DNA of 59,344 nucleotides, the filler included, from Streblomastix strix (lineage: Eukaryota), in the NCBI GenBank assembly GCA_008636045.1. It is 3 parts of 3 records of this genome, joined end to end, with 100 filler letters (N's around TTAATTAATTAA, not from the genome) between each part and the next. Parts side by side here need not be neighbours in the genome. Positions count along the whole stretch, not along the records: positions 39,639 to 59,344 come from SNRW01000493.1; 2 more parts are not named here. One strand, given 5' to 3'. The notes beneath the pieces were generated by a model that did no database searches, was not told the origin of the DNA, and saw nothing but the letters and a program-made list of their open reading frames with translations. Positions 1 through 59,344 of the stretch are shown here, piece by piece; the first letter of the stretch is position 1; every line of letters starts with the position of its first letter. Both the position numbers and the translations under genes were made by a program.

Positions 1-1
1 G

Positions 2-3000
2 TTAGATTGCGAATTACTTCATCACATCATAGATGGTATGATACAATAACCAAATTTGAGATATTCAAACAATTATTTTACTATTTAAACAGAAAATTTG
101 CAACTCGACACAATATTTGCTAAAAAACCAGGAAAGAATATTGCACTTGAGAGTATAATTTCGATTCTATTTGAGCTGCTTATGGTATAATATATTTATT
201 TTATTAGTAAATGTTATATCAACAAATATTTTTATTATATTATTATTTTACATTATTTTTTATATTTATTTTTATTAGTCTCAATCAGAGCATGATAGTG
301 AAGAAACAATGAATATTTTCATACAAGGAATTAATAAACGAAAAGATTTCAAACGCTCTGTTTGTGGGAGAGGCGGAATTCTCAGGAAATCCGCACAAGT
401 CTTTTAACAACCGTTATTCTCAGAATAGATTCTTCAATCTTCTTAATCTGCATCTTCCTTATCTGTTACTCCATCATCACTTACAGCATAATCCATTCCT
501 ATTCATTCACTGTTAAATTTAGTTAATGTGCTTCTTGAATTGACTAAGAGTGGAATTCGTTAGTGGGATCCAATTGAAGCTGATGAATTTTTGAATGAAT
601 TAATAAAGCTTGATGAAAAATTAAATAGAAATGAAAATGAGAAAGATTAAAATGGGAATGAAAAATGCAAACAAAAATTAGAAGATGATGCTGATGAAGA
701 TTAAAATGAAGAAGAAGAAGAAAATAAAGAAACAAAATTCAAGGAAAATATTAAATCATTGGTTTAATTTCTTTCATCAAAAGGATTGAATAAAGTGAAT
801 TCAGAATAATAATCGCAATTTTCATTGATAAATGCTCTTAGACATGAAAATGAATAATTAGAGAAATAAAAAGAAGATTTTTAATCTGCAAATTAGGCAG
901 ATATTGAAGAATTGAAAAGCTAATTGGATATATATAAAGAAGAGATTGAGAAAAGAAACAAAGAATATGAAAGTTAATTAGAAAATGTTAAATAATCTGT
1001 TGAAGAAAAACGAACTGCAGAATTTTAATAAAGAGAACTTGAGGTATAGTTGAATGAGAAAGAAGAAATAATTAAGAAATTGACTGAATCTGAATAAAAA
1101 GAAATATAATTAAGACAAATTGCTGAAGACTAATTAAAAAGAGAATAGGAAGATAATTTTAATAATAAATAACAAGCTAATTCAATAAAGAAATCAAACA
1201 GTGAAATATCAGAAAAGATTAGTTAATTATCATAAATTCTTAATTCTGAAAGAGAATTAAAAGATTGCACATTAAAAGAAAAAGAAATAATAATGATCAA
1301 ATACAATGAAGAACTTCAGAAAAGACTGGAAAGAGATAATCAAATTAAAATAATGAATGAAAATTTAATATTGAAAGAAAACGAAAATTAAAAGTAGAAA
1401 GAGATAGAAAAATGTGAAAGATTAGAAATAATAAAGAATTATGAAAGTGAAAATGAATAATTGATTAAATAATATGAACAAATAATTATACAATAATTGG
1501 AAATTTTTGAAAAATAAATTTAGGAAAGTAATAATGAAAAATAGAAAATATTGAATAATAATAAAACAGAAAATGAATAATTAATTCAAAAATATGAAAA
1601 ATTATTTAAAGATGAAGAAGAAAAATATGAAAATTAAATATAATAATAAAATGAGAAATTAGAAAAAGAAAGAAAATAAAATAAATAAGAAAAGCTTGAC
1701 ATTATCAAATAAAATAATATTGAGAAATAGCAAATATAAGTTAATTCTTAGAAAGACTTATAAGAAATAAAATAAAAGTTTGAATAATAGAATTAATCAA
1801 ATAATTTGCAATTATAATAAGTTAATAAAGATAATAAAATTGAAATAGAATAATTAAAATTATAATTTGCTGAATAAAAATCATAAATAATTCAATAGAA
1901 AGATAAAGATTATGAAATATTATAATAGTATTATAATGATGAAACAGATTAAAGAAAAATATCTGAAGATGAAAATATTAAGTTGAAAGAATAATTGAAG
2001 ATGAATGATGAAGATATTAATAAATTGAAAGTTGATTATGAATAAGAATAGAAAAAGAGATTTGAAGCTTCAAATGAACTGAATACTCTCAAAAATTAAC
2101 ATGATAAGATTAACAAAGATATTATTGAAATGGAATAAAAACTTACAGATTAAGTTTAACAGAGATTAATTTTAGAGAATAAACTCAAAATTGAAAAAGA
2201 AGAGAAAGATAAAGCTATTATATCTTACAGAGAAGAAAAATAGAAAAGAATTGAAGCTGATAAATAAAAGATAATTGCTGATAATATTTTATTAATTGAA
2301 AAAGAAGATAAATTAAAAGCATAGAATAATTCTGAATAATTCAAGAAATAGATGAATGAAGAAATAATAAAACGCAGATAAGCTGAAAAAGAATCAAGAT
2401 TGTCCAAAATTGAAATATCAAAAGCTTAATCAATATCATAGCGTTTAACATAATAAAATAATGAACTTGAAATACGATTAAATGAAAAAGAAGAAAAAAT
2501 CTAAGAATTAATAAAATAAAAAGAAGATGAATTGAAAGATGCTGGATCTAAAGTTGGATTAAAAGAATATGAATTATTTAAAGAAAATGAAGTTTAAAAA
2601 GAATTGGAAAAAGAAAAACAGAAAAGCAATAATATAATACAATAAAATGAATAATTAAATTAATAAATAGAATAAATATTGAATGAAAAAGTAAAGATAG
2701 AAAATGAATTATAAGCTTGCTAAGAATAATTGAATAATCAAACAGCAAAAGCATAAAATGAAGAATAGATAAAAATAAATGAAGAAGATAATCGTAGAAA
2801 AGCTGAAGAAGAAAGAATATAAATAATGGCCTAGAATCAAATCATATTAATTGAAAATGCCAGATTGAAACAGTTATTTGGTGAAGAAAGAACATAAAAT
2901 GAGATTCAAAAAATTGAAGATGAAAAAATTTCTATTGAAAAGGAGATGAATATTCTTTAGTAAAGAATAAAAGATGCTGAACATTCAAAAATGGAAGCTG

Positions 3001-4967
3001 AGGATCATGCACAAATTGATGAATAAGAAAAGGTCGATACAATTTCTGAATTGGATAGATTGAAATAAGAAATGGATCAAGAAAAGAATAGAGCTAATAT
3101 TGCTGAATAGAAAATGAAACATGCAAATGAAATTGCATTAAACGAGAGAGAACTTCTTATTAAAGAAATAAATCAACTATAAAGTGATAATGAAAAAGTA
3201 TTAAATGAAAGAAATCTTATTACTGAAGAGAGAAATCGATTATAAAATGATAATGAAAAAGTGCTATCTGAAAGAGATCAGGAAAGAATTGATAAAGAAA
3301 AATACAAATCTGAAAAGGACAAATTGAAGAATAAAAAGAAAACATTAAAAACAGAAAAGGAATAATTGAGTAAAAAAGTGAATGAACTTGAAATGAAAAA
3401 TAAGCAATTATCAGTTGAGATAGAATAAGAAAAATAATAAAAGGCTAAAGCTCTTGCCGAGATTGATAAATTGAAATAAGATAATAATAAATTAAAATTA
3501 AAAGAAATTTAAGAGAAGAAAAAAGCTTAAACTGAATTAGATAAATAGAAATCAAAGACAAATGAATCCTAAGATTTAGTCAAAGAATTTTAATAATAAA
3601 TAGAAACTTCTCAATCGAAAGTAACTCGTCTTACAACTGAAAATTAACAACTAACAGCAGAACTTTCAAAATTAAGACCAATAACCACTCCACCAAGATA
3701 ATAATCAAAATCCGACCTTAGACTTCAATAAATTCAACAGTCAGGTTTGTTATTTGAAAATATATATTTGAATAATATTAAATAATATATAAATTATATT
3801 TAAACATAATAATTTATATTTTCTCCTTCATCCATTCATTATTTTCTCTATGCAATATATTTCAGTTCTTCCTTCTCTCAATCCAAATATGCTTGTAGGT
3901 ATAAATTCCGATAATTAATATGCATATTAAGAGGGACTAAAAATATTCCATGCAGATAAATTTGGAAAATCTACTGTAGCATTCAATCCCATAATATCAA
4001 GTGGGATTGTCAGATTTGGAGGAATCTTTGATCAACGTTCAAGTTTTGTGAGCTTCAGTATGTCTATATGAATAATAGAGAATATAATGATATTATTTTA
4101 TTTTAATTAATTTTCATTATCTTTTTATTTTCATCAACTTCATTCTCTTAATATATTATTTATTCATATTTCTGGTTAGTGATCGGAATTGCTGATTCGT
4201 CTGCTATCTTTGGTTCTGATTTAGATCCTTATGAAGGAGAAAGTATGAATAAAATATTTTTAATATAATTAAGAGTATTAAGAATATAAATTATTATTGC
4301 AATTTTTATTTTTATTTATTTTATTCTTAATCATTGATAGATGAAAAGAAGACTGTCTGCTATTAATAAACGTATGATTTATATATTTAAATATATATAT
4401 AAATATATAAATATATTATTTATTAATCAATATGAATTATTTATTAATTCTAATTAATTCCTTTCTTTTTTCTCTCTATTATTTTTACTCAGCGGTGAGA
4501 TTTCTCATATTGGGGGTGATATTCCAGGAAACAGTGAAATTTAAGAAAATAAAACTGTTTCCTGTGAAGTTAATATGAGTATTATACCACGTACACTAAC
4601 ATTCTTTATTGATAACTAAGAATAGCCATTGTCTGTGACAAATATTCCTAGTTCGATTAGATTCTGGGTTCGCATGCAATTTATATATATATATATATAT
4701 ATATATAAATATCAGTTTATTTATATATTATTTATCAAAATATCAATTTATTCATATTATTTTTATTTAATTAATTTATTATTTCTATTTTTATTTCATT
4801 AATTCATTCTTTCTATTTATATTTCATTAATTCATAAATTTGTATAGATTTTCCTATTTGATAAAAATTCATCATTCACGATCAGTAGATTTGAGAATAT
4901 TAAATAATCAAGCGCAAAAGGAATTAAAGGCTCAAGAGTATTTGAATGGGGAACAGAATGGAAGTGA
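2..4967 (+). CDS. 5'-partial multi-exon gene: very long Glu/Lys/Gln coiled coil with a C-terminal B30.2/SPRY-like domain
   Basis: With TAR=Gln the exon 279-~3744 reads as a long E/K/Q-rich heptad-like frame; first GT-AG intron at 185-278. The final exons give STVAFNPIISSGIVRFGG...IGIADSS...SCEVNMSIIPRTLTFFIDNQEQP...FEWGTEWK, then TGA at 4965-4967. Confidence 0.8.
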
Positions 4968-5356
4968 GTGAATGAATGATAAATAAGAAGACGGATTAAT
5001 TAGAGTATTAATTGAATGAATGAAGATGAGTCAATTTGAATATTGATTAAGATGTTTAAACTTATTAACTTTAATATTGATTGTAATATAAAAATGAGTT
5101 TAATATTTTGATTTGGTTCAATTTGATATATTTTATAATTTTGTAACTCTTCAATTCAATTCAATGTAAAATTTAGAGCCAATTATATAAAAATAAAATA
5201 AATTAGATAAAAAAATAATAAATAGTGATAAATGATATTAAACAATTTATTAGAAAAATTTACAACAATACAAAATTAATACCACGTATAAAATTACCAG
5301 TGTTTAATATAACGCACGAATAATATTCCATTTCGACCATTTTCAATTATTCTCCA

Positions 5357-8300
5357 TCATTCCTGATGTACACGATAGCTCAGTGTAGCTTCAACAGCTC
5401 TTTCCCAGTTCCTCACTTTCTTATTCCTCAGTTCGTCAGTAATCTTCGGAGCCCAGATAATCATCTCTGACTGGATGCTCTCTATCATATCTGTCAGCGA
5501 GGGCCAAACACCTTATATTTACATAAGAGTAATGCGTTAGATTGGATTAGAGTAATTAATGAATGAATAAATGAAGTGAATAATTAATTTAATGATAATA
5601 AATTATTTAATATTTTGTTTTGAGTTAATAAAATGTTTTATAATTTCATGCCAACAGCAAGTCCAGCAGCCATTGCAGCGCCAAGTGCAGTTGCTTCAAT
5701 ATTTCTGTTTATTAAAAACGAATAAATATTGATTAAAATAAAAATAAGTGATGAAATATTTATAAAAATAAATATAAATGAATAAATAATTAATATTTCA
5801 AACTGAGGTCGAACAACTTCAGCATTTAAGAAATCAGCCTATATGAATAAAACAACAACAACAATAATAATAATGAATAGAAAATAATATTCAGTTTCTG
5901 AAACCACATCAAACCTGCAGTTGCATCAGAAATTCATCTTCAGTTGGTCCTCCATCAACTACAACTCGTTACGGCAGATATTTTTGTATTTCTTTTTGGA
6001 TCTAATTTCTTTCTTCGTCTTTCAATTTCTCATTATCTAATTTCTGCTTCAATTTCAACTATTCGTTTCTTTCTTTTATTCTTTCCTTCTTTAATTTCTC
6101 TTACTCCTCCTTTTCCTGCTTTTTTTCTATTTCTTCTTATTTTTTGTCTTCTTTTTCGTTTGTTTCTGTTAATTCAACATTTTGCTTCTCAGATTCTTTT
6201 TCCTTCTCCATCTTTTATTTCACTCTTTCATTCTGGCGGTCTTCGCCCATTGAGACAAGGACTTCACGAACCTTTAGAAGTGAATGGATAATATGCATTA
6301 ATATATATAAATATAAATAATTAATTATTAAATAAATAAAGAAATTATGTAGTAAATATTTAATTATATAATAAACAAAGAAATTGTCTAGTAAATATTT
6401 AATTATATGAATGATAGAAAAATATGATTAAACTTGAAGAGCGATTGCTTCTTCGAGTGCACGAGCAAAATGAGCCGGTTCTGCCTAAGTAATATAATAA
6501 ATAAATAAATAAATAAATTAATTTAAAAAAATAGAAATATAACAATAATTATATAAAAGATTAAAAATATAATAATAAATCTATATTAATATATTAACCT
6601 ATAAAGATATCCCCACAAATGTAGCTCTGACATCTGAACGCCAACGAGGCGCAAAGAAACCTGAATCAAATAAATAAATAAATAAATAAATAAATAAATA
6701 TGAATTAAATTAATAAATAAATAAATATGAATTAAATTAATAAATTAAATTAATTAATTGTATTTTAAATTTAATTAAATTTACAATATTCTACCTTGAA
6801 ATGAAGGAACAAATACAATATCGCCAGTGTCTTCAACTTGTTTAGCTAGAGTGCCAATATCATGAGGTTGTTCAAATCCCTGAAAGAATAAAATATACCA
6901 TATATGTATAATATTGCATTTAACTTATATAATAACATTTAATTTATACATAATAATACAAAATTATTTACAATATTATTGATTTAATAATAATATTATT
7001 TATTTATAAATTAATTTATTTATTTAATAATATTATTTATATTATAATATATTTATTTAACAATAACACTAATAACAACATATTCCCACACTTTGAAGTT
7101 CTTCACCATCCACTGCACAGCCGCACCAGCTATAGCCACTGATCCTTCCAATGCATAGTAAGTCCTCTACTTCCTCTGCAGATACTCCTTCTTCTCCTAA
7201 CTCTGCTTAACTTATCCAACAGCTGAGTCAAAAGGGTTCGTTTATTATATCATATATTAATTGGGTGTTGATGATGGACTTGGGCTCTGAGGGATATATG
7301 GGGATATTGAAGGAATGGGCGTTAATGATTCGGGTCCATATGATGAGTCTGTGATGATCTGTAATAGAGGTTTGCATATATATGTTGGGTGTTATATATA
7401 TATGTTAAGGAAATGAATAAGATAATTAGAATGGATTTGAATAAGATAATTAGATTTGAATTGAATAAGATAATTAGAATGGAATTGAATAAGATAATTA
7501 GATTTGAATTGAATAAGATAATTAGAATGGAATTGAATTTAAAATTAATATATAATACATATAATTGCATAATTATCATTTATCATACTTTGTCTTTTTG
7601 TAAATTCTTTCCGAATTGAAATGCGACAGTTGTTAATAGTCCATGGGTAGAAAATATTGGTGAATGACCTTATATGATAAATGAATATTAAATATAATAA
7701 TTATTCAATCAAAATACAAATTAGTTATTTTGAATAGAAAAATTTGAAAATATATGAAAAATAATAATATTATTATTATATACCAGTATTCATAAGTAAG
7801 AAACAGCCAGTACCATATGTAACTTTGGCATCTCCTGTTCTATGAATTAAAAATAAATAAATAATAACATGTAAAAAAAATATTGCCTTTTAAATTATAT
7901 TAAATAAAATAATAATACATTTAATATATTATATTCATTATTCGTTATACCGTAATGCCTTATGACCAAGAAGTGCAGATTGTTGATCTCCTAAACATCC
8001 AGCAATTGGAATTCCTTCAAGCAATTCAAGACCTTCCTATCAATATTTATAATGAAAAATTAATATAGTATTTTATATTTATATATAAATAAATAAAATA
8101 TAAATTTATAAATTAAAATACTAAGTTGAAATGTTTCAATCTCAATCGTCCATATATTTCAGATGATGATCTAACTTCTGGGAGAATAGACTAATAAAAT
8201 AATTTATTGAAATAGATAGAAAAAATAAATAATATTATAAAAAAATATATTTATATTAATATTTAAGTTTATTATTCATATATTAAATTCATAATAAAAG

Positions 8301-9102
8301 TCATACCATAGGAACACCAAATTATTCACATAGCCAGGGGTCCCATTTCAATTCTTTTATATTGAATAGCATCGTTCTGGATGCATTAGTAACATCGGTT
8401 ATGTGAATTCCTGGTTGTTCATCTGAATTTATTTAATTTTGTGCTCCTCCAGTTAAATTCTAATATTATAAATATAGTGAAATTATTTATATTTGTTAAT
8501 AGATATAATTAACTATTCAAGTAATTAAATAAAAATTAAATATTTATACATTTATACATTTATATCAATCAAACATATATAATCCAGCTGTCCATTGTCC
8601 CAAACATGCACCGATTCTCAGAAATTGCTTTACTGATTTCAGGCACATTTCGAACAAGCCAAACAAACTTCAGTGCTGAGAAATATGTAGAAAATGGAAG
8701 TCCGCTTCGATAAGCAAATGCGAATTTGTCCCCGTATTTCGATATGTACTCGTCTACAAGCTCGTTCGTCCGTGTGTCGTGCCATACTATCGCATTATGA
8801 AGTGGTTTCCCACTAAACTTGTCCCAACAAATGCAGGTCTCTCTTTAATTCGTAATTCCAACACCGCAAATCTCGTATTCTTCATTAAGTTTCATTATAA
8901 TATCTTATACGGTCTATTTCAGCATTGATATTATATTCATTATTATTTCTTATCCATCGTGTTCGCAATGACCTGCATGTGGGAAGATCTGCTTGTGCAA
9001 TGTTTGAATTTGTGGGAAGCTTTTTCCGTTTCTGTCAAAGACTATCACACGACTTGATGTGGTCCCGTGATCTATACTAAGAAGAAGTTACCGTTTTGCC
9101 AT
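5357..9102 (-). CDS. glpK: Glycerol kinase (FGGY family), multi-exon
   Basis: ATG at 9102. Motifs: [13 protein letters not shown](TAA=Q)[101 protein letters not shown]. Ends [19 protein letters not shown]. Confidence 0.95.
7411..7538. repeat. 24-bp tandem repeat (about 5 copies) inside a glycerol kinase intron
   Basis: Unit GAATAAGATAATTAGA(ATGGAATT/TTTGAATT), with two variants alternating. Confidence 0.9.
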
Positions 9103-10371
9103 ATTTAGCTGAGTTAAATATATAAAAATTAAAAATGTTTAGAATTTGTTATGCAATTTAATATATATATTTATCAAAATTTTAAATGAATAGTAATGAA
9201 AACTATAAAATTATACATTTATATAAACATAATGGAATTATTTTGTATAATATTTAAGAAGATTAAAAATATTAAATTAATCAAAAGAGAAGAAACAGTT
9301 TTTCAATGAAAAGATATGATAATGACTTACAAACTAGATTTGTATGTTACAAAATTAGTTTCATGAAATAAATTGTAGTATAATACATTAATAGTTATTA
9401 AATTTTAATTATTATATTAAATTTTAAAATGTATTACTAGAAAAAATAAACGATTTTATAAAATAAAATTTCTAAGAAATTTATTATTGACAAGTTTAAA
9501 AAAAAGTAGTGTTCACTTAATCTAAAAGATTTGAAAAGTATTTTTAAGAGAGAAAAAATAAATATAACTAGTAAATTTATTAAAGATAATGAGTTATGAT
9601 GAATATTTTTATTGCTGAACTTTTACTACTGATATAAATTTATAAATGCACAAAATTATAATAATATAATAAATGTAAAAATTTAATAACAAAAAACGTA
9701 AATTAAAATAGATTGAATGACATTGGATTCCGAAAAATTAGAAATATAGATTTTAATAAAGATTCAGATTAAAATAAGAAAATTTGATAAGTTATTGCAA
9801 ACAATACAAACATTGCCATAAAATTTATGTAAATGTTATTCTATTTTCAAATTATTCAGATAGTTTTTATTAATATATAAATAAAAAATTGATTTTTCGT
9901 TCTATCAAAATGTAATATTTCATTTTCTTATTTGAAAATTAATGCAACTTAAGCGTATAAACCGAATTTTAAACAAAACAAACATGTCTCTCCTATTTCA
10001 CGCCACAAAATAGAAATCAAAATAAAGTTCGTTAAATTTTTTGCCTATAATTAATTTATTATTATTTGCCTGTATATTTATTACTATATAGTACTTTTAT
10101 CTTTTTAAATTATTAATCTTATATGTAATTTTCAATGAGATTATTTACTTAACATACTAGTTTATAAAACAAATACTCTATTTTTCTATATTTAGATATT
10201 TCGCTTTAATTTTTTACCCATTTGCTTAATTTATTTTTAAGACTAATTTATCAATTTTCATAAATTTCTTTTTTATTTAATTATTTTTATATTTTTTTGT
10301 TTATTTTAATTATTTGATTCATCCAGCATTATTAAATCATAAAATACACATTTTCACTCACAGCAACAAAA

Positions 10372-11572
10372 ATGAGTAACTGCTTAGGAGGCATTTTATA
10401 AATTATAATTTTATTTTATTTTATTATATTTATTTTATTTTTTATGTTTATTTCAATTCCAAATTTATAATAAAATCAATTAGATTAAGAAATCAAGAAA
10501 GCAGCTTAAGATATTGTTTTGTTTGCATCCTCATATCAATTTGACCAGGAAATTCGGTCATATGTATAACGCAATTAATAACAATCAAAATCAATCTCTT
10601 CTATTTCAGTTATTAACCGTTCGATTGATTTACTTGCGGAAAAAATGTTTAATGAAAATAAACGCGCATAAATTATAAATAATTCAATTCTCCTACATTC
10701 TTTGGCAAAACTATCCAATTACAAACTCGATATATATTTTAGTTATGATTAATATCAAAAAACATTATCAATTAGACGTAAAAGCTGAAGTTGCTCTTCA
10801 TTCCATTAAAAATAATCAATAATCAAATAAATAGAATAAATCATTACCAATCTCATAATTATCATAATTCCAATAATATAAATAATAATATGAACAAGAA
10901 CGAGAATAACCGAAAGCAAATAACAAATTGAAATCTGGATTAAATGAATCTAAATATATGAAAAATAATAAAATTAATTAATATAAGTAAATATAATAAG
11001 AATTTGAGAAATAAAGAAATAATTTGAATGGAAATGAGAAAAGAAGAAAGAATCAATTAAATGATTATTATTCTTATGATGATGATGATTAAAATTCAAA
11101 TGAAGATAGTCGAAATGATATAAGAAAAGAATTTGAAGAATATTTGAGGAAATTAAAACAAAAGGAGAATGAAAATAAATAAAAAATGAAGAAATATGAT
11201 AAAATATTTGATCTAAGCAGTAGTAGTAGAAATTCTAATAGAAATATGAAAACAATAAATAATAATAAATAAAATAATAATAATAATAATAAAACATAAT
11301 CTTTGTCACCAGCACGCACCAATAGAAGTTTGAATTATATTTCTCCATCCAAAAGCTCACACTCACAAAGAAATAAATAATAAAGCATATTTGATATTGA
11401 ACTTGAGAAAGCAAAAGCATAAGTATAAGAAATTAAAGATGAATAAACAATAATTGAATAGTAATAAGGATTAGAATTAACGAAAAAGCTTAAAATTGCA
11501 TAAAAAATGAAGAAGACGAACAGAAAACATAAAAATAAATAAGATAAAGAAATGATGGAAGTTTATGAATGA
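10372..11572 (+). CDS. Hypothetical protein, possibly frameshifted or pseudogenised; helical N-terminus followed by an Asn/Gln/Lys-rich region
   Basis: ATG at 10372 and a GC-AG intron 10391-10483 give DQEIKKAAQDIVLFASSY...LLHSLAKLSNYKLDIYF, which hits TGA at 10786. An alternative frame runs to TGA 11570-11572. Confidence 0.45.
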
Positions 11573-11850
11573 TTTGTTATTATTTTTATTTTTTATTCAT
11601 TCATTTCAATTTTATTTTGATTCTTTTAATAACTAATACAAATACTTATTTATTACAATGATTGAGATTGTTACATTTTATGATTAAACTTCATACTTAA
11701 AAAAGATCTTAATTTAATTTTAATTTCCACAGATATATTGAATTTTATTATTAAATGAAGAATTTAAATGATTAACAGAGGTGAATTGAATTTACTTTTT
11801 GAATAAGTAGAAAAGGTAAAAAATATTTAAATCAATTCAATAAAATAAAA

Positions 11851-13415
11851 TAAAATAGGGAAATAGTTTTATATCAATTTGATAAGATGAAGATGAATAA
11901 GATAATCTCAAATAGATTAAAAGAGTGAAATAATTGAATATCAATTTTATAAGAAGAATATGAATAAGATTATCTCAAATAGAATAAAAAAGTGAAATAG
12001 TTTAATATCAAATTGATAAGATTAAAATGAATAAGATTATCTCAAATAGAATAAAAGAGTGAAATAGTTTAATATCAAATTGATAAGATGAAGATGAATA
12101 AGATAATATCAAATAGAATAAAAGAGTGAAATAGTTTAATATCAAATTGAAAAGATGAAGATGAATAAGATAATCTCAAAAAGAATAAAAGAGTGGAATA
12201 GTTTAATATCAAATTGATAAGATGAAGATGAACAAGATAATATCAAATAGAATAAATGAGTGAAATAATTTAATATCAATTTGAAAATATAAATTTAAAT
12301 AAGATAATATCAAATAGAATAAAAGAGTGAAATATTTTAATATCAAATTGATAAGATGAAGATGAATAAGAAAATCTCAAATAGAATGAATGAGTGAAAT
12401 AATTGAATATCAATTTGATAAGATGTAGATTAATAAGATAATCTAAAATAGAATAAAATAGTGAAATAGTTTAATATTTATTTGATAAGATGAAGATGAA
12501 TAAGATAATCTCAAATAGAATAAAAGATTGAAATTGTTTAATATCAAATTGATAAGATGAAGATGAATAAGATAATATCTAATAGAATAAAAGAGTAAAA
12601 TAGTTTAATATCAATTTGAAAATATAAATTTAAATAAGATAATATCAAATAGAATAAAAGAGTGAAATAGTTTAATATCAAATTGATAAGATGAAGATGA
12701 ATAAGAAAATCTCAAAAAGAATAAAAGAGTTAAATAGTTTAATATCAATTTGATAAAAAGAATATAAATAAGATAATCTTAAATAGAATAAAATAGTGAA
12801 ATAGTTTAATATCAAATTGATAAGATGAAGATGAATAAGATAATATCAAATAGAATGAATGAGTGAAATAATTTAATATCAATTTGAAAATATAAATTTA
12901 AATAAGATAATATCAAATAGAATAAAAGAGTGATATAATTTAAAATCAAATTAATAAGATGAAGATGAATAAGATAATATCAAACAGAATAAAATAGTGA
13001 AATAGTTTAATATCAAATTAATAAGATGAAGATGAATAAGATAATATCTAATAGAATAAAATAGTGAAATAGTTTAATATCAAATTGATAAGATGAAGAT
13101 GAATAAGATAATATCTAATAGAATAAAAGAGTGAAATAGTTTAATATTAATTTGAAAATATAAATTTAAATAAGATAATCTCAAACAGAATAAGATAGTG
13201 AAATAGTTTAATATCAAATTGATAAGATGAAGATGAATAAGATAATCTCAAATAGAATGAATGAGTGAAATAATTTAATATCAATTTGAAAATATAAATT
13301 TAAATAAGATAATATCAAATAGAATAAAAGTGTGAAATAGTTTAATATCAATTTGATAAATTTAATTCGAATAAGATAATATCAAATAGAATAAAAGAGT
13401 GAAATAAATTAATAT
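11851..13415. repeat. 67-bp tandem satellite, about 23 copies
   Basis: Consensus AATAGAATAAAAGAGTGAAATAGTTTAATATCAAATTGATAAGATGAAGATGAATAAGATAATMTCA. The GTGAAA anchor recurs at 11925, 11992, 12059 ... 13399, i.e. exactly 22 x 67 from the first. Confidence 0.97.
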
Positions 13416-13426
13416 TCCATATCTAT

Positions 13427-16400
13427 TCACTTTTTCTTTCCCGCATCTTCTTTATCTCCAATTATTGATATTAACATTGGAAATAATTCTTTAGCTTTGA
13501 TTTTTATTTCTTATTTTTTATTTTCATTCCAATTATTATTCCATCTATTCCCCAACCAATCAATATATTCATCATTTGTTAATTATTAAACTTTCCATTT
13601 AATAATTGAAGCAATTTTTAATTTATTGATATTTGATCCATATTTAAGAATTGAAAGTGACAGATTAAGATTTTCAAGAGTATATTAAATATCTCTCAAG
13701 AGTTCCTTTTCAAATTAAATAACAAGAATTGCATCATGGTTTTCTTTAAATATTTATTATATATTGAATATAAAGTAAAATAATAACAAAATTAAATAAA
13801 AAAAATTAATATAAATATATTTAATAATAAATAATTGTTACCTGTGCATTCAGCAAGAAGTGAAAGTTCATAAATATCAATATTTTATTTGAGTTATGCA
13901 ATAACATTATTCCTGATTTCTGGTGGAAGAGGAAGAGATTTGAAAAGATAAGAAAGTGTTTATGCAATTAATCTAAGAATATCTTTATCTTTTTCATCTT
14001 TGAATATTTGAATTAATTTTAGAATTGTTCCATCTGACTAGAATTATTAATGTTGTGGATGTTATTATCCTTCTTTTAATCCATCTAATCCAGCTTTTAT
14101 TATTATTAATATTATAAAAATTGATTCTTATCTGATATCTCCATTTTTTGAAACAAAAAAATTCATCATTAATTGAATAATTCCCATTTCAAATAATTTT
14201 TTTTATTATTCAGTTGGAACATATTAAACAAATGATTTCATAGGCTTAAGAGATCCTTATTTTATTTGAAGAGGAGAAATTGATTTAAGAATATGAATAT
14301 ATTGTTCTAAGAATTTAGTTTCATCAATTATTATTCTTTATACTTTAGAATTGTCTTTGATTAATATTTCTATAATTTCTCCAATAATAATCATTTTCCC
14401 TTCTCCTTCAGATTCTTTTATTGATTTTTCTATTATTTCATTTATTCTTCTTATTAATCCAGCTTTTATTAATTCAATTAATCCTTCTTCACTTTTTCTT
14501 TCAACAACTCTTCTTATTCTTATTAATTCATTCATTGTATTTGGATCTAAATAAGAACTGAGAAGATATTTGATTTCATCTACATAAAATTTATATCCCC
14601 AATTATTCTTTCTATTTTTTATTTTATTAAGTGTTTCTATAGAAATTGAATTTTGAATTAATTATTATGTTTATTAAGATCCAAATAAGAAAAGATTAAG
14701 AAGAAGGAGAAGAGAATATTTAACAGTCTTATATTCAATATTTACATCTTCTGACTCTTTTCTCCTATAAAAATAAATAAAACAAAATAAATTTTAATTA
14801 TTTGAATAGATATATTCTCTTCTTAAACTAATTTCATACTGTAAATATTCAGCAACTGTCTAAATTTCATTTCCATCGATAATTAAATCATGATTATCTA
14901 AGCATGTATAAGAAAATAAAATTAAGTAAAATTATATATAAATTAATTAATAATTTATTTAATTAATTAATTAATTAATTAATTAATAATTAATAATTTT
15001 TATAAATATTTACCTTAATTAACAGCAATTAACGTGAGCGATTCTAATGCAGGATTTCTAATATTACTATTATCTGATTTTGATTAATCACAAAAATATT
15101 TGATTATTTGCTATTTGAGATAGATAGGCAGTTTGATTCCTTCAGAATAAAGAATATCGAGAAGTTCACAAACAATTTTCTTATTCTCCATATCAATTTC
15201 ATTATTCAAAATAACATCTTATATTAAAGTTATTATTATTTATTATTTTTCTAATTAATCCAAATAAGGATGAGGAAGAGAAAGAAGTTACTGTAAGTGA
15301 AATTGAGATGGAGAAGTTGATTATTATTATTATAATTATTTCCATCCTTTCTTAATAACATGAATGAAGGTCATAAGTATTTAATGTTGAACATCTTTTT
15401 CCTTATTCTTCAATTTTGAAGAAAGAATCTGAAATATTCCCATTTAATATAATTAATGAGTTTATTAAGATGATCCATATTGGCTGATTTTTTCTAATGT
15501 TTCAATTATATTCGATTAAATCTTGTCTGTTGGTGCTTCTTATATTTGATTAATTAATTCCATTACAAGTCCTGAATTAATTATTAATTCAATAATTTCT
15601 TCATTTAAATCTAAATTTACATTAATCAATTCAATTATATTTCTAGTTAATTCAATAATTGCAGTTATTATTTCTTAATTTATTTTACTTTAGATTCGAA
15701 TATTAATTGATTTTGAAGTTAATAAAGCATCTTTCAGTTATTTAAATAAACGAAGAGAAGCTTCGAATTAATCTTAAGGAATTTATCTTAATTATTCAAT
15801 TGTTAATGCTTAAATTGGAAGAATAACTTATAATTATGGTTGAGTAATATTAGGTTATAAATTTGGAAATTGTTGAAATTATTGTTATTAATATTATTAT
15901 GGGAATTGAAGAATGGGTTAATATTATTTATCAATTTATGGTTAATATTAATTGATTTGTGGGATTGGTTGTATAATAACATTTTACTATTATATGTATT
16001 AATTATCAAATACAGGTTGTATTGGAAAAGGTTAATAATTTGGAAAAGGTTATTAATTTGGAGAATGTTGATATTATTATTATTGCTGTTGTTGTTATTA
16101 ATGGAGTAAAGATATAGGTTAATATTAAATAAGTTATTATTATTAGTTAGTTGGATTAATAGGAAATTGATGATTATTATATTGAATTTGCGGATTTATT
16201 TGAGGTTGGTTAATAATTTGATTCTATTATTGCTTTTATTGAATAGGTGGAATAATCTGTGCTTTAAATTGTGCCATTTAAACATAAGGATAAACTGGAC
16301 CAATAATCTTATGAACTTCAATAAGTGGAAAAATGAAATTTGGATTAATATCAAATTAATTTATTTTTATATTTCCATTTTGTTAAGCAATTTATGAAGT

Positions 16401-18153
16401 TTGAGCTAATTGTAATTATTCTTTTGTAATTTCTTATTATACTAGATTGCTTGTGAAGAATGGATGTGTTAATGCTTCTGAAGCTGAAATTCTTACTTTT
16501 CGATCAAATTCCAACATTCTTTGAAGAAGATTCCATAAATTATTATCTGTGATTGATGGAGGTCGAATTAGTACTCTGTTCCGCATGAATCTATTTGCAT
16601 TAATAAAATATATTTAAAAAAAATTAATAAATAAATTAATAATTAAATAAATTCATTAAATAATATTAATTGAATAAAAAATCTCAAACTATGAAATTTC
16701 ATATTCATTATGCGGATTGTATGGAAATGTGTGAGTTGTTATTTAATAGAGAAGCATTCCAAGGGACCAAATGTCAACCTACAATAATATAGTATATATA
16801 AACAAAAATATTATGAATTAAATCAAGTTTAAATATATAAAATTATATTTTTCAATTTTTAAATTTTATTATTATTCATACTTTTGAATCTGCTTTTGTA
16901 ACATTATTTGCATTTGCTAGATATAAATCTGGTGCCATATAAGCATCTGTCCTAAGAATTAAAAATTAAATAAAAATAAATATTTCAGAGAAAATATTTA
17001 AAATTAAAAAATATTTAAATACCCTCTTTATGACATTATCAAAGATTGTTGAAGATCATTTTGTGCATTTTTCATTAATCCAAAATCTGCAATCTTCAAA
17101 ATCTATTTATTAAATATTAAAATAATTGAAAATAAAAAAAAATAAAATATATATCAAACCACTCTTCCAGAACCTGTTGGACTATGCATCAAAATATTAT
17201 TTCCTTTTATATCTCTAATTAAATTAATTGCAGAAAAAAATTAAATAATTAATTTGTTAATAAATTAAATAATTAATTTGTTAATAATTTTAAATATTAA
17301 TTTGCTAATAAAAATACAATTAAATAATACCTATGAATAATTCCCTTAGAATGAATATAACTTAATCCTTACACTGAGTTATATATTATAATTCAAAAAT
17401 AAATCATAATTAAATAAAATATAGTATAATTAAATCATAATGAAATAAAATATAGTATAATTAAATCATAATGAAATAAAATAATTAATCATTAAAAATA
17501 CAGATCATACAAATTTATCTCATAATTACTCGAATTATTGGGATTGGTATGTTTTTCATTGTTTTAATCAAATCAAATAGAGTCTGAATGTGAAATTAAA
17601 GAAATAATAAAATTAATATAAATTAATACAAAATAAATATTATTAGAACAATATTAATAATATTTAAATAAAATATATTAATAATAATATTTATTAAACC
17701 CCCAAATTTGAATATTCCATCAAAATAACTGTCATCTTATCAAAATACTTAGCAAGAATATTCTGAACAATAAAAGGACTTATCTAAGATCGATCTTGAC
17801 TCAGAATTCCTGTAGCATTCCATTCATTCATATCAAAGTCTTCATTCATAATCACTTTAGCTGCAACAAATTCTTCTTCTAAATCAGGATGATGAACAAG
17901 AAATACTCTGTTAATTGAATAATGAAGTATATAGAATATTATATTTATATTTATGTATACGGATATGATAATAAATAATATACTGTCCAAACGCTCCATG
18001 ACCTGAATAATATATAATATAAGAAAAGTTTATTAATGATATAAAAAATTAAAGCAAGATATAAAATATACCAATCTTTTTGAAGATTTGGAATCCTTGC
18101 GATTCAAGCAACTATCGCATCTATTATTCAAGCAACTGCTCGTTGGATATCAT
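13427..18153 (-). CDS. Ser/Thr protein kinase (CAMK-like) + Gln/Pro-rich linker + ARM/HEAT-like repeats, multi-exon
   Basis: ATG at 18153. Motifs LGHGAFGQV, AAKV, MEY, IHRDIKGNNIL, KIADFGL, GTDAYMAPD, DIWSLG, RKVRISASEAL. These are followed by a TAA/CAA-rich poly-Q segment (~15800-16450) and helical repeats. TGA at 13427-13429. Confidence 0.9.
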
Positions 18154-18723
18154 TGCTATATTGTGAAACATTAATTAAATAAAAATATATATATAAATTA
18201 ACGACTTAAGTTTTATAAGAAAGCAAACTGATAGTTTGTAATTTGAATCAGTTTAAGTGTTAAATAAATAAGGAAAATTATATTAAATAGTCGTCTTTAT
18301 CATTATATTTTGAAAAATATTTATATTTATACTAAATTGTTATATAAAATCAATGATAATTTATTATATTCAGGAAATTAACAAGATTTTTTAAAATATA
18401 ATAAAATCAAAAATTCTGGTAAGCAATCTATTTGTGTATGACTAAATAAAATAGTTGCATAAATATTATGTAAATAAAAATAAAATTGTTCCTGAGCGAT
18501 GAAAATAAGTTTTTTAAATTATGCTTGGCGAGTAAATCGATTTTAATTTTGTGTTTTTTATCTTGCTTTTTCGTCATTTGATAAGGTATGCAAACAATCA
18601 TTTGTATATAATTTACATGCGCATAAACATTTATTAACCAAGAAAATATCAATAGAACTGTAATAGTTTCAACTAACTGAGTATAGCGAGGTTCTCCAAA
18701 ATTGAGGAAAAGGTAGAATTTTG

Positions 18724-19723
18724 AAACATGATATAAAAATCAGATTTTATATATAAATTTTGTTTTAGGTTGTAATGAAAAGAGGAAAATAGAGAAAATA
18801 GAGCAAAGCATACAACTGCCACTAATTAAAAAGATATTTAAATTTTTTTCAGTTATTATTATCAACATCATTCTAACCTTATATTTTTACATCATGATTG
18901 GGAACATTTCATGCTAATTAGTTGAAGTCTGAAGAAATTGATATTTTAGCTATATGAATAATCATCAATAGTCGTTCAACAATTTTAAATTTTATATATT
19001 ATCTTTCAATGTTAATACTATCCTTTAACCAGTCTACTTTAAACGATTTTAATATGATAAAAATGTTATTATCAATTTTTATTCTTTACATTTAAAGTTA
19101 AATTTTAAATTGATTTTATTTTTTTTTAATTCAGGTCATTTTTATAAATTTTTCCTTAAAAAATATTTTTCTTCTTCTTATATACATAGATATTACAAAG
19201 GTTAAAAATTATCATTTAGATGATAACATAATGCTAGATCTCTGCAGTAATTCGTCGAAGATAATATAAAATAATACAGGATTGGGGAATTATTTATTCA
19301 TTCTTTTTTCATTTGCAATATAAATTTATGGAGTTATAATAAATTAATATAATAATAACGTGAATTCATTCATTTTTACTAATTTATATTTTTAATAGTC
19401 ATCCAAATCGGTAATAAAAGATAATTTTATCTTATCATTTCATTTTATCAAAATATCTATTGTTTCTTTTGATTATTTATTGATGATTATTCACATAGCT
19501 AAAATATCAATTTCTTCAGACATCAACTAATCAGCATGAAATGTTCCCAATCATGATGTAAAAATATAAGGTTAGAATGATGTTGATAATAATAACTGAA
19601 AAAATTTAAATATCTTTTTAATTAGTGGCAGTTGTATGCTTTGCTCTATTTTCTCTATTTTCCTCTTTGCATTACAACCTAAAACAAAATTTATATATAA
19701 AATCTGATTTTTATATCATGTTT
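18724..19723. repeat. Long inverted repeat (arms ~18724-18970 and ~19478-19723), truncated by the contig end
   Basis: The arms are reverse complements over ~246 bp with 4 substitutions and 1 single-base indel, separated by a ~500-bp spacer. Confidence 0.9.
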
Positions 19724-19823
19724 NNNNNNNNNNNNNNNNNNNNNNNNNNNNNNNNNNNNNNNNNNNNTTAATTAATTAANNNNNNNNNNNNNNNNNNNNN
19801 NNNNNNNNNNNNNNNNNNNNNNN
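19724..19823. other. Artificial contig linker (44 N + TTAATTAATTAA + 44 N)
   Basis: Exactly 100 nt with a core carrying TAA in all six frames. The three segments are 19723, 19715 and 19706 bp, i.e. sorted by length. Confidence 0.98.
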
Positions 19824-20527
19824 ATTAATATATAATAAATAACCTTAAAATTTGACTACAACATTAAGTTGTCTTCTTCTCTCAATTCATTTGCTTTAAT
19901 TTCGTTGTCTAATTTATATTGTATTGATTTCTGTGCAAGTTATTCTAATTGATATATTTGGCGATAGTTTAAATTTGTAAGAATAAAATAAATGACCAAA
20001 TAATAATGAATGAAATAAAATTCTAAAATTAAAAGGCTAATATTTGCAAATTTTAAGTTGAATAATTTGAAGCGTATGTTGCAAGTCAATTAATTATTCC
20101 TTAAATAGGAAAATAAGTTAAAAGCTATTATTTTAATTTTATAAATATAATGATTTTATAATAAATTTATATTAAAATTAGAAATGACTGGAATTTTGTG
20201 TAACTCATTAGCAAATTATTTTACGAGATGGTTTTTGTATTACATCTAATAATAAATAAAAAATTGTATATTAATGCTGATTTTGAATTACAAAAAATTA
20301 TTTATTCATACAAAATATTTAATGTTTATCGAGAAAATTTTTAGTAAAAAATAATTTTTATGATCTCGATCAAGAAAGCATAAAATAATATACTTTCCAA
20401 TTAAAATATAAATGAAACAAATCATGGAATAATAATTGTTGGATGAAATTCCCTAATCGCACAAGAGTCTGTGAAAAGTATGATTGAAATTAGTTAAACT
20501 CAATATATTTTAGTAAAATATTGATTC

Positions 20528-20978
20528 AAATAAGCCTCTATTAGCACTTTGGGTAAAATTTTAATCTCTGCAGTATTTACCTCTGCCAGTATCTTTAACT
20601 TGAATTTTATACGATTTTTTAAATTTATTTATTTTTTAACTTATTTAAATAAATTACAATTACCATGATGATACTTTTGCATCAAACAAAATTATTATTA
20701 TTATTTGCCAATTCTTTTATGTATCACAAGTTTTTTTTAATAAATAGCATATTAAGTAATTAAATATAATTAAATTATTACTAAATAAGAACATATATAC
20801 ATATAATTCTAATTATTTGTAGATGTTATTTAGATTTTATTATTTTTTTTCTTTTTTCAATTTTTTCAGCTTAGAGTAAAACGCTATTTTTGCAATATCA
20901 TATATTTATTCTTACTCACAGAACTCTGATCGACTCACCCATCCAAAATCCAATGGGTCAGTTTGGCATACCCAATTT
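20528..20978 (+). repeat. Dispersed ~450-bp repeat, copy 1 (copy 2 at ~33285-33737)
   Basis: Collinear shared blocks: AATAAGCCTYTATTAGCACTTTGRGTAAAA, TCAAACAAAATTATT, ATATCATATAT and CTCACCCATCCAAA..TGGGTCARTTTGGCAYACC. Confidence 0.8.
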
Positions 20979-20996
20979 AAATCACAATAACATTAT

Positions 20997-21990
20997 TAAT
21001 GTTGGCTTAAAATGTTGTTAAATAATTTGCAGCGCGTGTCTCAGCGTATTAAAAAAATCTTAAAACGCCTTAAATTCATGAAATTAAATTTTTAAAATTA
21101 TTTTTGTGTTGATTGGTATTAATTATCATGAATTAAAATGTTTACATAATGAAGTGTATTTTTCTGAAGAAATAAATTGAGTATTGATTAAAATCAAAGT
21201 TATGCATATATAGAATTCGTTAAAAATTATTTTTTTGCAATTTTCATTTGATTCTCAGCGACTGTCAATATTTAATATAAATAATTTCAGTAATTGTGCT
21301 ATGAAAGTAATATCTAATTAAACAAAACATAAATTAATATTTTATACAACTTATCCAAGAAAAGATAGCACAAATGCACCTTTTTTTTTAAAAAATTACA
21401 ATTTATATCAATTTTTATTCAATATCCAAAGGATTACAATATATCAAACACTTATAATTTTATTTAATATACACAATATTTACAAATATTTACATATACG
21501 AAAATAATTACTCCCTTTATTACTGAAAAATCTAAAAAGCGGTTAAAAGTGCTGAAAAAAAACGCCTAAAAATGCTGCAAAAAGCGCTGTAAAGCGCTGG
21601 GCATTAAATTCTCAACGAATATTAAATATTTTTTTTTAAATTTGATATAGATTTATCAATTAATATGATAATTTCTATTGAATTTGTCAATAACTACACT
21701 AAATACATTTGTAAGAGTGGAGTAAATTGAGCGCGAAAAATCAAGTTTTTTTTAAAAATATTAATAATTAGGACTAATAATCAATAATAACGACGCTGTT
21801 TAAGAATAAAATTTATAATTTGTCTAATTGATAAGTTTTATTAACTCAAATAATAAAATATTTGTTTTTTGACGGAACAAAATTTCGGATTTTTTTTAAC
21901 TATTTATTGATTGGAAAATTTTAATTAGAGCGCTTATAATTTTGCGCAGCGCGCGTTCAGCGCTCTTAAAAGCGCTTTTGTCCAACACTA
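20997..21990. mobile_element. Non-autonomous hAT-like DNA transposon (MITE), ~994 bp
   Basis: Termini TAATGTTGG ... CCAACACTA form an 8/9 inverted match. The flanking 8-mers AACATTAT and AAAATTAT match 7/8, as expected for an 8-bp target-site duplication. Internal and subterminal AGCGC(T) repeats; no ORF recognised. Confidence 0.65.
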
Positions 21991-22451
21991 AAAATTATTA
22001 GAAATTCATATATATATGTTAAAATCAATTCATTAGAAAAAAAATAATTAGTTTTTTAAATCTCTCTTCCAACGTCATTCTCAAATTAATATTTAATATT
22101 CTATATTTCAATCTCTTATAAATAATATTTAAATGTTGTTTCAAATATTTAATTAACATTCTCATCTGCTTATGTTTAATTAGAATTTATTTTATAAAAT
22201 GTAAATTTTTCTCATTGTTTAAAAATTGAAAATTAATACCAAATATATATTTCTAATTAAGCCATATCATTATTGTTATTCTTAATATGTGCATACATTA
22301 TTAGATTAGATCCGCTATTTTTGCTGGTTAAAAATACAAGATGAAAAGAATCATTCCAATTCAAGCTACGAATTAAATTTTTCTTTAATATTATTAAAAT
22401 CATTTCTATTGCTCTGGTATATATTATTATTTATATTCAGGAAAGCTTTGA

Positions 22452-24594
22452 ATGCCTGACAAATCATAGTAATCAAAACTGTCTATTCATAAAGTATTTC
22501 TATTTTGGACAGGGCTACTTTGTGTTGCTTTCATTGCGGTCTTTGTCTTTGGCATTGTTGGGATATTATCGATGGAGATTCTTGCCAATATTGCTATTTT
22601 TGTCCTTATTCTTGGGTTGGGCGGCATTGGCGTTTCTTTGATTGGGTTTATTGCTGGGTTCAAGAAAGAAATAACCCGCAAACGAAGAGCATGATAATTA
22701 TTTATATATATATTTAATAATATTTTACCTCTTAATCCTTATCTTATGAAATTTAGTACGCCCTTCTCTTCTTTAATTGCTGTGTCATTATCCTTATTGT
22801 TTTGTTCATCATTGCTTCATTTGCACTTTTTTTCACCAAATCAACAATTAGACTATTTATGGCAATGTCACTGCCTGAAATATAATAGTGGATTCCAAAG
22901 TTCTAATAATAAAAATATGAGTTTGCAAAGAAATAAACATAAAATTTTATTTATTTTTATGTGTAATTTTAATTACTGTAATTATTTCAGAATTATTCAA
23001 TCATAACTGAATACAATAACATCGTTAATGACTGTCATTGGAATTTATTGTTTAATTGTTTCAATATTATTACTAATCACAGTAACAATAACTGTAATCA
23101 AATTGAAAGGAGCAGTTGAAGGAGGATATATAAAGGTAGAAAATTAATTATATATATATAAATTCCTTATAGAAAAATATAATTAAAATAAATTTTTCAT
23201 TTTAATTTTTAACTCATTATAATTCTTCTACTAATTGCTTACACGTTTTATTATTCATTTATATATTATTTTTATTTCATATAGATCTTGATAGGCACTT
23301 CATCACTAACCATGTTGTTATTAGGGGTCTTTGTGGGTATATTCCTTATTGTAATGATAAACTACAATGAGAAGAAAGATACGAATTTCACTCTGAATGG
23401 AGAAAGAAATGAAAATTTGAGTTCAGTGTTAAGTCATTAATAATAAGTATAAATATAGGCTAATTCTTATGATCTTGCCAGTATTATCAAGCAGTAGAAA
23501 GGGTTGTTTATTGCTATTAGCATTGTTGGTTTGCAAAATAGAATGAATAAATACATATATTATATCTATTTATTTATTTTACTTTATATTAATTTCTATT
23601 GTAGGATTTGCTGTAAGTCTTGCTGGACTGTTTGGAATCTTTGTCACTTGTTGTGGTAAGAAACACAAGTATGATTTAAATATGCTGATTTATTGATTAT
23701 TATAAATTTTAGATGAAAAAATTAGAATTATATAAATAATATAAATTTCTATGTTATTTACCACTTTATAATTTCTTTCTTTCTTTATTTTATTATTAGA
23801 CTTTTAACAACAATATCAATTATCGTGTCAGTTGTTATTGCGCTGCTATTCCTTGCATTAATAATTATATCTTTGATAGTGAGGGCTACCATTCTGTCAA
23901 ATATCGATAAAATGTGTGATAAAACTGATTAGGCCTAGTTGGAGTGCACAGCAAGATAAATAATACTAATGTATAACAGATGCAACAATATATAGGTATT
24001 GATTATAATTATGAATATTAATAAAATTTGATGAATAAGAAAAAATTGAAAATTTAATTTTTAGAATAGGAGAAATATATTTAAATTAATTTAATATTCT
24101 AATCCCATATTTTATTTGTTATAACCAGGATACAACAAAATAGGCAAAGTGTATTTTAGAAACAAATCAAAAGAAGCTTCTGCAATTATATAAGGATGCC
24201 GCATCTGGATGGATTTACTTGGCCGGTGTGTATAATTATAACATTATTAGATTTGAATGTTTATTTTTTTCAAATAAATATTTTATTATATTTTAAGATA
24301 TATATTAATTGATTAATTTATTTGTTCTTTTGATTTTAATTATTTATTATATTTTATAGTTTGCACTTGCCTATTTTTGTTCTTGTTTTTAGGATTTGAA
24401 TCAACATTGACAATTGTTCAGCGAGCCAGAAACAAGGTTTGTATTAAATTAAAATGTTTTAAAAAAACTCTTATTTTTTTATTTTTTATTTTATATTTCC
24501 TTAAATATAGAAAGATTTTCCTGAAATAAAGGAAGGCTCACTTACTGAATTTGCACACTCAAAACGCAGTAGAAGCGAACCCGATAGCTTTTGA
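22452..24594 (+). CDS. Eight-TM membrane protein built of two tandem tetraspanin-like units, multi-exon
   Basis: The spliced translation gives 2 x 4 hydrophobic helices. TM2-type motifs GVSLIGFIAGFKKE and SLAGLFGIFVTCCGKK are present, with a Cys-containing loop between TM7 and TM8. TGA at 24592-24594. Confidence 0.7.
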
Positions 24595-25003
24595 TAGTAA
24601 AATTGAACTTCAAAATAATCCAATAAATAATCAATCAAATTCTTAAGTACAACTCGGTTTTTAATCATTTTTTATTGACACTCCTATTATTCGCAACGAA
24701 TTGAATTAACAAATATTATATTTAACATTGTCATGGCAGAACTACATGTCCTAATGAAAAATCGTGTTTTTATACAGAAAACGCTTGAATTTTGTAACAA
24801 CTTTCTTTATACTTAATTATATATTTAGTGCTCTTATAAATTAATATAAAAAATTTATGTTTAACATTATCAAATCCGAATTATTATACACAAGAAAAAA
24901 AATTAATTTTCTACACTATTCATTATACAAATATCATTTATTTTAACTTAGTTGGTAAATACACATTTTTTATTTCAATATTTATTCATCTATTAAGAAT
25001 AAA

Positions 25004-25656
25004 ATGTCCATTTTTGAAACTATCTTAAAGAGATACATTGTCGCAAATTTGATGACAAGTCAGTGCCGAAAGAATTGATTAATAAAATCTTAGAGAGTAT
25101 GCGATTTGCACCAAGTGGATTGAATTAGCAAGGATGGCATTTCAGAGTAGTCACGAATCAGAAAATCTATGATAATATTGGAGCAGTTATTGAACCACAA
25201 ATCCTTAAGGCTGGACCACAAAATATTGAAAGAAAACTTCCTGGAATAAGAAACATCACTTTTTATAACGCACCTGTTGTCATATATGCGACAGTCCCTG
25301 TTGAAGCACATCGCATGAAATACATTGATATTGGACTTGCAATTGAGAATGGAGCACTTATTGCTGAAGAGCTTGGTTAGTGTTTTGAATAATTTAATTA
25401 TTTATTTAATTAATTTACAACAAATTTATTAATAAATATAAACATTATATAAATATTATATTTTGTAGGTCTTGGAGCAGCAATTATAGGAACAATCAGA
25501 GAGCTTGGTCCTGAAATTGTCTATAAAACATTGAATATTGATGAAACTAAAGAAGAATACATCATTTCATTGGCGATTGGTTATATTGCAGAAGGATTTC
25601 AGCCACAGATCAGACCTAGGAAGCCAATTGAATAGATTGTAACATTTATTGAATGA
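25004..25656 (+). pseudogene. FMN nitroreductase family gene with a 1-nt frameshift near codon 12 (pseudogene or sequence error)
   Basis: MSIFETILKRY-[AT, 2 nt]-CRKFDDKSVPKELINKILESMRFAPSGLNQQGWHFRVV...YNAPVVI...DIGLAIENGALIAEELGLGAAIIG...LAIGY...RPRKPIEQIVTFIE-TGA. One GT-AG intron at 25376-25468. Confidence 0.85.
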
Positions 25657-26205
25657 ATAAACATAATTCTTATTTCATATTTAATTGATGTAAAGATAAT
25701 ATGTCTAACAATGATTTGAAATGTGATAAGATTTTTTATTTAAATTTTCTCGGTTATATTTTAGATTTTCAACATTTACAGAACTACAATATAATTAATT
25801 ATATAAAAATTAGTATTTAAGATTATTATTAGAACATAATATTAGCAATTCATTTGGTTGAAAATATAAAAAATAGTGTAATTTTTATATGAACAAGAAC
25901 ATTACACGCAAACATTCAAAATTTTTAAGTGATCAATGATTTGCTGCATAAATGAATGATATACGTGTAGGTAAAATAAGGAATAGAAATATGATTGACG
26001 TGTAGGAAAGAGAGATTGATCAATAATATAAAAATAAAATAAAATTATTATTAAAGGGAGATAAAGCAAAATATGTGTGTAATGAGAATATTATGATTAT
26101 GATGAATAGACGAGTATTTGATTTGAATACAAATTAATCACAAATGTAAATGAAGAATAATTACTAGATTAAATATTAATTCATTAATATTATTATTACT
26201 CTTAT

Positions 26206-29200
26206 TCATTTTCCTTATCTTGACCAATTTTGATTGGTGCCTTTAGGTTTAGAACCTATTAATAAATATTTTAGATAATAAGTTAATATAATTATTATTT
26301 ATAATATTATAAATAATGATAAATAATTTATATTCAAACCAACTCCATCCATCCCATAAGTGTCAAGTGGATCTGGTTATGGGACAAATCCTTATTTATT
26401 ATTAAATGAAATAAATATAAATAAAATATATATATAAAAAGATTTTGAGTAAATTAAAAATAAATAATCAATACAATTATTATTTATAATATAATATACC
26501 ATTATAAGTATAGCTCATAAATTAAGCATCTTCAGGGTTCATTTATTGAGAATAAACCCATGGTTGAGTAGCTGCACTCATTCCAACACTTTAAACACTT
26601 CCAGGTAAATTCCTATTTCTAAACAAGTCATCAAGCATTTTATTCTCTCTATTAAATTGGATGTAATGAATAATATTAATTTAAATATAAATGAAAATTA
26701 TTTATTTACTTATTTTATAGAAATTTACCTATCACGTTCTTAAGGTCTCATATAATATGCTTCTGTGAATGTTATTATATTATTTTTAAAAAATGAATAA
26801 AAAAATTTATGATAATAAAATTAAATAAAATTAAAATTTGTATCTAAATTAATTTCAATAATTTATTTTTTCAAACATCCTTTCTTTGTTTTGACAACTG
26901 TTACAACAAGTTTTCCAGAATCATTTGTTGTCAAAACCTCTAAAATATTAAATAATTAAAATATATAAATGTAATATAGAATGAAAATATTAATTATTAT
27001 AAAAATCAAAAAAACATATTTATTTTATTCCTTATTAAATACCTTATTCAACTTCTTCATCAGCAGCATTTTCTTCATCTTTTTCATCCCATAATTCTGC
27101 TTATTTCTTTTCTTCTTCAGTTTATCTCAATTTTTCGTTTATATTTTCTAATTACTCTTCAGCTTCTTCAGCTCTTAATTCTGCTTATTTCTTTTCTTTT
27201 ACAGTTTATCTCAATTTTTTGTTTATATTTTCTACTTACTCTTCAAGTAATTATATTCTTTATTCCATGTTATTTTTCTCTTATTCAGCTTTTTAAGTTC
27301 TTTTCATAGCTTTCATTTTATCTTCTTCCGCTTATTTTTCTTTATTCACAGCATCAATAATTTATTTCTTATAATTCTTAAGCTTTTCTTCAGCATCTCT
27401 TCTCAATTAATCAGACACCATGTACTATTCTTCATATTCTTTTGTTCTTTACTCAGCTCTCTATTTTTCTATTTCACTGCTTTTTTCAGCTTATTTTGCT
27501 CTATCTTCTGCATTTTTTGCTCTTTCTTTCATATTCACATATTCTTATTCAGCTCTTCTAATCGTTTATATTCTTTCTTCTAATTATTTTACATTTTTTT
27601 ATTCCAATTCAACTCTTTCTTCTAACATTTCAACTTCTCCTTTCAATATTTCAGCGCTTTTTTCAGCTTATTCTGCTCTATATTCTGCATTTTTTGCTCT
27701 TTATTCGGCTTTTTATCCATTTTATTCAATTATTCTAATTTTCTCTTCATTTTCTCTTAATTTTTAATCGATAATTCTTCATTTAACTTCTTCTTATTAT
27801 AATTATACTTCAATTTTCTTTTTCTCTTATTCGGCAGTTCTTTTTCTATTTTCTTCTATATGGGTTCTTTTATCTGCAATATTCTTTTCTTATTCAACCA
27901 ATCTTAATTTTTCTATTGCATCGCTTTTCTCTGACTCGGATTTATTAGATTTTTCTTCAAATTCTCGCTTGGCGCGTTCAGATTGACGTATGTTCTTTTC
28001 TAAAAGACGTATTCTTTCTTCGGCAATTTTATTTCTTTCTAATTATTCTATGTTTCTTTATTCAGTAACAAGAGCTCCTTTTTCCAAATCTTTTGGGTTT
28101 TGCTCCGTATTCTTTTAAGCAATAGCAAATTCCGGAATTTCTTTAGAATTATTCAGTTCGTTCAACTCTTGAACTTGCATTACTTCAGATTCAAATAACT
28201 AATCAATGCTTGGTCGTTTGGTTGGATTCTATATATAATAACAGTAAACAAAGTGGATCAGAACAAATATATAGAAATTATATATTAACATATATTATGT
28301 TTTAAATAATAATAATTGTATATAAATATAAAATATATAATATCAAACTTCACTCACCATTGAAATGAGCATCATTCTCAATTCTTCTTCCATTTCATCA
28401 GGTAAATGTTTCATTCTTCCAGAAGAAATATTCGCAATTGTTTCTTCTTATGTTTTCCCCTCAAACGGATGTACACCAGTAATGAATTCTATTATAATTA
28501 CTCCAACTGACCATATATCACTGGCTTCTGTCATCCTGTTTCATAATATGAATTAAATACAATATGTGAAAGAATTAAAATGAATAAGATTAAATAAATG
28601 TTTATTATATAAATAAGATTATAATTTATTAGAAATTATTATATTATTAATATTTGATATGAACTAAATATATTAAACCTTTTATACTTATGAGCTTCTG
28701 AAGGTGCGTAGTTTCTGAAATATTATAATATAAAGAAATTAAGAAAGAAAAATAATTAATTTAATTAAAACTTAACTATAACTTAATAAATTCAATATAA
28801 TTTATAATATTTTTCTAAATATATATATTAAATAATAAACATACGCTGTTCCTGCTGCTTAAAAATAAGATTTACTCGCCATTTTCAATGCCAATCCAAA
28901 GTCACCTATTTAGTAATTCATATAATATAAAATGATATTAAAATTAATAAATTTATTTAAATATTAAAAAAAACCTATCTTAAAATTTCCATGTTGATCG
29001 ATCAGAATGTTCTCTGGCTTCAAATCACGATGTAAAATCTTCTTTGAATGAAGAAAGCGAAGTCCAGATAAGATGTGATACATACATATAATACCTTACT
29101 ATATAATAAATAGGATTAGAAACAAATATATAAAAAATTAAATTAAATTAAATATTTATTAAACACCATTTTAATAAAAAAAAATTTGTACAATTTCTCA

Positions 29201-30028
29201 TACAACTTTTCGCTGTTTAATTGGCCACGATTTCATCTTCGCCATCATCTCACGCAAATTCCCACCAGAGCAGTATTCCATGACAATGCACAAATCCACA
29301 TCAAATTAGAATGACTCAATGTATAAAACAGTATATTTGGATTATGCTTTTCTCAATTGGGTCACTTCTTCATCAGCTATCTTTTTATTACTCAACTCAA
29401 CATATGGAACACGTTTCATGATGTAAATTTTATCATATCCTTTTAATCTTACAAGCATAATACGTCCAAATGCTCCTGGAGGAAATTCTTTTTTGATTTC
29501 AACTATTAAAAAAAAATAAAAATTAATAAAACGTATCAAAAATAAAATCATACAATCTTCATATTTATGATTAACCTATTGAGGTTTTGAATCATTAATA
29601 GTTCTAAGTCTGTTTGTAGTTGCAGGTCGATTCGCTTCAATCAAAGATGAAACTGGATTTGTTGCAGTGGGAATGGCAAGTTTGGGTAGTTATGGTTATC
29701 TAATATCCCTTTGAAGTGCATTTGAGAATGGTACTGATGATACTGGATGGCTCATATCCCTCGGTTGTCTCGCAGACAGTGGTTCTGAAGTCCTTGGTTG
29801 TGAAGTGAAATTAGCCAAGCTTTGCGTCGTCTACTGCCTTGCAGAATGTGCTAATAACTTCCTTTTAGGTACTTTTCCGGTCCGCCCGTCCTTCTCAATA
29901 GTAAAAAATGTAATTCCCTGTTCAATTACACACACAATCTCGCCTTTTCTAACGGGTATGTATTATTCTTCTCCAACTCTTACAGCGTAGTCTTCAAGCA
30001 CTTCGAAAAACTATACTTAAGATGTCAT
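26206..30028 (-). CDS. SH3 domain + NEK-like Ser/Thr kinase + coiled coil, multi-exon
   Basis: N-terminal [47 protein letters not shown] is SH3-like. Kinase motifs [67 protein letters not shown]. An E/K/Q coiled coil follows; TGA at 26206-26208. Confidence 0.9.
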
Positions 30029-31724
30029 AATTTAGTAAAGATTCTGATCAATTCAAAAATATGGAAATAAAATTTGAAATAACAAAAGAAGGTTGAAAAA
30101 AAAGGGAATTATAAAAAAAAGATGTTCCATCAGGTAATTTGGTACTACGGAAAAGTAAATGATATAAATTAATTAATAAATCGAGATAGAGATACAACAA
30201 GTTCACAAAAATCAGAATGTGATTTGGCTAGCAATATTCATAGAGTGATTAATGAAGTTTAAATTTTAGAAATATAAAACGCCTATAATTCGGTACATAT
30301 AATGTAAACTACTTTTTGATTAATAATTTCATTATGGCAAGTATTTGTAGAATACAAAAATATAAATTTTCCTGTATATATTCCAGACCAATAGGCCTGT
30401 CAAAAATTGGTACAAAATTGCCAATTTTCAGACGGATTTTTAAAAGTATATGCGGATTTGTTTTGAATATAAAATTTGAATATATTATATATTTACACTT
30501 TATTTTTAGTGATTAGAAAAATCCGCATACTCAGCGATGATGATTTCAAGTCTTTTATTATTTTTCAAAATCTACCTGTCACAATAATTATAAGTTACAT
30601 TTTGTTATGTTTTTATACATTATATATTATTATAGGGCGTATACATACGATATTAACATTTTTACAAGTTGTGCAGGCGGGAAAAGGAGAGTGATTTTTC
30701 CATACAATGAACTTCTGTTTTCCTTAAATTTATAGTTATATTTTATTTAATGTATATAAATAAATATATTATTTATAATTTTAAATTGGCTTTTTTCTTT
30801 TGTGTATATTTTTAAAGTGTTTACTTGGAATAATTTGTTGTGTTAATTTTTCTAAAATGGAAACTTGCTCTAAAATAGTGTATAGCTTTCTTATATATAT
30901 TATCTTTATTAAAATCATTAGTAGACATAACATAATTATCATTGCACCTCATTTTGTTAACTAATTACTTGTATTTTGAAATAAAAATATTTTTTGCGAT
31001 CTTGTAAACGAGATATATTTATGACCTGTAACTATTATAAACAATTTATATAATATATTTATTGATTTATTATCTTAATATTAAGGGTAAATTATTTACG
31101 TACAAAAATTAAAATTTTTGAAAATTATTTTTTATTGAACTTTTCAAAATTTGGCTTGCGGAAAAATCTGCACTTTTGATTGCTTTGCGTAAAAATCCGC
31201 ACTTTTCGTCCGCTATTTTAGTACCTCTAAATTTTTTTTATAAAATTATTTCTATTTAAAACAAATTTCTTATATATCTAATTGTCCATATGTGTAGATC
31301 TAATATTTTTCAATTTCATATATTTTCTTGACTAATTGAGGAGATAATGCAAAACTGTGAGTTCTATTTAGTTATATCAAGGTTGACAAAAATCTTATGT
31401 AAAGATAGACAAAAGACTTATAAAGAAGTAATCATAATATCTTTATTTGTAATTTTACATTAAAATGTTTCATTAAAAACTATTAGTTTAAGATAAAAAT
31501 TAATGAAATAAACATTAATTCTGATTAAATATAATTAACTGATATGATAAATATAAATTATATTAATATTAGAAAATTAAGGTAAATATTTTTTATTTTA
31601 TAGAAAACAGTTTATTTCTAGTTGTCATATATATTAATAATAATTATTATAATTAAATATATTTATTATATATATTTAATAAATTAAATCAGTCTATTTA
31701 TGGAGTTAACAAAAATTATTTCAA

Positions 31725-31838
31725 AATGTAAGCCGTTATCGGGAAGAGACAGACAGCCGCGGTGTCTCTATGTCTCTCGTCTCCCCCTACCCATAACCAG
31801 ATTCATGTTCTATTTCAAGGTATACGTTGAATGATTCT
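31725..31838. ncRNA. Candidate structured RNA / GC-rich double hairpin
   Basis: Isolated GC-rich island with nested stems GTTAT/ATAAC, GGGA/TCCC, AGAGAC/GTCTCT and AGACA/TGTCT, plus a second hairpin TTCAA-GGTATACG-TTGAA. Confidence 0.3.
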
Positions 31839-32585
31839 TAAAATTTTTTAGAATTTTATTAATTATTCTTTTATGTATTCCATATATAATTTAAATTTTG
31901 AACCAATTTATTAGCATATATGAAGTTTTTGAACTCTTTTTTTACAGTTTGCCACTTTTAGCTATAATAAAGTTCAAAAAGAAATACTTTTCATATTCCG
32001 AATTCTCATTTTATTATAATTTATAAACTATCTATAAAATTTTTTAATTTAATTTTCATTTGAGTGAGAAAGCAAAATAACAAAATCATTCAATGATTTT
32101 CGCCATTCTAAGATTTTTGTTATAAAATTTTTTCAATTATTTCAATTTTAAAAATATTTAGCTTTAAAATTCAACTTTTTATAAATAACAATTTTAGTGC
32201 ATAATGTATATAAATAAAATAAATAGTCTTATTAGTGACCATCATTGAAGATAATTTTTAACTGTATTTTAATTGTGACAAATTTTTTTTGAAAAAGCAC
32301 ATTAGAGAGAAACAAGTGTCACATTTTCGTATCAATTTTGATATACTTACTTCTATTGAAGAAATCTGATCACTATTCAGATAATGACTATCATGAATCA
32401 GTATATAAGGACTGCATGTTTGCTTTGTAGTTCTGGGCTGACCTGGAAAAGATAAAGATGACAGTAATACGATTGATATTTGAGATTGAACTTTAGTTTA
32501 AGGAGAGAAAGAAATCTGATGATAGTCTTTGATTGGAGGTATAATTTTTTTGTCGCTATTTTCTTAAGCATAAACAACAGATACT

Positions 32586-33174
32586 GAAAGAGTTGATTAA
32601 TAAAATCTTAGAGAGTATGTGGTTTGCACCGAGTGAATTGAGCCAGTAAGGATGGCATTTCATAGTAGTCACTAATCAGAAAATCAATGATGATATTGGA
32701 GCAGTTATTGAACCACAAATCCTTAAGGCTCGACCACAAAATATTAAAAGAAAACTTCCTGGAATAAGAAACATCACTTTTTATAACGCGCCTGATGTCA
32801 TATATGCGACAGTCCCTGTTGAAGCACATCGCATGAAATACATTGACATTGGACTTGCAATTGAGAATGGAGCACTTATTGCTGAAGAGCTTGGTTAGTG
32901 TTTTGAATAATTTAATTATTTAATTAAATAATTTACAACAAATTTATTAATTATTATTAACATTATCTAAATATTTTATTTTGTAGGCCTTGGAGCAGCT
33001 ATTATAGGAACAATCAGAGAGCTTGGTCCTGAAATTGTCTATAAAACATTGAATAATGATGAAACTAAAGAAGAATACATCATTTCATTGGCGATTGGTT
33101 ATATTGCAGAAGGATTTCAGCCACAGATCAGACCTCGGAAGCCAATTGAAGAGATTGTAACATTTATTGAATGA
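32586..33174 (+). pseudogene. 5'-truncated duplicate of the nitroreductase gene
   Basis: Nearly identical to ~25067-25680, including the intron and 3' flank. It lacks the ATG and first ~20 codons, and MRFAPSGLN has become MWFAPSELS. Confidence 0.9.
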
Positions 33175-33284
33175 ATAAGCATAATTCTTATTTCATATTC
33201 TAAATAAGAAAATTTACTACAGTGCTGCAATTAATTTAATTTTTATACATTTTATAAATATATATTTTTATAAAATAAAGTTTA

Positions 33285-33737
33285 AAATAAGCCTTTATTA
33301 GCACTTTGAGTAAAACATTAATCTTAGCTGTATTTCCGTCAGTGCGTAAATTTTTATTGATTTTTTATATTATTTTTTAAATTTATAAGTGAATAAACTT
33401 AAATTAATGGATGCAATTAACCATTATGCTATTTTTGGCTTCAAACAAAATTATTTTTATTATTTACCATTTAAATCCTGTAACTCAAGTTTTATTTAAT
33501 CTTTAACACGATTTATGTTTTAGAATTCTTTAATTCTTATGAAATAATATCAAATATGCCAAATATTCGAATTAAACATTGTTGAAATTAAGATTTTAAT
33601 GATTTTTCCCTCTTTTTCAATCTTTTCTGCAAAAACAAAAACACTATTTTTATAATATCATATATATATCTTTACCCATAGAACCCTAACCAACTCACCC
33701 ATCCAAACCCTTCTGGGTCAATTTGGCACACCAATTT
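33285..33737 (+). repeat. Dispersed ~450-bp repeat, copy 2
   Basis: Diverged direct copy of 20528-20978, offset about 12.76 kb. Confidence 0.8.
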
Positions 33738-34172
33738 TTTTTTATTTATATTACTTTAAAATAATGAGTTTAAAATATTGTTAGTTTTCGTTCGTTTGTG
33801 TATTAATAATTTATTATAATTTCAAAAAATCATATTTTCAAGATAGCAATCCATTATATTCCGATCATTGTTCCTATTTAATAAATGGCGCAAATATTAT
33901 ATTGTCAAATAAATCAATTATGCTTTGCATTACTTCTAATTCAAAAGATAAAGACAATCGAAAATCTTTCAAAATATAATTTAAATTTTTTGTGGCACAA
34001 TTAATATATTGCTTTAATTTCATCATTTTTATATTTATATTAACATATATATGCAATATTTATTATAAACATATAATTTTAAACTATAGTGCAAATAATT
34101 TCATTTGAATAATAAAAATGAAAACATTTTTTTTATATTAAATCTAATCTTTTTTACTATTATAGGAAAAAT

Positions 34173-35713
34173 ATGGCAGTACCTTAGGAATACAATATTG
34201 ACGGTTTGATTCAGCTTGGAGATAACATCTTGTTAGAATTAGTCGGAGAAATAACAGAGTTTCATGATCTTAAACAAGTGCTTAGCGTCAACAAGAAATT
34301 CTTTTCGTTTATTGACCACCCAAGATTCTACAATTTGATTGAAGCAGGTTTTAGCCATTTGTATAGACGAGCTCTTATCCTTCATACTCGTGATAGTATT
34401 GAAACAGTTCTAGACCCTGATCGCACAGATGAAAACAAAGCGAAAATTCAATCATCGATCTTTGATCTCAAAACTCGACTGACTAAAGATCCAAACTTCT
34501 TATCCAAAAAGATTAAAAAGATAGCACTGGTTTTAAACAATTATTCGATTAAGGATTTTAATTAATATTTAAATCAAGCTGTAATTTACATCAATGGGCT
34601 TAATCAACTGAAAGTTGACTTCTATACATTTCCTGAGAATATGAATTAGATTCGCGTTGATAAATCTAGAGCATGGCTATAAAAGTAGTGCATTTATTTT
34701 ATTAAATATATGATATAATATAATGTAGTTACACATTAATTAATATAATTATTTTTTTATGTTAAAATCTCTTTCTTAGGATGCGAATGCCCCCTGATAA
34801 TATTTAATTTGTAGATCTGCAATCATCAGGTGATGTTTCTTTTGCATTAACAACAGATGGCAAACTTTGGTCGCGTGTTATTAATGATGATGGAACATTG
34901 GTCACAGTTAATGGCGAAGTTTGGAGATTAAATCCTCATTTTAGTGCAGAGAATGGTTTGATTCCAAGTTCTGTTGGACCAAGCAAGATCAGATATTTCA
35001 GCTTTGAGTTTAATAGGCTGATTGTGATTCTTGAGAATGGAGCTGTATTTGCATATGGTCCACTACAGGAGTTCTAAGGTTAGCTAAATATTCCAGATAA
35101 TGGATTCATTGAGCTGACAGATTCAAGTAAAATGAAATCACATTCCCCTGATGAACTTCATGGAGAACTTTCTGGGGAAGTTGGACCATTTGGTATTTTT
35201 GGATCATATCATGTTGTCAAGTACTTTCAAAGTGCAGAGGCATTCCTAACTGTTGATGGGATTGTTCTTGCTAAATCTTAAACTGTAAATGAAAAGAAAT
35301 ACAAATACAGTTTCACTCCAATTAATCCTATAGTCCATGAAGGAGAGAAGATAAGTCAAATATATCATCATTAAGGTAGGAGCGCATTTGTGACTGAATC
35401 TGGTAGGGTGATATATGCACAAGGTGTATTCATTGAAATGTAACCATTAATTACTGATCCAAATACTAAGTGGAAAAATTTAAAGTTACCGTTTGATGTG
35501 GATGAGCTAGAAACTCTGATTCTGACTGATAATCTACATTGCACAGCTCTTCGAAAAGATGGAACTATATTCAATATTCGGCATTGCGATGATGCAGTTC
35601 GTGATACAACAGATTATGTCAGTGAACTTGCGAATGCTGATGGAAAAGGTGCAGGAATGAAGATCAAGCAATTTATGCGGATAGCATAGTGTTCAATATT
35701 CATCTTCTAATGA
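34173..35713 (+). CDS. F-box-like N-terminus + RCC1/BLIP-II-like beta-propeller repeats, one intron
   Basis: GLIQLGDNILLELVGEITEFHDLKQVLSVNKKF follows an F-box pattern. Repeats SFALTTDGKLWS, IVILENGAVFAYG, AFLTVDGIV, SAFVTESGRV and CTALRKDGTIF. Intron 34685-34779; TGA at 35711-35713. Confidence 0.7.
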
Positions 35714-35927
35714 ATGAAGCTGAAATGAACTTCCAAGAGAAAGTAATTAAAGTGAACTTGCTGATGGAATATTAAAGTTATTGTTTGAAAAGTTGAATTG
35801 CCTCTTCCTCGCTTCTTTTTGAAATAAAACTTGATAATAAAAAAAACTTTAAAAATAAAATAAAAAATAAATAAAGTTTATAAAACTCTTAATATTTTAT
35901 TTATTATTTAATCAATCGGTATAAAAT

Positions 35928-38900
35928 TCAAAAATCAATCCCATTCTTCAACTTTTCTGCTTTACTTTAAACGCCAGAGTCACTAAAGTCTGAATGGAAC
36001 AAAAGAGAATCTTTTTCTTCAAAGAGTCCATATTCTTCAATATTGACTTTAATTTAATTCAGAAGTTTCTATGACTATTCTTCTTTTCTTATTTAATGAA
36101 TATTCTTTAACAATTTTGAAAATATTTTAATATATGAAATTAAAATATCATCATCAGCAACTTATCCACCAGCAGAACTCATCAGATTTTGGAGAGATTT
36201 CATCACTTTTTATTTGTGAATTAGTTGATTAAATACATTTTTCATCAATTTTTGAAATTGTTTTAATAATTGAAAGTGAGTTTAAAAGTATTATTGAAGA
36301 TTCTTCCGAATTTTAATTGTTCTTTCCTAAGTTTTCTGCAATTTATATAATCTATGAAATAAGAGTCGGTTACATGACGACTTGTGTTGTAAGACCATCT
36401 GAATATTTCATCATTTAAGATAAAAGAATTAAAGATGAGCTTATTCATGAAGAATATGTATTTCTGAATTAATAATTTTCTCCTTCTGATAGTGAATTTA
36501 AAGATTAATATGGTAATAGTGATTTGCCTTCTTTTGATTAATGATCAAAATTAGGGAAAGAATTGATGAGATATGTGCAAGAAGATTGTGTTATATATTC
36601 AAATTATTAATTTTCGATAAAGATAAATTTTCAATAAACTAGGAAAGAGTTTTGAATGCTGATGAGACAAGATTTTAGATAGAAGGAATATTTGGAATAT
36701 TTTTATCTTAGAAACATTTACAGTTCAGATGAATAAATGGAAGAATGAATTCATGTATTTTATAATCATCAATCAAACTATCCATATTCCCTTGATCACT
36801 TCCTATACTTTAAACAGAAATAAGAATAATTTATACTAACTTTATTTTATCATTATATATTTAGCTTTGTTTTTTTTGACTTATGAATTGATTATTGAAT
36901 TATTTTCAGATGATTCTTTTTTAACTAATTTGATGAAATATTTGAGTTTGGGAATGAATATTTCTTAGCATTATTTAAGTATTTTCAATTTAATTTCATT
37001 ATTTTTCTTTATACAACATAATGCAATTGCTGCATTTAACTTTATATTTTCATTAATATACTTTATATAATTAATATCTTCATTATTTTGATCTTCTTCT
37101 ATTTTATTATCTAAGCACTATTTCATACTTATAAGAAGCTTTGATTCAATGAGTACTTGTAAAAATGGATTTTACTTTATAATTCTGGACATTCTGAATC
37201 CTTATTCTGAAAATGATGCAATTAACGATGTTATACTTTATTAAAGCCGCAATTACTTATTATGTTTGCTTTCTTTAAGAATGAAGTTTAACACACTGCA
37301 AATCTATATATCAATCAAATTGAACGTAATTTAAAGATTCCCATTATTCAAAATCAAATGAAAACTATCAATTAATTAATTTAAAGAAGGCTAATTCTTT
37401 ATCAGGAAAAGTTCAAATAATATTAAATAAACACTTTAACGGATAAAAATCATTGCTGCTTAAAATAACTCAGTGTCTTTAAGATTTTCTGCTATTTGTA
37501 TCATATTCCCTATATATTCCCAAGAATTATTAATGATTTAATTATTAAAATTATCATCTTTTTAACATTTAACTTTCAAATCCTCCATTTCAAGAGATTA
37601 TTCAATATTTGCATTTGCATTTGAAATAAGATTCATCTTTTCTTCTTCTGTATATAAGGCATTTTATGCAAATATATATCTATCGAGACAAAATTATTAT
37701 ACTGCATTTATTTGAATCGTTTCATCGTCTTCATCATTATCGTCATCATAATAAAATAAGTATATATAAATCTTACTTATGATTAGATTTTATAGAGTCT
37801 AGATTGGAATTAATAACTTTATTAGATTTCTTGTGTTTTCAACTCCTTGAATATATACTGTTAATAAAATCTAGATAATTTATATTTTGTATGAAATATT
37901 GCATCCATTTATATTTGTAATTTATGTAGAGAGAATATTGCTAACCAGAATAGATTCTATATTATTTTTATGAAATGAAAGATAGAAAACTGTTTGAAGA
38001 CCAAATTTATTTTCATGAAAAGTTTCCAAATTTCTTTCAATATATTCGCTTAATCAATCAAAATTTAAATCCAGCAAATAAGATGGCATTTACTGTCCTT
38101 TATAAATCATTATTAATGTTTTATGCATGATTTCAAATATATTATCATTTATTTTATCCGATGAGATAATCTTCTAAAAAATATCCAATGTTCCATTAGA
38201 TTGCAGTTCGTTAAATAGAGAATGTTTTTATTAAATTGAAATATCCAATATACCTTCAGAAAAATCAGAAATAATAACATTTCCGGAGTAAAAAGATGAA
38301 ATATTGTTGTTGAAACAGATTCTACAAGTATTGAAGAAGGATATTCAAGAAAACGAGCAATTGATTGAATAATTCCAATTTGGTAAAGAAATTGATTTGA
38401 TTTTGCAGATATCGAATTTGCTAATAATTTTCAATTGTTTAAAATGAATTGATTTAGATTGATTGAGAGGAAGATGATGATAAAGAACCTTAAGTTGCAA
38501 TATAAACCCAGATTTGATAATATCATTTGAAATATTATCATCTGCTTCTAATATAAATATAAGAGATGAACAAATATTATTAATAATTCCAATAGAAATT
38601 GAAAGGATTGGTTGATTTTTGTATTAACATTCGAATATCTGTTCATTTATATAGCAAATCTGGGCAAGACTAATGTTAATTAATTAATCAGATAAAAGTG
38701 TTTTACTATTTTCTTCATATGCATCTTTAAAGTTCAGAATAGCTTCATTGAGTTTGAAGATTTTTTATAATTATGAATTATTGGACTATTTATTTGCCAT
38801 TAATAGAATTAATTCATCAAGATGATGAGATCTATCTCCAATAAGTTCTAAAAACTTTAAATTATCAATCGAACGTTTAACCTTATTTTCTTCAGCAGAA

Positions 38901-39538
38901 CTGCCATTCGTGGAAATTAGAAGAAGAAGTTCCAACGAATAGCATTTAATATCTTAATCTTCTGATTTAACTAGATTGGATAAAGTATCTATGAAATTAT
39001 TTGATAAAATTTTAGCAATATTCGCATAAAAATATGATAGTGAAAAAAAAATATTATTTTAATTGTAATATTAAAGCATACATTCCTTTGTTGCCAACAC
39101 ACAAAGAATATCAACTAAATATTTAACATCTTTTGATTCAGTATCATTTTCAAGATTAAATTTCAATTGACTAATAATCTCCTATCTTTTGAATGGCTTA
39201 ATTTCATGCGCTCTAGATAGAATACCCAACGCTTAAGCTGCATTATTCATAATCTCATCTGTTTCTCCATTAATAAGGCAATTGTTTCTCAACGAGTGAG
39301 TAACACAATATTAACGAACCTGTTAATAAAGAGGATGATGATTTCTTTTCCAATCTCTTTCTTCTTGTGAATAAAGAATATCATTCATAATTATGATTGA
39401 ATCCCTTTTCACTTCAATATTGGAATGATGAAGGAGATTTGAAAATGTTTACAATACTTTGATCCTTTATAATTAATATTTTATTTCATAATTCATATTA
39501 TAAATTAATCCATGAATAAATTGTGTAAATGATTTTGA
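35928..39538 (-). pseudogene. 5'-partial long ARM/HEAT-like repeat gene with disruptions
   Basis: Helical-repeat translation ending EEYGLFEEKDSLLF...KNGIDF-TGA (35928). There is an in-frame TGA at 36445-36447 and apparent 1-nt indels near 36240, 38285 and 38430. Confidence 0.65.
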
Positions 39539-39638
39539 NNNNNNNNNNNNNNNNNNNNNNNNNNNNNNNNNNNNNNNNNNNNTTAATTAATTAANNNNNN
39601 NNNNNNNNNNNNNNNNNNNNNNNNNNNNNNNNNNNNNN
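39539..39638. other. Artificial contig linker (44 N + TTAATTAATTAA + 44 N)
   Basis: Same structure as 19724-19823. Confidence 0.98.
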
Positions 39639-53504: not shown

Positions 53505-55393
53505 ATGTTTTTATAATAAATAAATAGATTCAATCTAATTTACCAATAAATATAATCCATTTTGTAGGGACATTCTGAATATCATTTCAAGCATTTTGTT
53601 AAAAATTACTTTGTTAAAATGAAATTATTTTTCTGGATTAAAAGTATAATAAAAGTAAATTGTAATGAATTTATGATTAACACTGCGTTTTTGAGCTAAC
53701 TTATATTACGAGCGACAAAGAGTGATCCAGAGAAAGAATTGCGATTTATATTATGATAATACAATTAGCGTTTTACGATGGAATAGTTAAAAGAAATTGT
53801 ATAAATAGCATCTGATAATAGTCAATCTGTAGTAATGAAATTGATATTTTATTTAAATAAACGATCTAGAATAATTCAACCTTGTTGGCATTCCGAATGA
53901 AGTTTAATTTTAATGAAATATCTAACATCGGTTTACAATTTATCAGTTCAGATTCGGATAAGGATTTTGTAACATGGTAACCAACTATCTTTAGTGGATA
54001 ATAATGCCATCAAATTATTAATATCAACAACATTCCAATTTATTTAACGAAATGTTTGAATGATAATTAAATAGAAATATAGTATAAATTAATATCTATT
54101 GAATTAAGAAAAATCTATTTATAATAATAAATTGACGAGGATCGGTATTATTGTTAAATTACTAGGAAGATTACTACCAATTCATATTAATTTGAATACA
54201 ACTATAAATAATGCTTATACAAATGATCAAAAAATATATGGATAAAATTTTTTAACTTAGATTACTTTACTTAGCATTTTTAACATTATGTATAGCTTTA
54301 CTAATTCAGTTGAAAAATATTTTAGTCCTTAATCAACTTTGAACAGTGGAGCAATATGCTTTAATAATGCAACGAATGAACATGTATAAAAACTGTAGGA
54401 TAATTTGATCGCATTAAATTAGAATTATGGTCAAGATTTAGTAAATTCAGCTATCTATCACATTAATTTTAGAATCGATGCATTTCTTAATCATAGCTGG
54501 ATTTCAGACGCAATAGTAAATTAGTTATATCGATTGATTGGACTAATAGGATAATATTGTACAACTTCAAATAAATGTACTACGTCAATTGAACCAAAGA
54601 ATTTTACATAAGGTAATGGATTATCAAAAAGATATTTATTTTATAAGTAAGTTGATATAAATACTAATGGAACATTTACTACATCAGATGTTTAAATTTA
54701 TAATGTACAACGAGAAACAAAATATAATTAATCATTAATAATACTAACACATTTCCAGTTAGAACTATTAATTCCTTACCTGCATTTTTAATAGGCGAAT
54801 GGTAATATATTTATACTGGTGTTGGAAAAATAAATTATTATGATTAATTAATACCATATGCTGTAACGAATTAAGTTTTACAAAATAATATTTATTGGTT
54901 CTCTAATTGTGTATTTTTATCTCCAAATCTATACGTATAACTAGTTGGTGGATAAGATCTATATGATGGATAGAATGAAAATGGAGCCAATTAATTAGTT
55001 AATTTATCATCAGCTATTAAACAAATTTATCTCGAAGTATGATTTTATTAAACTAAATATGAAAGTTAAAGTTTAGAATTTGATCTTCCAATATTCTGTT
55101 CATACATTGGGAATTTTCTAGAGTATCCAAAAATGCTGATTATTTATGTATCTAATTAATTATAAGGAATAACTCTTTAATCAACAGGTGGTAATGGTTT
55201 CTCTAATGAACGCTTTAAGCAAAATTTGATTGATGCGCCAGTATTATGGAGATTGAATATGATGAGTCAGTAATGCCATATAGAATAGAACAAATCGTTA
55301 GTTTTTACATTATATGATAACTTTGGAAAAAAGATACCAATGCAATATATGGATAAGTTTAATAATTTATTGTTAGAGATATAATTTTAATGA
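53505..55393 (+). pseudogene. Capsid-like (minor capsid/penton-like C-terminus) gene, degenerate
   Basis: About 630 codons, intron-less, with internal TGAs and frameshifts. It ends SLVFTLYDNFGKKIPMQYMDKFNNLLLEIQFQ-TGA, resembling the single-jelly-roll penton C-terminal strand pair (I.L.D..G..I.......LE.). Confidence 0.45.
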
Positions 55394-55427
55394 GACGTCT
55401 AAATAAATTATTTTTATTTTAATCAAA

Positions 55428-55981
55428 ATGTCTTATCTAAAGAAAGCGGAGCTAATTAAACTACTCAAAATCAACAATAAAAATGTCAATGAATCATTAA
55501 ATGAAAATTAACTTAAAGATTAACTCAATAAATATTTAGGCAAAATTAATTATAAGAAGAGAGGAAGGAATAACTATAATAATTTGAAGTCACATCTAAA
55601 ATAGATACATTAATACAATCAGTAAATTCTTAAGGCAAGAGATATGACTAATCATTTCAAATAGAATCAATATGATTAAGATTTATAAGAATATAGAAGG
55701 GATTAATTGTAACAATAAGCAGAAATTTACTATGATGATTTATTAGAATAGAATCGATAATTACATTAAGATTTAACTCATTATCACTCAAATTAATATG
55801 ATTAAGATATATTTGAATATCGTAGGGAATAAGAATAACAATAAGCTGATGAATTCTGGACTAATTATATCATTGAGGAATATGAATAAGCTAGAAGAAT
55901 ATTGGAAGAAGAATATGATGCAAACCTTCAATATTAAATAATTACCAAACAAAATAAAGAGATCAATGATAGAAATAATCC
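55428..55981 (+). pseudogene. Truncated viral-remnant ORF cut by the fold-back element
   Basis: MSYLKKAELIKLLK... with an internal repeat, NQYDQDLQEYRRDQLQQQAE / NQYDQDIFEYRREQEQQQAD. Coding-like sequence stops at INDRNNP, where the fold-back begins. Confidence 0.55.
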
Positions 55982-56380
55982 TAAATTTTATTCCATAAAA
56001 ATATTCAAACTAATTAAATTAATAATTTTCATAAATGTAAATATTATAATTTTGTATTAACAAATAATTCGGCGAAAAATATAATTTTCCATTTGCTACT
56101 CCAACTGTATACATAATTCCGAATTGTTTGATAAATTTTTCAATAAAATATTTTTTATTTAAATTATCTTAATCTAATTATACTTTAAGCGGAAAACGCT
56201 GGAGTAAAACGAGAAAAATCGAATTTTTCATTTTTCTCCCAAATTACCTGTGCTGTTATATTAAATTTATTATATTTAATAATTTTTAAATTTTTAATAT
56301 AATATTTTAATAAAAATATCACATAATACTCAATCATTAAGATAAAATTGTTTTTTTTATTTTTTTTCTGAAAATTAAGG

Positions 56381-56424
<44 letters not shown>

Positions 56425-56762
56425 CAATCATACCGTATGATTTAAAAGAAATTTTTTATTGATTGACAAAATATTAATTAAAACATAATAATGAACGGAT
56501 AAGAAAAATAAGAAATTCGATTTTTCTCGTTTTACTTCAGCATTTTCCGCTAAAATTATATTAATATTAAAAAAAATTTAAATAAAATTTTTTTTAAAGA
56601 AAAATAAATCAAACAATTCGGAATTATGTATTCAATTGTGGTCGTAAATGGATAATTGTATATTTTGACGAATTTTTAGTATGTGTAAAATAATATTATT
56701 TTTATTTATGAAAATTATTAATTTAATTAATTTAAATAATTTTATCCAATAAAATTGTGGAT
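55978..56762. mobile_element. Fold-back element: ~260-bp imperfect inverted arms around a (TA)n core
   Basis: ATACATAATTCCGAATTGTTTGAT and AGTAAAACGAGAAAAATCGAATTT occur in the left arm and as exact reverse complements in the right arm. (TA)n at ~56385-56422. Confidence 0.85.
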
Positions 56763-56899
56763 GTCGCTTGTGAGCGGAACCATCCATATGATGAATAGAT
56801 TGAAAACGGTATAAATTAATATGTAAATTTTTTATCAGCTATTATTTTAATTGATTTAAAAGAATGGTTTTATTAAACAATACATGATAATTAAAATTA

Positions 56900-58646
56900 T
56901 TTTTAGTATGTTACCATTCCATCAGATGTATAACTCAAACTATATTATAACAATCCAAAACGGCTTTTTCAACTATAAGTGAATTCTACTGACACATCAT
57001 CTGCATTAGTACATACATTGGAAGTACGCAATATAATGATTTTTTAATTCCAGCAATTTTTAATTCTCATTTTGCTAATATTAATGATGTTGGCGATCCA
57101 TCCGCAAATAGAATCTATAAATATTTTCCTTTATAAATTTTTTGAATAATTATGCAATAATAAATTCTTCAAATATCGTTATATCAGTAACAGTTTTTTT
57201 GATGATAAATCCATTAATTTATTAGTATTTGAAGTTATTTTTGAACTATCATTATAAATATTTAGTCGAAAACTAAGATCCTTTGTCAGTTAGTACTATC
57301 CTTATTTTACCAATCGACTCTAATTTAATGGTTGCAGAATAAATATTTGCTGTACCTGTTCCAGTATAGGTATGAAATAGTTAAGTTGCACTATTTTGAA
57401 TCTAATAACTAGAACTAAGTTTTATTAGATGGGTGAATTCTCCATTAATAGTAGTGATATCATTAAAGGAGTAATTTGATTACAATCAAATGATTTAAAT
57501 TACAATGATGGATGAATAAACTTTAATTTCTATGAACAGACTATCAACTCTACTACTAGCTGGAAATACACTTAATCTAACCAATTTACTACCTGAATAT
57601 GTTCTTGATAACTTATTATCTAAATTAGTTGTATCACCATTTACGAATATTATTTTAGTTGTTAATCCTCCAGTTTTAATGAACTTAGTAGCACAAATAT
57701 TATCATCATAAGAAAATTATTTTAAATAAGCATGGTCACGTCTAGTGAAAAAGGCTGATGTTCCATTTGCACCAACACCATTAACGATTGGGATATTTGA
57801 AGCATTAGTTTCAACGTTAACTGGATGTGAATGATCGTTTCTAGCACAAGCAGCAGCAGTTCGATAATCCATCAGCTATATCGGATTGCAGAGATGCATT
57901 AAAGGTTTGAATTGGATATTTATTATCAGATCTTGTATAAGTACTAGCAAAATCAATATTTTTTACTGAAGTATCTTTCTGTGGTAAAGTAGTCGCTACA
58001 ATAATGGGATATATATCATCATCACGTGAAGATTAAGCGCATTTTACTGCAGTTGATGTACCATCAGATAATAGAGTAACATCACTTGTAGAAGTTACTT
58101 AATCAGGAACTCTATCTCCACTATTATACCAATTAACTTCGTACATACGTATTGTTCCACTATCTGCGGTAAAAAAATAACTCCAATATCAGAATTAAGT
58201 AAATTTGTTATATCACCGTTAAATAAATAATATTATCGGAAATGAGTTTATCGTAACAATTCGTCATTCTTGTCATCATCATCATTTTTAACATCAGTGA
58301 TATCTTACTCATTTGCTCTATTTGATTTTTATATTTAATTCAATTAATTAATCAACTAATTAATTTATGCATCAAAATCTAAATTTACAACTTTCAAATT
58401 CATTACTGTTAGCAATCCATTATGTTCTATTTATGATGCATATTCTGATGCAATTTCATCAACGATTTAAATATTATCTACATAAATCAAAAAGTTGTTA
58501 TTATCTATGAATAATTGTTAGTCTTTATTTGGCTTTAATCCTTAACTTGAACCACCTAGTTTCTAACACAAAATATATAATGCAATTTCATTGGTGAAAA
58601 GTTAACTAACGGTTCGAATATTTTGTTTCGATAATAAGTTGTTCAT
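56900..58646 (-). pseudogene. Bacteriophage tail-fibre-like protein, degenerate
   Basis: ATG at 58646, a coiled-coil segment, then FTADSGTIRMYEVNWYNSGDRVPDQVT and four ~32-aa repeats ending SRDDDIYP / TRSDNKYP / ARNDHSHP / TRRDHAIQ. These are followed by ATKFIKTGG..IIFVNGD and a later QILFADGS. Frameshifts present; 3' end approximate. Confidence 0.65.
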
Positions 58647-58704
58647 TTCAATAAAAATAAATTGATCGAGTTTCATCACCAACTTTGTTGGCGGGCATAA
58701 ATGC

Positions 58705-58914
58705 TCAACAATATTTATTTTCAAGATGATCAATTGAACCTACGAGGTTAGCTCCTGCACCTAATTCATCTTTAATTGCTGAATGATTAATTAATATTGG
58801 TCTTGATATTTTTGTTAAAACTTTACATAATGCTGATGTGAAACATTATGCTGCTTTTTTAACACCATCTAATACTTTCGACCCAAAATTTGCTATTCAA
58901 GAAAAGAAACCCAT
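58705..58914 (-). pseudogene. Small amphipathic-helix protein, adenovirus pVI-like membrane-penetration candidate
   Basis: 70 codons: MGFFS*IANFGSKVLDGVKKAAQCFTSALCKVLTKISRPILINHSAIKDELGAGANLVGSIDHLENKYC-TGA. The codon-6 TGA is one substitution from GGA. Confidence 0.5.
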
Positions 58915-58919
58915 TTGAT

Positions 58920-59344
58920 TTATTATAAAACTTTTACCATAAACATCCATTCCGTTTCATTAATTTTTGTTTCAATGAAATGTTATTCAATTCTAATGAT
59001 TATCTTGAACACTTAACATAAACACAACATTCGGATTACTTCAGTGAATATACGTGTCTTGGAAGAGTTCATAAAGCATTATCTATCCATCTTCAATCAT
59101 TTGAAATATCAAAGCAAAATTGCTTCGATTTTCCTATTATAAAACTAACATCGTGTGGAGTCATATATACTAGAGCACCATTAGGAGCAAGAGGTAAATC
59201 AGCATGTTCAATGGTATAAACTTGTTAAGTAAATTGGACAATTACAATACCTAAAAATACATTAGCGATATAATTAAATAAAACATATAATGACTGGAAT
59301 ACTGCAGGTAAATTAATCGCACGAACTAATTTCAATGGTAAAGA
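58920..59344 (-). pseudogene. 5'-partial degenerate ORF of the viral remnant
   Basis: QVYTIEHADLPLAPNGALVYMTPHDVSFIIGK...LPRHVYSLKQ...LELNNISLK in one frame with two internal TGAs; intron-less. Confidence 0.45.

Follow-up and report, generated by a model that had tools for sequence, protein, structure and literature searches.

Phage-like fibres in viruses of protists

Phage-like fibres have already been described in Polinton-like viruses (PMC12220804; bioRxiv 2022.07.28.501842), and Ltf of Gezel-14T/PgVV was detected in virions (bioRxiv 2022.07.28.501842). Moreover, Streblomastix strix is known to harbour endogenous viral elements with an MCP, placed in a Metamonada group and using the TAR=Gln code (PMC10120064). 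PMC12220804 does not mention Streblomastix, and neither 'fiber' nor 'fibre' occurs in the main text of PMC10120064. The literature searched held no description of an S. strix fibre family, although supplements may annotate the elements.

The locus studied here lies in a window of 59,344 nt, a term used for the whole stretch of DNA that was analysed. As a gene in the protist's code was found to carry a module about 50% identical to phage proteins, its product was read as a likely attachment fibre, which a Polinton-like virus inserted in the genome would have borrowed from a phage. In full, it is probably a broken, host-coded copy of a likely receptor-binding fibre gene from an endogenous Polinton-like virus of S. 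strix, and its likely source is a tailed phage infecting gut bacteria, through a single acquisition.

As in the Polinton-like virus fibres (PMC12220804; Ltf), the architecture is modular, the parts are of phage type, and the carrier would be an integrating virus of a protist. However, none of the domains known from those fibres (S74, collagen, Laminin G3, PTR, BppL and gp36-like) was matched in the S. strix proteins scanned, and the S. strix module has traceable counterparts in gut prophages, with which it is about 50% identical. The Metamonada-group viruses of S. strix (PMC10120064) have the same host and the same TAR=Gln code, but the MCP comes from that study and a capsid candidate only was found here. 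The shaft recalls the T4 gp37-type fibres (PMC11705849) in its repeated HxH, conserved in the S. strix kin and intact in one of the four repeats of the window copy, and by this analogy the S. strix repeats may bind metal. A sequence comparison of the S. strix fibre with gp37 and other solved fibres gave no match.

A broken, probable fibre gene in the host code

The window consists of three pieces joined by N spacers (19724-19823 and 39539-39638, each composed of N44, 12 AT bases and N44), so that genes on opposite sides of a spacer are not neighbours, and the fibre gene belongs to the terminal part of the third piece. The first piece has an inverted repeat at its end (18724-19723; 247 nt, 98% identical). 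Elsewhere in the window, about 23 tandem copies of a 67-nt unit, approximately 88% alike, occupy 11840-13415, and two gene copies that are 95% identical and presumably nitroreductase-like lie at 25068-25681 and 32586-33199. Two contigs of run X1 (56800-57791 and 57783-58663) reproduced positions 56800-58663 with 0 differences and 0 gaps; since X1 is perhaps the source data itself, this agreement counters an assembly slip and nothing more. Only one public run matched the window, a termite gut metagenome, and no RNA run was listed.

Under table 11, ORFs were almost absent, none reaching 100 aa in the fibre region, while table 6 produced long ORFs. Furthermore, of the 16 Gln codons that the window shows at positions of conserved Gln in the kin, 14 were TAA or TAG. 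The fibre gene is therefore written in the host code, in agreement with the recoding to TAR=Gln proposed in the preliminary description.

The gene occupies the minus strand between 58646 and approximately 56890 (Table 1). It is a pseudogene that has at least four frameshifts (near 58180, 57862, 57270, 57140 and 57005), a TGA stop at 57486-57488 and an end that was cut near 56890, where it abuts a reversed fragment of another gene. This copy is dead. It keeps the commonest kin residue at 309 of 537 aligned positions, and its distal part had head A followed by head B.

Table 1. Features of the fibre pseudogene and of the neighbouring genes, in positions of the whole window.
Feature	Position	Strand	Evidence
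Piece 1: N-terminal domain (putative capsid anchor), coiled coil, start of HFRGY module	58182..58646	-	64% identity to S. strix P0008, 159 aa
Piece 2, shifted frame: Trp domain, PDQ linker, repeats 1 and 2 (His lost)	57868..58179	-	45% identity to P0008; module common to prophage proteins
Piece 3a: repeats 3 (HxH intact) and 4	57700..57860	-	
First shaft motif ATKFIKxGG...NG, clear	57636..57692	-	In frame in 104/121 viral loci retrieved by the same pattern
Head A, predicted beta-sandwich; contains the TGA	57261..57600	-	57% identity to P0048, 195 aa including upstream part; WceF match of kin model
Decayed linker and second shaft motif, two further frames	57010..57283	-	tblastn alignments of low significance (E from 3e-4 to 0.8)
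Fragment of type B second head, end cut off	56891..56998	-	53% identity to P0027, 36 aa, E 2e-6
Small conserved ORF upstream, one TGA	58738..58914	-	63% identity to P0008 N-terminus; no PDB match
C-terminal end of upstream multicopy gene, two stops, 136 aa; candidate capsid protein	58937..59344	-	S. strix kin P0233, P0234, P0084
Second-copy fragment of the 54060-55360 gene, abutting the cut end of the fibre	56782..56898	+	75% DNA identity to 54957-55073; tblastx E 8e-9
Imperfect 785-nt hairpin, (AT)n centre	55978..56762	.	72% self-complementary
Broken multicopy gene	54060..55365	+	13 relatives among 1.84 billion; S. strix in 8/8 looked up
Decayed ATPase-like pieces	53500..53900	+	Translation by eye; no profile match
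Decayed integrase-like piece	50590..50890	+	Translation by eye; no rve match

The four repeats could be located by their Arg residues (minus strand, 58026, 57933, 57842 and 57743; intervals of 93, 91 and 99 nt), the frameshift near 57862 splitting them over two frames. HxH was kept only in repeat 3 (ARNDHSHP), with one His left in repeat 4 and none in repeats 1 and 2. Thus, the four units with an RxDHxHP-like motif that had been described are present, but only one of them retains HxH and they do not share a frame. In six frames, the repeat pattern was matched twice, compared to a mean of 0.24 and a maximum of 2 in 100 shuffles; since this pattern by itself is weak evidence, the feature stands on homology. 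Likewise, of the two copies reported for the AxxFxKxGG-type motif, the first is clear, but the second (near 57130-57095) is decayed, lies in a different frame and has a weak alignment (E 0.79) as its sole backing. The coiled coil, described earlier as N-terminal, was placed at about 58370-58250, behind some 90 residues of another domain, and Pfam gave weak coil-type matches only.

Copies and variable heads in S. strix

A search with the stop-free frame of the region retrieved 186 proteins, and all 120 listed were hypothetical proteins of S. strix, two of which bore the UniRef label 'tail fiber'; the window was accordingly assigned to S. strix. The R.DH.H pattern is intact in these kin, with 383 matches in the 120 listed proteins, four per protein in 56 of them, and a repeat spacing of mostly 31 and 33. 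After their N-terminal domain, the kin proceed through a coil and an HFRGY/Trp domain to four repeats, which are followed by the shaft motif and a variable distal part, with a recurring module at the C-terminus and a small amphipathic ORF upstream of the gene, which was linked to the fibre in 26-29 kin. Following the shaft motif, head A was found in 61 of the listed kin, head B in 10, an acidic stalk in 9 and other sequences in 18, while 22 were truncated or lacked the motif, these head classes being assigned by the analyst's own patterns. The distal domain therefore varies among genomic copies, a point that the preliminary description had proposed to check. Heads A and B showed weak paralogy (6 of 9 comparisons at E<0.002, best reversed 0.12). 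Such variation was observed directly, and the heads were likely swapped among copies after the transfer. The N-terminal domain had no match among 1719 prokaryotic or viral targets, and neither head had a sequence match among the prokaryotic or viral targets retrieved. Separately, the annotated S. strix protein P0091 combines a fibre fragment with a DDE transposase domain (PF13358), probably reflecting a transposon that landed in a fibre copy.

Predicted structure of the head and shaft

The model of the kin protein P0074 contained a beta-sandwich at residues 105-230 (block pLDDT of 62-85). Among 48,161 chains, the head model was closest to the beta-sandwich of WceF (PDB 6tgf), with Z 10.8, rmsd 3.0, 122 aligned residues and 9% identity. 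WceF is a tailspike-like trimer in which the beta-sandwich domain comes after a triple beta-helix, according to PMC7949094; unlike it, the S. strix fibre is without a beta-helix enzyme domain, and the fold likeness shows no ligand. Ranks 2-6, with Z 5.7-6.9, were all chains of phage tailspikes or fibres, bearing in mind that Z below 8 may reflect a common fold. Moreover, Foldseek against BFVD returned 77 matches at E<=0.001, with E down to 1e-8, and most of the top rows with names were tail fibres, at TM-scores of approximately 0.2. The fold comparison thus supported a tailspike- or fibre-like head. In turn, the monomer model of the repeats and shaft was unfolded (mean pLDDT 38) and its fold search gave no match at E<=0.001; a poor monomer model would be expected of an intertwined trimer, yet it is no evidence for one.

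Relatives in tailed prophages

Neither the window pieces nor kin P0013 gave a tblastn match in INPHARED phages, and S. strix proteins compared by sequence with Pfam, PHROGs and PDB matched no fibre family, only weak coil-type entries (including a tail-needle, E 0.05). The JGI metagenome scans gave no relative, and the scan of viral sequences with the head alignment nothing useful. The repeat pattern was matched in at least 123 viral stretches and 103 genome stretches from many phyla, with 4 Bacteroidota and 25 Bacillota among the 80 genome titles in the RxDHxHP matches listed, and the shaft pattern in at least 121 viral stretches. Since both short motifs are common, the motifs alone point to no donor. 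In the retrieved loci, strict patterns found no ORF with both motifs, and profiles found both at L091 and L274. One phage contig with the repeat motif (L001:1480-4595) carries a reverse transcriptase together with an accessory gene and a target that is lectin-like, a set that we take to resemble a diversity-generating retroelement.

More informative was a longer common module composed of the coil, HFRGY, Trp domain, PDQ linker and first repeat. It scored about 100 bits in a Bacteroides genome (G001) and 61-70 bits in four others (G002-G005, three Clostridia-titled and one unclassified). The Bacteroides genome had 11 copies of the module, 10 of which fell within two tailed-prophage regions, one (contig C3) with terminase, portal, head protease and tape-measure matches and the other (contig C10) with a portal match. 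A search seeded with the Bacteroides protein retrieved 94 proteins, 93 of which scored 69-124 bits on the S. strix module profile, with 0 matches on reversed targets. The S. strix protein P0004 was 48-53% identical to its best relatives over about 100 aa. The module was not found in 400 further Bacteroidales genomes (0/400) or 399 further Clostridia genomes (0/399). On contig C3 of the Bacteroides genome, a reversed extra module gene lies within a cluster of five or six leucine-rich-repeat-like genes, which resemble one another and point in both directions (L239:5569-15383), possibly a variable or invertible adhesion region.

These Bacteroidales and Clostridia prophage proteins (P0124, P0125, P0127, P0158; G001-G005) have the coil, HFRGY, Trp, PDQ and RGDHxHP module in common with the S. 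strix fibres, and differ in their standard code, their N-termini and a whole module that is itself repeated, usually with one repeat per module. In the 94 relatives the repeat was nearly always single, apart from one 30-residue tandem pair, so the four-repeat array of S. strix is unmatched. P0158 additionally carries the C-terminal module of the S. strix kin (21.3 bits and iE 2.8e-5 in a set of 1719 targets, compared to 10.3 bits for the best reversed target), and differs in ending with an S74 chaperone (E 2e-9), with a tail-fibre PHROG match (E 5e-9). Further carriers had fibre-repeat, YadA-head or, under the cut-off, collagen domains. The best-characterised prophage carriers matched the PHROGs 'minor head protein' and 'virion structural protein', for which reason the donor may have been a head fibre instead of a tail fibre. 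Altogether, the prophage module, the S74 fibre P0158 and the tailspike-type head fold support the descent of the S. strix fibre family from tailed-phage virion proteins, in line with the ancestry first suggested for it.

Neighbouring genes and the probable viral element

The neighbours of the fibre are broken multicopy genes of S. strix (Table 1). The kin of the small upstream ORF have an amphipathic N-terminal helix, with a hydrophobic moment of 0.37-0.52 over the first 40 residues, and we assume that this ORF resembles the adenovirus membrane-lytic protein VI; if so, it would form with the fibre a linked attach-and-enter gene block. No Pfam or PHROG match gave a name to the capsid candidate. 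The broken gene at 54060..55365 received no name from PDB or Pfam and nothing useful from a scan of viral sequences, and its C-terminal motif is presumably penton-like. The decayed pieces at 53500..53900 and 50590..50890 are taken by us to resemble an A32-type packaging ATPase and an rve integrase core, respectively. Capsid, penton, ATPase and integrase profiles did not match the flanking genes in the window, and neither a protein-primed polymerase nor terminal inverted repeats were found in the part of the contig within it, which ends at 59344.

The fibre family is integrated, multicopy and in the host code, as expected for Maverick-Polinton or Polinton-like viruses, and the viral reading was adopted because of the way the genes are arranged, the number of copies and the fact that S. 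strix viral elements with this code have been published. Accordingly, the claim that the fibre lies inside a eukaryotic viral element is likely on these three grounds, but its flanking genes contributed no profile match.

Two other features were seen on this piece. A second hairpin (52267-53014, 66% self-complementary) is, like the one in Table 1, very AT-rich, and both have a 37-nt piece in common at 84%, so they possibly form a fold-back insertion family. A stop-free ORF of 1348 codons on the minus strand (46090-50136), with 32-38% GC compared to about 23% around it, is beta-helix-like, has a C-terminal hydrophobic stretch and no Pfam match, and is a candidate surface protein.

Probable origin and proposed function of the fibre

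For the module tree, the 54 S. strix modules were reduced to 19 by removing near-copies, and these were combined with 82 others over 102 columns, in a set that was biased by being seeded with a Bacteroides protein. The S. strix modules formed one group (support 100/99), attached near the junction of a Bacteroidales-type side and a Clostridia-containing side, with P0143 as the nearest row. This topology is consistent with a single acquisition. The donor phylum, as judged from sequence, leans to Bacteroidales: the six best matches of P0054 and of P0068 were all on the Bacteroidales-type side, where P0158, the protein with most modules in common, was also placed, and 34 of the 40 modules of that side had N-termini resembling named Bacteroidales proteins. 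Against this, it is quite possible, at somewhat less than even odds, that the same fibre came through a Clostridia-type phage or another eukaryotic virus rather than directly from a Bacteroidota phage. The module occurs in the three Clostridia-titled genomes and the unclassified one, four of the six best identities of P0004 came from the Clostridia-containing side, and forcing S. strix onto that side cost 4 log-likelihood units and was not rejected by the AU test (p-AU 0.432, for a group defined after inspection of the tree). Hence, the Bacteroidota donor suggested in the preliminary description is a leaning, in that the best named matches were Bacteroidales prophage proteins. A much more radical alternative, that the contig stems from a bacterial symbiont whose prophage was co-assembled, has next to no probability left: the sequence is phage-like and a single-cell metagenome origin is likely given the termite gut run, but TAA or TAG at 14 of 16 conserved Gln refutes it, and the lack of a table-11 ORF of 100 aa and the code-6 eukaryote-like genes on the same contig piece also speak against it.

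As to function, we infer a trimer with metal sites, vertex anchoring and glycan binding. In the intact virion, three chains would be anchored at a capsid vertex by the family-specific N-terminal domain. Outwards from it, the fibre would consist of a coiled coil, then a small Trp domain and finally the four His-rich repeats, each set of HxH presumably binding one metal ion on the three-fold axis as in T4 gp37-type fibres. The tip would consist of interchangeable beta-sandwich heads, predicted to grip glycans of the protist, whose own surface would be the ordinary target. Once the transfer had taken place, the four repeats likely arose by multiplication of the single one of the phage and heads would have been exchanged between copies; the shift of Gln codons to TAA/TAG was observed. 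A capsid-decorating whisker for sticking to the gut matrix or holding position, instead of a penton entry spike, seems unlikely: the prophage carriers adjoin capsid and major-tail genes and have minor-head-protein PHROG matches, and the Atlas gave a phage head-fibre cluster (score 0.79, a lead only), but the tailspike-type head fold, the S74 chaperone of P0158, which is the closest full-architecture relative, and the head swapping all argue for a receptor-binding role. Less probable still is a host-domesticated surface adhesin or a non-viral repeat expanded by the protist itself. The hundreds of copies in host code and the want of a proven viral hallmark in the window would suit it; however, neither signal peptide nor membrane anchor was seen by eye in the kin, and the intronless decay with neighbouring multicopy genes, the linked small ORF and the known viral elements of S. 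strix (PMC10120064) favour a virus.

The virion fibre of an endogenous Polinton-like virus hence remains the preferred explanation. Its heads might also have another target. Streblomastix carries a bacterial coat, and it is conceivable from the fold and the ecology, if rather improbable, that the fibre came from a phage whose Bacteroidales hosts live on the protist or next to it, and that its swappable tailspike-type heads still grip glycans of that coat. If this were true, a eukaryotic virus would dock on symbiotic bacteria to reach its host, and head swapping would track the turnover of symbionts.

The type of borrowing is itself known; what is new here is a close, traceable gut-prophage module in host code with swappable heads. 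Phage-like fibres of protist viruses are usually remote domain matches, while the S. strix module, for which no Pfam family exists and which few genomes contain, is about 50% identical to gut prophage proteins over 100 residues. The S. strix fibre would thus be a traceable transfer from a phage to a eukaryotic virus inside an animal gut, and its more than 100 copies with exchangeable heads make it testable whether the receptor is a glycan of the protist or of the symbiont.

Follow-up and report, generated by a model that had tools for sequence, protein, structure and literature searches.

Streblomastix strix is a termite-gut oxymonad. Its endogenous viruses use genetic code table 6, and these elements have already been argued to be viral on the strength of their capsid genes, according to the available part of the published account (PMC10120064). 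That part, which describes the Metamonada Maverick-Polinton group, treats the capsid gene and does not name the small gene discussed here, and the metamonad elements remain ungrouped in the available text of a later study (10.64898/2026.06.19.733378). No report of particles from metamonad Mavericks was found in the literature searched, as far as its accessible text extends. In animal viruses, by comparison, membrane-active virion proteins have been proposed several times in the portions of the sources at hand: Cupiennin, GasderminX and PLA2X of adintoviruses (PMC8502044), the Macc class (PMC11071296) and LO6 of adomaviruses (10.1101/341131). Compared by description only, Cupiennin, Macc and LO6 are, like the candidate described here, small predicted membrane-active proteins of the virion module of Polinton-type viruses, but they belong to animal viruses and their activity is predicted, whereas S. 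strix is a protist. Mavirus, which also infects protists and belongs to the same broad group, has a predicted amphipathic helix at the C-terminus of its capsid protein that has been proposed to act in endosomal rupture; in the excerpted source this helix is cleaved off the capsid protein (PMC6048507), while the S. strix helix is encoded by a separate gene. Finally, adenovirus protein VI (pVI) is made as a precursor that is cleaved, and its helix both acts as the lytic part and binds hexon, according to the part of the source seen (PMC8310329).

The stretch of S. strix DNA analysed here (the window, 59,344 nucleotides) consists of three joined contigs, with N linkers at 19724-19823 and 39539-39638 that have a TTAATTAATTAA core, so that neighbours across the linkers mean nothing. 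Within the window, the longest open frames reach 1359 and 1323 amino acids under table 6 and 130 amino acids under the standard code; the standard code was thus rejected in favour of one in which TAA and TAG encode Gln. The 1359-codon frame (46090-50169, minus strand) is a host frame with a signal-like start, a beta-rich body and a C-terminal hydrophobic stretch, and its product is likely a surface protein. The window also holds a tandem array of about 26 copies of a 67-bp unit, 85-90% alike (11710-13483), and two copies of what we take to be a nitroreductase-like gene, 94% identical and 7.5 kb apart (25068-25656 and 32586-33174, both plus strand). Another frame (8569-9102, minus strand) presumably encodes a glycerol kinase-like N-terminus.

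The locus of interest, at 58705..58914 on the minus strand, is a decayed gene of 69 codons. It would encode a small cationic protein, rich in Gly and Ala and of amphipathic helical build. The reverse complement of the locus, 210 nucleotides long, reads from an ATG through a TGA at codon 6 and a TAA at codon 23 to a terminal TGA. Since the TAA, which follows KKAA, encodes Gln under table 6, the product has 69 residues and is not a 22-residue peptide. The peptide given in the initial annotation matches this translation letter for letter, except at codon 6 (58897..58899), which is a premature stop in the window copy. The suspicion that this codon would be GGA elsewhere was borne out: position 58899, an A in the window, is C in contigs of other copies, which turns the codon into GGA; this was seen in 27 contigs of sequencing run X1 (depth 26735/26802) and 5 contigs of run X3 (depth 126.5/126.5), two runs that come from two studies, X1 possibly from the same source as the window. 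Across 50 aligned protein copies, residue 6 is Gly in 38, Lys in 10 and Arg in 2. The window copy is 64% identical to the intact S. strix protein P0003 and, set against the commonest intact protein, has changes at 25 of 68 sites (63% identity); the median intact copy differs from that protein by about 10%. With so many sites changed and a long branch within its group in the tree, the window copy is evidently decaying, and the stop at codon 6 means that the protein cannot be made from it. The stretch 58705-58914 is therefore a real gene that has been pseudogenised in the window copy, and its codon pattern is gene-like, with a G-rich first and an A/T third position.

That the frame is kept among element copies, as the reading in the initial annotation requires, is evident from a search with intact P0003, which retrieved 73 clusters with intact relatives of 68-69 amino acids and about 160 member sequences; 71 of these clusters are named Streblomastix strix, one JGI and one Logan. 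An alignment of 50 of the 73 clusters, with fragments and mis-started models left out, displays conserved Gly2 (45/50), Asn9 (50/50), Lys13 (47/50) and Trp24 (44/50). A hidden Markov model (HMM) built from it matches 83 proteins at E values up to 0.001 among 1.84 billion, including several S. strix subfamilies that are 40-60% identical to the window's type, as well as the 52-residue P0183 (E 4.5e-4). A more distant group among these matches, P0180 and P0186, comprises proteins of 102-110 amino acids that are about 35% identical to the window's type; in a profile-profile comparison the family and this group matched over 69 columns with a probability of 98%, a figure obtained at low alignment depth that helical periodicity may inflate. 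Two Preaxostyla clusters in the Atlas lie close to the family (0.97 and 0.96), and a 92-residue cluster with Parabasalia members (0.89) is a lead only. P0180, P0186 and the relative encoded at 802-1110 of contig L002 end in a basic extension that contains a DSPRI motif and is missing from the S. strix proteins. In a tree of 20 rows, 11 of 17 inner branches stay open, and the columns are too few to place the pVI-like motif of one subfamily as ancestral. Searches of IMG/VR with the family, P0062, the upstream frame, the fibre, the distant family and the L002 capsid gave five blanks and one false match, L001, which was rejected as a relative because it is a Gly-rich phage gene; one metagenome scan for relatives was likewise blank.

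The most characteristic property of the protein is a continuous amphipathic helix over codons 3-37 (58804..58908, minus strand), to which periodicity, helical wheel and an all-helical model all point. The alignment has a 100-degree periodicity over residues 3-36, and in intact copies the helical wheel places Ile7, Phe10, Ile14, Val18, Val25, Leu29 and Val32 on a hydrophobic face and Lys, Asn, Ser and Gln residues on a polar one (Lys13, Lys19, Lys20, Lys31, Asn9, Gln23). The basic amphipathic character claimed at the outset is confirmed by the hydrophobic moment of residues 3-20, which at 0.60 is reached by 0.12% of 5000 shuffles; among 1411 other ATG-led 18-mers in the window, three reach 0.58 with a charge of +2 or more, none of them with Gly2. 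The same moment averages 0.54 +/- 0.07 in 51 full-length copies. Beyond these copies, the cationic amphipathic N-terminal helix is kept in all ten proteins tested across subfamilies (moment 0.49-0.69 and charge +2 to +5, with shuffle p values of 0.001-0.009). Whole proteins carry a net charge of +6 to +14, and their C-terminal half, rich in Gly and Ala, holds a weaker helix. The predicted structure is a single helix (pLDDT 75, pTM 0.33); a fold search of this model against viral structures returned no matches and was uninformative.

The suggestion that the N-terminal MG might be myristoylated fared less well. Gly2 is present in 71 of 81 full-length copies, but the PROSITE-type motif G-{EDRKHPFYW}-x(2)-[STAGCN]-{P}, which Phe3 breaks, fits 4 of the 81, and with Ser or Thr missing from position 6 the pattern MGxxxS/T fits 0 of 81. 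Such motifs are known to give false negatives, as stated in the available text of PMC1885993; judged by the motif, N-myristoylation of the small protein is not supported.

The genomic surroundings are consistent with a virion gene module. As initially noted, the gene lies about 60 bp upstream of another gene on the same strand, whose in-frame ATG at 58646 follows the small gene's stop by 58 nucleotides (another ATG lies at 58676). This downstream gene (57261..58646, minus strand), delimited by tblastn with P0084, P0118 and P0133, by its repeats and by its start, is frameshifted in the window copy and its 3' end is not fixed; its N-terminal stretch stays in frame in the other copies P0119, P0123 and P0126. 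In relatives it encodes an N-terminal coiled coil followed by RxDHxH repeats about 31 amino acids apart. On account of this build, and of the phage-tail-repeat fibres reported in Trichomonas elements in the accessible part of PMC12220804, the gene is likely a fibre gene. The label is confirmed by no library: searches against phages and the PDB gave no match, and a weak PHROG tail-needle match (E 0.003) covers the coiled coil only. In 21 of the 83 HMM matches the gene model runs from the small gene on into this downstream gene. The public S. strix models P0084, P0117-P0133, P0116, P0148 and P0173 join the small gene by splicing either to the fibre or to the upstream frame, probably through errors of annotation. 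On the other side, upstream, lies a conserved coding region (58977..59344) that is common to 13 of the 83 matches, open on both strands and truncated by the end of the window. It was considered as a capsid gene on the plus strand, but a suggestive in-register alignment, the best of 60 samples, was lost under fair controls, and none of eight models of the region as a capsid gene exceeded z 1.5. The window stops 430 bp upstream of the small gene, so the element is cut at 59344. Further down, two inverted-repeat arms, about 80% alike (80-82% in the repeat search), flank a (TA)n run at 55978-56237 and 56502-56762; the latter is a candidate decayed end of the element that carries the small gene, and the pair may mark two decayed elements whose ends face each other. 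A frameshifted gene at 54060-55393 (plus strand) perhaps belongs to a second element. Its C-terminus, which has no Pfam match, resembles what we take to be a Polinton penton.

A direct connection to a capsid gene comes from one contig, L002, which uses the standard code and in which the distant relative at 802-1110 (plus strand) lies head-to-head with a gene at 2-736 (minus strand). The latter reaches a score of 0.97 against capsid clusters of the Atlas, one of which has Capsid_N in 49% of its members, and eight of its ten best named Atlas matches fall in one family or clan; the recognition value for this assignment, 2013, is below the 2300 mark, and a single-sequence fold of the capsid piece, at pLDDT 30, was set aside. 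By eye, the gene product looks like the S. strix capsid protein in Table S3 of PMC10120064, as far as that source was available. The gene is thus predicted to encode a double-jelly-roll major capsid protein, and the link of the small gene to a capsid is this one contig. Points in common with the published Metamonada group are the host S. strix, the use of table 6 in viral genes and this resemblance of the L002 capsid gene.

How far the likeness to the adenovirus pVI lytic helix extends, a comparison drawn in the initial annotation, depends on the subfamily: it is closer in a sister subfamily than in the window copy, and nowhere did it yield a significant pVI match in Pfam or the PDB. The Pfam profile MCPVI (PF02993) matched none of the 4, 50, 26 and 20 proteins scanned, and in Pfam not one of the 50 family members has a match below E 0.17. 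Against the PDB, a broad profile placed pre-protein VI twelfth of 13 matches, aligned on the lytic helix (E 6.8). With the N-terminal 24 residues of the sister-subfamily protein P0198, picked as query because they looked most pVI-like, six of seven matches were pVI chains (E 0.3-1.9), with residues 3-16 aligned to pVI 40-53 within the lytic helix and 8 of 9 identities in a nine-mer; that nine-mer, WSGLKNFGS, is present in 10 stored proteins. The same type of test gave no match of any kind for the window's subfamily or for the distant relative, and neither did full-length P0198 match anything in the PDB. The nearest named Atlas clusters, cecropin (0.77) and pre-protein VI (0.76), lie below 0.8 and hence at chance level. 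An ILGG-type motif, presumably an adenovirus protease site, falls within the helix of 56 of the 81 full-length copies, as expected by chance in a Gly-rich protein.

Side by side, then, pVI and the small proteins have in common a cationic amphipathic N-terminal helix, a nine-mer that reads WSGIKNFGS or WSGLKNFGS at pVI 41-49 (PDB 6b1t, 7s78, 7tau) and WSGLKNFGS in one S. strix subfamily, and, in L002, a small gene beside a predicted capsid gene. They differ in that pVI measures 217-266 amino acids against 68-110 for the family and its distant relatives, that pVI is a precursor trimmed by the viral protease at its two ends, whose 33-residue propeptide has no counterpart before the helix of the small proteins, and that the PPxY motif of pVI is found in none of seven small-protein representatives; the match itself is confined to 12-14 residues, is not significant and does not exist for the window's subfamily. 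With no significant profile or chain match, these sequence comparisons do not place the protein in the pVI family, although it is predicted, and likely, to work in a similar manner. Descent from a common ancestor and convergence of Gly/Lys/aromatic helices explain the likeness equally well. It is doubtful that the 68-residue proteins are true minimal homologues of the lytic helix; if they were, a stand-alone entry peptide beside the capsid gene of protist Polinton-like viruses would represent what adenoviruses elaborated into pVI by adding a propeptide and trafficking signals.

On balance, we lean towards a model in which this conserved gene of 68-69 amino acids in S. strix Polinton-like endogenous viruses encodes a virion-associated product predicted to bind and rupture a host membrane at entry. 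The protein would be packaged within the capsid, where its hydrophobic face would be shielded, and released after fibre-mediated uptake; its helix would then lie along the inner leaflet of an endocytic or food vacuole, with Phe, Ile, Val and Trp sunk into the bilayer while the lysines contact anionic head groups. The broken membrane would let the core reach the cytosol. As the helix begins at residue 3, no protease would be needed for its exposure, unlike in pVI. Conservation of the helix across subfamilies that differ by 40-60% supports this model. It is rather unlikely that the protein acts instead as a non-lytic internal cement or scaffold, its hydrophobic face on the inside of the capsomer and its lysines binding DNA. 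Amphipathic helices in general also act as capsid cement or in binding to proteins. The predicted capsid gene next to the distant relative in L002 and the net charge of +6 to +14 would suit such a role, and pVI binds hexon via the same helix that is lytic, so that the two roles are compatible (PMC8310329, available part). Yet in all ten proteins the moment and charge of residues 3-20 describe a surface-seeking helix while residue identity drifts, a pattern more readily explained by a lipid partner than by a fixed surface on another protein.

The gene's position between virion-type genes also argues against an unpackaged membrane-damaging peptide, be it a lysis factor for egress, an effector of abortive infection or a peptide of the cecropin kind directed against the host's bacterial symbionts. 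A weak antimicrobial likeness (uperin E 0.17, a frog peptide E 0.34, cecropin 0.77 in the Atlas) and holin-like pore formers proposed for egress or defence in such viruses, in the text available of 10.64898/2026.10.13.758929, are compatible with that possibility, which we regard as quite improbable given that the protein lacks a signal peptide and its helix starts at residue 3. Very improbable is a membrane anchor, with or without myristate, that would serve an internal lipid layer or the assembly of capsids at host membranes: Gly2 in 71 of 81 copies and the long amphipathic helix would fit it, but the myristoylation motif occurs in 4 of 81 only, helix capping is another explanation of Gly2, and an internal membrane finds no support in this analysis. 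That the frame is a chance product of a repeated element is scarcely tenable and in substance refuted. The window copy does carry a stop and forms the long branch of its group, and repeat copies would share any frame through descent; against this, subfamilies that lie 40-60% apart, as well as a standard-code element with 35% identity, preserve the length, the start and the helix, and the codon pattern is that of a gene.

In the favoured reading as an entry protein, the S. strix proteins likely join the class already proposed for animal Polintons, and since membrane-active core proteins have been proposed there, the finding is less surprising than at first sight. The Macc-type trait of being encoded with virion genes is seen here as well, with a predicted capsid gene adjacent in L002 and a likely fibre gene adjacent in the window and in 21 of the 83 matches. 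A description of the S. strix small gene was not found in the available parts of the literature searched, which included 10.1101/2025.02.07.637071, 10.1101/2025.04.19.649669, 10.64898/2026.06.19.733378, 10.64898/2026.10.13.758929, PMC11296320, PMC11161782 and PMC8097293. On that reading of the literature the proteins constitute a new, undescribed small gene family of metamonad Polinton-like viruses, and they likely act as membrane-active virion proteins. The small gene offers a marker gene as well as a handle on the origin of adenovirus pVI, and as a conserved candidate of 68 amino acids it bears on how naked capsids cross membranes. If its role as an entry protein were confirmed, it would mean that the elements of S. 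strix have kept an entry function and not only a capsid gene.
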